Source: a virus. Taken from it: DNA of 64,000 nucleotides. Below the pieces are notes generated by a model that searched no databases, was not told where the DNA came from, and worked only from the letters and a program-made list of their open reading frames with translations. The position numbers and the translations under genes were made by a program. Shown here piece by piece: positions 1 to 64,000 of the stretch (position 1 is its first letter; the number at the start of each line of letters is the position of its first letter). The DNA lies in IMG/VR virus record IMGVR_UViG_3300045988_109366, positions 1 through 64,000 of that record. One strand, written 5' to 3'.

Positions 1-132
1 AAATACACCGCCTGCACCAAGGACGAGGCAAACAGGATAGCCGACAGCAACCTACAGTCAGACGGTATCTCTTACGCTAATGGATTAGCTCAGGCCGATA
101 GATGCGATTGCCCGGAGCCAACAAAGACGTGG
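1..132 (+). repeat. Constant-region repeat, copy A (in the expressed gene)
   Basis: 1-113 is 113/113 identical to the reverse complement of 2347-2459. 56-132 matches 1626-1702 with one mismatch (G65 vs A1635). Confidence 0.95.
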
Positions 133-393
133 AGCGCTTACGCTAGTGGAAGTTTCAACGGTCAATGTTTAAGTATATCGGTAAGCTACGATAATCCATG
201 TGGAAAATCTAAATCAGCTTCACTCGATGTGTATTATACTAGATCCGAACCGTTCGGAGATGTGGAATATTTCTTCACTACCAAGACCGTTACGATACCG
301 CCAGGATCGGGAACAGTATCCGGAGGTAGTGATTGCGTAAGTAACGCCACAAATATGTATATCTCTAACCCAAGTCAAGGTGGAGGATGTTAA
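1..393 (+). CDS. 3' end of a gene entering from upstream of the window: putative fibre/receptor-binding protein, constant linker (KYTACTKDEANRIADSNLQSDGISYANGLAQADRCDCPEP) plus Cys-rich C-terminal domain V_A
   Basis: Frame 1 is open from base 1 to TAA 391-393 (absent from the ORF track because there is no start in the window). A hairpin terminator follows. Two startless paralogous cassettes lie at 1616-1975 and 2052-2489. Confidence 0.7.
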   Translation, partial: KYTACTKDEANRIADSNLQSDGISYANGLAQADRCDCPEPTKTWSAYASGSFNGQCLSISVSYDNPCGKSKSASLDVYYTRSEPFGDVEYFFTTKTVTIPPGSGTVSGGSDCVSNATNMYISNPSQGGGC

Positions 394-399
394 AAACAA

Positions 400-428
400 A
401 AGGAGAGGTTGATTAGCCTCTCCTTTTT
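400..428. terminator. Bidirectional hairpin terminator between convergent genes
   Basis: Stem aaggagagg (400-408) pairs with cctctcctt (417-425), then a T-run. Near-identical to the hairpin at 2006-2031. Confidence 0.7.
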
Positions 429-705
429 AGATAAATCTAAGATCTCTTTTCTTAGTATGATTAAATATCCTACTAATATGCCTTGTACTAAAACCTGTTT
501 TGTCTTTTATCTTATCATAGATATAGTTCTTTGATACGTATGCTGACATCTCTCCAAGATCCTTTATAATCTCATCATACATATCATGTATCTCATTATA
601 TTTTATGATTGAGCTATCCCTCATTCCTCTTTCGCCTATACCATCAACTATGGCATCATTGAAACCGAAGAAATTAATTATTGACCTTATTATATTTATC
701 ATCAC
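427..705 (-). CDS. Small protein with possible C-terminal HTH (TGFSTRHISRIFNHTKK)
   Basis: 92-aa ORF whose start overlaps the stop of the upstream ORF by 4 nt. The HTH call is pattern-based only. Confidence 0.5.
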   Translation of the reverse strand: MMINIIRSIINFFGFNDAIVDGIGERGMRDSSIIKYNEIHDMYDEIIKDLGEMSAYVSKNYIYDKIKDKTGFSTRHISRIFNHTKKRDLRFI

Positions 706-1397
706 TGAATCTTTTGAGTTTTCTTGTTAATATCCATATCCGGATTCTCGTCCGTGGGGATCTGCAATTTGGTTATCGTCTCTCTTAACGTCTCAGATAC
801 CACATATTCCAGTAACTTATCAGGGCATATGAAATCATAATCCCATTGAGATATACATGGATCATCTTTTTTCGTTCCACATCCCCCTAGCTCTAACGCT
901 GCTTTCCTGTCAAGGGTTATAAGATCCACGTTTATAGCCTCTATATTTATATCAGGTATATAGATATATCCATCATTGACGTAATAATAGTATTGATCTA
1001 TATTACCATATTTACGTTCCTTATTATTAGCGTATTTTCTTAACGATATAGGAGTGAATATGATATCATCCATGATGTTCGATACCTTTATAATAGCCGG
1101 ACCTATACGGGTATATATCATATCGGGCAACCTTTTCTTAGATCTCATAAGAATCCGGCATAACTTGAACTCATCAAAACAGCAATCAACCTTCCGGACT
1201 CTCTCCATCTCCAGACAATTGATATGGGTATATAATGATTCCTCGCCGAACAAAGTACCGTCAGCGTATTTCTGGGCTATATAAGACCTTGCTTTTTGCC
1301 TGCCTATGGACAATATCCATCTTCTACTGACATGAGCGTCCTTATTGATGGAGTTCATGTCATTCATGATCCTAGATACAAATTCTGAATTTTTCAT
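702..1397 (-). CDS. Hypothetical protein (231 aa), inside the putative invertible segment
   Basis: Long ORF with coding-like composition. The antisense ORF 1054-1284 is a shadow. Confidence 0.65.
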   Translation of the reverse strand: MKNSEFVSRIMNDMNSINKDAHVSRRWILSIGRQKARSYIAQKYADGTLFGEESLYTHINCLEMERVRKVDCCFDEFKLCRILMRSKKRLPDMIYTRIGPAIIKVSNIMDDIIFTPISLRKYANNKERKYGNIDQYYYYVNDGYIYIPDINIEAINVDLITLDRKAALELGGCGTKKDDPCISQWDYDFICPDKLLEYVVSETLRETITKLQIPTDENPDMDINKKTQKIQ

Positions 1398-1435
1398 GCA
1401 TGAAATACTAAGGAGGGGATATACCCCTCCGGTTA

Positions 1436-1537
1436 TTACTTCTTTTTCTTAACCTTGCCTCCACATTTCAGTTGAGGTTTCTTTTTCTCGGAGATCTTGC
1501 CTCCATTAGCCATTTTCTTTTTCTTATTGCAAGCCAT
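1436..1537 (-). CDS. Possible Lys-rich micro-protein (MACNKKKKMANGGKISEKKKPQLKCGGKVKKKK)
   Basis: 33-codon ATG..TAA ORF below the track cutoff, followed by hairpin ggagggg/cccctcc (1413-1431). Confidence 0.25.
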   Translation of the reverse strand: MACNKKKKMANGGKISEKKKPQLKCGGKVKKKK

Positions 1538-1615
1538 AACTTAATGTATTAATATTAACGATACAATATTAATGATTTTAATTAATATATAAACAATGCG
1601 CATTGAATAAGCTAA

Positions 1616-1975
1616 ACTCACATCGAGTCAGACGATATCTCTTACGCTAATGGATTAGCTCAGGCCGATAGATGCGATTGCCCGGAGCCAACAAAGACGT
1701 GGTCATGGTCTGTATCTATGAATAATGATTGCATGAGTCATGAACAACTTGTCACATCAAGAGGATTTACGATTACGTATAATAATCAATGTGGTAGATC
1801 TATATCTGGTTCTGTGAGTGGTATAGGGTATACACAAAACGGAGAAGAGCAAGTCAATAGCGCTAGCTTTACAATTCCCGCAGGATCCGGAACCAAGAGT
1901 GGAAGTGTATATTTTAGCCGAGAAGTGGTATGTGGAGATGTAACAATCTCTGATCATGATTCAGGTAATTGTTGA
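1616..1975 (+). other. Silent (startless) C-terminal cassette V_B, same orientation as the expressed copy
   Basis: The frame opens right after in-frame TAA 1613-1615. There is no start codon until ATG 1718, which lies downstream of the 77-nt constant repeat. The product is homologous to V_A and V_C (NQCG-S-S, IP-GSG, terminal SGNC). Confidence 0.7.
1626..1702 (+). repeat. Constant-region repeat, copy B
   Basis: 76/77 identical to 56-132. Confidence 0.95.
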
Positions 1976-2005
1976 CAATCACTGCTGTTATGGTTTTTTA
2001 ATAAA

Positions 2006-2035
2006 AAGGAGAGACTTATTAGCCTCTCCTTTTTT
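2006..2035. terminator. Bidirectional hairpin terminator shared by convergent cassettes B and C
   Basis: Stem aaggagag (2006-2013) pairs with ctctcctt (2024-2031), with T/A runs on both sides. Confidence 0.7.
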
Positions 2036-2051
2036 GTTATACATCAGAATC

Positions 2052-2489
2052 TTAACAGTTCCCAGATCCTCCCCCAGAAACACTTATGGATCCACATTGT
2101 ACTCCTAAATCAAAACCTATGACACCGTTTTTTTTACCAGACCCAGTAGGTATACTGACGGTAGTACTTCCAGCCGTAACGGTTTGTCCATGATCATCCC
2201 TACCAGTAACAGTTACAGTTATTGATTTAGATGATCCACATTGATTATTGTAAGACACTTCATAGGAGCACCTTAATGCAGATGTAGAACCAGACAGGCC
2301 ATTACAAGGATCACCGCTCAGCATAGCGTTGGCGCTCCACGTTTGTGGGCAATCGCATCTATCGGCCTGAGCTAATCCATTAGCGTAAGAGATACCGTCT
2401 GACTGTAGGTTGCTGTCGGCTATCCTGTTTGCCTCGTCCTTGGTGCAGGCGGTGTATTTTTGTGTATAAATTTCTTGTATTATTAAAAT
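2052..2489 (-). other. Silent (startless) C-terminal cassette V_C, inverted relative to the expressed copy
   Basis: The minus-strand frame opens after TAA (plus coordinates 2490-2492). It contains the full 113-nt constant repeat in frame, then a diverged Cys-rich domain ending SGNC. The only ATG (2324) lies downstream of the repeat. Confidence 0.7.
2347..2459 (-). repeat. Constant-region repeat, copy C (inverted)
   Basis: Perfect reverse-complement match to 1-113. Weaker similarity continues to about 2320 with a 9-nt in-frame indel. Confidence 0.95.
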
Positions 2490-2546
2490 TTATTAATTTC
2501 ATGGTATTTTATTGCAATATCATAGAAATGTTTCTATATTTATGTC

Positions 2547-3116
2547 ATGAAATTAAAGATAAGTCAATACGCAAAAATAGAAAAGGTTACATATAGGACT
2601 ATATGGAATCGGATAAAATCAGGGAATTTGAAGTATGAAAAGACTCCAAACGGCCATATACTTGTTGTAATTGATGAAAATAAGGAGCAAAGAGTAGCGG
2701 TTTATTGCAGGGTGTCTTCTTCTGAGAACAAATCAAATCTTGAAAGACAAAAAGAAAGACTTTTATCTTATTGCGCAGCAAAAGGATATAAGGTTGATAA
2801 AGTAGTTTGCGAGATAGGGAGCGGGTTGAACGACAATAGGAAGAAGCTTGAATCAATGCTTTTAGATAAATCAATAACCAGGATAGTTGTTGAACATTAT
2901 GATAGGTTTAGTCGATTCGGAATGAATTATATACAAAAGTTATTAGAACTTGACGGTAGGACGATAGAAGTTGTTAATGCTCAAAATAACGACAGGGATG
3001 ACCTGATGAAGGATTTTGTTTCAATAATAACATCGTTTACGGCAAGACTGTATGGGCAAAGAAGAAGTAAAAAGAATACGGAAAAACTTATCAAGGAGCT
3101 AGGGAATAATGATTAA
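2547..3116 (+). CDS. tnpA: IS607-type serine recombinase/transposase TnpA (N-terminal HTH, catalytic Ser region VAVYCRVSSSENKSNLERQ)
   Basis: 189-aa ORF with an HTH-first then resolvase-catalytic domain order, and an ATGATTAA overlap with tnpB. Confidence 0.85.
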   Translation: MKLKISQYAKIEKVTYRTIWNRIKSGNLKYEKTPNGHILVVIDENKEQRVAVYCRVSSSENKSNLERQKERLLSYCAAKGYKVDKVVCEIGSGLNDNRKKLESMLLDKSITRIVVEHYDRFSRFGMNYIQKLLELDGRTIEVVNAQNNDRDDLMKDFVSIITSFTARLYGQRRSKKNTEKLIKELGNND

Positions 3117-4251
3117 AGCTTTCAAATACAGGATATATCCCAGCAGGTCTCAGGAAGTATTGCTTTCTAAGACCTTTGGATGTATCCGTGTAATTTGGAA
3201 TACTAATGTCGAGTCTTTTAATTCTTATGATAAGGAAAATAATCCTAAACCTAAGGTAATTACCAAATCTGATTTAATAGCTGACAAACCTTGGTTAAAT
3301 GATGTTTCTGTGGCAGCTATACAGCAAAAGATAAGGGATTTTCAAGAAACCTCCAAACAATTCTTTTCAAAGACAAGAAAGAAGAAAATACATAGACCTT
3401 CTTTCAAAAAGAAATCAAGGAACCAGTCTTATAGACTTCCTAATCAGAAATTTTCAATTAAAGAGAATAAGATAAGGTTAGAAAAAATAGGATGGGTAAA
3501 AATGTCAGTTGATAGAATTATTCCGGATGACTCAAAAATACTTTCATGTATAGTATCTAAAAATTGCTGCAATCAGTATTTTGTATCTATATCGATTGAT
3601 GTAGCCATTTGCCATAAGCCAAAAACAGGTAAATCAGTAGGGGTTGATTTAGGGCTGAAGTCTTTTGCCACGTTATCTGATAACACTATAATTGATAATA
3701 TAAAGTTTTTCAGAGAGAAACAATCTGAAATAGCTAAAGCTCAGAGATATTTAAGCAGAAAAAGGAAGGGTAGTAATAGGTACAGGAAGAATAGGCTAAG
3801 AATAGCAAGATTGCACAACAGGATTGCTAATAGAAGAAATTACTTTTTGCATAATATAACTACTTTCTTTGTTGATAACTATGATGTCATCTGTATAGAG
3901 GACTTGAATGTCTCAGGGATGTTGTCAAATCATAAATTATCAAAAGCTATATCTGATACAAGTTTTTCGATGTTCAGAAGCATGTTGGAATACAAATGTG
4001 ATTGGTATGGGAAAAAGCTTATTGTAATAGACAGATTCTTCCCGTCATCAAAGACATGTTCTAGATGCGGATGGAAGAAAGAAGACTTAACCTTATCGGA
4101 TAGGGTTTTTGAATGTAAAAATTGTGGCACTCAAATTGACAGGGATTTGAATGCTGCGATAAATATACAGAGGGTAGGAGTTGACATCCTCTCTAATCGG
4201 ACGCAGAGCAGCGAGGTTACGAGCTGCGATGAAGCGTCTAGGATTTTATAG
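3109..4251 (+). CDS. tnpB: TnpB RNA-guided nuclease (full length)
   Basis: N-terminal FKYRIYP. RuvC-I VGVDLG, RuvC-II ICIEDLN, zinc ribbon CSRCG..CKNCG, RuvC-III DRDLNAAINI. Confidence 0.9.
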   Translation: MIKAFKYRIYPSRSQEVLLSKTFGCIRVIWNTNVESFNSYDKENNPKPKVITKSDLIADKPWLNDVSVAAIQQKIRDFQETSKQFFSKTRKKKIHRPSFKKKSRNQSYRLPNQKFSIKENKIRLEKIGWVKMSVDRIIPDDSKILSCIVSKNCCNQYFVSISIDVAICHKPKTGKSVGVDLGLKSFATLSDNTIIDNIKFFREKQSEIAKAQRYLSRKRKGSNRYRKNRLRIARLHNRIANRRNYFLHNITTFFVDNYDVICIEDLNVSGMLSNHKLSKAISDTSFSMFRSMLEYKCDWYGKKLIVIDRFFPSSKTCSRCGWKKEDLTLSDRVFECKNCGTQIDRDLNAAINIQRVGVDILSNRTQSSEVTSCDEASRIL

Positions 4252-4284
4252 CAATTACTATGTTTTTCTATAAAATTTACAACT
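4130..4284 (+). ncRNA. Predicted omega-RNA scaffold of the IS607 TnpB (overlaps the 3' end of tnpB and ends at the right end)
   Basis: Segment GGACGCAGAGCAGC...GAAGCGTC is conserved at nucleotide level with the copy at 52585-52740. GAAGCGTC-N45-ACAAC ends at 4283. The 5' extent is not determined. Confidence 0.4.
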
Positions 4285-4752
4285 ATGAAAACAAAGTCAT
4301 TTAAAATACTTGATCAGTACTTTCTCCGATTTTATAGATCTATTATGTCTAAGAACGGTAAGAGAAGGAAACATACGATCGTGGACAAGAATGATATTCT
4401 CGAATGTCAGTCCTTGATATGGAAGGTCATACGTGATAAGTATCTGGAGAATGAGGGTGGAGTTTATATAAACAACATCGGCTATCTATGCCATAAGATC
4501 AATCCCAATCGTAAGATATATCTAAATAAGCTTACTGGTACTATTAACAGACGTGGGACGGGTGGATATTCTTATGTCCATACGTGTATTGATTTCATGC
4601 CAAGGAACAGGTATTTCCATCTCTATATTTCTCCTGCGTTAAACAAGGAGTGCAGACTGGCTATGGAGTCTGGAAGGAGATATAAGTTCTTGTACAGGGA
4701 AGTTGAATCGGAGAGTAAGGTATTTGGAGTTAAATGGGTTTACAAACTGTAG
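4285..4752 (+). CDS. Hypothetical protein (155 aa)
   Basis: ATG immediately after the IS right end. ORF ends at TAG and is followed by a terminator hairpin. Confidence 0.6.
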   Translation: MKTKSFKILDQYFLRFYRSIMSKNGKRRKHTIVDKNDILECQSLIWKVIRDKYLENEGGVYINNIGYLCHKINPNRKIYLNKLTGTINRRGTGGYSYVHTCIDFMPRNRYFHLYISPALNKECRLAMESGRRYKFLYREVESESKVFGVKWVYKL

Positions 4753-4765
4753 AAGTTTTTGTGAT

Positions 4766-4801
4766 CCAGTTAGCCCGTGAGGGTAGACTGGATTTTTTTT
4801 G
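4766..4801 (+). terminator. Intrinsic terminator with cGTGAg tetraloop and T9 run
   Basis: Hairpin ccagttagccc-gtga-gggtagactgg followed by ttttttttt. Confidence 0.7.
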
Positions 4802-4820
4802 TATCACGGATTCAAATACA

Positions 4821-4828
4821 TATCTTTG
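4821..4828 (+). promoter_or_regulatory. Bacteroidota-type -7 promoter box TATCTTTG
   Basis: Matches TAnnTTTG, 16 nt upstream of ATG 4845. Confidence 0.55.
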
Positions 4829-4844
4829 TGCAAAAGACTTAAAT

Positions 4845-5729
4845 ATGACGATAAAGGGCTTATTGGCCGAGATCAAGGCCGATTTACATAAATACGATGA
4901 TAGCGGGGCTATAGATACCTCATCTGTTTATAGGTGGGCTGAGATCGCCTTGAAAAGGTTCGGGGGTGTTATAGCCGTCATGTCCGAGGCGGTTGTCAAG
5001 ACCAGCAACAAACAGGCGGTATTGCCTTCTGATTTTTTCGACATGCTTGACGCCTATAGGTGTGAGCCTCTTGTCTGTGAGATTCCGGGCGGCGACAAGG
5101 CTAAGGCTGACCTCCAACACGAGATCGGCTGGGTCGAGCGCACCGAGCGTGGGTTTCGTTGGAACTCCTGCACCGAGTGCTGTAAGGAGGAGTTTGAGAA
5201 GACGATCACGGAGAAGATATATATCGGGTCTCACGAGGTTCGCTTCCATTACCATCATCCCGTAAGGTTATCGATAGGTCGTGGGTTGAGGCGTGATTGC
5301 GCCGCTGACAAGTATCGGGATAAGTACGATTGGGATAATTATGATATAACTATATCCGGCAATACTATGTATACAGGGTTTGATGGATTTATTTATATCA
5401 TATATCGTGCTACACCTAAGGATGATGACGGTCTCCCATATATACCTGAAACGGCGTTAGGATACCTTGAGGATTATGTCGAGACGTATATCAAGATGAA
5501 GATCTTCGAGAATGCCGCCGTGAATGGCTTGATACAAGGCGCTGGTGACGCTTATAAATTATATGCTCAGCAGGAGCCGGGTAAGTTCGCTAGGGCTATG
5601 AAGGAGCTTAAGATGTCGATGATCACGTTAAATGATTATCGGGAGTTGGCTGAGGATAATAGGAGAAGGATGTTGTCTTATGAGCGGATGTGGCCTAATG
5701 CTTTTGATAAGTATATCAAATTGGTTTAG
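4845..5729 (+). CDS. Hypothetical virion-module protein (294 aa; start moved to the ATG after the promoter box)
   Basis: In frame with track ORF 4734-5729. A terminator plus TATCTTTG box lie between 4766 and 4828. Confidence 0.65.
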   Translation: MTIKGLLAEIKADLHKYDDSGAIDTSSVYRWAEIALKRFGGVIAVMSEAVVKTSNKQAVLPSDFFDMLDAYRCEPLVCEIPGGDKAKADLQHEIGWVERTERGFRWNSCTECCKEEFEKTITEKIYIGSHEVRFHYHHPVRLSIGRGLRRDCAADKYRDKYDWDNYDITISGNTMYTGFDGFIYIIYRATPKDDDGLPYIPETALGYLEDYVETYIKMKIFENAAVNGLIQGAGDAYKLYAQQEPGKFARAMKELKMSMITLNDYRELAEDNRRRMLSYERMWPNAFDKYIKLV

Positions 5730-5801
5730 TTGTGGGGGAGGGAATCGAACCCTCGATCTTTAGGTTATGAGCCTAATGAGATACCTCTTCTCCACCCCGC
5801 G
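5730..5801 (-). tRNA. tRNA with anticodon CAU (Met, or Ile2 if lysidinylated); no encoded CCA
   Basis: Manual cloverleaf: D stem GAGA/TCTC, anticodon stem TTAGG/CCTAA, loop CTCATAA, T arm GAGGG-TTCGATT-CCCTC, U8/A14/GG present. The acceptor stem has C1.A72 and C3.A70 mismatches. Confidence 0.75.
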
Positions 5802-5843
5802 ATTATGATGCGAATATACGTTTTTAAAAAGAAAAAAGATAAT

Positions 5844-6572
5844 ATGGCAAAGAAAAATGATTGGATACATTTAGACAAGACAAGTGGTACTGGTCCTGCT
5901 GGGGTTAAGGTTACCGCTGATATCAATGAGACTGGTGAGATACGTCAGGTAACGTATAAGGTTATAAAAGAGGGAACCAAGGAGGAGAAGACGTTCGTGT
6001 GCAGGCAGGAGTCCGTCCCGGTGGTGATCATCCCGGAGTTCGATTACCTTGTGCTTAGGTATATCTGGGCTGACGAGGACGGCATTGACTTTGACACGGC
6101 TACCGGTTTCGATAACACCGGCCTCCCGGACGTGGACGGCAAGCTGGTTGGTTGGAGTAAACAGTCCCAGACCGCGCAGGAGCGGGTAGGTGATTATCTT
6201 ATCCACGGTGGTGATAACATGGAATCAGGTAATGAGGCCGCCTTGATCCAGATGGGGCCGTTGTTGGATGGCGATAATTATGATAAATTACCTCTTGAGA
6301 TCAGGTGTAGTATATACGGTAACTGGTATGGTGGTCGTGAGAAAGGTAATGTCACTATCAGGTTCACGGCATATAAGGGCGGTTCTATGGAGAAACGTGG
6401 ATATGATTTTGTCAATATCGGAGGCGAGGAGGTTTATACCGGTGATACCCCTACCAACGTATCCGCCCATGGTGAGGATAATTGGCAAAATATAAAGACC
6501 TTGTATTCTAAGGTAGGCACGATGATCTACAACAAGGAGTCTCGTGACTGTATTGTAAGAATAGGTGAGTAA
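5844..6572 (+). CDS. Protein with N-terminal BACON-like Ig module (SGTGPAGVKVTADINETGEIRQVTYKV)
   Basis: ATG 5844 is in frame with track ORF 5730-6572. The upstream part of that ORF overlaps the tRNA. Confidence 0.6.
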   Translation: MAKKNDWIHLDKTSGTGPAGVKVTADINETGEIRQVTYKVIKEGTKEEKTFVCRQESVPVVIIPEFDYLVLRYIWADEDGIDFDTATGFDNTGLPDVDGKLVGWSKQSQTAQERVGDYLIHGGDNMESGNEAALIQMGPLLDGDNYDKLPLEIRCSIYGNWYGGREKGNVTIRFTAYKGGSMEKRGYDFVNIGGEEVYTGDTPTNVSAHGEDNWQNIKTLYSKVGTMIYNKESRDCIVRIGE

Positions 6573-6608
6573 TTATTCTTTTTCATAATACAAATATCTA
6601 TCAGCTTT

Positions 6609-6637
6609 CTCATCCGTGAGGATGGGGAGTTTTTTTT
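6609..6637 (+). terminator. Intrinsic terminator (catcc-GTGA-ggatg, T-run)
   Basis: Hairpin followed by tttttttt. Confidence 0.6.
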
Positions 6638-6692
6638 GTTTTTTAGTCCTTTACTTATGACATATTTGATCTTTTATTGCGCAGGAATAATC

Positions 6693-6700
6693 TAGCTTTG
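6693..6700 (+). promoter_or_regulatory. -7 promoter box TAGCTTTG
   Basis: Matches TAnnTTTG, 15 nt upstream of ATG 6716. Confidence 0.5.
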
Positions 6701-6715
6701 CCGAAAACTAGTATT

Positions 6716-7216
6716 ATGGTCACATTGAATGATGTAAATAACGAACTCCATGTCCGGTTATATATACTGGAGGTACTTAAGGATTATATAAGAGATGATG
6801 ATTTCGATGGTCTTGTAGATAAGGCGTTGGATTTTGTCATGGAAGGCGTTTCTATGCCTAAGGCTCCGACCAAGGATACCACCATGAGTGACATATCAAA
6901 GAGCGTTTTGGCCTTGGTAGCGGGTGCTGGATTAGATGAGAGGTTAAGCAAAAGCTCTTTAGAGTTAGCTTATGACAGATGTAAGATGAGGTACGTATTC
7001 GATCCTCGAAATCGGGATATACACGGTGTAGTCGTAGGTTATTCCAATGACTTTAATAGTCTGGTAGCTGTGTGTGATGAGGGATCGAAGAAAGGAGTGG
7101 ATAAAGGATCTACTGATTTTGTGGATGTCAATGAGAGATACGTGACTAACGGTTTCTTTTACATATCTGTAGAGGATGCCGATAAGCAATCGAACTACAT
7201 GGGTAAAAATTTGTAA
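6716..7216 (+). CDS. Hypothetical protein (166 aa)
   Basis: ATG in frame with track ORF 6677-7216 (whose start is TTG). Confidence 0.6.
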   Translation: MVTLNDVNNELHVRLYILEVLKDYIRDDDFDGLVDKALDFVMEGVSMPKAPTKDTTMSDISKSVLALVAGAGLDERLSKSSLELAYDRCKMRYVFDPRNRDIHGVVVGYSNDFNSLVAVCDEGSKKGVDKGSTDFVDVNERYVTNGFFYISVEDADKQSNYMGKNL

Positions 7217-7263
7217 TTGTTGTGTTTTTGTACTTTATACGAGCGTTTAAAAGTATTTAGTTC

Positions 7264-7297
7264 TCCTCCTGACTTGTGAAAGTCTGGAGGATTTTTT
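7264..7297 (+). terminator. Intrinsic terminator
   Basis: tcctcctgact/agtctggagga stem (one mismatch), loop tgtgaa, then T6. Confidence 0.65.
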
Positions 7298-7379
7298 ATT
7301 TTTGTACGATTTGAATGTTTTGCATAATACGTACTGTTTATTAGAATCCGCCACATAAGTGATTATCTGGTGGATTTAT

Positions 7380-7387
7380 TATATTTG
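7380..7387 (+). promoter_or_regulatory. -7 promoter box TATATTTG
   Basis: Matches TAnnTTTG. It lies inside the 5' end of track ORF 7359-13922, so the true start must be downstream. Confidence 0.5.
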
Positions 7388-7403
7388 CGAAAAAGATAAT
7401 GTC

Positions 7404-10400
7404 GTGCAAAATAACTCTAACATAGCGGTTCCCGACTCCGGGATGAACAGGGATAAGCATCCACAGGATCTATCCCCGTCTGAATATAGTTTCGCCTTGA
7501 ACGCTACCATAGAGGGTGACGATGGAAGCCAGCTTAAGATCCAGAACGAGCCTAGTACCCTTTTATGTAAGCGATTTGATGGCTATAAGGTTATTGGGTA
7601 TAAGAATGACGTAGCTGGTGATAACACTTATTTCTTTCTATCCAATCCGGATGATAATACGTCTAAGATCACGTTCATGCGGTCATTGGATTATATCAAG
7701 ACCGTTGAGGATCAATTGGCTGGATCGGGAAAGGACATCCATCGTATCCTTGGCGAGAGGCTTGAGGAGTCGGATGGTCGTTTTGATGAGATATGTGATT
7801 TGATGGAGGTCCTGATAGAGGACTGGGTTGATGACCCTTGTCTTAATTTCTCCATTCATCATCCGATCTTCGATATAGAGATCAAGGACGAGAAATGCGG
7901 GAAGGTGATATACTGGACCGATGGATATAATCCCCAGCGATATGTTATGGTCGATAAGGCTCTTAATCCGGATGATGATGGTGACTTTTGGTATCATTAT
8001 CATGGGTATAAGACATGTGGGGATGACAAACCAATAGAGAGGTGTAGGCTGGCCTGCGAGAAGCTGCTGGTGTTCCCGTTGCTGACGGCCCCGTGCGTGG
8101 AGCCTGAGGTCGTGGAGTTCGGGGGGAGCCTGCGTGCCGGGACCTACCAGTTCTGCGTGGCGTTGTGCGATGAGTTCGGGATTGAGAAGACCGGATATTG
8201 CTCATTGACCAACCCAATCATGTTATTCGATCGTCAAGATATGGTTATTCGCGATGGTTTATGGGGTAGGTCAACCAATATGGGTATCCGCCTTACTGTA
8301 TCCAATATAGATAAGCAGGTATCTCATTATAAGATAGGTGTTATACAGAACACGGTTGGGTTTAATGGTGAGCAAAGCCCGGTTCTTGAGTATTTCATAG
8401 AAGGTATACATCCGATAACGGAAAGGACCATCTATTACCTTACGGATCAATATAGCGAGCGTACGACCATGGAGAAGTTATCCAAGGAAATACCGGTATA
8501 TAAGACAGCCAGAGGCATGACGTCTGTCGGGAATCGTCTTCTTCAATACGGCTTGACCGTGGAGAATGAATGGAATCTTCAACCGGTCGTTAATTTCTTG
8601 GGTCATTTCGTTAAATGGCAGACATCGATAGCCACGGAGAATCTATATAAAGACGGTGTGGCTTGCTCTAAATACGCCTCTTTCATGCGTGACGAGGTAT
8701 ATCCGTTGGGTATAAGATTCTTTACCAATACAGGATACAGGACGGCTAGATTCCCGCTTATCCCTCGTCCGGCCACAAGGGAGGAGATGGGGGTTATCGT
8801 TGATGAGGACGGCAACTCTGAAGACCTATCAGCGGCTTCGGTATTGGAGAACAACCCGCAGTGCGCCGGGAACAGCCGCCGTTATCTTTGGCAGTTTAAG
8901 AATACGGCAAAGATCATAAACGACCCGTCTTGGGGATTTGATGATTTTGGGGGAGAATGCAAGAATCAGCTAGATGTTAAGCAACTCAGATATGTAGAGC
9001 AGGAATATGCCACGGTAGGAGAGACCCAATTCGTTATCAACACAATGGGGGAAGATGTTACGGTAGATGATGCTATTGATTATATTGCTGACAATATAGA
9101 GAATCTGTGTGATCTTATAGAATCCAATGTAGGTATTACTGACGAGTTATGCGCTGCTATATCATTGCCAGAGGATCAAGACGGTATAAAGGCTCCCGAT
9201 TTCCCTAGTGGATGTGATGATATCGAGAGGATAGAGACCATGACTATATTGGATAAAAACTCTTTGGTGGATTCTAGGATTGATTTTACATATAAGTTGG
9301 CTAGTGATTATACGGAGACAGAGCCTACCACCTTAATACAAAGTAACGCCGAGTCACAAAGGAAATTTCCTGTATTGTGTGATTTCGATAATTACTCCAG
9401 TGGAGGTAAGAATATCATAGATCTGGTTCAAGAATGGCTGGATGGTCAGGATGAGGACAAATTCCCGTCTGATATAGATTCTTCCGCCTTGGTCTTGTGT
9501 CAGGATATGTCTAATGTCCGGCAGTTATATGATGAGGGTGTATGTACTAATGGGTGTTCGGTAGGTGATCCTTACGTGAATCCTACTATTGACGATGTGC
9601 AACTACCAACGTTCCAAGGAGGTAGGTCATTGGGTAAGTGCACATATTTGTATCAATATCCCGGATGGGAAGGAAAGAAGCATACGGAGACGATGCTTGA
9701 TCGGTTAATGGATACGATGAAGGCTTATTTCCCCCAATATGAGAGTCAGTTTGGTATTGAGAACGCCATGTGTCTTTTTGGTGATGGTGATAACTCTAAG
9801 TTCAATACCGGCATATCTACTGATTGGGAAGATCGTGTGTCTGTGCAGAATGATATTGACGCCAAGACCAATTGGTTCGGTAGAAGCAACTTGACTTATT
9901 TCAAGTTCTATCCACATGTATCCTCATACGCCAGATGGGTGGAGTTGGATTACGAAAAATACGTAAGCGGTTTATCCGATCCTGATAACGGTATTATGTA
10001 TATAGAGATGATGGGTAACTATAATTATCCGATCGGTGACTCATCATCATACAACAAGGTTCGTATAACATTTTTCTCGGATAAGGAAGGTACCGTGGCT
10101 CCTAATCCTTTGGCTAATGATGCCAAGAAAGGTGTTATAGTGAATTACGTGGATCATAAGATATTTATGATGCCAAAGTACTTGTTCTGGAATGATGACA
10201 AGACTACTTTCCATAAGATATATGTTTGCATCGAGCCAGCGGTATGTGTGTTCTTCACCGGTTTCGCCATGAGGCAGGACATGAAGGAGCTTGCCGGATT
10301 CTATACGGCCGGCACCGCCATCTTCCCCGCCCCGTTCTGTTTTGGCATTCGGCCACTGGAGGTGAAATACGTATTCTTCTTCACGAAAGAATTGAAATTA

Positions 10401-13400
10401 AGAAGATTTGTTACCTATGAGGCGAAATGTATCTCATGTGGAGATAAACCCGCTGATTGCGCTCCCAGACCATATCAGTATGGTGATTTCGGATATTGGG
10501 AGTCTACCAATAAGTATCCGGCTAATTTTGAGTTGTATGATTCAAGTAAGATCGGGATATCATCGGGAGGATCGAAGAGGAAGGATATAATAGATTCTTT
10601 GACGAAATACTATGGGTCTCCTAAATCCGTTGAGGGTAAGTCTTATTTCACCGGTAATGGGGATAACGCTGAGTACCCCAATACGTCAACCACATTTTGT
10701 CAGAAACCTATACGTCATTACAAGTTCCCTGATAACTCTGTCGCTCCTTTTATGGGTAATCCGTCTCAACTGACCGGTCAATATGGAGTTGACTCCTATA
10801 TTTATCCTATGGGGGTGATGCTTGATGACGATATCGTTAATGAGTTTCTGGATATAGCGGTAGAGAATGGTCTTATAGATAAGGCTAGACGTGACTCTAT
10901 AATCGGATACGAGCTATATCGTGGAGATAGGGCCTTGGATAAGAGTGTTATTGGTACGGGTCTGGCTTATGATATGTTTAAGTACGATGATCCCGACGGA
11001 TCGGCTAACCTTTATCCTAATTATCCTTACAACGATTTGTCTTATGATATGTATATCTATAAGGATATTAATCGTGAGAATTTTATAACGCATCCGTTTA
11101 ACAGGAAGGGTAATATCTGGTATTCATTCTTAAGCCCTGATATTGCCTTCAACAAGCCTGACGCTCCCACTGAGTGCCTTGTTGATGGTTATCAATTAGG
11201 TAAATCCTCTGGTATATTCAGGGAGGTGGAGGATCACCCTAAATGGACGATATTAGGAGATAAGGCTTATAGTATGGCAACGTCATTGGCTACGGTGGAG
11301 GCTATGGCTAATTTAATATCCGCTATAGCTGAGTATACATATCAGTCGGCTTCACAGCAATATGTCGGTGGAGGCGTGATGTTTTTGGCCAACCCTGCCG
11401 GCATAGCGCTGACGGCTATCCGTCTGGCTACAGGTATCGCCAAGGCCACAGCCCAGTCCGTGGTGGATATAGGCAAGTATAGGTATCAGTGGTTAACGGC
11501 ATTGATAGATAGGGGACCTAGACGGAACTATGCTTATTACTATACTTCTGTCGCTCATTATAATTTATTTTACCAAAAAATAGGGGAGTCAGAGTTACGT
11601 GGATTGTCAACGGCTAAATATATCAAGAGCGGGTTATATCCGGTAACAGATATCTCTTCGCAAGGGGAGACCGTAGGCGGTAAGCCTATTGTCATAAACA
11701 ACCTCGATCGTGAGCATTCGTTGTTCATGTCATTTGGTATGGATAAGTATATGCTTGAATATCCGGAGTTGGTTTCAAGTTATGATACCAGCCGTATTCA
11801 GGATGGGTGTAATATTCGTAACGACGAGGTGGCTGGTATGACGCCTCATTTTATGACACGTGAATCTTTCGTATCCTGCCCCTATATGAGGATAAAGAAA
11901 TATTCTCCGGCTCAATACGGGCAGATAGAGGATATCAGATGGGTATCGTTAGGTGGTTGCGGGTTGATGGATGAGGGTAAGCGTAAACCTGTTTTTGGAG
12001 GTGATGTGTTTATATCCAGATTCTCGCTTAAAAGAAAAATGCCTATGTTTTACTTGACCCAGTTTGGTCAGGGAGATATGATACCATTCCCTTACTATGA
12101 CTATAGGAATATCGGGTATCCACGTTATTTTGTTAATTATGATACCGGGGAGGATTATCTTAATAAGACTGACACGGATACTGGATCGCTATATTCGTTC
12201 CCTAGCCGTAAGAGCGCTTATGAGATGGCTTGCAAGACCGGGGATATGTATCTTAGTGGTCGTTTCTTTCTGTATTTTTACGGCATACCTCAGTTTCTAG
12301 TGGAGTCTGAGATTAATTGTAATTTCCGTATAGCTGGGTCTGAGCCTTATGAGGGTTTCTATCCAGAAGTAGGGGATTATATATCATGGACCCAAGAGCG
12401 TAATGTCCCTATATCAAGGGATAATGTGTTTAAGATGAGTCCTGTGTACAAGAATCGTTTTACGCTAGGCGGAAGGTCATTACCAGAGACGTATGATAGC
12501 AATTTTTGGGACTGCGCTTACCAAAGACCCAACGGCGTCATATGGAGCACCGCCGACGTTTCGGAGAACGGCATGACCGACCCTTGGCTGTCGTACAAGC
12601 CTATGGATTACCATGAGTTCAAGACCTCATTTGGGAAACTCATAAGCATGAAGGGGATAGAGTCGGATCAGATACTGGCTCGCTTCGAGAATCAGGTAGG
12701 GTTATATAACGCCATAGACGTGTTGGCGGAGAGAATATCCCCGGAGAATAGCGAGCTAGGTACGGGTGGTCTTTTCGCCTCTCGTGGTATCGAGTATAAT
12801 AATACGACGTTAGGATATTCCGGAACCCAGAGCCGGGATATGATCAGTTGCGAGTTTGGGCATTTTTGGGTCGATTTAAGGCGTGGTCAGGTATTCAAGG
12901 TAGATTCTAATGGCAGGGATCTTACGGAGGTCACACCGGGGCTTAGAAACTGGTTTAAGGAACATCTTCAGATGAAGATCATCCGTAGCCGGATATATAA
13001 CGCCGATACGGATGCTGAGCTGTCTTATTATGATATCGATAACAAGTTCTTTGGTATAGGTCTGTCCATGGGTTGGGATAATCGTTTCAAGAGGGTATTG
13101 ATAACCAAGAGGGATTACATACCGGTAGGGAATCCAAGCGAGTACCAATTCAGGGGAGGCCGGTTCTACAGGAACGGGCAGGCGGTGGAGCTTTCGGACA
13201 CCAGCCATTTCACGGATGTTTCCTTTACCGTTGGATATAATTGTTTGAAGGGTGAGTGGAAATCATATTTATCCTACACCCCTGATTATTATATCGAGCA
13301 CCAGCATTATTTTCAGTCTGGTAAGAACTATTCTAGTGATAGTCGAGAAGTGGGATTGTGGTCTCATGGCTTAACCAATCAATCGTATCAGGTATTTTAT

Positions 13401-13922
13401 GGTAAGCTATATCCGTTTGTTGTAGAAGTCCCGGTACGTGAGCAGTATGTGAATAAGATCCTTACGAACTACCAATATAGGATGGATGCCAGAAGGTATC
13501 AGGATGAGGTTAATTATCAGGTTAGAAGAACAACTGGATTTAATAAGGCATGGTTCTATAACGATACCAACAACAGTGGAGAGCTTAGGATGACCATCGC
13601 CGATAAGAACGACATGAGCCAGCGGTTAAGGTATCCTGTAACCAATGACGATAGCCGTGATATACTGGTGACGGAAGTGGACCAGAAGATCAATATCAAC
13701 GACTACTTCAACGAGGTTAAAGACGATACTAATAACCTACCGGTATGGGTTAAGGACGTGAACGATATTGGCCGGGAGATCGACCCCAGGGCTGTCGATT
13801 ATCACCGGAGGTGGCGTGATCGTCTTCGTGGCGATTGGTTCTTGGCAAGGTTCGTGAATGACATTGAGAGCCGGTTCAAGATGATAGTAAGATGGTTTAG
13901 TAATGATGAGAAAATTTATTGA
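7404..13922 (+). CDS. Giant virion structural protein (about 2170 aa; tail/baseplate-type, function unknown)
   Basis: Uninterrupted 6.5-kb ORF. Start uncertain (GTG 7404 or ATG 7443). Ends at TGA. Confidence 0.85.
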   Translation: MQNNSNIAVPDSGMNRDKHPQDLSPSEYSFALNATIEGDDGSQLKIQNEPSTLLCKRFDGYKVIGYKNDVAGDNTYFFLSNPDDNTSKITFMRSLDYIKTVEDQLAGSGKDIHRILGERLEESDGRFDEICDLMEVLIEDWVDDPCLNFSIHHPIFDIEIKDEKCGKVIYWTDGYNPQRYVMVDKALNPDDDGDFWYHYHGYKTCGDDKPIERCRLACEKLLVFPLLTAPCVEPEVVEFGGSLRAGTYQFCVALCDEFGIEKTGYCSLTNPIMLFDRQDMVIRDGLWGRSTNMGIRLTVSNIDKQVSHYKIGVIQNTVGFNGEQSPVLEYFIEGIHPITERTIYYLTDQYSERTTMEKLSKEIPVYKTARGMTSVGNRLLQYGLTVENEWNLQPVVNFLGHFVKWQTSIATENLYKDGVACSKYASFMRDEVYPLGIRFFTNTGYRTARFPLIPRPATREEMGVIVDEDGNSEDLSAASVLENNPQCAGNSRRYLWQFKNTAKIINDPSWGFDDFGGECKNQLDVKQLRYVEQEYATVGETQFVINTMGEDVTVDDAIDYIADNIENLCDLIESNVGITDELCAAISLPEDQDGIKAPDFPSGCDDIERIETMTILDKNSLVDSRIDFTYKLASDYTETEPTTLIQSNAESQRKFPVLCDFDNYSSGGKNIIDLVQEWLDGQDEDKFPSDIDSSALVLCQDMSNVRQLYDEGVCTNGCSVGDPYVNPTIDDVQLPTFQGGRSLGKCTYLYQYPGWEGKKHTETMLDRLMDTMKAYFPQYESQFGIENAMCLFGDGDNSKFNTGISTDWEDRVSVQNDIDAKTNWFGRSNLTYFKFYPHVSSYARWVELDYEKYVSGLSDPDNGIMYIEMMGNYNYPIGDSSSYNKVRITFFSDKEGTVAPNPLANDAKKGVIVNYVDHKIFMMPKYLFWNDDKTTFHKIYVCIEPAVCVFFTGFAMRQDMKELAGFYTAGTAIFPAPFCFGIRPLEVKYVFFFTKELKLRRFVTYEAKCISCGDKPADCAPRPYQYGDFGYWESTNKYPANFELYDSSKIGISSGGSKRKDIIDSLTKYYGSPKSVEGKSYFTGNGDNAEYPNTSTTFCQKPIRHYKFPDNSVAPFMGNPSQLTGQYGVDSYIYPMGVMLDDDIVNEFLDIAVENGLIDKARRDSIIGYELYRGDRALDKSVIGTGLAYDMFKYDDPDGSANLYPNYPYNDLSYDMYIYKDINRENFITHPFNRKGNIWYSFLSPDIAFNKPDAPTECLVDGYQLGKSSGIFREVEDHPKWTILGDKAYSMATSLATVEAMANLISAIAEYTYQSASQQYVGGGVMFLANPAGIALTAIRLATGIAKATAQSVVDIGKYRYQWLTALIDRGPRRNYAYYYTSVAHYNLFYQKIGESELRGLSTAKYIKSGLYPVTDISSQGETVGGKPIVINNLDREHSLFMSFGMDKYMLEYPELVSSYDTSRIQDGCNIRNDEVAGMTPHFMTRESFVSCPYMRIKKYSPAQYGQIEDIRWVSLGGCGLMDEGKRKPVFGGDVFISRFSLKRKMPMFYLTQFGQGDMIPFPYYDYRNIGYPRYFVNYDTGEDYLNKTDTDTGSLYSFPSRKSAYEMACKTGDMYLSGRFFLYFYGIPQFLVESEINCNFRIAGSEPYEGFYPEVGDYISWTQERNVPISRDNVFKMSPVYKNRFTLGGRSLPETYDSNFWDCAYQRPNGVIWSTADVSENGMTDPWLSYKPMDYHEFKTSFGKLISMKGIESDQILARFENQVGLYNAIDVLAERISPENSELGTGGLFASRGIEYNNTTLGYSGTQSRDMISCEFGHFWVDLRRGQVFKVDSNGRDLTEVTPGLRNWFKEHLQMKIIRSRIYNADTDAELSYYDIDNKFFGIGLSMGWDNRFKRVLITKRDYIPVGNPSEYQFRGGRFYRNGQAVELSDTSHFTDVSFTVGYNCLKGEWKSYLSYTPDYYIEHQHYFQSGKNYSSDSREVGLWSHGLTNQSYQVFYGKLYPFVVEVPVREQYVNKILTNYQYRMDARRYQDEVNYQVRRTTGFNKAWFYNDTNNSGELRMTIADKNDMSQRLRYPVTNDDSRDILVTEVDQKININDYFNEVKDDTNNLPVWVKDVNDIGREIDPRAVDYHRRWRDRLRGDWFLARFVNDIESRFKMIVRWFSNDEKIY

Positions 13923-13935
13923 TTTATTAACATAT

Positions 13936-13944
13936 GGGGGGGGG
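13936..13944 (+). repeat. G9 homopolymer tract
   Basis: Nine consecutive G between the stop of the 2187-aa gene and the fibre-like gene start at 13978. Confidence 0.95.
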
Positions 13945-13977
13945 TATTTGCCGCCTCTTCTTATATATTGAAATGAT

Positions 13978-14142
13978 ATGGAAGATTTTATTGGTAAGTA
14001 CGATGGTAATCAAATAGACAGCAGGCTTGATAAGGTCAAGGATATGGTTGGTGCCACGGCGTCCGGGGCTGGCGCTGCGGGATTGGTGCCGGCTCCCGCC
14101 GCGGAGAAGCGTACAGCCTTTCTTCGTGGTGACGGCACATGA
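13978..14142 (+). CDS. N-terminal part of a fibre-like protein (MEDFIGKYDGNQID...AGLVPAPAAEKRTAFLRGDGT), ends at in-frame TGA 14140-14142
   Basis: N-terminus is paralogous to the fibre at 35271 (MEDFQGKYNGKQIE). The TGA falls where the GDGTW motif needs Trp. Same frame as 14173-14928. Confidence 0.6.
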   Translation: MEDFIGKYDGNQIDSRLDKVKDMVGATASGAGAAGLVPAPAAEKRTAFLRGDGT

Positions 14143-14172
14143 CAGGATATAGATGTTCATGAGCCGGGCTTC

Positions 14173-14928
14173 TTGGGCGATAATCTCGATAGCGAGGATG
14201 ATTTTAGAACTATATTATTTAATTTGGGCTTTGATAAGGAATTTACCCTTACCAAAGCGAAATATGATATAATAGCTTCTAAATGTGAGGTTGATATACC
14301 AATTCAATATCTTTTATCCGGAGCATCATCGACGTATGGGGTTGGGGACTTGATATTAATTAAGGATTCATCCGGGAATATTCAAGCCATGTTGCGCTCT
14401 GGATGCAATACGGGAGCTGGGGTCATTGTATCTTATCATGTAATGATCAATATATCCAGCGACCTTACCCATACGTCCATTGTCACCAGTCATACCGTAC
14501 AATCGGTATCTAACCAAACCAAGGACATATCCTTAACGATTGGTGGTGACCCAGTCGGAGATAACAGGGGCATCAACTTCTCTACGGCCGGTACAGGGAC
14601 CAAGGCTTTGATGGATGATGGGACTTATAAGGAGATAGGTTCTTCTGGAGTGGATATCTCAAGTTATATTTTAGAAGGAATTGATTTTAAGAAAAATACT
14701 ACCAAGGAAGGTTTCGATAAGATAAAAAGCTGTATTATTAATAAACAGCATATGTATGTGTATTATAAAGTCGAAATGGGTGGCGATGTAGCCGCTTCTA
14801 CAAGTGATGTTATAACTAATTTTTTGTATGGTAATATATCCTTGGTTATGGTTGATTTTTCGAATATTGAGTTGAAACAAGTAGTAATAAATTCGAGTGA
14901 TTATAATATAACCGTAACAAAAATTTAA
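14173..14928 (+). CDS. Distal part of the same fibre-like protein (no ATG; contiguous in frame with 13978-14142 across one TGA)
   Basis: The track ORF begins at TTG. No stop other than TGA 14140 lies between 13978 and 14928. Confidence 0.6.
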   Translation: MGDNLDSEDDFRTILFNLGFDKEFTLTKAKYDIIASKCEVDIPIQYLLSGASSTYGVGDLILIKDSSGNIQAMLRSGCNTGAGVIVSYHVMINISSDLTHTSIVTSHTVQSVSNQTKDISLTIGGDPVGDNRGINFSTAGTGTKALMDDGTYKEIGSSGVDISSYILEGIDFKKNTTKEGFDKIKSCIINKQHMYVYYKVEMGGDVAASTSDVITNFLYGNISLVMVDFSNIELKQVVINSSDYNITVTKI

Positions 14929-14932
14929 TGTT

Positions 14933-15109
14933 ATGATTCAAAAAAGGAAGGTTACCAAGAACTCAGGCAAGTGCCCTAAATCGGGGTGCATCAAGAAAGT
15001 AGGAAGTGATTGGAGGGTGGTTAGTAACAAAACTGGAAAGTTATGGCCGGCGAAGTATAAGTCGAGGGATTTGGCCAAGAAAGCTCTGGCGGCTTATCAT
15101 ATGCATTGA
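14933..15109 (+). CDS. Small basic protein (58 aa; ...GSDWRVVSNKTGKLWPAKYKSRDLAKKALAAYH)
   Basis: ATG..TGA ORF just below the track cutoff, followed by a hairpin. Confidence 0.45.
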   Translation: MIQKRKVTKNSGKCPKSGCIKKVGSDWRVVSNKTGKLWPAKYKSRDLAKKALAAYHMH

Positions 15110-15116
15110 GGGTGTA

Positions 15117-15148
15117 GGAGGGTAGGTGATATGAATCATGTACCCTCC
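15117..15148 (+). terminator. Hairpin terminator
   Basis: Stem ggagggta (15117-15124) pairs with taccctcc (15141-15148). Confidence 0.5.
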
Positions 15149-15177
15149 TATTGTTTTATCCTGCATCCGATTATGTA

Positions 15178-15185
15178 TATCTTTG
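15178..15185 (+). promoter_or_regulatory. -7 promoter box TATCTTTG
   Basis: 15 nt upstream of ATG 15201. Extended match TATCTTTGTAgAAAACG is shared with other boxes. Confidence 0.6.
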
Positions 15186-15200
15186 TAGAAAACGTGATTT

Positions 15201-17507
15201 ATGGCTAAGAAAGATAAGAAAGAGGAAATCCCTTCATGGATAAAGGATTTGTATAAGGAAGATCTTGATCGTGTTGTAAGAGGTGAGCGTCCCATGTATT
15301 TTAGGGGTATGAATGATGATCCTTTAAAGAACGTATCCCCGGAGTTTGATATCCTTAGTGGAGGAGCTGCTGTTAAGGGTATGAATGGGATAAGAGGTGC
15401 GTTGTCTCCGTTGAATAATGGCATGGGTAATTATAATTTCAGCATTAGGGGTATAAATAAGAAGATAGGCGAGCTGGTTGATGAGGCGGGATTGTATTTG
15501 CCTGAGAAATTAAGACCTATATATCAGACTGTGGTGGACGCTATGTCGAGATCCAAAGATAAGGGATTGGGTTATATCACGCAGCCGTTGGCCAACGCCC
15601 TGTACCCTGCGGACGAGCGACGGAACCGGCGTCTGGAAGGGGAGCATCCCGTTGGTTATGTGGATGCCATAGATGGCATATGGCCTAGGAAGAAATATGG
15701 GCTATGGGGAGAAAAAATTGAGAGGAAGCAAGATGGAGGAGAAACAAGAGAGTCTGTTCTTGATAGACCTAGATTCGGGAGCAGGGTATTGGATAATTAC
15801 GTAGCTTCTGCTCACCCGGTTTTGTCAATAATATATGATATCGCTAATTCAAGGTATACTGATGGCCCTACTCGCATAAATAAAGCTGCGTATTCATCAA
15901 TAGATCCTATGGGGAAGAATCCGGAATGGTATGAGTATCCTGTTCATTTTATGAAGATGTTCGGGAAATATATATCTGGTGATTTTAATAACAAGTTATA
16001 TGGCGATAGTGATAATGATGATTTAGGCACAAGAACTAGTGATGAGGCTTGGGCTAAATACAATAAACTCCCTTACGATGAGTCTGTATTGATAGATAAT
16101 GGTGATGGTACGTATAGTATACGAAAGGAATTATCTAATAGGATGATACCTGATTCGTCTATCGTAAGGAATAGGATTGATGTGAATAGGAGTCTGTTTG
16201 ATAAGGAAACTAAGGAATACAATGAAGGACTTATAAAAGCTTTAAGTGATGCCGATCCAGAGGAGTATGAGAGGATTCAGAGGGAATATAAGGATCTGAA
16301 AAGGGTAAGAGAGGGTGCCATATCAGCGGACGAGATGAATATAAAAGGGTTGAGGTCTCTTTATGATAAGGGGTATGGTGTCGTGAATGAGTATAATTAT
16401 AGGGATCGTAGACTTGATAAGAACGAGACGGGTCCTCATAGTGTACTTGGTGATTATACGATATATCGTGACAAGGATATGGGCGGATACAGATATAGGG
16501 ATGTATATGATTTCAATCCCGCTGTCCAGTTTCTTTTGAATGGGGATGTATTTAAGATAGATGGTAGTATTGATAAAAAGGATAGAGGAGGTTCGGTAAA
16601 TACAGGGAGGGCTTATGGTTCTGGCAAGTATGTAATTGATCCTCGTAGATCAGAGGATAGTAAGATGGCTGTATATGACGAGATATGGGATTATCTGACC
16701 GACAAGAAGGGAATACCACAAACGCAAGCTATCGGTATCCTGTCGAACATCGCCGCCGAGTCCGGAGGGGACACCGAAGCCCTAGGAGCCGCCGGTGATT
16801 TTGGCATCCAACAATGGCTTGGACCGAGGAAGAAGGAGCTACAGCGCAGGTATGGTAAGAAACCGACATTGACCCAACAACTGGATTATCTTGTGGATGA
16901 GTATCAAGGTCGTGTACCGGGGCTAGGTTGGAACTACATGAACCAAGGCAAGTTCTTTGATAAGGACGCTCAAGGCAATATATATAATTACTATATGTAT
17001 TCGAAGGCTGATTTTGATAACGCCACGAATTATAAGGACGCTACCGTAGCATGGAATCAAGGATACGGAAGACCCCTTGGATCGACATTAAGAAACGAGA
17101 AGCGGTTTGAGTTCGCCGATATGTTCTCCAACAGATACGGTGTCCCGGAGAACGAGCCAATGAGATACGAGTTCGGGCAGCGGGATTCGGGCACGGGGGA
17201 CGGAGGTCAGCAGCCCGTGCCTGAGACGGTAGCCCCCGCCGATCCTTCTTTGGCTTCCCATCCTGCCGTGGATAGCTGGTGGGAGAAGGAAGGTCAAGAC
17301 CTGTTATATAAGATGCTAGCTCAATCCGGCGCCAACAGGAAAACTATAGAGGATATCGCTAATAACATCAAGAATGATCCCCAATCAGAGGCGCAGATAG
17401 CGGAAGCCGAGCGTATGCGTAGGGAGCAAGCGAAAAGGCAGTTGGTGCTTAACATGATACCGGGATTAAGTCTTAATATAAAAGGTATGAGCAGAACCCA
17501 GAATTAA
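15201..17507 (+). CDS. Large virion protein with tail-lysozyme (peptidoglycan hydrolase) domain
   Basis: 768-aa ORF. AIGILSNIAAESGGDTEALGAAGDFGIQQW resembles the phage tail lysozyme family signature. Confidence 0.8.
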   Translation: MAKKDKKEEIPSWIKDLYKEDLDRVVRGERPMYFRGMNDDPLKNVSPEFDILSGGAAVKGMNGIRGALSPLNNGMGNYNFSIRGINKKIGELVDEAGLYLPEKLRPIYQTVVDAMSRSKDKGLGYITQPLANALYPADERRNRRLEGEHPVGYVDAIDGIWPRKKYGLWGEKIERKQDGGETRESVLDRPRFGSRVLDNYVASAHPVLSIIYDIANSRYTDGPTRINKAAYSSIDPMGKNPEWYEYPVHFMKMFGKYISGDFNNKLYGDSDNDDLGTRTSDEAWAKYNKLPYDESVLIDNGDGTYSIRKELSNRMIPDSSIVRNRIDVNRSLFDKETKEYNEGLIKALSDADPEEYERIQREYKDLKRVREGAISADEMNIKGLRSLYDKGYGVVNEYNYRDRRLDKNETGPHSVLGDYTIYRDKDMGGYRYRDVYDFNPAVQFLLNGDVFKIDGSIDKKDRGGSVNTGRAYGSGKYVIDPRRSEDSKMAVYDEIWDYLTDKKGIPQTQAIGILSNIAAESGGDTEALGAAGDFGIQQWLGPRKKELQRRYGKKPTLTQQLDYLVDEYQGRVPGLGWNYMNQGKFFDKDAQGNIYNYYMYSKADFDNATNYKDATVAWNQGYGRPLGSTLRNEKRFEFADMFSNRYGVPENEPMRYEFGQRDSGTGDGGQQPVPETVAPADPSLASHPAVDSWWEKEGQDLLYKMLAQSGANRKTIEDIANNIKNDPQSEAQIAEAERMRREQAKRQLVLNMIPGLSLNIKGMSRTQN

Positions 17508-17510
17508 TGC

Positions 17511-17518
17511 TATATTTG
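17511..17518 (+). promoter_or_regulatory. -7 promoter box TATATTTG
   Basis: 23 nt upstream of ATG 17542. Confidence 0.5.
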
Positions 17519-17541
17519 TTAAATTATTAAACGTTTTAGAT

Positions 17542-17919
17542 ATGAAAAGATTGTTGTTTTTATTTGCTATGTTATTGACGCCATTCGCTTTGATGGCGCA
17601 AGAGGTAATCCCATCAGAAGGGTCTATTACTATTGATCTGACTACCTTTACCGGTATCATGGCTTTCGTCACGATGTCAGCTACCCAGCTAGCTAAGGTA
17701 GTACCGTATATCGATACCCACAAGTGGGCTAAGATCCTATCGGCTATTGTTATTGGCATGTTGACATGTATCTTGGCGTGGTTTCTTCAGGTATCCCCGT
17801 TGTTGGTAGGTAGTGAATGGTGGGAAGCTCTGTTGTATGGGGTGGCAGTCGGGCTTAGCGCTGCTGGATTCTATGACCTAGTGAAAGCAATAGGTTCGTT
17901 ATTTGTAAAAAGGATCTAG
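17542..17919 (+). CDS. Membrane protein (signal peptide plus about 3 TM segments); holin-like candidate
   Basis: 125-aa ORF. N-terminal MKRLLFLFAMLLTPFALMAQ and hydrophobic stretches. Confidence 0.6.
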   Translation: MKRLLFLFAMLLTPFALMAQEVIPSEGSITIDLTTFTGIMAFVTMSATQLAKVVPYIDTHKWAKILSAIVIGMLTCILAWFLQVSPLLVGSEWWEALLYGVAVGLSAAGFYDLVKAIGSLFVKRI

Positions 17920-18010
17920 TTGCTGTAACTATCTTGCGATGAATTAAAATTACAAGGTATTATTATCTGTAATATAGTTAATTATATTTTGTAATTATAT
18001 TAGTATTATT

Positions 18011-18018
18011 TATATTTG
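18011..18018 (+). promoter_or_regulatory. -7 promoter box TATATTTG followed by a 9-bp leader hairpin
   Basis: Hairpin gcgcctatc...gataggcgc at 18020-18052, upstream of ATG 18083. Confidence 0.5.
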
Positions 18019-18082
18019 TGCGCCTATCTACTCATCACGAGCGGATAGGCGCATTTATTAATTTAAAACTTTTAGTAAAGGT

Positions 18083-18835
18083 ATGAAAAGTAATTTGATT
18101 TTATCATCAGAGAGTAGGGAATTATTAGGTAGGAACATTTCTGTTATGTCCAAGGACGGGTTTGTATGCATAACGGAAGTTATGGAAGCCTTGAATGAAA
18201 AACGTAAATCTATGGGGTTGGAGTCTAGAAGGCTTGATCATTTGTTCTCCACAAATGGTTTTCAGGAAAAGATGAAGGCTCTTGTTAAAGAATTGAGTAT
18301 AAGCAATATATGTACTGTAAGAAATCTTACAGTACAAAATTATGTATTGGAAATCAATAAGATAACTGATCTTAAAAAATACGGCATGGCTTACCGAAGA
18401 GGAAAGGGAGAAGGGCAGAAATGGTATGTAAATCCGTATTTTTTTGTTATGGTAGCATTGGAGTTGGATCCAGAGATATACGCCAAGGTGATAATATGGC
18501 TACATGATGGATTTATAGAGGACAGGAATGCCGCCGGAGAAGCTTATATCAAAATGAGTTTATCTGTAGCTAGATTGGTTAATGATAAGAGTCAGTTGTC
18601 TGATAGGATATCAAGAGTTGCTAAAGCTATTAATTTTATAGTGTTTAATAAACATGAGAGTGGGATAAGAAATATGGCCACAAAGAATCAGTTGAATGAT
18701 ATAGTGGCTATAGAGAATGTTATTACCGGCATTATAGATGGGGGCTTTATAGATACTTATGATAAGCTTATAGACTATCTTGGACATGAATGGAAGAAGA
18801 AATGGGGTAATCCTGTTGCGGCTTTAAAATATTAG
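18083..18835 (+). CDS. KilA-N-like DNA-binding protein
   Basis: 250-aa ORF. WYVNPYFFVMVALELDPEIYAKVIIWL resembles the KilA-N core. Confidence 0.55.
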   Translation: MKSNLILSSESRELLGRNISVMSKDGFVCITEVMEALNEKRKSMGLESRRLDHLFSTNGFQEKMKALVKELSISNICTVRNLTVQNYVLEINKITDLKKYGMAYRRGKGEGQKWYVNPYFFVMVALELDPEIYAKVIIWLHDGFIEDRNAAGEAYIKMSLSVARLVNDKSQLSDRISRVAKAINFIVFNKHESGIRNMATKNQLNDIVAIENVITGIIDGGFIDTYDKLIDYLGHEWKKKWGNPVAALKY

Positions 18836-18843
18836 TGTTAAAG

Positions 18844-18880
18844 AGACTCATCATTGTCAAATGGTGAGTCTGTATTTTTT
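18844..18880 (+). terminator. Intrinsic terminator
   Basis: 10-bp stem agactcatca/tggtgagtct, then T6. Confidence 0.65.
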
Positions 18881-18884
18881 AAAC

Positions 18885-18892
18885 TATCTTTG
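18885..18892 (+). promoter_or_regulatory. -7 promoter box TATCTTTG
   Basis: 24 nt upstream of ATG 18917. Confidence 0.6.
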
Positions 18893-18916
18893 TATCAGAA
18901 CGAAATAATTTGATAT

Positions 18917-21517
18917 ATGGGAAAGTATGTAATTAAAAGGAAGATACCTAAATATCAAGATGCTGGGGAAGTTGATCCTGTCATGCCTGGTAATATTGTT
19001 GGTCTTCAGGGTCTTGGAGTGGAACCTCTGGTTTCGTCTACCCGGATAGGATTTGATATTCAGCAGCCTGATATTAATACCATTGATACAAGTGATTTGA
19101 ACGCTATCGTTGACAGCAATAAGAAGGTTGACGAGTCTGGCAGTACGGATGTTTTTGACTTTACCACCATACCTTATTATGGCGCTGATGATATAGGATC
19201 TAGGTTTACCCAGATGGGTCGTGGTATAGGGCGTATGAGAAGCGAGGGATATGGAGATTTATCCACCGGGGCTAAAACAGCTAATACGATAACCACCATA
19301 GCCTCAGGAATTAGTGGTATCATGGGATTGGCTCGTAACGTGGTTTCCGGGATAGCGTCTGAGAAAGGTACTCGTACCAATATAAGGTTGGCTCAGGAAC
19401 GTGAGGCTAGGCAAAGAAGACAATCCCAGATGCAGTATAAGGATGGTGGGGGTGTTTATCTAGGACCTAATAATAGGTTCGATAGCGGAAGCCTTACCGG
19501 TGAGTATCTGTATCCGTTACCTAAGTCGATGGAAGATCAAGCCAACGTAGAGGTTGAGAAGGGCGAATATGTGGAGCAGCCCGGAGAGGCGCCGATGGAG
19601 GCTATGGGGCAGAAGCACGCCGATGGTGGAACCCCCGTTTCCTTGGAGGAAGGTACGAAGGTTATTACCGACGACACAACCATAGAGCCGGATTTCGCTA
19701 AATACATCAGAGATACGTATGGGATCAAAGCCACGCCTAAGGATACGTATGCTACGTTAATGGACAGGTATAAGGCTAAGATCGGTCTTAAATCGGCTTA
19801 CGATGACCAGAAGAAGGCGTTGGATAAGTTGAAGAAAAACGATAAGATAGATGATGAGAATACAAGGCGTTTAAACGCCTCCGTATTATCCAAGGCTATA
19901 AATGATAGTAACGATACTGTTAATGGTTTAGAGGGGAGGTTTACGGACTTCGCTAATGTCATATACAGGGAGCAGGAAGACCGGAAGATGAAGAAGGATG
20001 AGGATACGTATTTCGCTAAGGGTGGTGAGATAGATAACATCATATCCAGATCCATGAAAGAATATGGTCTTACGGAGGAGGATATAGCTGAGGCTAAGAA
20101 AGAGTTGCTTAAGAAAGTGGCTGGTATTCGCCAGAAGATGGAGAAAGGCGGTAGTTCTTTATTCGATTACCTACTTACTTTCCGTCCTGTAGAGAACAAG
20201 TACAATAATAAAGATAACGCGTTTGGGTATCAGCGTCAGGGTCAGGATGGCTCCTATGGCGGTATTAATACCGATGAGAGACTGGAGTATTATAAGACGT
20301 TCATGCCTTTGGCTTATGATGCTTATATGAGCGCTCCGAAGGCTACTGCCGCCAAGGCTCTTCAGGATGCTATATACAGCACTACTGGTGGGTGGATGGG
20401 CTTGGCCACGGCGGAGAACCCGATCATCGCCAACGCGGAGGCGCTTCGGGATTATACGACACTCGTTTCCTTTGGCGGTGAGGATAGCCAAGGTAATTAC
20501 CCGGAAGATAAGAAAGCCTCATATCATGATAGGATGAGAGACAATAAGTTTGGTCAATATTCCTCATCTCGTCCTATGATCGGTCTGGATGTTGTTACAG
20601 AGGATCAACATAAAGCTCTTAATGACGCTGGTATCACTCATTTCAGTCAACTGTTTTCTGACAAGAATAAAGATATTGTTAATAAGATCCTTGGGGAGGA
20701 TATGCTTAAGATGCAGGCGTTAAGATCCATGAAAGGCATGGAAGGTCTTGATTTTATACTTGACCCGCATAAGGTGGCTCCCGGTCCTATGGATATAGGT
20801 GATGTGGAGGATCCTGATGTTAAGCTGGATATGCCTGAGCTGATTGATCCTAATACACTTCCTAAAACCAACACAAATGCCGGTAAGTCGAACGGCGGCA
20901 ATGGAGGCAGGAATATAGTAGGTGGTGGTCTTGACTTTCCTGAGGTGTTCAGGATGACTCCGGGAGCCGTGACAACGGAAGGTCTGGAAAGACATTACGC
21001 TCCTACCGTGGACCCGGTGTTGAGATCGGCTGATCAGTATATGGTTGAGGCTAATCGTGCTTTCCAATCACAATTGGATCAGATGGGTAATGTCCCGGAT
21101 TCCCAGAGAGGGGCTTTATCTTCCAATTTACAGGCTATCATGAGTTCCAATATAGGTAAGTATATAAATGAGGTAGAACAAGGGAATGTGGCTCAAAGGA
21201 CTTGGGCTGATAATGTCAATTCTCAATCATGGGCGAATACTTACGACAAGAACATAGCCCAACGTCAAGCTTATCAACAACGGATATTGCAGGGATTGGC
21301 TATAAATGACGAGAACTGGGCTAGGTATTTCGATAGCGTCAATGATGAGATTCAGCAGAAGTGGAACACGGCTACGACCATGAATACATTAAGATCTATA
21401 TTTGGGGATGTTAAGATTGGTCCCAATGGCCAGTTGATCGCAGACCCTCAAGGAGATATATTAAGTTACAGGAGATTATATCCTGCTCAGGAAGTAACTA
21501 AAGGCAAAAAGGGATAA
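18917..21517 (+). CDS. Large virion protein (866 aa), function unknown
   Basis: Uninterrupted ORF, first of a tightly packed three-gene block. Confidence 0.85.
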   Translation: MGKYVIKRKIPKYQDAGEVDPVMPGNIVGLQGLGVEPLVSSTRIGFDIQQPDINTIDTSDLNAIVDSNKKVDESGSTDVFDFTTIPYYGADDIGSRFTQMGRGIGRMRSEGYGDLSTGAKTANTITTIASGISGIMGLARNVVSGIASEKGTRTNIRLAQEREARQRRQSQMQYKDGGGVYLGPNNRFDSGSLTGEYLYPLPKSMEDQANVEVEKGEYVEQPGEAPMEAMGQKHADGGTPVSLEEGTKVITDDTTIEPDFAKYIRDTYGIKATPKDTYATLMDRYKAKIGLKSAYDDQKKALDKLKKNDKIDDENTRRLNASVLSKAINDSNDTVNGLEGRFTDFANVIYREQEDRKMKKDEDTYFAKGGEIDNIISRSMKEYGLTEEDIAEAKKELLKKVAGIRQKMEKGGSSLFDYLLTFRPVENKYNNKDNAFGYQRQGQDGSYGGINTDERLEYYKTFMPLAYDAYMSAPKATAAKALQDAIYSTTGGWMGLATAENPIIANAEALRDYTTLVSFGGEDSQGNYPEDKKASYHDRMRDNKFGQYSSSRPMIGLDVVTEDQHKALNDAGITHFSQLFSDKNKDIVNKILGEDMLKMQALRSMKGMEGLDFILDPHKVAPGPMDIGDVEDPDVKLDMPELIDPNTLPKTNTNAGKSNGGNGGRNIVGGGLDFPEVFRMTPGAVTTEGLERHYAPTVDPVLRSADQYMVEANRAFQSQLDQMGNVPDSQRGALSSNLQAIMSSNIGKYINEVEQGNVAQRTWADNVNSQSWANTYDKNIAQRQAYQQRILQGLAINDENWARYFDSVNDEIQQKWNTATTMNTLRSIFGDVKIGPNGQLIADPQGDILSYRRLYPAQEVTKGKKG

Positions 21518-21520
21518 ATA

Positions 21521-24412
21521 ATGGCTTCACAATACAGTATATTAAGGAATTACGGCAAGTACGTATCACCCTACAACATGGATGTCATGATGCAGGGGAT
21601 GGGGTACATGCAGCAGAAGATAGATACCAATCGGCAGGCTATAAATGAGTATGCTGATTATATTATCAATTCTGACATTATAAAACCTCAGGATAGGGAA
21701 TATCTTCAGAATAGGTTAAATGGGCTGATACAGGACGTGAATAACGTGTATCGTAAATCCAATCTAGCTTCTGATGGTATAGCTAGAAGCATACAAGCCC
21801 GTCTTGGAGAGGCTTTAGATACCCGTGTATTGAACGCTATCGCCGGTACTAGGGAGTATAGGTCTTTCTCTCAGAAGATCGAAGATATGAAGCTTAATAA
21901 TCCTAAGCAATATAGTGCCATAAATGAGGCTGTGGCCTTAATGCCGTTTTATGAATGGGTTAATGATGGTCAGGTTGGTACAAGGATGAATCCTATTCAT
22001 TACACTCCTTATACGGATTACAATGAGGAGATGAATAAGATGATGAAGGATTTCGTCAGTCTTAATAAGGGAAAGAAGTTTTCTGTTCCTGAGGTAGTGG
22101 ATGGCAAGCCTACTGGTAGGATGAGAGATATTACTGTTGATGAGATGAGTCGATCTCAGATTAGAGCGATAGCCGCTAGATCTATATCCCAGAACGCTAA
22201 GGCTCAGATGCAGATAGAGGGTCAGTATTTGGCTGCCACTAATCCCGGTATGTTTAGTGGCATGACTACTGATCAGTTCGTTAATAAATATGTTTCCGGT
22301 TTTGACGCTGAGGAGAGCGCACTCTTAGCCAAACTCAAAGGGGCCGAGGCCAGCCCTTCCGCTAAGGCGGCTATTGAGGCGTCACTACAGGAGGTCCGGG
22401 AACAGCGCCGTGCGTTAGTGGAGGAGGCTACTTCCTTTATTGGCAATAATATGAACCCGGCTAGAGCGGGGGAGTTTATTGTACGTAATGAATTTCTTGA
22501 TGGTGTATCCGCTAGATGGTCGTATAACAACTCATCTGAGAACTACATCGCTGATGATTATTACTTTAAGATGAGAGATCTTGATTTCAAGGAGAGAGAG
22601 TTCTCGTGGAGGCAGAAATCAAAGGAGATAGATCAGAATCTTAAGCTTAGGGAAGTAATGTCCAAGGAAGCTGGTAATAGCTCTAATATCCCTACAGGTG
22701 TTATGATTGAGCTGGAAAAGGTTCAGCCTAATGTTACTCCTGAGAATATATTTGACAATCAATATATTCAGAATGAGAATAATATATCGACAGGTGAGAA
22801 GGATTTAATATCATCCATAAATCCTGTTGATCTACGAGGCATAGAGAACGATATACAAAACAATCCTTCTATATATCATGGTGGTGTTAATAGCGAGAAT
22901 ATTATGGCATGGATCACTAATAATGGCGGTGCGTCAAGTTCTGTATTATCATCAACCCCAAATATGGTGAATAAATATGAGGCTCTTATGGCAGCGAATG
23001 ATAATAGGAATAGGTATGGTAAGATCATGGATGAGGAAGTTGATTATCTTACAAATGCCTTTGATGTCGCTACGGAAAATATCCTTAATGATGCTGTAAG
23101 GGATCAGGACTATGTTACTGGAGGTATTGATACATATACTGACAATGGTATGGTTAATGCGAGGGATGTTGGTAAGAATGGAGCTATTATTGGAGGGAAA
23201 GAGTATTCACCAGAAGATGCTTTAAAGGTTTCCGCTATAGCTGGATTGATAAGCGAGAACATCAACTATGCGGATAGATCTATAGCTAATACGGAGCTGA
23301 TGAGATCTTATATAAATTTGTTAAATAGATATTCAGGAGAAAATTTCACTCTGGAGGATATAAATGATATAGCTAAAACTTATAGTCGTGTAGACAATCC
23401 GGTAATGAATAGCGATAATGTCGATATGACTAGTAGGGATAAAATGATCAAGATCTTAGGTAAGAATATGTCTAGAGCTGACGGTCCTACGCTTAGAAGA
23501 GAATGGTCTTCATCTAATATAGGTCGTAATATAGCTAAGGCTATTCAGGATTCTAAAATGGTCTATGAAAGAAGATATGACGAGTTTGCTCCAAGATCAT
23601 GGTCGTTCTCTAATTCTACCAATGCCTCTAAAGAAGATAGGCGTATGCATGCTAAATTAGAGAGTCTGCTTTTGTCAAGAGCTGGTTTCTTGAATAAGGA
23701 TAAAGATAGCAGACTTAATAATTACATATTGTATGCTCGTCCTACGGATAATCCCAATACATTTGATTTGGTAGCTATGGCTGGCGGAAAAAATATCGCT
23801 ACGGTTCAAGTTACTAAAGAGGAATTAGATAGTATGGGGTATAGTTTGTACGAAAGGGAAAGGAATGTAAGATCTGAAGATTACGAATCTAAGATCATCC
23901 CTGTATCTTTTTCTGCCACGACCAATAGGCCTTATCAGAAATGGGCGCAAGCTAATTCACTTGGCGCTTTCGCTACTATCGAGAATGCGGCTGAGGAGGC
24001 TTCTAGGATGGTTGATAAGTACAATATTCAGAACAATGAACTAGCTACATCAGAGCTTAATAAAAGAGCTATTAGGATTATTAATACGGTTTTAAGAAAT
24101 TACAAATCGTATGATATTAAAGCCAAGGGCTTTCCTGGAGGTGTTGAGGTTGGCGTTTATTTTCACGGGCAGGCTAGGACCGGGACACCTCTAAAGGTGT
24201 TGGAATATAATACTGATTATGCTGATAATATCATGAAGATTATAAATATGTGTCCTCAGATGTATCTTACCCAAGCCGTGGTTGAGGCTATCAATAAAGA
24301 CGTTATTGTTAAGGGTAGAGATATTAATGAGCAGCACTCTGATCTTAGCAATATTCTTTCGGTGTTGGATAAAGAGACTATGGATAAAATAGATGGAAAA
24401 AATGAGCAATAA
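21521..24412 (+). CDS. Large virion protein (963 aa), function unknown
   Basis: Starts 3 nt after the previous stop. Confidence 0.85.
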   Translation: MASQYSILRNYGKYVSPYNMDVMMQGMGYMQQKIDTNRQAINEYADYIINSDIIKPQDREYLQNRLNGLIQDVNNVYRKSNLASDGIARSIQARLGEALDTRVLNAIAGTREYRSFSQKIEDMKLNNPKQYSAINEAVALMPFYEWVNDGQVGTRMNPIHYTPYTDYNEEMNKMMKDFVSLNKGKKFSVPEVVDGKPTGRMRDITVDEMSRSQIRAIAARSISQNAKAQMQIEGQYLAATNPGMFSGMTTDQFVNKYVSGFDAEESALLAKLKGAEASPSAKAAIEASLQEVREQRRALVEEATSFIGNNMNPARAGEFIVRNEFLDGVSARWSYNNSSENYIADDYYFKMRDLDFKEREFSWRQKSKEIDQNLKLREVMSKEAGNSSNIPTGVMIELEKVQPNVTPENIFDNQYIQNENNISTGEKDLISSINPVDLRGIENDIQNNPSIYHGGVNSENIMAWITNNGGASSSVLSSTPNMVNKYEALMAANDNRNRYGKIMDEEVDYLTNAFDVATENILNDAVRDQDYVTGGIDTYTDNGMVNARDVGKNGAIIGGKEYSPEDALKVSAIAGLISENINYADRSIANTELMRSYINLLNRYSGENFTLEDINDIAKTYSRVDNPVMNSDNVDMTSRDKMIKILGKNMSRADGPTLRREWSSSNIGRNIAKAIQDSKMVYERRYDEFAPRSWSFSNSTNASKEDRRMHAKLESLLLSRAGFLNKDKDSRLNNYILYARPTDNPNTFDLVAMAGGKNIATVQVTKEELDSMGYSLYERERNVRSEDYESKIIPVSFSATTNRPYQKWAQANSLGAFATIENAAEEASRMVDKYNIQNNELATSELNKRAIRIINTVLRNYKSYDIKAKGFPGGVEVGVYFHGQARTGTPLKVLEYNTDYADNIMKIINMCPQMYLTQAVVEAINKDVIVKGRDINEQHSDLSNILSVLDKETMDKIDGKNEQ

Positions 24413-27400
24413 TAATAACGATATAGGGAATGTGATGAAGAGTCAGGGATACTATGTCCCTACTCCATCAATTCCATCTCCCATGCCTTCTAAGGATAAT
24501 ATTTCTTCTATCCCTATACCTGTTGGCATGCGCAGTTCATCGGATATGGATAATGATGTTTTGTCTAGAGAGGGAAGCAGAAGTATTCCATCATTAGTAG
24601 AGAGTATAAAAAATTCCGTAGAGACATCTTATCATGATGATGTAAAAGCAAGGAATCCGCTTTTTCAGATGATAAACGAGACGGGTATCCCTAAGGGTAA
24701 TTATGATATAACTGGAAGTAGGATCAACCTTCGTGATTCAAGGTATAGGCTGTCAACAGGTGAATGGATTCCAAAATACGAGAGTTATATCAATAACGTG
24801 GATAATGATGATCGTCTGTCAAAGAACCAAAGCGGTTGGGAGAAGACTTATAGAGGATTGGGTAAATTCATCTATAAGTCCACATTGTATGGTATAGGGG
24901 GCGTAGGTCAGTCTATATACGGATTAAAGGAACTTGTTACAAAAGGGACGTTATCCGCCATATCTGATAACGGCTTTGCCGATTGGTTAGATGATATGGA
25001 TAAGCGAGGTGATTATACGCTTAATCATTATTACAGCAAGGAGGAGAGAGATGCCGGGTTCCTTAAAAGCATGCTCACTACAAATTTCTTGACGAATGAT
25101 CTTCTATCTGGTGCGGCATTTACGGCTGGAGCCGTTTTGTCATCTTACGCCTTCGCTGGAGCTGGTCTTATGAATGCCGCTCGTATGGGGGCTAGGATAG
25201 GTGCTACGATTGCCGGTATGGGGAAGGCTGCTTCTGCTACAAAGACCGGGTTTAATGCTATGCTAAGAGCTGCTCGTATAGGTCGTGGTATAGGCAAGGG
25301 GTTGGATAACCTGACTTTTATGAGTACTTCTACGCTTTGGGAAGCTTCCGTGGAATCAAGGAGCGGGCTGATGGAGTCTGAGGAAAACTTCAAGCAAGCT
25401 TACAGGAACGCTTACGGCAGAGAAGCCTCATATGAGGAACTCATGAAGTTCAGAGCTGATAATGCTGATGCCGCTAACGCTATATTCGCTGCCAATATCG
25501 GTATCCTTACGTTATCCAATATAGCTATGTTTGGTGATATGTTTGGCATGGATCTGGGCGTGGATAAGTTCATAAAACGCAATATATTTGGCGTAGGAGC
25601 CGAGAGAATGGACAACGGTGCACTAAGGGCTATAACACCAAAGAAATGGCAGAAAATAGCTGGTAATACGTTTAATATCATCAAGCGACCGGTATCTGAG
25701 GGTTTGTTCGAGGAAGGTCTTCAAGGTGTTTCCAGTAAGTCTGCGGAGGATTGGGTGGAATCAAGATATAATCCTATGGCCATCCGTCAGAATATAGGTT
25801 ATATGGAAGCTATAAAGAACGGATTCAAGGAGACTTACGGATCTAATGAGGGCTGGAAGGAGATCGGCATCGGTATGATTATTGGATCGGTTATGGGAAG
25901 AAAAAGTCTTGGAGGTATAAAGGAATGGAGCCAAGACATGTCCCGTAACAAGGGAATGGTGGAGGCCTACAACACTAATGCCGGCGCCTTGACCTCGGCG
26001 GCCGTCCAAGCTATTCGTGGCAGCATGGCTCTGAACGCTCAATTATCAGGCTTGAGTACGGATAATAACGCTGACGATATACCTAATTCTAGAATCGTAG
26101 ATAAGACTTTTAGTGACGCTGTATTCAATCGTCTTCGTTATGATCAGGAAATGGGGATGTTAGATGATACTAGGGAGAATTTCAAGACAGTCATCGAGTC
26201 TATACCTAATAGCGATATAGCCTCCGATATGAATATGACAGATGAGCGGGTAAATGAGTATAAGTCCAACCTTATCAGTGAGTTCAATAAGAAGGTTGAT
26301 AATTTTACTATGGCCAGCAGATTTGCCGACTCCCTTACCGATGGTATATCCAATAGGTCGTTTAACGCCTATATCTCCAATATGGCTTATAATGGCCTTG
26401 AGGCGAAGGATAATTTGAACGATATTGCCAATCAGTTAAGAAGGATATACAATACGGATATAGGCCCCGCTCTTGATATATATTCTCGTCTTAATCCTGA
26501 TTCGAGCAGGGAACTTGAAGAACTCAGGAAGCTTACGGATGATATACAGAGGATGGAGAAGAATATCTTGAGGCTTCAACAAAGTGTCGCGTCGAAGGAC
26601 GCTCTTGAATCTGATAAGGCTAAGTTGGTCAAGGAGAATGATAGGCTTCTTAAATTAACAGAGGATAGGATCGCATTGGAGAGGAAATTAACTACGTTAA
26701 TTAACTCAGAGGCTGATATATCTAAGTTGTTCTTAAATAGAAATGAATCAAGGATCAGTGCCGCCGATCTTATGGCAGCTTATGAGACTATAGTTGGTTT
26801 TGAGAATGCTGTATCTATCCGTGGGGTTGATAATTATAAAGAGGCTATGGCGTTACTTAGCGAGTATCGTCATAATCTTGTGGCTTATAAGAATATAAAC
26901 GAGTCTCTTCGTCGTATGCGTGACAGAAGATTCATCCGGGCGCAGGAGCGCGGGTTCATGAAGATATTATCGAACGTATGGGGTAAGACTTATGAGGAGG
27001 ATGATAGCAAGTATGATTTCAGGAATACTGATAATCCTGATGCCAATGATCTTTACGCCAACGACCAAGCTATAGACAAGGCTTACCAAGATGGTCTTAT
27101 AGGGGAGGATGAGGCATTTATGTTCAAGACATATAATCATATGATAGCCAGATCTATGGAGAACGAGATTAAGACCGATGAAGGTAATATAGTCGAGAGG
27201 GTTCCTGATGATGAGGATATCATAAATCCTTCTGACGATAGAATCAATAATATAGCTATAAAGATATGGAACGGTAATGAGGATGTCTTATCTCCTAGGG
27301 AGAGACAGATATATGATAATAACAAGCCTCGTGTCGATAGTCTAGTTAACGGGTTTGGGGATAATCCTATTTCAAGGATCAATAAGGCTAGATCGATAAT

Positions 27401-29273
27401 AGATAGATTGAAGATCCATGATAATATTTATGATAATATCAAGGACGCTGTTGATGATATTGTAGATATGAATATCAATGGTCTTGATCAGGATCAGATC
27501 AAAGAAGCTATAAAGACTTATAATGATCTTATGAATGAGGCTGACAATGGCAATGAGGTTGACCAGGATAAGCTTAATGAGGCTATTGATATTATCAATA
27601 ACTATTCCGATAGGCCTCTTCTCCAGTTCGTGGAATGGATGAGGTTGTATGATAACGGAAGTATAGCTGTCAAGGATTACGATAAATCCATACCTATGGG
27701 TGATGTCCTCACAGAGAGCGAACCCGGGACATCCACCGGCAGGACGGAGGTCAACGCCGCCCAGAATCCGGTGGTGTTGATGGCTCAGAAGAGGGAGATC
27801 GGTGGGGTCATGTACTATGAGGTTGGTGGAATGAGGCTTGACAGGTTTATGGCGGGGTCCGGGCTTAAAAGGTCTGATGCCACTGATACTGATAATGGAA
27901 GGGTGATGGATTTCACCAACGGAACCGACATATTTACTGTTATAGAGTCGAATAACCACTCAAGATGGATGATTAGCGAGGATGACGCTCAGGCTTTCGA
28001 GAACGCTACCGGTGTTATATTGGGGCGGCAAACCGCCTTGTCGACCTCCATCTGGTTTATGGTGTATCGCAAGGGGCAGGATGGATCTATTGTCCCTTAT
28101 TATACGGGTGATACGTTTGGATCTAACAACGAGTCGGTGAATCAGGAAGCAACGGCTAGCCTCCGCAATGGTGATATGGTAAGGTTTAAGATGGATATGT
28201 TAGATCCATATACCAAGGAATTGTATGATAAATACAATAGCCTTTATGCCGTTGATCCTAATTCTGACGAGACCAAGTCTGCCCGTAGTGATTTGGTTAA
28301 TAATATGGTTATTAAGATCGTGGATGGTGACGGTAATTTTGTCTCGGTGCTTAAGGCCAATGATCCAGACTCAAAAGGGAATAACGCTGATTTAAGGAGT
28401 ATGGCCTTTGAGTTGTATAGGGATAATGTGGGATCTGTCGCTGGCGAGATCGATATACCGTTTGTAGGTACAGTTACCAGTGTTTTGCCGGGAAGACCTA
28501 ATTTTAGCGTAAGTGATGATAATGGCACGTTGATGGTATCCGAGAATGACTTTACCAACGAGACGGTTGGCAAGGTAGAGAGCGTAGGGTATATAGAGAA
28601 CGGGGAGGTTACGATGAGGGATAATATTAAGTATAATATATTCCCGTTCTGCACGGCTATTGTTAGGGATAAGTATGGTGATTATAAAAATTCACGTATC
28701 CCGGTTGTAGCTATAAAGACAGGAAATGGAAGAAATTACCTGTACCCTGTAAGATTGAAAAATCAGGATATATCATCATTCTCATCTATGATCGGATCGA
28801 TGGCTGATAGGATTATAGAGGGTCTAGGTGGTGGAGTAAGTATTGATGATATAATGGATCTTAACAACGCTATAGCCAGATCCGGGCTGGATAACAAGAC
28901 ATATATGATTCCGCTGGCGGGAGACGTGGATGTTATCAAGGGACGGCTAGAGGCTGTCAAGGAAGCCGCTGGCAGGATGCCTATGACCGCTGACGTAAGA
29001 GGATGGATAGGCGATTCTAGGACCAAGGAGGATATTTTGATGAATGACGTTACGATCAACATCGATCTTAATAACGATCCTTTCATAGCCCCTAAGTTCA
29101 GGATGAGTATCAGGAGGGATGAGACGTTCTTCGAGGATACGGAGACCCCGTTCGTCAACCCGCCCGGTTCCCAATCGGAGTTCGCCTCGCCTACGAAGGC
29201 GGCCGAGGATAAGTCTTTGGCTTCCGAAGGTAATATAGTATCGGGAGAAAAAGAAGCCGATGATCCTTGCTAA
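24393..29273 (+). CDS. Giant virion protein (1626 aa) with Gly/Ala-rich hydrophobic segment; ejection/tape-measure-like candidate
   Basis: Overlaps the previous gene by 20 nt. Contains AAFTAGAVLSSYAFAGAGLMNAARMGARIGATIAGMGKAA. Confidence 0.85.
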   Translation: MEKMSNNNNDIGNVMKSQGYYVPTPSIPSPMPSKDNISSIPIPVGMRSSSDMDNDVLSREGSRSIPSLVESIKNSVETSYHDDVKARNPLFQMINETGIPKGNYDITGSRINLRDSRYRLSTGEWIPKYESYINNVDNDDRLSKNQSGWEKTYRGLGKFIYKSTLYGIGGVGQSIYGLKELVTKGTLSAISDNGFADWLDDMDKRGDYTLNHYYSKEERDAGFLKSMLTTNFLTNDLLSGAAFTAGAVLSSYAFAGAGLMNAARMGARIGATIAGMGKAASATKTGFNAMLRAARIGRGIGKGLDNLTFMSTSTLWEASVESRSGLMESEENFKQAYRNAYGREASYEELMKFRADNADAANAIFAANIGILTLSNIAMFGDMFGMDLGVDKFIKRNIFGVGAERMDNGALRAITPKKWQKIAGNTFNIIKRPVSEGLFEEGLQGVSSKSAEDWVESRYNPMAIRQNIGYMEAIKNGFKETYGSNEGWKEIGIGMIIGSVMGRKSLGGIKEWSQDMSRNKGMVEAYNTNAGALTSAAVQAIRGSMALNAQLSGLSTDNNADDIPNSRIVDKTFSDAVFNRLRYDQEMGMLDDTRENFKTVIESIPNSDIASDMNMTDERVNEYKSNLISEFNKKVDNFTMASRFADSLTDGISNRSFNAYISNMAYNGLEAKDNLNDIANQLRRIYNTDIGPALDIYSRLNPDSSRELEELRKLTDDIQRMEKNILRLQQSVASKDALESDKAKLVKENDRLLKLTEDRIALERKLTTLINSEADISKLFLNRNESRISAADLMAAYETIVGFENAVSIRGVDNYKEAMALLSEYRHNLVAYKNINESLRRMRDRRFIRAQERGFMKILSNVWGKTYEEDDSKYDFRNTDNPDANDLYANDQAIDKAYQDGLIGEDEAFMFKTYNHMIARSMENEIKTDEGNIVERVPDDEDIINPSDDRINNIAIKIWNGNEDVLSPRERQIYDNNKPRVDSLVNGFGDNPISRINKARSIIDRLKIHDNIYDNIKDAVDDIVDMNINGLDQDQIKEAIKTYNDLMNEADNGNEVDQDKLNEAIDIINNYSDRPLLQFVEWMRLYDNGSIAVKDYDKSIPMGDVLTESEPGTSTGRTEVNAAQNPVVLMAQKREIGGVMYYEVGGMRLDRFMAGSGLKRSDATDTDNGRVMDFTNGTDIFTVIESNNHSRWMISEDDAQAFENATGVILGRQTALSTSIWFMVYRKGQDGSIVPYYTGDTFGSNNESVNQEATASLRNGDMVRFKMDMLDPYTKELYDKYNSLYAVDPNSDETKSARSDLVNNMVIKIVDGDGNFVSVLKANDPDSKGNNADLRSMAFELYRDNVGSVAGEIDIPFVGTVTSVLPGRPNFSVSDDNGTLMVSENDFTNETVGKVESVGYIENGEVTMRDNIKYNIFPFCTAIVRDKYGDYKNSRIPVVAIKTGNGRNYLYPVRLKNQDISSFSSMIGSMADRIIEGLGGGVSIDDIMDLNNAIARSGLDNKTYMIPLAGDVDVIKGRLEAVKEAAGRMPMTADVRGWIGDSRTKEDILMNDVTINIDLNNDPFIAPKFRMSIRRDETFFEDTETPFVNPPGSQSEFASPTKAAEDKSLASEGNIVSGEKEADDPC

Positions 29274-29289
29274 ATAAATTATCTTGATT

Positions 29290-29297
29290 TATCTTTG
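29290..29297 (+). promoter_or_regulatory. -7 promoter box TATCTTTG (extended TTTGCGGTGTC)
   Basis: Shares TTTGCGGTGT with the boxes at 30040 (+) and 34834 (-). Confidence 0.55.
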
Positions 29298-29301
29298 CGG
29301 T

Positions 29302-29375
29302 GTCAGTCCATCACCTGACGAGTAAGATATTTAAAAGTTGGTCCCTGTCGGGTGTGTGATGGCCCCGGTGGGGAC
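29302..29375 (+). promoter_or_regulatory. Structured leader RNA: two hairpins with complementary loops (CCATCAC / GTGATGG)
   Basis: H1 gtcag-tccatcac-ctgac (29302-29319). H2 gtccc..cggg-tgtgtgatggc-cccg..gggac (29341-29375). Same design at 39860-39942 with different stem sequences. Confidence 0.5.
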
Positions 29376-29385
29376 TCTTTATATT

Positions 29386-29985
29386 ATGCAATTAGATGCC
29401 TTTTTACATCGGAAGATCATGCAAGACCTACGCATCCAGCGAGTAAAGGTCTTGATGATGCTATACACCAGTAACTATTTTGTCAAGGTCAGACAAAAGC
29501 AGTTGCTTGATCATACATACGCCTTAAGCAGGGATCAGGCTTTTGATTATATGACTGAGTTCAATAAAAGACTTAGTGATAAGGTTGGTATAAAATGTAC
29601 GATGGATATCCTTCTACCTACCGATGATGATAATGCTAACATCATAATTGAGCACAATGGTATTATCAAGAAGTTAATGAAGGAAGCCGAGAAGCTGGAA
29701 CTTGATACTGATGCTATCAAAGCCATGATGTGTGATCTTCTTGATGAGTTGAAGGATGATATTGATCTTAATATCCTGATATTTGACGTAAGCCAGTTAC
29801 TTATAAAATACAATCTATTTAGGTTGGATGCCATAACCGAGCAGGAGTTCAAGGACTCTTTCGTCAGGATGGATAGTAGGAATATGGAGATAAAGAAACT
29901 AACTTTATCTGATATCAAGAAGGTGGTGGAGATGATAGAGGATAGGTATAGCTACGCTTTATATATGACAGAGGAATATGGCTGA
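29386..29985 (+). CDS. Hypothetical acidic protein (about 199 aa)
   Basis: ATG 29386 is in frame with track ORF 29338-29985. The upstream part is the structured leader. Confidence 0.6.
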   Translation: MQLDAFLHRKIMQDLRIQRVKVLMMLYTSNYFVKVRQKQLLDHTYALSRDQAFDYMTEFNKRLSDKVGIKCTMDILLPTDDDNANIIIEHNGIIKKLMKEAEKLELDTDAIKAMMCDLLDELKDDIDLNILIFDVSQLLIKYNLFRLDAITEQEFKDSFVRMDSRNMEIKKLTLSDIKKVVEMIEDRYSYALYMTEEYG

Positions 29986-30039
29986 TTACATTTTTTGTAA
30001 AAATATCTCCTGTTTGTTTGTAGTTTCAAAATAAGGTCT

Positions 30040-30047
30040 TATATTTG
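30040..30047 (+). promoter_or_regulatory. -7 promoter box TATATTTG (extended TTTGCGGTGTC)
   Basis: Upstream of a 110-nt structured leader and ATG 30162. Confidence 0.55.
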
Positions 30048-30056
30048 CGGTGTCCA

Positions 30057-30156
30057 TCCGTTATTGGGCCATAAGAAGATATTAACTCGCCTAAGCGTAG
30101 GCGATAGATGAGGGTCATTGGTGGAATAACGGACGCCAATGGCTCTCGTTGTTTTT
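30057..30156 (+). promoter_or_regulatory. Structured leader variant: upstream TCCGTTATT complementary to terminator-like hairpin loop AATAACGGA
   Basis: Hairpins tcgcct/aggcga (30087-30104) and cattgg/ccaatg (30116-30141), with a T5 run at 30152-30156. Confidence 0.4.
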
Positions 30157-30161
30157 ATATC

Positions 30162-31052
30162 ATGAGTGAATTATCTGAGATTTTTAGTTACAATGGTAAT
30201 GATGTAACTTTTAAAACGGTTGATGATGTAACCTATGTTAATGCCACGGAGATGGCTAAATACTTTAATAGGAGAACAAACGACTATTTATCGTTAGTAT
30301 CTACTAATGAGTTAGTTAAGGCAATTACCAGAAAAACTGGTAAATCTGAAAATCAGTTAGTTATAAAGAAGACTGGAATGCCGGTTTTTGGAGGTGGGGT
30401 ATGGTTGCATGAGGATATAGCTATAGATTTTGCCCAGTGGCTTAGTGTAGATTTTAAGCTGTGGTGTACAGATAAAATAAAGGAACTTTTATTGAAAGGG
30501 CATACATCAATAAATAGGAGTAATTCTGATATAAGCAGAAGAGATCTACCATCCGATTATATAGAGGCATTAGAAGCGTTAATTAAATCGGAGAAGGAGA
30601 AAAAGGCATTAGCTGAAGCCAAGAAAGTGGCAGAAGAAGCTAAGAGGATATCTGATAATATTATCAAAGAACAGGCTCCTATGGTTGAATTTGCTAAGAC
30701 AGCCGAAATAGCCCAAGAGACAGATATGTTGATCAGAGAGGTTCGGGAAAAGCTAGAGGCTCATGGATATGATATAGCGGAGAAGAATCTTCGTATATTG
30801 CTTGAGGATAATAAGTTCTTCGCCAAAACCGGTAAGAGATGGTTGCTTTCCCAAAGGATGATAGATCGTGGTTACGCTCGTTACAGGTATCGTGATGACG
30901 ATGAGTTCTATGGGACTAACACCGTCTATGTGACTCCTAAGGGATTCCAGTGGATCGTGTCTAAGATATCTAGGGAATGGATGCCTAGGTTCTTGGAGTT
31001 GAAAGGTAGGGTTCTCAGTAGATCGGATAAAAATATTTTTGCTAAACAATAA
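30162..31052 (+). CDS. KilA-N / KilAC (antirepressor-type) DNA-binding protein, paralog 1
   Basis: GGGVWLHEDIAIDFAQWLSVDFKLWCTDKIKELL (KilA-N core). About 80% nucleotide identity over about 90 nt with 47590-47670. Confidence 0.75.
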   Translation: MSELSEIFSYNGNDVTFKTVDDVTYVNATEMAKYFNRRTNDYLSLVSTNELVKAITRKTGKSENQLVIKKTGMPVFGGGVWLHEDIAIDFAQWLSVDFKLWCTDKIKELLLKGHTSINRSNSDISRRDLPSDYIEALEALIKSEKEKKALAEAKKVAEEAKRISDNIIKEQAPMVEFAKTAEIAQETDMLIREVREKLEAHGYDIAEKNLRILLEDNKFFAKTGKRWLLSQRMIDRGYARYRYRDDDEFYGTNTVYVTPKGFQWIVSKISREWMPRFLELKGRVLSRSDKNIFAKQ

Positions 31053-31196
31053 GTTTCGTTTTTATAGTTTTAGGATTGAGTTTTTTGTTTGTCCGTGAGG
31101 ATCGGCAAAATGATTTGTACTTTTCAATAGAAACATAAGGTTTGTTATTATTGTTATTTGGCTCCCGTCCGCTCGTGAGAGTAGGCGGGATTTTCA

Positions 31197-31204
31197 TATC
31201 TTTG
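31197..31204 (+). promoter_or_regulatory. -7 promoter box TATCTTTG
   Basis: 18 nt upstream of ATG 31223. Extended TATCTTTGTAACAAAACG. Confidence 0.6.
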
Positions 31205-31222
31205 TAACAAAACGATTTAGCT

Positions 31223-33460
31223 ATGGGTAGATCTTGTTATGTTATAAAAAATAAGGAGGGTGGGGTAGATAATGTCCTTGCCCCGAACGACCAACCATCC
31301 GGATTATACCAAAGGGCGATGGAGGTGCTTGGCGACCAGAAGCAGGCCTTATCGGTCTGGGGTACGGCCTACTCCCCCGACTTCGTGTCTTTCTTTGGCG
31401 ATTGGATGTCCATGCCATCAGAATACGGCTTAGATAGCAATGGGGAGCCTAGGTATGATGATGTCATGTCCTTTATCAAACAAAAGAATTATGCTGTGGG
31501 TAATTTCATGGCTGACGAGGTTAAGGATATCAATAATACCATTACTTCCCTGGGCGTTGATAATATCAATGATCTTAATGATATGATCGTATCTAACTTC
31601 CTTTCCGGCGGTGATATATTCATCAACAGATATAATCTTGAACGATCCGGGATGTATGATGCTGATGAGATTGATAATATCATGACTAACCGATTGGAGT
31701 ATGAGCGGGTAAGGGATATGATGAGGAGGATTGTCGATTTTATGTCTGAGGGGGATCTCAATGAGAAGGATACATATTTCTTGTCCTCCGAATCAGGCCT
31801 TGGTGATGATTATATGATATATGAGGATGTGTATGATTCATTGGGAAAGAGAAGGGTCTTGAATCCAATGGAGGTAAGGGATACGATCATGAGGGCGGTA
31901 GGCGGTATCAGCGACCGCCGGGAGTTCGATCAGGCTTTCGCCTCCGTTCCCTACCCTTCCTTGGCGCTCCGGTATCAGGAGGATCAGGATTACGCAGATC
32001 GGATGTATGACACGTATCGTAATATGACCCGTATGGAGGTTAGGAATCAGGATGGAAATACGATTACCGACTCACACTATTACAATACCATACCATATAT
32101 CAGTATGCCTAAGGATATGAAAGGTCTAAGGGATAAGGTTGGGGAGATAATCGATATGGATGATTTTAAGGACATCAAGGACGTTGCCGGACGTCTATAT
32201 GACATAGCCATGGATCTTTCCGATATGGGCGTTGATATAAGCGAGGCGATTAGCGATGAGATGGTTATATCTAGGCCGGAGGATATCCGTGACCTTATGG
32301 CGTCGCTGGATGTCATGTTATCTTCTATACAGAATGGTGATCCGGTATATGATGACTTTATTTCCGATCTTGATAGGATAACAGGGAAAGGGAATCCGAT
32401 ATATGAGGTTCAGGATACTTACTTTACCGGGGATAGGATGGGGTATGTAAGGTCCGGGAAAACATCTCCTTCCGATATGTATGACAGGAACATGTTGTAT
32501 GTAGGTAGAAATACATACCATAACACGACCCCGATAACCGACACCGATCAGGCCTATGAGGTGCTGGCTGATATCGGGATAGCCCAGCCCTCGTACTTAC
32601 CGACAGGCGTGGTTCCCCAAGGGGCTTCTCGATCTGATATTGGCGTGGTCAAGGATAATATCAAGAAGTTGGTTATGGATAACATCTCATCCTCGAATAC
32701 CGAGAACATGATCCTTACCAGATTGATATACCAGCATCCCGTAACCCCTAAGATGGATGATATCGATATTGATCGGGAGTTCAGGAGATACGAGGCTAGA
32801 CAGGGAAAGGATCGGGATTTTATCAAATCCTGTACCTCGTTGAGGAAGACCCAGATCAAGGAAAGGTTAAAAAAATCGGATTTGTATAATAATGTCTTAC
32901 GTTTCCTTGATTTTAATGGATTTTATAACGTATCTTTGAACCACCATGACAGAGGTACGTTAAAAAACATAGAGATATCGTTGCCGGATGGTCAGGTAAG
33001 GGATCTTCTGTTTGACGTGGCTATCGAGTCCGGTGACAGTAGCATGAGAAACCTTTTCTATCTGGATAGTCAGGACAGGATGATGGATGTCGGGTTTTAC
33101 AGGTATCTGTACCAAAGGAATCCGGGCCTGCTCCGGGAGGTCAACGGCGGCGTCGAGGCGAGACCGGACGGCTTGTTCTTGGCTCGTGGGAGGTATGATG
33201 ATTTCGTGTCATTCCAATCCGGTTTATATGAGAAGGTAGGTGAGACGGTTAATGGCGGGATATATAGCTTCGTGGATAATTTTATATATTCGGACCCATC
33301 ATCATATCAGGATAGTATGGTACGAAAGATAGGTGACGTTACGGTAAGAAGTGACGATAACCGTCTATCAAGGGTAGAGGATAATCCCTCATCCAGTAAG
33401 ATAATTAATGAATACACTGCTAATACAAATAAGTTGATGCGAGATTTTTCGTGTAATTAA
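31223..33460 (+). CDS. Large virion protein (745 aa); N-terminal module shared with the 2148-aa protein
   Basis: CYVIKNKEGGVDNVLAPNDQPSGLY...FGDW parallels CVIKRNSKGKITRVLTPSGEVSTLF...FGDW at 40710. Confidence 0.85.
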   Translation: MGRSCYVIKNKEGGVDNVLAPNDQPSGLYQRAMEVLGDQKQALSVWGTAYSPDFVSFFGDWMSMPSEYGLDSNGEPRYDDVMSFIKQKNYAVGNFMADEVKDINNTITSLGVDNINDLNDMIVSNFLSGGDIFINRYNLERSGMYDADEIDNIMTNRLEYERVRDMMRRIVDFMSEGDLNEKDTYFLSSESGLGDDYMIYEDVYDSLGKRRVLNPMEVRDTIMRAVGGISDRREFDQAFASVPYPSLALRYQEDQDYADRMYDTYRNMTRMEVRNQDGNTITDSHYYNTIPYISMPKDMKGLRDKVGEIIDMDDFKDIKDVAGRLYDIAMDLSDMGVDISEAISDEMVISRPEDIRDLMASLDVMLSSIQNGDPVYDDFISDLDRITGKGNPIYEVQDTYFTGDRMGYVRSGKTSPSDMYDRNMLYVGRNTYHNTTPITDTDQAYEVLADIGIAQPSYLPTGVVPQGASRSDIGVVKDNIKKLVMDNISSSNTENMILTRLIYQHPVTPKMDDIDIDREFRRYEARQGKDRDFIKSCTSLRKTQIKERLKKSDLYNNVLRFLDFNGFYNVSLNHHDRGTLKNIEISLPDGQVRDLLFDVAIESGDSSMRNLFYLDSQDRMMDVGFYRYLYQRNPGLLREVNGGVEARPDGLFLARGRYDDFVSFQSGLYEKVGETVNGGIYSFVDNFIYSDPSSYQDSMVRKIGDVTVRSDDNRLSRVEDNPSSSKIINEYTANTNKLMRDFSCN

Positions 33461-33650
33461 TCTCTCTTTGACGTCGTGAGACGTTTTCTTTCGAGCATTG
33501 AAACATTGAATTTATAGATTTGCATGAATCCGGGCCGTAGTGATACGTTCCGGATTTTTTTGTCTTGTACCGGTTCTTATTAATACCAATTGCATGACAT
33601 GACGTGCCTTGATGGTGACATATATCACGATCCCAGGATTATTAATTTTT

Positions 33651-33658
33651 GAACTTTG
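33651..33658 (+). promoter_or_regulatory. Near-consensus -7 box GAACTTTG
   Basis: One mismatch to TAnnTTTG. GAACTTTGTAACG resembles the box at 31197. Followed by the hairpin cccgcc-atca-ggtggg. Confidence 0.3.
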
Positions 33659-33707
33659 TAACGCCCGCCATCAGGTGGGGTTATTATTAATTCAAAAATA
33701 AATAGAC

Positions 33708-34241
33708 ATGGGTACAAGTGGAGACAAAATCGTGCTGTTAGACGGCATGGGTTCCGGTAGTGGAAGCGCCACTAACGGTTTATTATCTATGATTCCGGGT
33801 ATGTTTACCAGCCTTTTGGGTGGAAATAAGATGGATCCGAACTTGGTAGCGGCTTTGATGAACGGTCGTAACAACCAAGACCAGTTCGGAGGAGCCAACG
33901 GCTGGTGGTTATGGATCATCGTCCTGTTCTGGTTATGGGGTGGCCGTGGACGTAGCAGACGTTCGGATGGGACTTACATGGGTTATGGTGGTGGAATATA
34001 TGACCATTATGGCAAGGAGCATGACGGTAGGATGGATGAGCTAGAACGCCGTGAGCGTGATCTTGAAAGACGTGAGAGGGAACTGGAACGTGACGAGCGC
34101 GAGCTTGAGAAACGTGAGAGACTCCATGAACGTGAGGACGAGATGTATCGCAGGGGATGGTTCGGTGAGCGTAACATCCGTGACGAGTACGAAGGTACCG
34201 AACCGTATATGCGCAGGGGACGCAGGAGTCGTTACTACTGA
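33708..34241 (+). CDS. Membrane protein with Gly-rich N-terminus, one TM segment (WWLWIIVLFWLWGG) and Glu/Arg repeat; ends at TGA 34239-34241
   Basis: 177-aa ORF. RERDLERRERELERDERELEKRER repeat. The same frame continues open after the TGA into 34335-34628. Confidence 0.7.
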   Translation: MGTSGDKIVLLDGMGSGSGSATNGLLSMIPGMFTSLLGGNKMDPNLVAALMNGRNNQDQFGGANGWWLWIIVLFWLWGGRGRSRRSDGTYMGYGGGIYDHYGKEHDGRMDELERRERDLERRERELERDERELEKRERLHEREDEMYRRGWFGERNIRDEYEGTEPYMRRGRRSRYY

Positions 34242-34334
34242 GGAGCAGACGCCGATGACCCGGATTATAAGCGGTATATAGACACCCATGGATATCACTT
34301 TTCCAAGGAGCTGGCTAGGGAAGCCGCTGACAAG

Positions 34335-34628
34335 ATGCTTAACGCCGACGGATCCAAGAGAAGATGGACGATGGAGGACGCTAAGCAGATGTTCGATAAA
34401 TGCGGGGCTAAGAAACCTGATAACGCTACGTGGGGAGATATCCAATATCTGTTCGCTATGTTCTATAGCGACTACTTTCCTAAGGTATTGGATTGCGACC
34501 AGAAAATAGTCAAGGCTGTCTTGGCTTATCTGGAAGACCCTGACGCCCCGGAAGGGACGGCGTTCGTAAGGTATCTGGCGGTGCGGTGCTTCGTCGGTGA
34601 CACAATCAAATGGAGTGATATGATTTAG
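34335..34628 (+). CDS. Conserved phage domain protein as called from the first ATG; frame is open from 34242
   Basis: 97-aa ORF in the same frame as 33708-34241. The 31 codons upstream (GADADDPDYKRYIDTHGYHFSKELAREAADK) read as coding and contain no ATG/GTG/TTG. Confidence 0.65.
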   Translation: MLNADGSKRRWTMEDAKQMFDKCGAKKPDNATWGDIQYLFAMFYSDYFPKVLDCDQKIVKAVLAYLEDPDAPEGTAFVRYLAVRCFVGDTIKWSDMI

Positions 34629-34646
34629 GTTTGATACAACGTTGGA

Positions 34647-34686
34647 GAACCCTGTCGGCAATAGAATACCGATAGGGTTTCTTTTT
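34647..34686 (+). terminator. Intrinsic terminator
   Basis: gaaccctgtcgg / ccgatagggtttc stem, then T5. Confidence 0.65.
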
Positions 34687-34706
34687 GACCGTAGCTTTAT
34701 TATGAT

Positions 34707-34714
34707 TACATTTG
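34707..34714 (+). promoter_or_regulatory. -7 promoter box TACATTTG
   Basis: Matches TAnnTTTG, about 150 nt upstream of ATG 34863. Confidence 0.4.
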
Positions 34715-34756
34715 TTCGAGGTAGATCTTTTTGTCATGGTAGGGTGGGCGGGAATG

Positions 34757-34826
34757 AAAAAAAGGATATCCTCACGGACACCCTTCCCCTTGGTTGAAAA
34801 TCACTTAAAACATTATGAGTTACTAC
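34757..34826 (-). ncRNA. Candidate about 70-nt small RNA, antisense to the 5' leader of gene 34863
   Basis: Minus-strand TATATTTGCGGTGT promoter box (34834-34841), then the terminator ggtgtcc-GTGA-ggatatcc plus T7 (plus coordinates 34757-34782). No ORF. Confidence 0.3.
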
Positions 34827-34833
34827 TACACCG

Positions 34834-34841
34834 CAAATATA
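34834..34841 (-). promoter_or_regulatory. Minus-strand -7 promoter box TATATTTG (extended TTTGCGGTGT)
   Basis: Reverse complement of caaatata. The extended motif is identical to the boxes at 29290 and 30040. Confidence 0.4.
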
Positions 34842-34862
34842 GATAAATAAACGTGAATAGCA

Positions 34863-35192
34863 ATGGGTAAGGGGTATTATTGGATAGAACCTGTGGATCG
34901 GACGTTAAATGATTTTCAGTTTTATAAGGCTCGTATCGTGGGTGATCCTGAATATGACGAGAAGCATCATCGTGTTATATTAAGGACGGATAAGTATTTC
35001 CCGGTAGGAAGTATCTTCCATGTCCTTAATGATCCGGAGATGTTCGTTATAGAGAGGAAATTTAAGACATGGGGGAATAAGTATGTCATTAAGCCTTGTG
35101 AAGGTGAATGGGAATGGGAGTCTGTCCAGAAACTTAAAGACAAGGCTATTATATTCCGTAGCGGATTCCTGCACGGGGATGGTGGTTTCTAA
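34863..35192 (+). CDS. Hypothetical protein (109 aa)
   Basis: ATG..TAA ORF. Confidence 0.6.
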   Translation: MGKGYYWIEPVDRTLNDFQFYKARIVGDPEYDEKHHRVILRTDKYFPVGSIFHVLNDPEMFVIERKFKTWGNKYVIKPCEGEWEWESVQKLKDKAIIFRSGFLHGDGGF

Positions 35193-35244
35193 CACTTACC
35201 CGTATCTCCCCACCCCTCGATTTCTTGGTATTTATGTATATAAC

Positions 35245-35252
35245 TATATTTG
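35245..35252 (+). promoter_or_regulatory. -7 promoter box TATATTTG
   Basis: 18 nt upstream of ATG 35271. It overlaps the TTG start used by the track. Confidence 0.5.
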
Positions 35253-35270
35253 AGCAAAAATAATTATGAT

Positions 35271-36905
35271 ATGGAAGATTTTCAAGGTAAATACAATGGT
35301 AAGCAGATAGAGCAGCTTTTGGATAAGGCTAATGATATTGATCTTTCCAAATACGCTCTTAAGACGGATAACGCTCCTACCGCCACAAAATTACAGGCAG
35401 CTAGGACTATAGTGCTGTCCGGGGCTGTTAGCGGTAGTGTCTCATCGGACTTTGGAAGTAATGTTACTATCTCCACGACATTGTCGAACTTCGACGCCTC
35501 TAAGATCGCGTCCGGAACCATCAGCATAGATAGGTTACCTAAGGCGGCTTTGGAGAGATTGATCGTGGTAGCTGATGATACGGCAAGGTTTAAACTTACT
35601 ACAGCCACGGCTCAGGTCGGGGACACGGTTAAGGTAACGGCCACGAATAAGATGTATCTGGTCAAGGATGATAGTAAGTTGAATACCGAGGATGGTTACG
35701 AGCCTTATACGGCAAGTTCGGCGTCATCTGTGCCATGGTCTGGAGTGACCGGCAAACCTAGCACCTTCGCTCCACCTACGGCGGCGGCCTCCACCTTAGG
35801 TGGCGTAAAGGTAGGATACACGACTTCTGGCAAGAACTATAAGTTACAGGTTGACGCTTCTGGTAACGCTTTTGTTAATGTTCCATGGACAGATAATAAT
35901 ACGACCTATAATCAGGCCACGGCTGACACTTTAGGATTGGTTAAGATCGGTTATACCTCTAGTGGGAAGAACTATGCCGTATCCTTGGATGCTAATGGTA
36001 AGATGTATGTGAATGTCCCTTGGACTGACAATAACACGACTTACACCCAAGCCACGAGCGATAAATTGGGTCTTGTTAAGATCGGGTATTCGGCTAACGG
36101 AAAGAATTACCCGGTAGCTCTTGACGGAAATGGTAAGATGTATGTGAACGTTCCGTGGACGGACACCAACACCACATATTCCAATATGGGGGCGGCGACC
36201 TCCTCGGCTGCGGGAAAGGCCGGCTTGGTCCCCGCACCTGCCGCCGGAGCGCAAGCCAAGTATCTTCGTGGTGATGGAACATGGCAAACCCCTCCTAATA
36301 CCACATATAGCAACATGGGTGGAGCGACGTCCTCAGCCGCAGGATCGGCGGGATTGGTACCCGCTCCGGCTGCCGGCAAGCAAACCTCTTTCCTTCGTGG
36401 TGATGGCACATGGGTCGTGCCTACCAATACCACGTACGGGTTGGCCTCCACTTCCGCCAACGGCTTATTGAGACAGCTTAATGGTAGCACCTCTAATTTT
36501 ATGCGTGGAGATGGTACATGGGCTACCCCTCCTAACACGACATATGCCGTGGCCAACGAATCCACTAATGGATTGATGGCGGCCGCCGATAAGAAGACCA
36601 TGAACAGGCTTATAGGGGTTAATACGGTCACGACATTAGCCAGCTTACCTATCTCTAAAAGAAGCATCACGGCCACGCTATCAGCGGCTACCACCCTATC
36701 CGTGGCGTCAGGTATGCAGATAGGAGAGGAGCTGATGATCAGGTGTGTCCCGTCTGCGGTCTTTACTCAAGCCATACCAAATTCAGGAGCTTATGTAAGC
36801 ATGAGTGGTACTTCTATAACCACTACGGCTAACAAGCCTTTCGAGATAAATATCTGGTGTTACGCTTCAGGCAAGTATAGCATCGCTGTTAAAGAACAAG
36901 ATTAA
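35271..36905 (+). CDS. Tail fibre protein with tandem repeats and AGLVPAPAAG..(F/Y)LRGDGTW motifs
   Basis: Start set at MEDFQGKYNGKQIE, paralogous to 13978. Three about 45-aa repeats (LGLVKIGY..GKNY..VNVPWTD.NTTY) plus three GDGTW units. Confidence 0.85.
   Translation: MEDFQGKYNGKQIEQLLDKANDIDLSKYALKTDNAPTATKLQAARTIVLSGAVSGSVSSDFGSNVTISTTLSNFDASKIASGTISIDRLPKAALERLIVVADDTARFKLTTATAQVGDTVKVTATNKMYLVKDDSKLNTEDGYEPYTASSASSVPWSGVTGKPSTFAPPTAAASTLGGVKVGYTTSGKNYKLQVDASGNAFVNVPWTDNNTTYNQATADTLGLVKIGYTSSGKNYAVSLDANGKMYVNVPWTDNNTTYTQATSDKLGLVKIGYSANGKNYPVALDGNGKMYVNVPWTDTNTTYSNMGAATSSAAGKAGLVPAPAAGAQAKYLRGDGTWQTPPNTTYSNMGGATSSAAGSAGLVPAPAAGKQTSFLRGDGTWVVPTNTTYGLASTSANGLLRQLNGSTSNFMRGDGTWATPPNTTYAVANESTNGLMAAADKKTMNRLIGVNTVTTLASLPISKRSITATLSAATTLSVASGMQIGEELMIRCVPSAVFTQAIPNSGAYVSMSGTSITTTANKPFEINIWCYASGKYSIAVKEQD
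35790..36545 (+). repeat. In-frame tandem repeat region of the fibre gene (3 x about 45 aa, then 3 x about 38-40 aa)
   Basis: Protein-level periodicity. Nucleotide copies are diverged at synonymous sites. Confidence 0.8.
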
Positions 36906-36915
36906 AGAATAGATT

Positions 36916-37965
36916 ATGGCATATACATATATAAACAGGGAAATATATCCCAATATGTTGGTTTTAGACGAACCTCTTGATGATAATTACGCTAAGGGTA
37001 ATAGTTATGATGATTATATTAATGGCAATCCGATTCCATGGATAGAGCTGAGACAAGAACAACTTTCGTTCAAGGAAGCTAATCCTAAAGCCACGGTTAA
37101 GGAGATCATTGAGGCTAGATTAGATGAGTCAAGGGTTCTTAACGAGGAGAAATCGGCTAAATATGAGGAGCTGAGATCTTATGAGACTGAAAATCTCCAT
37201 GAGTTTTTCTTGGATGATCAAGATATTTATATTCCTGAATATGACAGACGTAGCGCTTTGGCTGATGGGGCTATAGTCGGTAAGATAACGATTATGGGTC
37301 TGGAGTTCGATATGACGGAAGGCAAGATCTTGATCGGGATGATGGATAAGTACGATAACGATCTGACAACGGCGTTAGGGGACAAGCAAAAGCAGATCAG
37401 TATAGCCACTACCGTAGAACAGGTGAGAGCTGTCGATGTTCAGTCCGGCTATCCTGATAAGGTAAGTGTTACCACGGCGTACATCCAGCAGCAGGCGAAG
37501 GAGAAGGATGCTCTCGATCCTCAAAAAGTAGCTGTCGAGTTTTCTAGGATGTTGGTTAATGACAAATCTTTATCCTTATCATCCAACGAGAAATTGGATG
37601 TTAAGGTCCTATTTCCTATATGGGGACAAGAAGGAGCGGAGTTCGGGCTATCCGTGGATACCGGATTTTGTCTTAGGGTAGTTAAGGAGGATACGGATAT
37701 CCTTTACGAGGTTATCCAGCCTCATACGTTATCGTCAGAATGGGAGCCTGGACTCAGTACGGCCTCCTTATATAAGGTTGTTGACAAGGAGCATGCCGGG
37801 ACTATAGGTGATCCTATCCCTTATTTCCCTCCTATGGAGATATTTAAGGATAAATATTACATTCAGAACGCTGACGTGTATAAATGCACAAGGGATAGTG
37901 GAACTCCTCTTAGTCATAATTTAAAGGACTTAGTAGGGTTGTATGTTGAGGTTGTACAGGGCTAG
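36916..37965 (+). CDS. Hypothetical protein (349 aa) downstream of the fibre gene
   Basis: ORF starts 10 nt after the fibre stop. Confidence 0.75.
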   Translation: MAYTYINREIYPNMLVLDEPLDDNYAKGNSYDDYINGNPIPWIELRQEQLSFKEANPKATVKEIIEARLDESRVLNEEKSAKYEELRSYETENLHEFFLDDQDIYIPEYDRRSALADGAIVGKITIMGLEFDMTEGKILIGMMDKYDNDLTTALGDKQKQISIATTVEQVRAVDVQSGYPDKVSVTTAYIQQQAKEKDALDPQKVAVEFSRMLVNDKSLSLSSNEKLDVKVLFPIWGQEGAEFGLSVDTGFCLRVVKEDTDILYEVIQPHTLSSEWEPGLSTASLYKVVDKEHAGTIGDPIPYFPPMEIFKDKYYIQNADVYKCTRDSGTPLSHNLKDLVGLYVEVVQG

Positions 37966-37974
37966 TCGTATCTA

Positions 37975-37982
37975 CCCCCCCC
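37975..37982 (+). repeat. C8 homopolymer tract abutting a promoter box
   Basis: Eight C immediately 5' of TATATTTG (37983-37990). Confidence 0.95.
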
Positions 37983-37990
37983 TATATTTG
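37983..37990 (+). promoter_or_regulatory. -7 promoter box TATATTTG
   Basis: 62 nt upstream of ATG 38053. Confidence 0.5.
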
Positions 37991-38052
37991 GCTTGTGATA
38001 TGATATGAGTTATTTTTGGCATAATAAAATGACATTTATAAATAAATAGATT

Positions 38053-38712
38053 ATGGCTTCACGAAAATTTGGTTTCGTAATCGTCGACCCGGTATCAGGA
38101 TCAGGAGATCAGGCGGTTAATATCTCCGGTGAGAAACACACCGGTCGTCTTCAACGCACTATCAACCTTACGGTCACCACGAACGGCGGGGCTAAGAAGG
38201 CGTTGGTAGTTAATCAGGCAGCGGCTGCTGAGGTGGTAAGATCAGACAGCCCTAACGCTTCCGTACAAAAGACAGGTGGTAATGTTACCATCACCGGTAA
38301 GTCTAACAGTACTAAGCTTACATTTTCGGTCACGTCGGCTGAGGAGAACGGGCTTACGTTACAGCTCCCGGCTAACTACACGGCGGCTGGAAAGACTACG
38401 GCTAACGGAGCGGTTATCGCCGACGACCCCGGAGCCGCTGGCGAGTTCGTTTGGAGCATCACGATCTCGGACGTACCGGCCAACGTCACGATCGAGGAAC
38501 TGACAGCTACATTGAAGGTAACTGCCGCTGGTGGCCAGATAGCCAACGTGACGGTAACGCAAGCCGCTGGAAACTCTACTATCGAGCTTGACAAGGAGAC
38601 TATTAACTTGGATGTAAATGGTACTCAACAGACGGTTAACGTAACATCTAACGACAGCTGGACTTGGGCGCAAGCAGCCGCCAGAACCGTATTGAGAATG
38701 ATGGGACGATAA
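38053..38712 (+). CDS. Ig/BACON-like repeat surface protein (219 aa)
   Basis: SGSGDQAVNISGEKHTGRLQRTINLTVTT..KKALVVNQ and VNVTSNDSW patterns. Confidence 0.7.
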   Translation: MASRKFGFVIVDPVSGSGDQAVNISGEKHTGRLQRTINLTVTTNGGAKKALVVNQAAAAEVVRSDSPNASVQKTGGNVTITGKSNSTKLTFSVTSAEENGLTLQLPANYTAAGKTTANGAVIADDPGAAGEFVWSITISDVPANVTIEELTATLKVTAAGGQIANVTVTQAAGNSTIELDKETINLDVNGTQQTVNVTSNDSWTWAQAAARTVLRMMGR

Positions 38713-38776
38713 TCAGTTTCTTTTCGTTTACTCAGACCCCGATCGACTTAAGCCGGTTGGGGTTTATTTATTTTAC

Positions 38777-38784
38777 TATCTTTG
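38777..38784 (+). promoter_or_regulatory. -7 promoter box TATCTTTG
   Basis: 26 nt upstream of ATG 38811. Confidence 0.6.
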
Positions 38785-38810
38785 CAATAGAACGAAAAAA
38801 CGATATATAT

Positions 38811-39812
38811 ATGGCTAATGATTTGAATATTAATTGGAAAGACGGGGTAGGTGAGGTAACGGACCAGCCTCTGACCATCAGCCCGGGGTCCGGGACCGGT
38901 AACTCCGCTGTTTCTTTTGGCTCGGTAATGAACAAAGGTCTTGATCGTACCCTTGAGTTGGAGATAACAACTGCCAAAGGCGTTAAGAAGACGCTTACGG
39001 TGAATCAGGAGGGATGTAGGCAGGCTTATATCACAAGCGACGGTAAACGGTGGCTGACTAGCGACAATCGGGTGTATGGGGTGTTGAAGAGTGACGCTCC
39101 GTGTCAGTGCAACGGTACTTGCCTTATTTCTTATGTTCGCCCTGATGGAAGTATAACGTACACACCTTCCGATGATTGTATAGGCGTTGTCCTTAACGCT
39201 CAAGGTAAGAGATTTATGATTGAGAAATATGAGGATCTTAATGAAAGCTATGTAACAGCCGGAGCCGGGAAGGACAGCACTTCCATTTTTTATTGGGGTG
39301 GATATGGTACGGATCAGACCGGCATTACAAATTATAACAAAGTAGATGGAAGTGATATTAGAGGTTACCTAAAACCGGAGTCGGGTTCATACAATGGTAC
39401 CCCTAACCTTTCGGCAAATATTACTGCCTGGACAAGCGGGGCTTTATCTGATTGGAATGGAAAATCCAATTCAGAGATATTAAAAGGAATAACTACCGGT
39501 GGTGGGTCTTATACTTCCTATGCGACAATTGGCCATGTGCTTAATACGTTCTTAGCTAGTGCTGACGCTAAAGGATATGATGATTGGTATATCCCATCAT
39601 GCGCTCAACTTGCGTTAATATTTATGAACTTGACGAGTGTCAATAACGCATTATCGGCTATTGGTGGACAACAACTCAGTCCATCCAAAGCCTATTGGGT
39701 TAGCTCAGAGTTTGACTCCAACAGCGGGCATCGCGTGTACTTCAAAGATGGCAGCGTGAACGGCAGCAGTAAGGGCAGCCGTTATAGTGTGCGGTTCATC
39801 AGGGACATTTAA
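38811..39812 (+). CDS. BACON-like N-terminal module plus DUF1566-like C-terminal domain protein
   Basis: ATG is in frame with track ORF 38664-39812. C-terminal WYIPSCAQLALIF...YWVSSE...VRFIRDI resembles DUF1566. Confidence 0.7.
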   Translation: MANDLNINWKDGVGEVTDQPLTISPGSGTGNSAVSFGSVMNKGLDRTLELEITTAKGVKKTLTVNQEGCRQAYITSDGKRWLTSDNRVYGVLKSDAPCQCNGTCLISYVRPDGSITYTPSDDCIGVVLNAQGKRFMIEKYEDLNESYVTAGAGKDSTSIFYWGGYGTDQTGITNYNKVDGSDIRGYLKPESGSYNGTPNLSANITAWTSGALSDWNGKSNSEILKGITTGGGSYTSYATIGHVLNTFLASADAKGYDDWYIPSCAQLALIFMNLTSVNNALSAIGGQQLSPSKAYWVSSEFDSNSGHRVYFKDGSVNGSSKGSRYSVRFIRDI

Positions 39813-39847
39813 CCATGGAACTGCTTTGTTTTTACAAAATCTGTAAT

Positions 39848-39855
39848 TACATTTG
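39848..39855 (+). promoter_or_regulatory. -7 promoter box TACATTTG
   Basis: Precedes the structured leader at 39860-39942. Confidence 0.5.
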
Positions 39856-39859
39856 TGGC

Positions 39860-39942
39860 GCATGTCCATCACCATGCTTTTCATCGCTAATTTATTATAA
39901 AGGGATACAGGTCTGTGATGGGATCGGTATCCCTGTTTTTTT
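39860..39942 (+). promoter_or_regulatory. Structured leader / small RNA: two hairpins with complementary loops, second hairpin terminator-like
   Basis: H1 gcatg-tccatcac-catgc (39860-39877). H2 agggatac...gtgatgg...gtatccct (39901-39934), then T7. Confidence 0.5.
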
Positions 39943-39946
39943 AGAT

Positions 39947-40225
39947 ATGAAGAAGATAGATGTTTTCGATGTTCAGATTCCTGATGGGAGACAAATCCGT
40001 TGTATGTCGTATAATAAGGTTACTTATTTTGATCTTGACGATATATGTAAGTTATGTTTCAGTTCATACGATTTACATGATGTGGCTGACACTAAGGTCA
40101 TGAGTGAGTTCTTGCGTCGTGATGGGAATCGTTATTGGACTACGATAGATGGCGTAAGGCAGTTGTATCGTAGGATTGAGTGTAAGATGTGTTTTAAGGT
40201 AATAGAGAAATTGAGAAAGTTATGA
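39947..40225 (+). CDS. Hypothetical protein (92 aa)
   Basis: ATG after the leader, in frame with track ORF 39815-40225. Confidence 0.55.
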   Translation: MKKIDVFDVQIPDGRQIRCMSYNKVTYFDLDDICKLCFSSYDLHDVADTKVMSEFLRRDGNRYWTTIDGVRQLYRRIECKMCFKVIEKLRKL

Positions 40226-40623
40226 GGGAGCAGAAATTTGATTTCGTGATATATCCGTTGGATTTGATTATCACGGTTGGGTTGGATTATAAGACGTCGT
40301 GTGATCGTTTCGAGAATATGGAACCTGAACACGAGGGGAAATGGGGAGATGAAGATGATATGGATAAGGAGGCGTCTTTCGCAAATTTGGTAAGGGATAG
40401 GGATGATGACGATAAATTCGCCATACTTTGGAATTTTTCGAGCGACGATGATTTAATAATGAGAAATATATGTCACGAGTCATTCCATATAGCAATGAGC
40501 GTATGTCAGTTTTGTAATATGTCGCTTGGATTTAAGGTCGGAGAGGATGAACATGCGGTGTATATAGCCGGTTTTGCTGGTGATTGCGTTAGTGAGTTCA
40601 TCAATAGCAAGAATATGGATTAA
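40222..40623 (+). CDS. Small protein with HExxH motif (CHESFHIAM); putative metallopeptidase-like
   Basis: 133-aa ORF with an ATGA overlap with the upstream gene. Confidence 0.5.
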   Translation: MREQKFDFVIYPLDLIITVGLDYKTSCDRFENMEPEHEGKWGDEDDMDKEASFANLVRDRDDDDKFAILWNFSSDDDLIMRNICHESFHIAMSVCQFCNMSLGFKVGEDEHAVYIAGFAGDCVSEFINSKNMD

Positions 40624-40655
40624 GTCATAAATTATATAAATAATATAAGAATATC

Positions 40656-40684
40656 AGCCTCCGCTTATTTGTGGGGGCTTTTTA
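40656..40684 (+). terminator. Intrinsic terminator
   Basis: agcctcc/gggggct stem, then a T-run. Confidence 0.6.
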
Positions 40685-40686
40685 TT

Positions 40687-40694
40687 TATCTTTG
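40687..40694 (+). promoter_or_regulatory. -7 promoter box TATCTTTG
   Basis: 15 nt upstream of ATG 40710. Confidence 0.6.
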
Positions 40695-40709
40695 TAAAAA
40701 CATGAAGTT

Positions 40710-43700
40710 ATGTCGAGTTGCGTAATTAAAAGAAATAGTAAGGGTAAGATAACCCGTGTCTTGACCCCTTCCGGCGAGGTATCTACCTTGTTCGACAAGA
40801 TAGCGGGTATAGCCGCCGTAAGTGACCTTAATAAGGCCGCTGAGGCTTATATGACTATTTATAACGATAAGTTCAGGTCTAAGTTCGGAGACTGGACGAG
40901 ATCCGTGCCAAGAAATAAGGAGGCCGCCAGATCCATAAGCGCCAGACTTAGCGCCAGCGAGTGGGGGCAACTTATGTCAGCCAAGGTCCTGTCCGCCATA
41001 AGCGACATGGATGCCCCGGCGTTGGCCAGAAACCTTGGGAATAGCGACAGTGTCGTGGCTTATCTTACCTCCGGAGAGGTAGGTGATGTCAATGATATGG
41101 CGGTGGTAGATACATCCACGGTACAGGAGGTGGATCTGGATTCCATAAACGAGGATAATATTGGCGATACGATACTGAAAGAGGCGTCATGGGATGATAT
41201 AAGGGCTATCAGGGAGAATATAGATATTAAGGAGACAGCCCGTATGTTATGGAAGGCCGTGGAAAGCGCTTTTACCGGGCAACGACCTAATATTAGGGTG
41301 AAGGGTGGAAATATAGATGGTGAGATCATATTTTCTGGTAATGTCTTGCCGTTAAATAATATTGAGAATTATACTCCTCCATCTTCAAGACTGGTATATG
41401 ATTCCGGTGAGCCTCGCCTGTTCTTTAGATCGGATGACGGCAAGATACACGACTCTTACGCCAACGCCATAAAAGGATCGTCCGGTGGGCGGGTCGAGGC
41501 CGGGTTCTTGGCCGGCAGTGTCGAGGAGAGCGACGTCCCGTCCGGTACGGCTGACATCTCCTTTGGCTCTTCCTCCATAACCCTCAATAACAGTGAGTCA
41601 TTTATCCCGGTCCTTGGTATTAGCTCAAACTCAGATATAAGTACTCGTGGAGGGTTTATTAATTACCTTATCAAGAAAGGTATGTTGAGTGGGGAACGTA
41701 TAAGACTAGGGGATAGATATTATCTTACTGGAGCCGGCAATTCTGATGGTCTTAAGATCTATAACGCTATGAATGCCTTATCCAGCCTCAGGAATAGGTT
41801 TGGAAGTCAATCCTCTGAGATGAACGTATTGGGTTCTATAGGTTTTGATACGGAGGTAAGTAATGATCTTGATCTTATCACGACATCGGGGGAGAAGGTT
41901 ACGGTAAGCAGACCGGAGATCAAGGGTATGTTAAGGCAAGGTAAGTTCGAGGAGCTTAATAATAAGTATGATGGATTCATGGAGCTAGCCTTGTCGTTGA
42001 TGATGGAGGATAACGCTTTGTACGGGAGTAACGTCCGTGGGGTTATCGAGAATGAGAAGGCGGAAGATCTCCAGAATAGGACTGATATCACCAATATCTT
42101 ATCCACGTTAGGCATCCGTGTGATGGGTATGTCTGAGTATATGGATAAGTATAAGATGCGTAATGGCGTGGATCCTTCGGCTAGGGCCTTGTCTGACATG
42201 GCTAATGGGGTTATCGCTTTGGCTGAGGGGGCTACGGTAGAGGATCTCAATGAGGAGGTGGCTCATTTCTTGATCGATACTTATCGTAACCAGCAGGAGA
42301 TTGATGAGGTGCTGGATTCTGTTGTTGGTACGTCGTTATGGAATCAGTTCGCTGGTCGTTACTATGAGGTGTATGGGAAGGAATACCAAGGAGAGGAGTT
42401 GGATCGGATGGTGAAGCGGGAGATCCTAGGCAAGACGTTGGCCCAGCGGTTCGTGCCGGGCATGGAACAGGCGGTAGAGGATCTGGCCTCGTCTGAGGAC
42501 GCCCAGCTCTCCTTGTTTGGCAGGATGGTACGAGCTATACGTAATTTCTTCTCTAGCCAAAGATCGGATTTAAATAAGGTACTTGATAGGATAAAGGAGT
42601 CGGCGTTAGCTGATGATCCAAGCGCCTTTGACGTGCTTCTGCTAAAGGATAGCAATCATCTCATGTATTCGTTATCGGACGTTGACGTGGCTAATAAGTT
42701 GATCAAGAACGGTAGGTCATTGGAAAGGCTATACACTAGATTGCAGAGGATGAGGTCAAGCCAAAGCCAGAGGATCGGTGAGAGTATCTCCCTTCTTCGT
42801 GATATAGGCGAGAAGGTGAGACAAGTCGGTGGTGAGCTTAATAAAAACAACAACCTGCTATCCACCAAGAGTGTCATAGCGACCGCCAAGGCTGAGGTGG
42901 AGTATTTGGTCACTGTTGCCAGTAGCTTGCGTAAGAGCGACAAGGGACTTGATTATGAGACGATACAGGTTATCGATAACGTGTACGGGGAGATAGTGCC
43001 TTTGATCAGGGATCTTCGTGGATTCGTCAATAATCAGGCGGCGGATTATTATGGCGTCAATAAGGTTGGTATGGTAGAGGATATGGATGATATATTACGT
43101 ATGGCTGAGACATCCATGTCCGATATAAACGCCCTTCGAAGTGATCGTAATGAGGACTGGCTGGATGGACAGCTTCGGATGTTTAATATCCCGGAAAGAT
43201 ATTGGAATGGGATAAAGAAGTTGATAAATAACATCCATAAGGATATCAATGTCATGTCCCGATTCTTTGGCACACTGGAGCATAGTGGTAACGCTATTTT
43301 AGGTATGTTAGGCCAACGTCTAGCCAAGGCCCATAATGAAGCCCATATCGAAGGTATATCTAATATCAATAAGATGACTAGGATGATGAAAGAGCGTGGA
43401 TGGGGGATAAAGGATAATGAGGATCTTATACAGAAGATAAATGGGAAGAACTCGGATTACCTTGACTCGTCCCGTGATTTCGCCAAATACGATTTACTAT
43501 ACAGGACCGAGCAGGCTAAGGCTATTATCGATATATATGATCTTAAGAATGTTACGGGTAAGACCGAGAAACAACTTATCGATCTTCTTCTATCCGATAG
43601 AGGCCTTAAGGTGAAGACCCGTGACGACATAGTAGGATATGACGGGGATAAGCCTATTACGAAGGAGGTATATCATGTATTCAAACCTACCATCCAGAAT

Positions 43701-46700
43701 TTTGATATCTCGGACATGACGTTCGAGGATCAGCAACGATATCTCGACGCGATAAATAGGTGGTTGGATGAGAACCGAGAGAAACCTATGGTGCAGGCTT
43801 ATTACGATAAGATCGAGAAAGTTAATAAGAAGGTCGAGGAAAGACTGGGTCGTAGGGTATCGCAAGCCACGTCCGATTTCATGACCCGTATCCGCAGGAG
43901 CCGGTATGTGGCTATGGATAAGTTCGTGAGGAACGGGAAGGTCGATTGGAAGGCGTTTCAATCCGATCCTATAGCTTGGAGATCTTATCTGGATATTTTA
44001 CGTGATAGGGCTATAGCCAAGAGCGAGTGGTATTCCGATGGGACACCAAAGGAAGAGGGATCCGAGGCTCTGATGATGTCCGAGGAGATCAAGGCATGGG
44101 ACGAGGCGTGGGCCGAGGAGTTCGGGAATACCAACGAGGGTCGTAAGGCTTCCGCCGAGTTCAAGGAGATACTTCGTGGGATAGAGCGGTCCGAGGGCGG
44201 CAAGGCTGCGTTTGAGTTCCTGCTAGCTGGCGGTCATCTTGGTTTCTCTAAGGATATGTGGGGATCCGAGGAGGGTGATTATTACGAGAATCTTGTTGAT
44301 AAGATCACGGAGCAATCTGTATCATCATCAAGGATAGAGAAGGTAGAGGAGGCGATGGCGACAATAAACGAGATCAATGACCAGCTAAGGCCTTTGCTTA
44401 TCCAGTACCGGGATAGCACGAGATACGGGGAATATGATTTCGATAGGTTACGTGGATCCGCCTCATTAAGAAAGATAAACGAGTTATATGATCGTCTGGC
44501 TGAGGCTAAGAGCGTTATTAACGCCACCGCTTCCGCTGAGGCTATTGAGATGGATATGCCTGATACGGTGGAGAGTGGAGTCACGGATTCTTACCGTAAC
44601 GCTTTAAGGGATGCCATGGCATACGACAAGGGTATGGATGAGATTAAATTCGCCAAGGAACATATGTCTGCCAGCTCCCGGAGTCAGGTGGATAGGATGG
44701 CCGCCAAGTTATCTCGGAAAAACCCGTCATGGACGACCGTGGAGGCATCGTTTTTGAGAAGGAAATACGGTCCTGGCTTCAATAATAAGCTAGCTAACGA
44801 CATAGCGATGGGTAAGACTGACAAGATCCTTGTCGAGTACGCCAGGACCCGGCTGTATCCTTATATGAGGAGATACTCTCCCAAGGGATATTCTGATTTC
44901 GTTAGGAAGATAAATAACGGTACGTATAAGGTATCCGAGTTCTTTGATGCCATAGAAAATGGTATATCTAAGGAAGAGAGCGTATCCCGTTTCGGGTTTG
45001 ATATTAATATGATCGATCTGACGATCAATAACCAGTGGCTTGATGAGGCTGACGCCGAGAGTTCTTTCCGTAATCCTAATTATAATCCCGATCTGGGTTA
45101 TGGATATCATACGCCTAGGTTCGATAAGTACAAGAACGAGGCTTTTTTCAAGAAATACGGTATTACCAACGAAGGGGAGGAAGCTACGATCAATAAGGAT
45201 AAGTGGGAGATGAGGAAGGAGCTTCTTAACATAAGCCGTAAGGCTATGGAGGATTATGATGAGCGGTTCAGGAATATCTACCAAATACCACAGATATCCA
45301 AGGGCGGCGTGGAGAGGATGGTGCAGGCCGGGGTTGACCCGAAGGCGGCCATCGGAAACGCCGTACGTGACATCGTTGGCGAGAGGGTGGATGATCCCAT
45401 ACATGGTCAAGGACAAGACCTAGGAGGGCTTGATGAGAACGATAACAAATATCGCATGATCCCCAAGTACTATCTGAGCAAGCTAGAGAATGCCGATGAC
45501 GTGTCCCATGACTTCGCCTACTCCTATTCCATGTTATCCTTACAAGCGACCTCTTACAAGTATAAGAGGGCGGCCTTGGATGATGTCATGGGATACAGGA
45601 ACATGATGCTGGAGACGCAATACGACGGCGGTAAGAACCCAGAGGCCACTCACGCCTATAGAATGTTTCAGGACTGGGTTAACGCCAGTATCTATGACGT
45701 CAGGATAAACAATAAGCGGGCGGAATGGGATATAGGCAATTATAAGGTCGATCTTAATAAGCTGGCTCTTATGTTCACCAAATTTGTGTCCAAATCCAAC
45801 TTAGGCTTCTCCCCGTTCGTGGCGGCTACCGGTGCCCTTACCGGGCAGGCCAACTTCCTTTTGGAAGGTATGGTAGGACAGTACATAAGCAAGGACTCCA
45901 TGAAATACGCTTATGGAGAAGCTCAGAAACAGTTAAGTACGTACGTGTCTGAGATCGGGGACATAAATCGTACCAATAAGTTATATGTTGTCGGTGAGGC
46001 CCTAGGCGTATTCAACGTTCGTAACCGTGTAAGATCGGCGGCATATAACAAGATCTGGAGAACCTTATTCCGGGACCTGCCGTTTAAGATGATGGAGGTT
46101 CTTAACTCCCCGTTGGACCCGCAGGTCATTATCTCGGTCATGGATGATACCCGCCTATACGAAGGTCAGTTCTGGTCATACTCCAATTTCAAGGAGATGA
46201 TGATGAAGGACAGGAATATGTCCGCTAACGAGGCTAAACGCGATTGGGAGCGTTTAAGGGATTATTCTATGTGGAACATGGTAGATGTCAAGGACGGAAA
46301 GATCGTGGCTAAGAACGAGGCTAACAAGGATATTATAGACCGATATATACCCACCTTGTCCAGTAGGGTCAGGAGCATGGTGCAGATCTGTGACGGCGCC
46401 TTGAACGAGCAGAACCGGGTGGGGGCTAGCCGGAACGCTATCCTTAATATGGTGCTGCCTCACCGTGGATGGTTTATATTGGCCGTACAGCGGGCGTATA
46501 AGAAAGCTGGTTTCAATTTCCAGACCAACCAGTTCGAGGAAGGATATATGAGAACATTATGGAGATTGGCCGGAAATGTCTATGGCTCGATGTCCGAGGG
46601 TAGGATGGGGGAGGCATATGACGTGCTTAAGGAAGAGTATGATAAGCTTACCCCCTACGAGCAGATTAATATCAAGAGATCGATTATCAATATGGCGGTA

Positions 46701-47156
46701 TTCGCCACGATGGTGGCTATAGGACGGGCCTTGATGGGATATAGGGAGGATAATGAGGATAGCTGGTTCGGACAGTTCATTACCTATATAGGATTCAGGA
46801 CGATCAACGAAATCGCTTCCCAGACATCCCCGTTCATGGAGCTTAACGCCATAGACATGCTACAGGATCCGCTGGTCACCGCCCGAAAGTTAGGCGATCT
46901 CACCGATCCCCGGAACTGGGACCCGTTCGCTACCGTCCAGACCGGTGTGTACAAGGGCGAGAGTAAGTTGTGGAGACAGCTCATGAAGTTCTCGTTTGGT
47001 AAGCAATGGTATAATATCAAGACGGCTAGGGATATTAAGCAGACATCCGACTACTGGCTGATGACCAACGGCATGACGATGGGATTCTTCCTAGGTGGTA
47101 GGAATAAGGATGAGTCTGGGGAGGACGCTAATTGGTACTTTGACAGGGGAAGATAA
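40710..47156 (+). CDS. Giant virion protein (2148 aa) with C-terminal hydrophobic segments; ejection/polyvalent-type candidate
   Basis: Uninterrupted 6.4-kb ORF. N-terminal module is shared with 31223-33460. Confidence 0.9.
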   Translation: MSSCVIKRNSKGKITRVLTPSGEVSTLFDKIAGIAAVSDLNKAAEAYMTIYNDKFRSKFGDWTRSVPRNKEAARSISARLSASEWGQLMSAKVLSAISDMDAPALARNLGNSDSVVAYLTSGEVGDVNDMAVVDTSTVQEVDLDSINEDNIGDTILKEASWDDIRAIRENIDIKETARMLWKAVESAFTGQRPNIRVKGGNIDGEIIFSGNVLPLNNIENYTPPSSRLVYDSGEPRLFFRSDDGKIHDSYANAIKGSSGGRVEAGFLAGSVEESDVPSGTADISFGSSSITLNNSESFIPVLGISSNSDISTRGGFINYLIKKGMLSGERIRLGDRYYLTGAGNSDGLKIYNAMNALSSLRNRFGSQSSEMNVLGSIGFDTEVSNDLDLITTSGEKVTVSRPEIKGMLRQGKFEELNNKYDGFMELALSLMMEDNALYGSNVRGVIENEKAEDLQNRTDITNILSTLGIRVMGMSEYMDKYKMRNGVDPSARALSDMANGVIALAEGATVEDLNEEVAHFLIDTYRNQQEIDEVLDSVVGTSLWNQFAGRYYEVYGKEYQGEELDRMVKREILGKTLAQRFVPGMEQAVEDLASSEDAQLSLFGRMVRAIRNFFSSQRSDLNKVLDRIKESALADDPSAFDVLLLKDSNHLMYSLSDVDVANKLIKNGRSLERLYTRLQRMRSSQSQRIGESISLLRDIGEKVRQVGGELNKNNNLLSTKSVIATAKAEVEYLVTVASSLRKSDKGLDYETIQVIDNVYGEIVPLIRDLRGFVNNQAADYYGVNKVGMVEDMDDILRMAETSMSDINALRSDRNEDWLDGQLRMFNIPERYWNGIKKLINNIHKDINVMSRFFGTLEHSGNAILGMLGQRLAKAHNEAHIEGISNINKMTRMMKERGWGIKDNEDLIQKINGKNSDYLDSSRDFAKYDLLYRTEQAKAIIDIYDLKNVTGKTEKQLIDLLLSDRGLKVKTRDDIVGYDGDKPITKEVYHVFKPTIQNFDISDMTFEDQQRYLDAINRWLDENREKPMVQAYYDKIEKVNKKVEERLGRRVSQATSDFMTRIRRSRYVAMDKFVRNGKVDWKAFQSDPIAWRSYLDILRDRAIAKSEWYSDGTPKEEGSEALMMSEEIKAWDEAWAEEFGNTNEGRKASAEFKEILRGIERSEGGKAAFEFLLAGGHLGFSKDMWGSEEGDYYENLVDKITEQSVSSSRIEKVEEAMATINEINDQLRPLLIQYRDSTRYGEYDFDRLRGSASLRKINELYDRLAEAKSVINATASAEAIEMDMPDTVESGVTDSYRNALRDAMAYDKGMDEIKFAKEHMSASSRSQVDRMAAKLSRKNPSWTTVEASFLRRKYGPGFNNKLANDIAMGKTDKILVEYARTRLYPYMRRYSPKGYSDFVRKINNGTYKVSEFFDAIENGISKEESVSRFGFDINMIDLTINNQWLDEADAESSFRNPNYNPDLGYGYHTPRFDKYKNEAFFKKYGITNEGEEATINKDKWEMRKELLNISRKAMEDYDERFRNIYQIPQISKGGVERMVQAGVDPKAAIGNAVRDIVGERVDDPIHGQGQDLGGLDENDNKYRMIPKYYLSKLENADDVSHDFAYSYSMLSLQATSYKYKRAALDDVMGYRNMMLETQYDGGKNPEATHAYRMFQDWVNASIYDVRINNKRAEWDIGNYKVDLNKLALMFTKFVSKSNLGFSPFVAATGALTGQANFLLEGMVGQYISKDSMKYAYGEAQKQLSTYVSEIGDINRTNKLYVVGEALGVFNVRNRVRSAAYNKIWRTLFRDLPFKMMEVLNSPLDPQVIISVMDDTRLYEGQFWSYSNFKEMMMKDRNMSANEAKRDWERLRDYSMWNMVDVKDGKIVAKNEANKDIIDRYIPTLSSRVRSMVQICDGALNEQNRVGASRNAILNMVLPHRGWFILAVQRAYKKAGFNFQTNQFEEGYMRTLWRLAGNVYGSMSEGRMGEAYDVLKEEYDKLTPYEQINIKRSIINMAVFATMVAIGRALMGYREDNEDSWFGQFITYIGFRTINEIASQTSPFMELNAIDMLQDPLVTARKLGDLTDPRNWDPFATVQTGVYKGESKLWRQLMKFSFGKQWYNIKTARDIKQTSDYWLMTNGMTMGFFLGGRNKDESGEDANWYFDRGR

Positions 47157-47177
47157 CTGATATAGTATGACGAAAAA

Positions 47178-47220
47178 AATAGCCAGTCAATTGTTTAAGA
47201 CAATCAGATTGGCTATTTTT
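47178..47220 (+). terminator. Intrinsic terminator
   Basis: aatagcca/tggctatt outer stem, then T5. Confidence 0.55.
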
Positions 47221-47221
47221 G
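47214..47221 (+). promoter_or_regulatory. -7 promoter box TATTTTTG followed by a 9-bp leader hairpin (attcccatc/gatgggaat)
   Basis: Matches TAnnTTTG, upstream of ATG 47269. Confidence 0.4.
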
Positions 47222-47268
47222 TATTCCCATCTATCCATCTCGGACGGATGGGAATAGGTAATTATTTT

Positions 47269-48210
47269 ATGAATACAAATGTAGATCTTTTTCATGATTC
47301 TACGAAGAACAGTAGTGGAATTTTGACGTCCGAATCCAACGAAATGGGATTGTCTACCATTTTTAATTACAATGGAAATAATGTAGCTTTTATTAAGACC
47401 AGTTATGGTATTCTTATTAATGCCACTGATATGGCTCGCCCATATAATAAGAGACCTGTCGACTATTTAAGACAAATATATGTAAATGAATTAGTTAGTA
47501 CAATTGTGAGCCAGACACACATATCTGAGGATCAATTAGTTATAAAAATGAGAGGAAGCTCTGAAAACGGAGGAGGAACATGGTTATATGAGGATGTGGC
47601 TATAGATTTCGCCCAATGGCTTGATGTTAAATTCAAGGTTTGGTGTAATTCTAAAATAAAGGAACTTCTTACTACTGGTTTGGTGAAGCTGCCAAATTTT
47701 AATAATCCTCCGGAAGCAGCAAGAGCATGGGCTGATGAGTATGAGGCTAGGATGAAAGCTGAGAAGGAAGCTAGATTAGCTTTGGAGGCTAAGGAAAAGA
47801 GTGAGAAAGAAAAGAGAATGGTTCAAGCTGAATTAAATACAGCTATAGATACTATAAAGGAGAATGAACCGGTAATTGATATGTTTAAAAGGTCTATTCC
47901 AAGAGAAGGTGTCCTTATCCGTGAATCATCAAAATATTTTGAGCAGTTCGGATATTATATCGGGATAAAGAACATGTATCCGTTATTACAGGAATTGAAA
48001 TACGTTTTTAGGAACGAGAGAGGTAGGATAGAAGCGTATCAATCCGCTCGTAATTCCGGATTGGTTATATATGGATCTGATCCCGGTGATGAATATTGGG
48101 AGGCTAAGGCCGTGACTATTATGATAACATTAAAGGGATTTGTTAAACTGGAAGAATTGTCAAGAAAGAAAAGGAGCGTTTTTGAGAAATATGGTAGGTT
48201 TACGATATGA
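47269..48210 (+). CDS. KilA-N / KilAC DNA-binding protein, paralog 2
   Basis: GGGTWLYEDVAIDFAQWLDVKFKVWCNSKIKELL. Start moved to the ATG after the promoter and hairpin. Confidence 0.75.
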   Translation: MNTNVDLFHDSTKNSSGILTSESNEMGLSTIFNYNGNNVAFIKTSYGILINATDMARPYNKRPVDYLRQIYVNELVSTIVSQTHISEDQLVIKMRGSSENGGGTWLYEDVAIDFAQWLDVKFKVWCNSKIKELLTTGLVKLPNFNNPPEAARAWADEYEARMKAEKEARLALEAKEKSEKEKRMVQAELNTAIDTIKENEPVIDMFKRSIPREGVLIRESSKYFEQFGYYIGIKNMYPLLQELKYVFRNERGRIEAYQSARNSGLVIYGSDPGDEYWEAKAVTIMITLKGFVKLEELSRKKRSVFEKYGRFTI

Positions 48211-48455
48211 TGCCCCTCACTGTAATCATTCTGATAAAGGCAAGGCTATTAGAGCGCTTACTGGTGATAATAGATATTGATTATAAAGTTTTTGCCCAAA
48301 ATGGTAAAAACCCTACTGAGGGAAGATCAACAATTGTATATATGATAACTGCATTTTGTATGGGATGTTTGATAACGAGGAAAGAAAGATGAGTATAAAT
48401 AAATAGTTATACTATTGATGCTTAATGTAATCCAAAAATGGATTTACATAATAAT

Positions 48456-48487
48456 AGAAGGATAGGATATTATCATCCTATCCTTCT
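48456..48487. terminator. Bidirectional terminator at the junction of the convergent modules
   Basis: Perfect 12-bp stem agaaggatagga/tcctatccttct with an 8-nt loop. Confidence 0.7.
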
Positions 48488-48515
48488 TATTTTCGTTATC
48501 AGTCTTTATATTTAT

Positions 48516-49025
48516 TCACAAAATCATCCACATCCATATACTCACACCCGAAGTTCTCTGCCGTCTTCTTGTCGGAGTCGGAGAACTGCCCTTACTTTCC
48601 CGTTCATCATCAACCCTCTCCACTTTAATTGTTCCCATATCACCTGAAGGTAACGTAATACCGCTATACACGTTATTCCAGTTCTCGTCAATGGCCAACT
48701 GATGTAATATCGACCTATATATCTGGTAGGTGTTACCGATAAGTCTCTTCCTATTTATCTTATCCTTACTACCCCCATCATATCCTATATGCTCATAATC
48801 CCCAAGATCAGGGAACAGTCTTCTTCTTATCGCTCGTGAGTTATTGACTATAAAGCTTCTTATCCCCAGCGTTTCCGCTCTATCCATATCATTTATCAAC
48901 GTATCTGTCGTATGTTGTAGGTCCATGTCGCCAGCGGCGAATCTACTGATGTCTTCCACGCATTGGGATATCAACATTAGCTGCTCCCTTGTCAACGTTA
49001 TTTTATAAAGTTGTTTATTATCCAT
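48516..49025 (-). CDS. Hypothetical protein (169 aa)
   Basis: Long minus-strand ORF, last gene of the minus-strand module. Confidence 0.65.
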   Translation of the reverse strand: MDNKQLYKITLTREQLMLISQCVEDISRFAAGDMDLQHTTDTLINDMDRAETLGIRSFIVNNSRAIRRRLFPDLGDYEHIGYDGGSKDKINRKRLIGNTYQIYRSILHQLAIDENWNNVYSGITLPSGDMGTIKVERVDDERESKGSSPTPTRRRQRTSGVSIWMWMIL

Positions 49026-49254
49026 GATTATCTGATATTAATTTTTCTTTTATATGTTTAGATATATCAATTATCTCATCTTTTATATTGCAATCATCTT
49101 TTAATAATGAACCAAATATACATGATATGGCGCTCTTTAGGCCTAGCGCTATCCCTATCTCCAATATTTTTTTATCGGTATTAGAGATGTCTATAGGTTC
49201 ATATAATATTGATGATATGCTGTTAATTACATATATCACATCATTTTCATTCAT
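49018..49254 (-). CDS. Hypothetical protein (78 aa)
   Basis: Overlaps the downstream gene start by 8 nt. Confidence 0.5.
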   Translation of the reverse strand: MNENDVIYVINSISSILYEPIDISNTDKKILEIGIALGLKSAISCIFGSLLKDDCNIKDEIIDISKHIKEKLISDNHG

Positions 49255-49593
49255 TGATGTAGATTTATCGACAATAGCTATAAAATCTTTTATAACCGCA
49301 ATATAAGCTATTTTTATTTCTTTTATCGTATCATCGCTTAGATGCCTATCCTTTATATGTCTTTCAACATACCGGTTTACTAAATTTCTATTTTGTTTGA
49401 TTTGCTCATTTTATTTTTGTCTTTTGCATATTTCATATCATTTACGTCGTTAATTTTATTATCAGTATAGTAAAGATGAATATCACATATATTATAGATA
49501 TCCAAGTCATTACACTTACCATAATTCCTATATTCCTAGGTATAGGATCTATTCTCCTGAATGTCAGGATCATGAATATAAATGTCTTGAAGT

Positions 49594-50124
49594 TCATAAT
49601 TTATTATATTTTTCTATATAGTTAACTATAAAATCTTTAACTCCTTTTGGGGCATCTGTTAGTTTAAGTTTTCCTTGGAATATATCCTTGCCGTACTCGT
49701 CCATGATCTCCCCGAACGAAGGATTCATGACTCTTGTTGACATGCATATCGGTTGATCGGTATCGAATTTGAGGACAATCGTTTTTCCGCTGTTTATCAC
49801 CTTTTTTAAAGCCACGTAAAGTTTTCGGCCTTTTATTATATCACAATTCCCTTTTAGGATATTGGACATATGTATAACATGCTCTTTCTTGATACGGGGA
49901 GCTTGCTTCCTAGGACTTGTGTTATTTATATAAACAATATCCCCTCCATTTAACTTCCATTTATCGAAACATGACAAACATATACCGTAATCCGCCCATT
50001 TTCTTATTCTAGGCAACATCCGTTTACTTCCTGCCGGCATCTTTTTCCCGCAGCATTTGCATTCCCAATCTTTGATGGTCCTGAACTCTGCGTAATCATC
50101 TATCGAATATTTTCTTTTAACCAT
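49594..50124 (-). CDS. Zinc-ribbon protein (CKCCG...CLSC), possible STAS-like C-terminus
   Basis: 176-aa ORF with two CxxC pairs. Confidence 0.6.
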   Translation of the reverse strand: MVKRKYSIDDYAEFRTIKDWECKCCGKKMPAGSKRMLPRIRKWADYGICLSCFDKWKLNGGDIVYINNTSPRKQAPRIKKEHVIHMSNILKGNCDIIKGRKLYVALKKVINSGKTIVLKFDTDQPICMSTRVMNPSFGEIMDEYGKDIFQGKLKLTDAPKGVKDFIVNYIEKYNKL

Positions 50125-50570
50125 TCACCTGATTTTAATTTTCTTTTTCTATTTTCAAAATTATCATCACCATAATCATAATTAGGACAAGCTTTGTTGC
50201 TTGGTCGTCTAACATAAGTCTTTTGCTTCCTGTTATATTTACTGTTAGGATTTATATAATGGTCACACACTTGCCAAATAGAGCAACATACTTTCCCGTA
50301 TCTTTTCGCCCACTCCTGATCATGTAGATGTATACAAGTGGCGCAAGTCGGATTCTTAAGCTTATCCTTGTTATCATCTATGATCTTATTGACCCGATCA
50401 AGAATAACATGCATTTTTTCAATATTTATGACGTTAAATGCATCTGGTATTGGAAGATATGTCATCGAGCTTATATCTATGTCCATTTCCTTAGACTTAT
50501 CGTAAGCCGATTTGTATTTCCTTATCATCAAATCCTTTAATTGATTTACTTTTCTCTCGTAAGTCCCCAT
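50100..50570 (-). CDS. Cys-rich hypothetical protein (156 aa)
   Basis: ORF overlapping the downstream gene by 25 nt. Confidence 0.6.
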   Translation of the reverse strand: MGTYERKVNQLKDLMIRKYKSAYDKSKEMDIDISSMTYLPIPDAFNVINIEKMHVILDRVNKIIDDNKDKLKNPTCATCIHLHDQEWAKRYGKVCCSIWQVCDHYINPNSKYNRKQKTYVRRPSNKACPNYDYGDDNFENRKRKLKSGEWLKENIR

Positions 50571-50573
50571 ATT

Positions 50574-50804
50574 TCATTCAGTTTTCCATCCTTGTTTCTT
50601 CAATAGATCCACCATCATCCCCTTTATCTTAGGACTGATAGCCTCGGTAAGTATATCAGCGGCTAAGTTGATAGAGAAGTTTGTCATTCTAGATTCCCCT
50701 ATATACTTCTCGCTGGTAACTTCCTTTACATAGTCATGGATATCCTTGATCATCTCATTTTGAGATTTCAGGAGATCCAGTATCTCATCAATCTTATCAT
50801 CCAT
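50574..50804 (-). CDS. Hypothetical protein (76 aa, start MDDKIDEIL)
   Basis: ATG 50804 overlaps the stop of the upstream micro-ORF (ATGGATGA). Confidence 0.5.
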   Translation of the reverse strand: MDDKIDEILDLLKSQNEMIKDIHDYVKEVTSEKYIGESRMTNFSINLAADILTEAISPKIKGMMVDLLKKQGWKTE

Positions 50805-50910
50805 TTTTCTCAAATACACCTGACAATAACCAGACAATCACTATCAGAAAGAAAAATAGCCCAAGCGCCTCATCCGGGTAATCATGTATAGCTTCTAAAA
50901 TTTCCCTCAT
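50797..50910 (-). CDS. Micro-ORF encoding a single-TM peptide (37 aa)
   Basis: ATGA overlap with the exonuclease stop. Hydrophobic core LGLFFFLIVIVWLLSGV. Confidence 0.35.
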   Translation of the reverse strand: MREILEAIHDYPDEALGLFFFLIVIVWLLSGVFEKNG

Positions 50911-51488
50911 AACTTAACATCCATTTTGTTGATTATCTTATAAAATATATCCCTAGTCAGCTCAATATCATAAGTAGCGTCATGGAGTTTATCCTCATTA
51001 ATCTCAATACCCATAGTCCTGGCCACGGTCATCAACTTAAAGTTCTCCATATCGTTCCTTACGCCCATCAGGAATGGTGTTACCATAACATACACATCCA
51101 TGCAATTAGGATAGAACCATGATCCAAAATACTTATCCCCACATTGCTGGGATAAAGCCCGTAGGAAGCTGTTATCGAATCCAGCGTTGTTATACCCCAC
51201 TAAATACATTTTATCCCTCTTATCGAACTTATTCACGTATTTGGATAATATACCAACTAACTGCCTGTATCCGTCTTCCATAGGCTGATAAGACTGCACT
51301 TGCTCCAAGGTAACGCCGGCCACGTCCAGCGCCTCCTGCTCTATCGTGGCGGCAGGGTTCGGGGCTGGGCGGATGTCGAACCTCTCGACATCCTGCCCGT
51401 CGATATCCACGATCCCTCCTATTTGGTGTATCCCGTTTCTCCAGAACTTAACCCCGGTTGTCTCTAAATCGAAAAATAGTAATTTCAT
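50907..51488 (-). CDS. DnaQ-like 3'-5' exonuclease
   Basis: ExoI FFDLETTG, ExoII YNNAGFDNSFL, ExoIII HDATYDIELT. Confidence 0.85.
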   Translation of the reverse strand: MKLLFFDLETTGVKFWRNGIHQIGGIVDIDGQDVERFDIRPAPNPAATIEQEALDVAGVTLEQVQSYQPMEDGYRQLVGILSKYVNKFDKRDKMYLVGYNNAGFDNSFLRALSQQCGDKYFGSWFYPNCMDVYVMVTPFLMGVRNDMENFKLMTVARTMGIEINEDKLHDATYDIELTRDIFYKIINKMDVKL

Positions 51489-51512
51489 ATCTATTGATTT
51501 TTAAAATGTTCC

Positions 51513-51761
51513 TTAATCTTCTCCAATGCCTAAACAATTAAACGCCAACCATCCACTTACAACTCCCATCGCAAAAATAAACAAAACCATAAGCGAGAAC
51601 AGCGCCCAATCTTTTGTATTTAGTTTATTGCTCTCCTTCTTTGCTTTTATTTTTTCAAGAATATTCTTGTCAACATTGAAATCGAAATCAAATATCGTAT
51701 TACTATCTATCTTCCCATCAATATCTTTGTTATTAATAAATATCTGTCTCTTAACACTCAT
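51513..51761 (-). CDS. Small membrane protein (82 aa)
   Basis: ATG 51761 overlaps the upstream stop (ATGA). C-terminal TM WALFSLMVLFIFAMGVVSGWLAF. Confidence 0.5.
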   Translation of the reverse strand: MSVKRQIFINNKDIDGKIDSNTIFDFDFNVDKNILEKIKAKKESNKLNTKDWALFSLMVLFIFAMGVVSGWLAFNCLGIGED

Positions 51762-51967
51762 ATCCCTAATATTTCTACTACATAAACAAATCCATAACAT
51801 ATATAATTATCAGCATCATGCTCCCCATAATCAACATGCCAAATAACAGCGCATGGGAAATAGAGTGGCATATCCTCAGCCATAGGATCCTCTTTGAGTT
51901 CATCAATGTTTATCTTCTCCCTCCACCTCCACAGGTCTTGGATGTCGTTCAAAATTAATTTCTCCAT
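51758..51967 (-). CDS. Hypothetical protein (69 aa)
   Basis: ORF in the coupled gene chain. Confidence 0.5.
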   Translation of the reverse strand: MEKLILNDIQDLWRWREKINIDELKEDPMAEDMPLYFPCAVIWHVDYGEHDADNYICYGFVYVVEILGI

Positions 51968-52406
51968 AACTATGACGGATGTTAGATGTTAGTAATTCAA
52001 TAGCTAAGCTGATCATGGCTCCCGCTTCCGTAAGTTTATTCATTTGGGCGTACACCCTGTGCTCTGCGCTACGATAAGTCTCCCTGCTGCTTATGGTATC
52101 CAGTAAATCATCTATAGCGTTTCTAAGAAGATCGGTCATCCCATGCCCTCCTATACCCTTGAAATAATAAATATCACGACCTGCATAAAACATATCCTGA
52201 TATCTTTTAGCTACGTACTCTATTCCGGATAGATGATATTTTTCGTTGTCTATCTCCACCTCCCCTTTTTCTATAGCCCTCAACAACTTCCAATCTATCG
52301 TTACATAAGTTTCACGATTTTTTACCTTTACATAGGTATATCCGCCATAATGAGAACCCAATGTCCTCATCGTAAGTTCATTGACTTTTTGTTTGTTTTC
52401 ATCCAT
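51903..52406 (-). CDS. Hypothetical protein (167 aa, start MDENKQKV)
   Basis: A TATCTTTG box on the minus strand (52432-52439) lies 26 nt upstream of ATG 52406. Confidence 0.6.
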   Translation of the reverse strand: MDENKQKVNELTMRTLGSHYGGYTYVKVKNRETYVTIDWKLLRAIEKGEVEIDNEKYHLSGIEYVAKRYQDMFYAGRDIYYFKGIGGHGMTDLLRNAIDDLLDTISSRETYRSAEHRVYAQMNKLTEAGAMISLAIELLTSNIRHSYGEINFERHPRPVEVEGEDKH

Positions 52407-52431
52407 AATAATCTGGTTTTTAATGTTGATA

Positions 52432-52439
52432 CAAAGATA
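52432..52439 (-). promoter_or_regulatory. Minus-strand -7 promoter box TATCTTTG
   Basis: Reverse complement of caaagata. Extended TATCTTTGTATCAAC. Confidence 0.55.
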
Positions 52440-52584
52440 TGATTTAAACAAAAATAAAAGCATGAATAATATTAAAATAATATTAATCATGCTTAAATAT
52501 AAATATATCCCTTCTAATTCTCACGGATATACGTATTCGTACTCATCTGGAGGGGATGTCTTGTATTCAACATCGCACTCCATA

Positions 52585-52740
52585 GTTGTAAATTTCATAG
52601 AAAATCATAGAAATAATTAAGATATTCTACTCCATTTTAGACGCTTCAACACAACTGGCAACCCGGCTGCTCTGCGTCCGTATAGCCGCATCAACTCCTA
52701 CGGCTTGTATGTTTATCGCGGCGTTGAGATCCCTGTCGAT
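52585..52740 (-). ncRNA. Predicted omega-RNA scaffold of the deleted TnpB copy
   Basis: CGGACGCAGAGCAGCCGGGTTGCCAGTTGTGTTGAAGCGTC is conserved with 4195-4238. GAAGCGTC-N55-ACAAC, with a 10-nt tandem duplication (ttctatgatt). Confidence 0.35.
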
Positions 52741-53283
52741 CTCCATGCCGCAATCTTTGCAGACAAATGTTCGATCCGATAATTTCAGATCTTTATTCTT
52801 CCAGCCACATCTTGAACAGGTTTTCGAGGATGGGTAAAAACGATCTATAACAATCAGTTCTTTACTATACCACCTACACTTGTATTCAAGTTGGTTACGG
52901 AACATCGAGAAAGAAGCATCATATACAGAACCGGCAAGTTTGTGATTCTGTAGCATACCGGAAGCATTTAGATTCTCAATACAGATAACATCGTAATTAT
53001 TTACCAGCATCGTGGTCAAATTATGCATGTACCATGAACGCTTGTTGGCTATATCACGATGAAGTCTTGATACTTTTAGCCTGCATTTGTTTCTTCGATT
53101 ACTTCCTAATTTCTTTCTTGATAAATGCCGTTGCATCCTTTTTAACTTCGCTTGGTTCTCACAAAGAAAATGGGGATTCTCAACAGCAATCCCATCAGAT
53201 AATGTTTTTGCAAGAAGTTCTTCTTGTGTTTTGTTCGGATACATACGATATTTATATGAACATCTTATTAGACTCATCATCAA
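52627..53283 (-). CDS. Internally deleted TnpB (218 aa): keeps the N-terminal YKYRMYP strand, RuvC-II, zinc ribbon and RuvC-III; lacks WED/REC and the RuvC-I Asp
   Basis: Aligns to 3109-4251 at residues 1-22 and about 191-380. The junction at ..LLAKT|LSD.. is in frame. The GVDLG motif is absent. Confidence 0.75.
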   Translation of the reverse strand: MMMSLIRCSYKYRMYPNKTQEELLAKTLSDGIAVENPHFLCENQAKLKRMQRHLSRKKLGSNRRNKCRLKVSRLHRDIANKRSWYMHNLTTMLVNNYDVICIENLNASGMLQNHKLAGSVYDASFSMFRNQLEYKCRWYSKELIVIDRFYPSSKTCSRCGWKNKDLKLSDRTFVCKDCGMEIDRDLNAAINIQAVGVDAAIRTQSSRVASCVEASKME

Positions 53284-53355
53284 TTCATTTTAATATATTA
53301 AATATGCAAATAATTCTATGATTTTACAATGGATTACTATCGATTTTGTAATTAT

Positions 53356-53496
53356 TTAATCATACTTGTCTCCTCTTCTGTATACTAACGCTACCCAACA
53401 GTCGTATTTTTTGCTGTATCCTATAAGAGGGACACCTTCCATAGGCGGATTATCTTTCGTTTTGTACCTTAATTTTGTTATTTGCTTTATGCTCAT
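53356..53496 (-). CDS. Micro-ORF (46 aa; DNPPMEGVPLIGYSKKYDCWVALVYRRGDKY), DUF551-like pattern
   Basis: ATGA overlap with the upstream stop. Below the track cutoff. Confidence 0.35.
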   Translation of the reverse strand: MSIKQITKLRYKTKDNPPMEGVPLIGYSKKYDCWVALVYRRGDKYD

Positions 53497-53870
53497 ATAA
53501 TCTTATGTTTAAGTAATTCCATCATCATCGAAAACAATGTGTCTACAAGAAGTTTCTCGCTACTCCAATATATAGGGATCTCGTCTATATCTCTATACGC
53601 TACAGACCATGCATGTTTTAGCTTATAACATTCTAATGTACAACCCTCTATCTCATATGGGAGCAAATTCAGTAACGTCCCTACATCCCAAACAGGGTTG
53701 GATATATCCGGGGTAACGGCCTCGATCAGTCCTATACGACCAGCGTCATCCTCCATAGAATGTAATTGATCCAGATACTTGTCTCTGAAACCGATGGCGG
53801 TGGAGATAGGGAGGCCGGCCTCAACCAGCACTCTCCCCTGTTCTTTTGTGGTGAATATCCTTTCTTTCAT
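53493..53870 (-). CDS. Hypothetical protein (125 aa)
   Basis: Starts directly after the methyltransferase stop. Confidence 0.65.
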   Translation of the reverse strand: MKERIFTTKEQGRVLVEAGLPISTAIGFRDKYLDQLHSMEDDAGRIGLIEAVTPDISNPVWDVGTLLNLLPYEIEGCTLECYKLKHAWSVAYRDIDEIPIYWSSEKLLVDTLFSMMMELLKHKII

Positions 53871-54383
53871 CTAACCTTTGATCTTTTTCTCTACAGTAAC
53901 AATCGTATCATTATGCCATCCCCCATGAGCCACTAGAAGAATCTCCTGCTGCTCGAAACCAAGCCCTGCCCCTATACCGCCGGAGTTCCACGCGCAGGTA
54001 ATGACCACCCCGCCCTTCTTGGTGATCCTAGCTATCTCCTTCTTCTGCCTAGCCCAATAACTAGATTGCGTTGTTTGCATATTAACAGATCCTCCAAGTC
54101 TTTTATACGACTCAGATACCTGTCTCGCAGAATATGGTGGATCATATAATACCATATCAGCTATATTATCATCAAGATGACACAAGAAGTCCGTGGCGTC
54201 TTTATGATACATAGCCTTAGTCTCAGGATCAAGATCGTTGGTTATCGTCCCTATATCGCTGTTTCTGGCGAATGGATCCACTATAACCATTCCATCTTTT
54301 TTATATCTATCTATAAGTTCTCTTATCGGTTTTATGCTGAATGTCTCGCTGTTCGGCATTGACCATTTCTTGTTTATAATCAT
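53871..54383 (-). CDS. DNA methyltransferase (N6-adenine or N4-cytosine type)
   Basis: Motif I-like VIVDPFARNS and motif IV DPPY (VLYDPPYS). Confidence 0.8.
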   Translation of the reverse strand: MIINKKWSMPNSETFSIKPIRELIDRYKKDGMVIVDPFARNSDIGTITNDLDPETKAMYHKDATDFLCHLDDNIADMVLYDPPYSARQVSESYKRLGGSVNMQTTQSSYWARQKKEIARITKKGGVVITCAWNSGGIGAGLGFEQQEILLVAHGGWHNDTIVTVEKKIKG

Positions 54384-54410
54384 CTCTTAACTCTGTTTTA
54401 AATTTAAGTT

Positions 54411-54596
54411 TCATAGCACTTCTAGGTACAGGATCGCATATGTCATCCCACCAATTCTTGTGCCCTTTCGATGTCCGTCCTCTCCTATCCTTCTACCGAC
54501 AATGACTCCTATATATCTTCCTCTTATGGCTCCCGGATTCCAGCCCTTGTCATGCTCTAAAATATCATCCAACGATATATGTTTGTCTTTCGGCAT
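54411..54596 (-). CDS. Hypothetical protein (61 aa, start MPKDKHISL)
   Basis: Internal ATG of track ORF 54411-54683. The upstream part of that ORF is a GC-island shadow. Confidence 0.45.
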   Translation of the reverse strand: MPKDKHISLDDILEHDKGWNPGAIRGRYIGVIVGRRIGEDGHRKGTRIGGMTYAILYLEVL

Positions 54597-54813
54597 TTCT
54601 ACCGACCAATTGCACCAATAAAGACGATGCCTTGGTCTGTGCCGAGACCAAGGCGCTATCGATCTCCACCGGCTCCACGCCAAGCTCCTCGGTAATCACC
54701 CAGCGGTGCTCATCCCGCATCCGGACGTTCTCGCCCAAGAACAGGACCTTACCTTTTGTCACCTTCTTCCCGGCTTTAAGAGCCTCTACGTCTTTATCGG
54801 TAATCTTTTTCAT
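54565..54813 (-). CDS. Hypothetical protein (82 aa)
   Basis: ATGA overlap with the upstream gene. Confidence 0.55.
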   Translation of the reverse strand: MKKITDKDVEALKAGKKVTKGKVLFLGENVRMRDEHRWVITEELGVEPVEIDSALVSAQTKASSLLVQLVGRNAERQTYIVG

Positions 54814-55142
54814 ACTTTCGATATTTTATCGTTACAATTAAATTCATCTTTCATCCTGATCTTTATGCCTCCATATGATAATTCCTTATGAGCTGTGACA
54901 AAATAATCAACCGCATCTTCATCTAATAAACTATGCGGGCACCTTTCCCATACAGGACTTTGATCTAGATGATCCCATGTGGCTACAAGTAACCTATTCT
55001 TGTCATCATCAATAGCTATTTTGTATGTCCCTGTAGTAGCCTTACGTTTAATGATCGCTCCATTTAACATCTGTTTCTTAGCCCAGCTCCATGAGCCTCT
55101 CAACCCAAATGTTCTTATAACCCAGTTATTTATCTTCTTCAT
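54810..55142 (-). CDS. DUF2829-like (Tad2-like) small protein
   Basis: WSWAKKQMLNGAIIKRKA near the N-terminus and SPVWERCPHSLLDEDAVDY resemble the DUF2829 pattern (recall-based). Confidence 0.4.
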   Translation of the reverse strand: MKKINNWVIRTFGLRGSWSWAKKQMLNGAIIKRKATTGTYKIAIDDDKNRLLVATWDHLDQSPVWERCPHSLLDEDAVDYFVTAHKELSYGGIKIRMKDEFNCNDKISKV

Positions 55143-55148
55143 TTCAAA

Positions 55149-55415
55149 TTATTTGTTAAAAGTGTAATATAAATATAAATACATAAATTGAATAGGGCTA
55201 TTCACCATGCCCTTATCAGTAGGATCATCGTATTTGTCAAGCCAAAGACGAAGCGCCTCCCAATCGATATCCTTACGGTCACATACCATGCAGGCTAGGT
55301 TAGCCCCGAACGGCTCCCCGCCGCCGCTCAGCGAGCTATTAAACCTTTTGGCTAGTCTTTCCTTGAATCCCTTATCATACCAAATACCGGAGGTAGCGGC
55401 ATAGCAATAATAAGC
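55149..55415 (-). CDS. ORF lacking its own start, abutting the right end of the TnpB element (possibly the 3' part of an interrupted gene; first in-frame ATG at 55289)
   Basis: The frame is open from the IS boundary. The track start (TTG 55442) lies inside the IS right end. Confidence 0.4.
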   Translation of the reverse strand, partial: AYYCYAATSGIWYDKGFKERLAKRFNSSLSGGGEPFGANLACMVCDRKDIDWEALRLWLDKYDDPTDKGMVNSPIQFMYLYLYYTFNK

Positions 55416-55560
55416 GTTGTACTTCAGGTGATTATATACCAATTTAAACCAGTATAATTTGACGCTTCACAGCCCCGGCCATCGCCGGTGACTCCACATC
55501 CCCTACCCGGTCCACCACCGGTGACGTATTTTATTGGGTTAGAAGATTCTGTTTTTCTAA
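55416..55560 (-). ncRNA. Predicted omega-RNA of the solo TnpB
   Basis: GC-rich segment GTCACCGGTGGTGGACCGGGTAGGGGATGTGGAGTCACCGGCGATGGCCGGGGCTGTGAAGCGTC in an AT-rich context, immediately 3' of tnpB. Confidence 0.45.
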
Positions 55561-56646
55561 CCCAAATTTCTTTATGTTCCTAGCGGCAAGAAGATCCCTA
55601 TCATTTACGGCTCCACAAGAAGGGCAAGTCCAGATACGATCGGATAATTTAAGATCCCGATGTATGTACCCACATCCGCACATCTTGGAGCTAGGTTCGA
55701 ATCTACCAACCCGAATCAAATTCACGCCCTTCCAATCCGACTTATAGCTTAATATTCTAAAGAACTCGCTCCATGAGCATGAAGCTATGCTATTAGCCAG
55801 CTTATGGTTCTTCATCATCCCCTCCACGTTAAGATCCTCAATAACCACGGTTTGGTTCTCGCCTAGGATATTGTTGACCACATGGTGCAGGAAGTTATGT
55901 CTTTGATTTGATATACGCTCGTATGCCTTAGCTACAGCTAATCTGGCTCTTTCTCTTCTTCGGCTTCCTTTTTGTTTGCGAGTTAATCTACGTTGTAAGC
56001 ATCTTAACCGTGCGGAAGACCTTTCAAGATATTTCGGGTTCTCGAAAATCGAACCGTTCGATAAGGTTGCGAATGTCTTTATCCCGACATCGATACCTAC
56101 AGCGGTATCCGGATTTATAGGAGACTTGTCCGGCAATTTGAGGCCGTTATCTACAAGGATACTGATATAGTACTTATTTGTAGGTGATTTAGATACAGTG
56201 ACAGTCCCTATTTTACCTTTAAACACTTGGTTTGAGTAGAATCTTATCCATCCTAATTTCGGTAACTTAATCCTGTTGTTATCGAAATCAATATGAACAT
56301 TGAGGATATTCTTGAACGATCTCCTTGATCCTCGCTTTGACTTGAATTTTGGGAAGCCTTTCTTTTCCCTAAAAAATCTGGTGAAAGCCTGATCAAGATT
56401 CCTTATTGACTGTTGCAGACATTCGTTAGACACCTCATTAAGCCAAGTATATTCCTCTTGTTTCTTCAAATCAGTCAGTTTCTTGCATAGATCAACAGCC
56501 GTAAGTGATTTTTTATCATCTTGATACGCTTCGATTTTTGTCTGCAAAGCCCAGTTATAGATAAATCGTGTTGATCCGAAAGTCCTCTCTATTAGAGAGA
56601 TCTGTTCGGATGTCGGATTTAGTCTATATTTATAAGCTTTTAGCAT
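55531..56646 (-). CDS. tnpB: TnpB RNA-guided nuclease (371 aa from MLKAYKYRLNP)
   Basis: RuvC-I VGIDVGIK, RuvC-II VVIEDLN, zinc ribbon CGCG..CPSCG, RuvC-III DRDLLAARNI. Confidence 0.9.
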   Translation of the reverse strand: MLKAYKYRLNPTSEQISLIERTFGSTRFIYNWALQTKIEAYQDDKKSLTAVDLCKKLTDLKKQEEYTWLNEVSNECLQQSIRNLDQAFTRFFREKKGFPKFKSKRGSRRSFKNILNVHIDFDNNRIKLPKLGWIRFYSNQVFKGKIGTVTVSKSPTNKYYISILVDNGLKLPDKSPINPDTAVGIDVGIKTFATLSNGSIFENPKYLERSSARLRCLQRRLTRKQKGSRRRERARLAVAKAYERISNQRHNFLHHVVNNILGENQTVVIEDLNVEGMMKNHKLANSIASCSWSEFFRILSYKSDWKGVNLIRVGRFEPSSKMCGCGYIHRDLKLSDRIWTCPSCGAVNDRDLLAARNIKKFGLEKQNLLTQ

Positions 56647-56768
56647 ACTACTGTCTTTTGATACAAAGATGTGATATAAAAAGTAATTATATACGATTTT
56701 ACTTATGTCATACAACATAATAGTGTAAAGATGTATATAATTACTTAATGTTATTTCGGATATGGATG

Positions 56769-57044
56769 TCATTTTTTGTCATATATCAACATAACGTTGA
56801 TAAGATCAGCCTTTCTAACCATCCCCTCAAGTTTATTAAAGCCATCCATATTATCCCCACTGACGATAATAGTAGGATATACTTCTATGCCGTACTTGGA
56901 TATCTCCTCCTCCGTGGCTTTGTTCTCTGGGATCTGGTTTAACGTAACCTCACCCTCATACTCCTGTAATGTGTTGGCGATAATATACCGCATGTAGTCG
57001 CTGCACTCAGCGTCTTTCTTCGTGAAAAAATCAATTCTTACCAT
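56769..57044 (-). CDS. Thioredoxin-fold-like small protein (no CxxC)
   Basis: 91-aa ORF. Fold assignment by pattern only (..YGIEVYPTIIV..). Confidence 0.45.
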   Translation of the reverse strand: MVRIDFFTKKDAECSDYMRYIIANTLQEYEGEVTLNQIPENKATEEEISKYGIEVYPTIIVSGDNMDGFNKLEGMVRKADLINVMLIYDKK

Positions 57045-57110
57045 CTCAAATAGTTGTTAATCTGTTAATAATCAAATCAGCGGTAAATATAGCATTATCT
57101 ACCTCATCTA

Positions 57111-57734
57111 CTACTCTTTCTCCTGACTCTTCCATTTCACTAGTCCTTTATTATGTTTATCGTAATACAACATTGCTATAGCGTTCCACACCACCTGCGC
57201 AAGATGCATACATCCTGTATCCGAATCAAATCTCTCCCCTTTCGTATAAGCAACTAAGTGCCGCATGGTCGCACCTAAATACCGATTGAATCCATCAGGT
57301 ATATCTTGCCATGAGTTATCGGCGTACTTCTTGGCTCCTTCCGTATATACCCTCACGATGTCCTCTATCTCAGCCAAAGGAAGGAGATCCCACCGGAGTT
57401 TACCGTCGGCCCGGTCGTCCTTCCCCGTCCCGTCCTTGCCTGGCAGCCCACCTCCTTTATTGGCGTCCTCATTCCCATCTGGCTGGATGATCTCCTCCGA
57501 TAAGGCCTTATTGCTATTCATTACTATCTCCTCCGCCTCATCCTTGTCTATAAGCCGTTCCCTTATAGCTATATGTAGCGGCAATACCTCATCCTCTCCA
57601 GCCCACATGGAACCATATCCCTTTGGATATAACGTTGATAATTTCATCGTACCTGTATTATCCGCCGTTCTTTCAACCTCCCAGATCTCACCCTCGCAAA
57701 AGACCTTGTCAAATTTATTAAATTCGTATTTCAT
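57111..57734 (-). CDS. dATP/dGTP pyrophosphohydrolase-domain (MazZ/DUF5664-like) protein
   Basis: C-terminal half KLRWDLLPLAEIEDIVRVYTEGAKKYADNSW...RHLVAYTKGERFDSDTGCMHLAQVVWNAIAML. Confidence 0.65.
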   Translation of the reverse strand: MKYEFNKFDKVFCEGEIWEVERTADNTGTMKLSTLYPKGYGSMWAGEDEVLPLHIAIRERLIDKDEAEEIVMNSNKALSEEIIQPDGNEDANKGGGLPGKDGTGKDDRADGKLRWDLLPLAEIEDIVRVYTEGAKKYADNSWQDIPDGFNRYLGATMRHLVAYTKGERFDSDTGCMHLAQVVWNAIAMLYYDKHNKGLVKWKSQEKE

Positions 57735-58012
57735 ATCCTTTCCCCTCCCTCTTGGTGTATTCTTATTGCTACATCATCATCAAGTGAGGATAATGCTTTA
57801 ATATGTAATAATATATCTCGTTCATCGTTCTTATTTTTCCCTGCAATACATGATAGAGTATTACCATTCATTTCTATTGTAGCCCATCCTTTTATGACAG
57901 GTTCGTGCCTCTTCAGCTTAGCGGCATCTTCTCTCGTTATCCAATATTCTTCAAAGATTATGTCTGGATACATAGCTTTTATTTCCTCCCCGGTTTTATA
58001 CCACGTTGCCAT
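57731..58012 (-). CDS. Hypothetical protein (93 aa)
   Basis: ATGA overlap with the downstream gene. Confidence 0.55.
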   Translation of the reverse strand: MATWYKTGEEIKAMYPDIIFEEYWITREDAAKLKRHEPVIKGWATIEMNGNTLSCIAGKNKNDERDILLHIKALSSLDDDVAIRIHQEGGERI

Positions 58013-58027
58013 ATCTCATGTTTTTAA

Positions 58028-58249
58028 TTAATAAAACTCGCTTAAATCCCTGCATTCTGGTGTCTCATCTGTTATGGAATAAAGCTCACCAGATGATAGA
58101 TATACGCAATGCGAGGTCTTCCCGTCCCTCCACTCGCTTTGCTTCGTAATCCCGCAAATAGCGCAGCGTTGGATCCCCGGACCCGCCTTTACCCACGAGT
58201 GTCGTACGTTTTTCTTTCTCGTCCTGTTGGTGTTGTCAAGTTTCCTCAT
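58028..58249 (-). CDS. Small zinc-ribbon-like protein (73 aa)
   Basis: CAIC...HC...C Cys/His pattern. Confidence 0.5.
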   Translation of the reverse strand: MRKLDNTNRTRKKNVRHSWVKAGPGIQRCAICGITKQSEWRDGKTSHCVYLSSGELYSITDETPECRDLSEFY

Positions 58250-58250
58250 A

Positions 58251-58469
58251 TTAATCCTCCAAAGTCATTATAATCTTATCTTTCCCGATAATAGCCTCAT
58301 TCCCGCTCCTTATATCAAAGCATCTCCCTTCATCTGCCTCCTTGAAATAAAGAACGCCATTGTACTCGAATAAACCGAAGCCGTAATCGTCTAGCTTCAT
58401 TTTGCTAAGTTTTTTGAACTTATATACGTTTTTCATATCCTCCATATTTTCTTTATCCATATAAAACAT
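58251..58469 (-). CDS. Hypothetical protein (72 aa)
   Basis: ORF in the gene chain. Confidence 0.5.
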   Translation of the reverse strand: MFYMDKENMEDMKNVYKFKKLSKMKLDDYGFGLFEYNGVLYFKEADEGRCFDIRSGNEAIIGKDKIIMTLED

Positions 58470-58611
58470 CGATGCCCCCCATTGACATTACCCCTACAAC
58501 TGCCATAATTAGTCCCTCGTAGAACATGCTGCAATGTAGTTTATTCCAACCCTTCATCATTACAATTATGGATAATATGATTATCGCCACAATAAACAAT
58601 ATCCATATCAT
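58453..58611 (-). CDS. Micro-ORF encoding a two-TM peptide (52 aa)
   Basis: ATG lies 2 nt after the DHH gene stop. MIWILFIVAIIILSIIVMM... Below the track cutoff. Confidence 0.35.
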   Translation of the reverse strand: MIWILFIVAIIILSIIVMMKGWNKLHCSMFYEGLIMAVVGVMSMGGIDVLYG

Positions 58612-58612
58612 A

Positions 58613-59479
58613 TCACATCTCCTTACTTTTTAAGAACTCCATCATATCCTCCACGCTAAGCTGGAAGCCGGCAGCCGCCTTATGGCCTCCTCCACCGGGG
58701 TTGGCCTTGCGTGCCAGCGCCGAGACATCCACCTCCTCCTTGGTGGTATAGAACGAGCATCTGAAGAATCTGCCGTTCCAGCAAAATGGCATCATCAAAT
58801 CATGTTTTCTAGGATCGTACATAGACTCGAATGTGGTGGAGTTAAACTCCGTAGTATTCATACATATCGACTTGTATCCAAATATATCTGCCTCGAATGA
58901 GAACATCTTCATCTCTCCTCTGTTTTTCTCAACGATATACTCCAGTATCGCCTCCCCGTTCCTTATCATGTCATATATGAAGTCATGATCGCCATCCATG
59001 ACCTTTGCCGCCATATCCACGTCAAGACCACAATATCCTCTCATCCCATATTGGAATGAAAGAACGTCACTCCACTCGAACCGGTCGTGATCCCATACAT
59101 CATAAGCACTCAATAATTCTACCACATTAGGAGTTTTGATGTCATCGAAAAGATATTCCCACGTAAGCTCACAGGTCGCCGTCCCTATACGCCTCTTGCC
59201 CTTTACCTCGTAATCCCTCATATCGTCTATGGCTGTCTTATGATGGTCTATCCATATGACATCTGTACCTTTATCCTTCCACTCATCGAAAAGGAATCTT
59301 GTTCTGTTTCCAAATGACACGTCAACTACAAATACCTTATCATATTTATTCACGTCAGGTATTTCCTTGCCGTAATTGTAAGGAAGAAGATCAATGTCTT
59401 CCCCTTTGAAATACTTTTTTACTATAGCCGCTGACATTACTCCGTCAAGATCAGCCTCATGATATATACATCCTGTCAT
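58613..59479 (-). CDS. DHH-family phosphoesterase (NrnA/RecJ-like)
   Basis: HEADLDG, WIDHHKT (DHH) and GGGHKAAAGF (DHHA1) motifs. Confidence 0.85.
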   Translation of the reverse strand: MTGCIYHEADLDGVMSAAIVKKYFKGEDIDLLPYNYGKEIPDVNKYDKVFVVDVSFGNRTRFLFDEWKDKGTDVIWIDHHKTAIDDMRDYEVKGKRRIGTATCELTWEYLFDDIKTPNVVELLSAYDVWDHDRFEWSDVLSFQYGMRGYCGLDVDMAAKVMDGDHDFIYDMIRNGEAILEYIVEKNRGEMKMFSFEADIFGYKSICMNTTEFNSTTFESMYDPRKHDLMMPFCWNGRFFRCSFYTTKEEVDVSALARKANPGGGGHKAAAGFQLSVEDMMEFLKSKEM

Positions 59480-60936
59480 AATCTGTTGTTTTTGATTAAA
59501 AAATCTATGTATTCTTTTATATCCTTGTTCCTATCATTATCCCAGTCAAATGTCTTGTTTATGAATTTGAAGTACGATACTGGGATCGAATGCAACATCC
59601 ATCCACAATATTTCCCGAATGCCATTACCGTAGAGCCAAGGGGATGGGGCGGTCTACCCGGGATAGGAGCTGCGGTTACGCCCTGCGCCAGCCCCCTCCT
59701 TCGGTCTTTCTTGGCGGCTTTGATATCCAGATCTGTTTTCGTTACCTTATCCCCCATCGGGATATTAGTGATTAGTTTATCGTCGATAAACATCCCCCAT
59801 CCATATCCTTTGTAGTTCTCTATGCTAAGACCCCGTATATCGCCGAATCTCGAAGAGTTATCGCAGCAGTCAACCACCATCGCACTATCCTTTCCATCCT
59901 TGATTCTCACGGCTCTACCAATGGCTTGGTACCATGTAGAGAACGAGAACGTAGGTCTGCCGAATACCACACAGTCCAGTCCGGGATGATCGAATCCGGT
60001 TCCGAGGGCGGAATAGTTGAACACCACCTGCGTCCCACCTGACTTGAACCTCTCGACTATAGCCTCCCGCTGCCTCTTTGGCGCGCCTCCGTGAACTACC
60101 TCCGCCATGCCAGCGCATATCTTGGCGTTCATCCATTCGGCGGCCGTATTGCAGCTCTCAACAGAATCCATAAACACCAGTATAGATCTGCATACGTCTT
60201 TTAATACCATCAACCGACGTAAAATAAGGTTGTTTAAGCCGTTTTTTCTCACCGCCTCACTAATAGACTCGGCCGTATATTCGGAGCCGTTAGAATTAAG
60301 TTTAAGGGCATCTCCATTGAAATCCCATGTCTCATATTTAAGAGGTGTCCAAAATCCTTGCCTTATCATCTCCTCCACCTGTATGACATGGATTAGGTTC
60401 TTGAAATATACCGGTCTCATACGAGTGATGAAATTAAGCCGGGAATATGACACCTTCCCTATCGACATCGTTTTAAGCCTGCATGGTGTAGCGGTAAACC
60501 CTATCACCTTTCTCGGCTTCAGCTCATTCATGAATGTCATGAACTCACTGCCGTCCTCAGGACTGTATCCGGCATGAGCCTCATCTATCAACACGTTCCT
60601 GATTCCCATCTCTTTAAGCTTATCAACAACCTTCTTGACAGATCCCATAGTGGCGTATATCATGTTGGATAGCTCTTTCTTACCACATGAGGCGGAGTAG
60701 ATGGTTGCCGGTATCCCGTAAGATGTGATCTTGTCGTGGTTTTGTATTAGTAATTCGCGAGACGGCTGGAGAACCAGCGTCTTATCTCCCATCAATCTAG
60801 CCGCTTCTGCTATGAGGATCGATTTACCGCAACCTACAGGCCCTACGATCAATACCGGATCATGTCTATCAGAGTTTATGTAATCAGAGATGCTTTTAAC
60901 GCAATCCTCTTGATATGGTCTTAGTTTATATATCAT
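59476..60936 (-). CDS. SF2 DEAH-box DNA helicase
   Basis: Walker A GPVGCGKS, DEAH (LIDEAHAG), TATP, motif VI QAIGRAVR. Confidence 0.9.
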   Translation of the reverse strand: MIYKLRPYQEDCVKSISDYINSDRHDPVLIVGPVGCGKSILIAEAARLMGDKTLVLQPSRELLIQNHDKITSYGIPATIYSASCGKKELSNMIYATMGSVKKVVDKLKEMGIRNVLIDEAHAGYSPEDGSEFMTFMNELKPRKVIGFTATPCRLKTMSIGKVSYSRLNFITRMRPVYFKNLIHVIQVEEMIRQGFWTPLKYETWDFNGDALKLNSNGSEYTAESISEAVRKNGLNNLILRRLMVLKDVCRSILVFMDSVESCNTAAEWMNAKICAGMAEVVHGGAPKRQREAIVERFKSGGTQVVFNYSALGTGFDHPGLDCVVFGRPTFSFSTWYQAIGRAVRIKDGKDSAMVVDCCDNSSRFGDIRGLSIENYKGYGWGMFIDDKLITNIPMGDKVTKTDLDIKAAKKDRRRGLAQGVTAAPIPGRPPHPLGSTVMAFGKYCGWMLHSIPVSYFKFINKTFDWDNDRNKDIKEYIDFLIKNNRL

Positions 60937-61697
60937 TTGGATTTATAGTTATCAAAAACAGCCTTTACGTATTTTAATTTCACTGGGCATTCACGACCAT
61001 CGTCCATTTTCACCGTTAAAGTTTCCTTGGTCTTGCTTATGGCTATCACCTCTCCTACTCCTATCTGGGTATGGACTATATCGCCTAGCTTTATATTACA
61101 TTTGATCATGGTCAAGCTTTTATTAAATTCCTCTATCTTGCTCCTGTCTGTCTCCTTGGTCATCTTAGCCTCTTCCTTAAACATATCATACCCTTCCCGG
61201 ATATTGTCGCCAACCATATTCTCTATCATCTCCCTTAGCTCATCGCTTCTTACGGCAAAAGATATCTGGAACGATTTACTTGTGCCTTTCATCAGGTAAT
61301 CAATCTCCTTCTTACATTCTGCCATTAACCGATCCAGATTATCAAACTTAACGAACTTGGAGTTGCCATTGGCTTTTCTTACCCCATCCTTGAAATCCTC
61401 CAATATCCCGTTAAATACATCCGCCATACACATCATGGAATGTAGCCATACCAGCATATTGAATTTATATTCATTATCAGCATTATTCATCAAGCCTGTC
61501 AAAGACTCACTTTTTGTCAACATGATTTTAGATTCTCGATCTACGATATCCTTTATCTCTTGCCGGTATTTCATGGCGCCAACGAAATCCATCTTAGAAT
61601 AACATTCATTTGATTTCTCTACCAATTTCCTGATATCCTTTCTAGACATCAGAAGATCCAATACCTGTTTTTCTCTTTCGTTTTTATCCATAATCAT
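60933..61697 (-). CDS. Hypothetical protein (254 aa) between nuclease and helicase
   Basis: ORF with ATGA overlap. KOW/SH3-like C-terminal pattern only. Confidence 0.65.
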   Translation of the reverse strand: MIMDKNEREKQVLDLLMSRKDIRKLVEKSNECYSKMDFVGAMKYRQEIKDIVDRESKIMLTKSESLTGLMNNADNEYKFNMLVWLHSMMCMADVFNGILEDFKDGVRKANGNSKFVKFDNLDRLMAECKKEIDYLMKGTSKSFQISFAVRSDELREMIENMVGDNIREGYDMFKEEAKMTKETDRSKIEEFNKSLTMIKCNIKLGDIVHTQIGVGEVIAISKTKETLTVKMDDGRECPVKLKYVKAVFDNYKSK

Positions 61698-61710
61698 TTA
61701 TTTATTGACA

Positions 61711-61718
61711 CAAATATA
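61711..61718 (-). promoter_or_regulatory. Minus-strand -7 promoter box TATATTTG
   Basis: 13 nt upstream of ATG 61697. Confidence 0.5.
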
Positions 61719-61721
61719 ATT

Positions 61722-61747
61722 AAAGCCTAGATATTTACCTAGGCTTT
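61722..61747. terminator. Hairpin terminator after the nuclease gene
   Basis: aaagcctag/ctaggcttt 9-bp stem. Confidence 0.55.
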
Positions 61748-61756
61748 TTAATAAAG

Positions 61757-62782
61757 TTAATCTTTTTTATTCTTTCTTTTTGACTCATCCCAATCCGATG
61801 AATACCTACATGTGTTTTGTTTGTGGATTGAGAAATCGCACCAAAAACACAAGGGCTTGGGGCGGGGTTCAAGGCAGGCCGGCTGGCGTCCCATGAGGTA
61901 GCGCTTCTCGTACTTATACCCCTGTTTGGCGTCGTCCCAAACGTGAGCTTGATAGCTATCTATTTTATTTGTCTCGAAATCATACATGTCAAGGAGAATA
62001 TCGTTAAGCTCCTTGACCGATCTCTCTACTTTCTCCTTATCTACCTTCACGTTCTGATTGTCCAGCATGCGGGTAAAGAAATAGCTGCACATATCCGGCA
62101 ATACCTTGTACTTTCTCAGTATGTAGAAGGCGTATATCGGATGCTGGAGATTGTGAAGCAGCTTATCCTCATCGAATAACTTTCTCCCGGACTTCCAGTC
62201 TATCGTATACATGGCTATCCTGTCTTTTGTCTTATACTCTCCACGCCAGTCCACCGATCCTATGATATGTACCTTATCGTACGTCACGCCATCCAAAGTA
62301 AGGGGCTTGGGTAGCTTATAGGGCAGGACGAAGTCCTCCTCCACGCCGGCCGGTCTCGACCCCCGGATCACCTTCTCCATTGGCGTAAGATCCGACCACA
62401 TTTTCTTATAGTTGCCAGCAGCATCCTTCTCAAACAACCCCACAATCCATCTTATTAACCTAGCCGCATGTTGCATGGACTCGATCTGAGATTTTACGCT
62501 ATCAAAAGGTATCTTCTCTATATCGGCGTAATAGTTAAATGCCTTACTCATGTCCTCATAAGAAGGTCTGCATCCGTTCTTGAAGAAATACTCCATCGTC
62601 TGGTGGATAACCGTACCATATGACGTAGCCTCATGCTTCTCCGTGGATCTGTGACCCTCCACGTAAGTCTTATACCACTTATACGGACACTGAACAAACG
62701 TGTCTATCTGTGAGTAGGATGCGGCAAGCACCTTCTCACCGCCTATCGTCTTGCATAGCAAGTTATTCTCCGGAACGATCAT
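61757..62782 (-). CDS. PD-(D/E)xK nuclease, Cas4/RecB-like with Cys cluster
   Basis: N-terminal CPYKWY, IDWK (D/ExK), QHPIYAFY (QxxxY), C-terminal CFWCDFSIHKQNTC. Confidence 0.8.
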   Translation of the reverse strand: MIVPENNLLCKTIGGEKVLAASYSQIDTFVQCPYKWYKTYVEGHRSTEKHEATSYGTVIHQTMEYFFKNGCRPSYEDMSKAFNYYADIEKIPFDSVKSQIESMQHAARLIRWIVGLFEKDAAGNYKKMWSDLTPMEKVIRGSRPAGVEEDFVLPYKLPKPLTLDGVTYDKVHIIGSVDWRGEYKTKDRIAMYTIDWKSGRKLFDEDKLLHNLQHPIYAFYILRKYKVLPDMCSYFFTRMLDNQNVKVDKEKVERSVKELNDILLDMYDFETNKIDSYQAHVWDDAKQGYKYEKRYLMGRQPACLEPRPKPLCFWCDFSIHKQNTCRYSSDWDESKRKNKKD

Positions 62783-63185
62783 AAAGCCTCTCCGTATTTA
62801 TGTCACGCTCATATAAATCCATCGAAATATTCTGTAGGTTATGCAAATACCTTATCTGGATAAGCTCGCTCAGGTTATCCTCCATATCCCTAAGTCCGAG
62901 ATAATACTCGTCGTCAAAAACCTCCATGGTCATCCCGTGTCCACGATATACGTCCCTATTCTTGTCACTCTTGAAACCGATAGCGTCAAGAAGGTTATCG
63001 TCTATCTCAATAGGCATGACATCATCTTCCCCTGAATACCATTTCATTATCCCATCATCAACCTCACGTTCAAGGATTAATGATCCACTTTCATTACGCA
63101 TACCGGTAACGCACCCTACTCTCCATATATCACCAGCTTTGTCTTTTACAAGATTGCCCGGTCTTAACTCCTTAACTGAAATCAT
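62763..63185 (-). CDS. Hypothetical protein (140 aa from MISVKELRPGN)
   Basis: Internal ATG of track ORF 62763-63224. Start uncertain. Confidence 0.55.
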   Translation of the reverse strand: MISVKELRPGNLVKDKAGDIWRVGCVTGMRNESGSLILEREVDDGIMKWYSGEDDVMPIEIDDNLLDAIGFKSDKNRDVYRGHGMTMEVFDDEYYLGLRDMEDNLSELIQIRYLHNLQNISMDLYERDINTERLYDRSGE

Positions 63186-63270
63186 ATTCTTCCTCCTCAT
63201 GATCGTCATCACAATCATCGACAAGAGGGGTCTCTAGCCCCTCTTCCCAATCATCATATCCGAAATCCAT

Positions 63271-63546
63271 TTATTTGTCTTTTAGATAATCATACAACAT
63301 ACCCATAAGCTCTCCTACCGTCAATTCGTGATAAGGCTTGACGTCAAGTGCCTCATCGGGTATACATTTACCCGTTTTCTTTTCCACTTCCATTATGACT
63401 TCTATAAAATCAAAGGGATCCATAGCCATATCCGTATCCAGCTTATACTCGTTCTTTATCTGAGCGGCATGATCAAGACCATTAAATTCACCCATCTTCT
63501 CGAATATCGCCTCCTTGACTACTTTTTCAACTTCTTTTCTTTCCAT
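63271..63546 (-). CDS. Acyl-carrier-protein-like four-helix protein lacking the phosphopantetheine Ser
   Basis: DMAMDPFDFIEVIMEVEKKTGKCIPDEAL parallels the ACP LGxDSLDxVELVMxxEExFxxxIPDE with DSL replaced by DPF. Confidence 0.5.
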   Translation of the reverse strand: MERKEVEKVVKEAIFEKMGEFNGLDHAAQIKNEYKLDTDMAMDPFDFIEVIMEVEKKTGKCIPDEALDVKPYHELTVGELMGMLYDYLKDK

Positions 63547-63547
63547 A

Positions 63548-64000
63548 CTAAATCGACATTTTCAATCTTCTACCTAATTCTTTTTTTATATCCGATATCC
63601 TTTCGATATCCATCTTAACATCGCCTGTGATAGCGTATTCCTTATCCATTCTCTTTGGGGGATCCGGAAGCCGGCTTATGGCGAACAACCATGCCAGCTC
63701 CTTGTTCTTGTTCTCCCTAAGATACAAGTCAGACGTCATGCCATACATTTTTATGATCGTATCGAATAACGTTGATTCCGATAAACTCATATGCACGCTA
63801 TACACATTTGATGGTTTCCAGATCAAGTTATCCAATCTCATCGTATACTCACGTTTAAGATCTATGTGGGATATTACGGCCCTTACTATAGGTTCTTCCT
63901 TGAAGTTGGTGTTAGCCACAAACCAGATAAGCCTTTTTTCCACCTCCTTGATAGCTCCTGTATCCTTACCCGTATCGTTATATACCCCAACGATACGGTC
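63548..64000 (-). CDS. Hypothetical protein, 5' end beyond the window
   Basis: The minus-strand frame is open from 63548 to the window edge. The track start at 63943 is an internal GTG. Confidence 0.55.
   Translation of the reverse strand, partial: DRIVGVYNDTGKDTGAIKEVEKRLIWFVANTNFKEEPIVRAVISHIDLKREYTMRLDNLIWKPSNVYSVHMSLSESTLFDTIIKMYGMTSDLYLRENKNKELAWLFAISRLPDPPKRMDKEYAITGDVKMDIERISDIKKELGRRLKMSI

Follow-up and report, generated by a model that had tools for sequence, protein, structure and literature searches.

A conserved in-frame TGA within a DUF7841 gene of crAss-like Epsilon phages is probably read through

The window analyzed here is a stretch of 64,000 nucleotides from a virus (positions 1 to 64,000 of the IMG/VR record IMGVR_UViG_3300045988_109366). 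It is part of a gut phage of ~150–160 kb that belongs to the crAss-like Epsilon group. The sole annotated relative is phage csAssE-Sib (OR575929.1, 151 kb), with muzzle, ring, portal, and capsid genes. The same locus was found on hundreds of 140–160 kb contigs from IMG/VR and ENA, including the Epsilon cMAGs of Yutin et al. In the portion of that study covered here, the Epsilon group is translated with code 11 and predicted to have Parabacteroides hosts (PMC7886860).

The locus lies on the plus strand at 33708–34628. Its upstream segment (33708..34238) starts with an ATG at 33708 and has 177 sense codons. It contains the hydrophobic stretch WWLWIIVLFWLW (aa 66–77, nt 33903–33938), a Glu/Arg repeat forming a predicted long helix (about aa 108–149, nt 34029–34154), an RG-rich linker, and an Arg-rich tail that ends in two tyrosines (..YMRRGRRSRYY). 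An in-frame TGA follows at 34239..34241, in the context TAC TGA GGA GCA GAC GC, and is the proposed read-through (recoded) codon. Beyond it lie a spacer of 31 sense codons with no start codon (GADADDPDYKRYIDTHGYHFSKELAREAADK, 34242..34334), which encodes the N-terminal helices of a DUF7841 domain, and the remainder of this domain (34335..34628), with 97 codons counted from a Met that is the standard choice of gene callers. The true terminal stop is the TAG at 34626–34628. Just 3′ of the gene, a hairpin (CCCTGTCGG..CCGATAGGG) followed by TTTCTTTTT was read from the sequence at 34650..34686 on the same strand. We consider it terminator-like by appearance; the consensus scan did not flag it, given its stem mismatch and long loop.

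The first-pass annotation had described an ORF at 33708–34241 that ends in TGA and whose frame stays open into the ORF at 34335–34628, and these coordinates were exact. Checking the codons confirmed that ATG, GTG, and TTG are all absent from the 31 codons at 34242–34334. The accompanying caution, that such a stretch could stay open by chance at the 10–20% level, was fair: at the composition of the window, the probability of 31 stop-free codons is 0.15. Thus, the open frame by itself is no proof. The evidence beyond chance for a coding role of 34242–34334 is the comparative data.

When the spacer is included, the region 3′ of the TGA is a full-length member of DUF7841 (PF25223) and PHROG 38431. 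The Pfam profile scored 66.3 bits with the spacer (profile positions 7–113 of 114) and 41.3 bits from Met 34335 only (positions 28–113), the gathering cut-off being 25.2 bits. This search of the translated region bore out the earlier suggestion that the domain begins upstream of the Met. A phmmer search against 1.8 billion representative proteins retrieved distant homologues (27–43% identity) that align from spacer residues 3–11. Homologues beginning at Met 34335, which would have spoken for a separate gene, were solely close relatives called under code 11. The AlphaFold model of 34242–34625 presented a pLDDT of 96.5, with spacer-encoded helices at residues 2–5, 7–16, and 22–30 (pLDDT 87–98), and its fold matched those that BFVD gives for the DUF7841 proteins of numerous crAss-like phages (TM up to 0.91).

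DUF7841 is widespread among crAss-like phages, and in distant family members, too, the domain is preceded by a charged low-complexity linker and, before it, a short N-terminus. We found no fold match in the PDB and no match in NCBIfam or PADLOC (defence systems). We also found no paper on DUF7841, on csAssE-Sib, or on read-through in Epsilon phages. No interruption by a stop codon has been described for DUF7841.

The substitution pattern of the spacer is that of a protein-coding sequence. Between the window and csAssE-Sib, spacer substitutions were distributed 6/5/20 over the three codon positions, with pS of 0.82 and pN of 0.20. Comparing the main lineages, the spacer gave pN of 0.17–0.25 and pS of 0.81–0.93, and the whole domain showed the same pattern (spacer plus domain, pN 0.15–0.26 vs. 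pS 0.68–0.94). For a close pair of loci (L116/L164), the spacer values were 0.15 and 0.45, respectively. The two codons directly 3′ of the TGA vary synonymously among lineages (GGA/GGG and GCA/GCG), which argues for translation from the stop onward and for conservation of the peptide, not of an RNA signal, at this point.

No ATG, GTG, TTG, or near-cognate start is conserved in the 31-codon spacer across the four lineages, and the csAssE-Sib spacer has no start codon at all, near-cognates included. In one locus (L253), spacer codon 13 is a GTG, which a gene caller adopted as the start. The consensus scan found no promoter-like or terminator-like site within 34242–34334. Taking profile scores, substitution pattern, and predicted structure together, we conclude that the 31 spacer codons are coding, form part of the DUF7841 domain, and are needed for its modeled fold.

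Relatives lacking the stop were also retrieved. An outgroup locus (L171/P0126) has an uninterrupted, syntenic ORF of 268 aa, with a TGG in 'DKYWGFD' opposite 'RYY*GAD' of the window, and another outgroup (L172/P0125) has an uninterrupted ORF of 212 aa at the syntenic position. Within the window species, two variants have a sense codon instead of the stop, namely TGG (L001) and CGA (L002). The reading frame was kept in every locus examined. These variants and the uninterrupted outgroups suggest that the long form is ancestral and functional. If so, the stop would tune the amount of the long form or add a short isoform. They also show that a short isoform is dispensable, in some backgrounds at least.

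The comparison of related genomes that had been proposed as a check thus gave sense codons in L001, L002, and L171, and TGA at the equivalent site in 359 of 361 related loci, which span four lineages. For the window species, TGA was present in all 112 IMG/VR contigs, which were matched with exact flanks. The csAssE-Sib species had it in 118/118 contigs. A further 120 metagenome contigs, retrieved by a degenerate pattern that allowed any codon at the site, all had TGA (120/120). The P0030-type (L164–169) and P0121-type (L253/254) lineages carry TGA as well. Neither TAA nor TAG was ever seen at the read-through site among the 361 related loci.

Among the main lineages, 78–83% of the 4-fold degenerate sites differ, which amounts to saturation. 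Therefore, the three bases of the TGA have not been retained by default inheritance. The terminal stop of the same gene is variable: within the window species it is TAG in 80 cases, TGA in 20, and TAA in 4, and in the other three lineages it is TGA, TAA, and TGA. A fixed TGA next to a variable terminal stop suggests that a leaky stop in particular is maintained. From these alignments, we conclude that the TGA at 34239 is maintained by selection. Two database proteins (P0004 and P0030) display a 'W' at the site and were considered as sense variants. Their underlying codon is TGA; the gene callers had used code 4 on short contigs, so we counted them as further TGA cases.

The product had been described as a membrane-anchored protein, but the anchor does not belong to the gene as such. 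About 96% of relatives have a soluble, highly charged upstream part of 121–122 aa ('MRVIDLGGGH..RYY'). The 177-aa form was found in the window and two other contigs. By BLASTN, window positions 33009–33949 correspond to 7301–8242 of L002, and 33939–35216 to 10067–11343, which locates a deletion junction with ~11 bp of overlap (at GGRG) at 33939..33949 on the plus strand. Relative to L002, the window is without 1,825 bp and three genes. About 80 first codons, the hydrophobic stretch included, derive from a neighboring 335-aa Q/N/C-rich gene that is annotated as 'spike protein' in csAssE-Sib. Thus, the hydrophobic N-terminus in the window results from a 1,825-bp deletion that fused this neighbor to the charged-repeat gene. 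Many other in-frame fusions of neighboring genes onto DUF7841 were present (P0023, P0025, P0005–P0014, and P0122/123). All the fusion deletions found keep DUF7841 in frame, DUF7841 homology being the means by which these variants were found.

A natural full-length variant (P0001) was used to place the TGA in a protein model. Its Glu/Arg repeat forms one long helix (H82–125, pLDDT 89–96). The residue at the TGA position, W155, falls in a block with pLDDT of 61 (residues 151–160), adjoining a segment below 50 (144–153). Hence, the model puts the TGA position in what is probably a linker, predicted with low confidence, that connects the charged helix to the DUF7841 domain. We had considered a buried, essential Trp, and this placement led us to reject it. 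An [FY]-W motif is present only in some distant homologues. The low-confidence linker together with this patchy motif suggests that the identity of the inserted residue is probably not critical.

The first-pass annotation had also regarded the TGA at 34239 as the same phenomenon as a TGA at 14140, which proved wrong. The latter sits in 'FLRGDGT*Q' of a tail-fibre-like gene (13978–14928); it is private to the window, and TGG occupies the position in 46/46 relatives. A paralogue at 35250–36905 contains 'LRGDGTW' three times. The TGA at 14140 thus appears to be a private TGG-to-TGA change, a nonsense allele that is possibly leaky, and not a conserved recoding site. On the sequence data, its best reading is a nonsense mutation or decaying pseudogene.

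Concerning the tRNA complement, ARAGORN and Rfam identified six tRNAs in csAssE-Sib: Cys-GCA, Arg-CCT, Gln-TTG, Met-CAT, Tyr-GTA, and Lys-TTT. Neither tool found a suppressor tRNA (anticodon UCA) in the complete csAssE-Sib genome or within the 64-kb window, and none was found in 24 population contigs. The tRNA cluster of these contigs is the same, complete with its four tRNAs in 22 of them and without tRNA-Met in two. The window covers 64 kb of a genome of ~155 kb, and the complete genome of the window type was judged via the table of Yutin et al., whose source data list a suppressor tRNA in 0/36 gut Epsilon genomes (PMC7886860). One of these 36 genomes, OHYE01000011, contains a window-type locus with the TGA. 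The absence of a suppressor is, by itself, weak evidence.

No stimulatory RNA structure was detected after the TGA by single-sequence folding (z = 0.01). The consensus fold of the four lineages reached −7.95 kcal/mol with little covariation, and it contained nothing convincing. A weak GAGGAG:CUUYUC pairing was tried as an RNA element and set aside, as it is explained by conserved His-Phe-Ser codons. We found no conserved nucleotide signal for read-through downstream of the stop, where conservation is at the amino-acid level. Bacterial UGA leakage does not require a stimulatory element. A G stands at +4, which is not the leakiest context according to work in E. coli.

Several other explanations of the TGA at 34239 were weighed. 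In a late-phase code switch, of which 34239 would be just one instance, TGA would be read as Trp across the late genes through a suppressor, encoded by phage or host, or through an unknown factor. Such a late-gene-confined reassignment is documented in Crassvirales (PMC7886860), a detectable suppressor is missing from many recoded phages (PMC10136315), and a further in-frame TGA, at 14140, falls on a Trp position in the window. However, the TGA at 14140 is private to the window, which leaves one conserved site alone, and a scan of the csAssE-Sib late genes for in-frame TGAs on the coding strand that link two long open stretches found no further site. In the window, TGA is a rarer terminator in late genes than in early genes (4/27 vs. 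13/26, p = 0.008), but this was not replicated in csAssE-Sib, where 26/82 late and 34/107 early genes do so (32% vs. 32%), and we dropped late-gene TGA avoidance as evidence. Moreover, TGA terminates many genes of the window, and ATGA start/stop overlaps, one of them at a late gene, employ it as a stop. The missing suppressor in csAssE-Sib and in the 36 Epsilon genomes points the same way, and the Epsilon rows consulted in the tables of Yutin et al. are all assigned code 11 (PMC7886860). From the genomes compared, a genome-wide code change is not what accounts for the TGA at 34239, and we regard a switch limited to the late phase as unlikely.

Another possibility is that two genes are present and the TGA is a normal terminator, DUF7841 being translated from Met 34335, from some spacer codon serving as a non-canonical start, or after termination-reinitiation. 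The GenBank annotation of csAssE-Sib, like standard gene callers, indeed gives two CDSs (125 and 97 aa), and the GTG in L253 was used as a start. Against this, a product from Met 34335 would miss three helices of the modeled domain, protein-level purifying selection acts on the spacer from the first codon past the TGA, and a conserved start is missing, the csAssE-Sib spacer being without even a near-cognate. Besides, the outgroup orthologues are single ORFs, and the frame is intact in all loci examined. We therefore give two genes little credence. A nonsense mutation or decaying pseudogene, whose downstream part is no longer expressed, could be suspected since a single substitution separates the TGA from the variants' TGG or CGA and the locus is deletion-prone. 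However, four synonymously saturated lineages share the TGA (359/361 loci), the downstream pN/pS is ~0.25, no frameshift or second stop occurs in the complete loci tabulated, and the fusion deletions leave DUF7841 in frame in variants that were found by DUF7841 homology. For 34239, a pseudogene is very improbable and, in our judgment, effectively refuted. Lastly, UGA is the codon for selenocysteine, and translational bypassing (hopping) is conceivable from the Tyr codon before the stop to another Tyr codon 9 codons downstream. But neither a SECIS-like element nor a conserved structure follows the UGA, homologues carry Trp or Arg and not Cys at the site, and the codons directly past the TGA are under protein-level selection and so are not skipped. 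Both mechanisms seem to us extremely improbable.

We thus favor read-through, and comparative, selection, and model-based structural evidence gives good support to the claim that one gene is read across the TGA at 34239. Our reading is that 33708–34628 is probably a single late gene with a conserved, site-specific UGA that is read through to give two isoforms. The mechanism, the insertion of Trp, the partial character of the read-through, and the two products are what we infer from the sequence data. For most ribosomes, the UGA would be the end of translation, yielding the charged N-terminal protein with 177 aa in the window and 121–122 aa in most relatives. A fraction would decode the UGA and go on for 128 codons, producing a minor extended isoform, of 306 aa in the window, with the complete DUF7841 domain. 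The decoder would most likely be the host tRNA-Trp(CCA), a near-cognate competing with RF2; near-cognate decoding by this tRNA is the usual route of bacterial UGA leakage. UGA is regarded as the leaky bacterial stop, which is read as Trp (PMC7918605). Placed in a flexible linker at a domain boundary, the stop would act as a fixed-ratio or attenuating switch and not as a gene boundary.

The conserved TGA may instead be a regulated switch, with UGA decoding altered by the phage during infection. Candidate routes would run via the phage tRNA-Cys(GCA), near-universal and with a C33 that is unusual, or via interference with RF2. We consider such regulation rather doubtful. If true, it would make the Epsilon group an 'ambiguous intermediate', at the first step of a TGA reassignment completed by sister crAss-like groups.

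Stop-codon read-through that yields two isoforms is a textbook feature of small RNA viruses. To our knowledge, hardly any well-documented example comes from bacteria or from large dsDNA phages. So far, in-frame stops of Crassvirales have been taken to reflect a changed code of the whole genome. In the present case, a very abundant group of gut phages to which the standard code was assigned retains a single opal codon within a gene through saturating divergence. At the practical level, the annotation is corrected, since two 'hypothetical proteins' would be one gene with a full DUF7841 domain, and its entries in public protein sets include truncated versions as well as artefacts of code-4 translation. 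The TGA at 34239 offers a clean natural substrate to measure UGA leakage in Bacteroidota, and it is a plausible stepping stone from standard-code to TGA-recoded crAss-like phages. If the read-through is trivial background leakage, the finding shrinks to an annotation fix.

Among known systems, the coat gene of Q-beta, an ssRNA phage of E. coli, undergoes leaky UGA read-through to produce the minor capsid protein A1. The measured read-through is a few per cent, and the host tRNA-Trp decodes the codon with no dedicated suppressor. As in Q-beta coat/A1, a single in-frame UGA separates a shorter product from a C-terminal extension. Also like Q-beta, the system proposed here would have a stop kept by selection and two isoforms from one cistron, with no dedicated suppressor. 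Unlike Q-beta, it belongs to a crAss-like dsDNA phage of Bacteroidota of ~155 kb, the extension is a discrete globular domain, and variants with a sense codon occur in nature.

Stop-codon reassignment in crAss-like and other gut phages, either TGA to Trp or TAG to Gln, has been described, among crAss-like phages for groups Beta, Delta, and Zeta (PMC7886860, PMC10136315). These cases share with the present one the phage order, the codon, the probable amino acid, and the location in a late gene. In reassigned phages, many codons in many late genes are affected, often with suppressor tRNAs, and the reassigned codon is no longer a terminator there. In contrast, our phages have one conserved site, no suppressor was found, and TGA ends about a third of the late genes of csAssE-Sib.

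Conserved in-frame stops in prokaryotic genes were interpreted as read-through by Belinky et al. (2021; PMC7918605). As in those cases, an in-frame stop has purifying selection on both sides, and a leaky TGA would be decoded as Trp. Their survey dealt with close bacterial relatives (dS of about 0.003–0.004) with frequent reversals (PMC7918605). Unlike the stops in that survey, the TGA at 34239 persists through saturated synonymous divergence.

Finally, alphaviruses have an opal codon that is replaced by Arg in some strains. In the part of the source covered here, the nsP3/nsP4 opal codon is presented as a conserved in-frame stop at a domain boundary, kept by selection (PMC13274604). The alphavirus case differs in that the virus is a eukaryotic RNA virus, the release factor is that of eukaryotes, and the stimulatory context is known, and it resembles our phage gene in its conserved stop at a domain boundary with occasional sense variants, here CGA for Arg.

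The DUF7841 locus is a hot spot of apparent in-frame deletion-fusions (33500-34700 in the window; 8001-10756 in L002, a variant of the window species). These fusions joined varied N-terminal partners to an intact DUF7841 domain, and their junctions lay at many different points. The fusion forms counted were the database proteins P0005-P0014, P0023, P0025, P0122, and P0123, taken as assembled, with chimeras possible among them; P0023 was found on 25 contigs. A Bro-N/antirepressor-like protein served as one N-terminal partner; the others were the neighbours of 335, 138, and 177 aa.

Some relatives present a TnpB / IS605 OrfB (Cas12f-like) gene upstream of the gene block holding the DUF7841 gene. 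It lies on the minus strand both in L001, another window-species variant (1910-3052, ~280 bp from the DUF7841 gene), and in L253, of the P0121-type lineage (32-1234, ~2.8 kb away, with four genes intervening). TnpB / IS605 OrfB might have a part in rearranging the DUF7841 locus.

In the distant phage L255 (2832-4139), the DUF7841 gene has a holin-like gene on one side and, on the other, a gene for an Amidase_2 endolysin (ATGA overlap), a position that suggests a link of DUF7841 to the lysis module. The N-terminus typical of the protein family (MGRIKYLLVR..) is out of frame in this phage and adjoins an A-run; this frame shift is probably an indel in one low-coverage contig.

In the public gene calls P0004 and P0030, made on short contigs (loci L164-L170), the DUF7841 gene was translated with code 4 (TGA read as Trp), which places a 'W' at the TGA. 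The P0004 call also runs through the real terminal TGA ('MIWFDTT..'). Entries of this type could be mistaken for sense-codon homologues.

A second in-frame TGA (14140-14142, plus strand) is located inside a tail-fibre-like gene (13978-14928), at the Trp position of a 'FLRGDGTW' motif and in a TGA-C context. It is private to the window, with TGG instead in 46/46 related contigs. The gene itself is variable, and the part 3' of the TGA spans 261 or 423 codons depending on the contig. This TGA is probably a nonsense allele of a variable gene, and possibly a leaky one.

Of the 26 early (minus-strand) genes in the window, 13 had TGA as their stop, compared with just 4 of the 27 late (plus-strand) genes (p = 0.008). 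This bias was absent in the annotated relative csAssE-Sib, with 32% in both classes.

Regarding tRNA genes, the window harbors a tRNA-Met(CAT) gene (5729-5801, minus strand) between two plus-strand ORFs that share a common frame, 4734-5729 (stop TAG) and 5730-6572. Since the listed TTG start of ORF 5730-6572 overlaps this tRNA gene, its actual start is probably farther downstream.

tRNA-Cys is near-cognate to UGA, and U33 of the tRNA anticodon loop is almost invariant. In csAssE-Sib (L115), the tRNA-Cys(GCA) gene (6667-6738, minus strand) carries C at position 33 (CCGCAAA), replacing U33. tRNA-Cys(GCA) is near-universal among Epsilon genomes (Yutin et al., table; PMC7886860).
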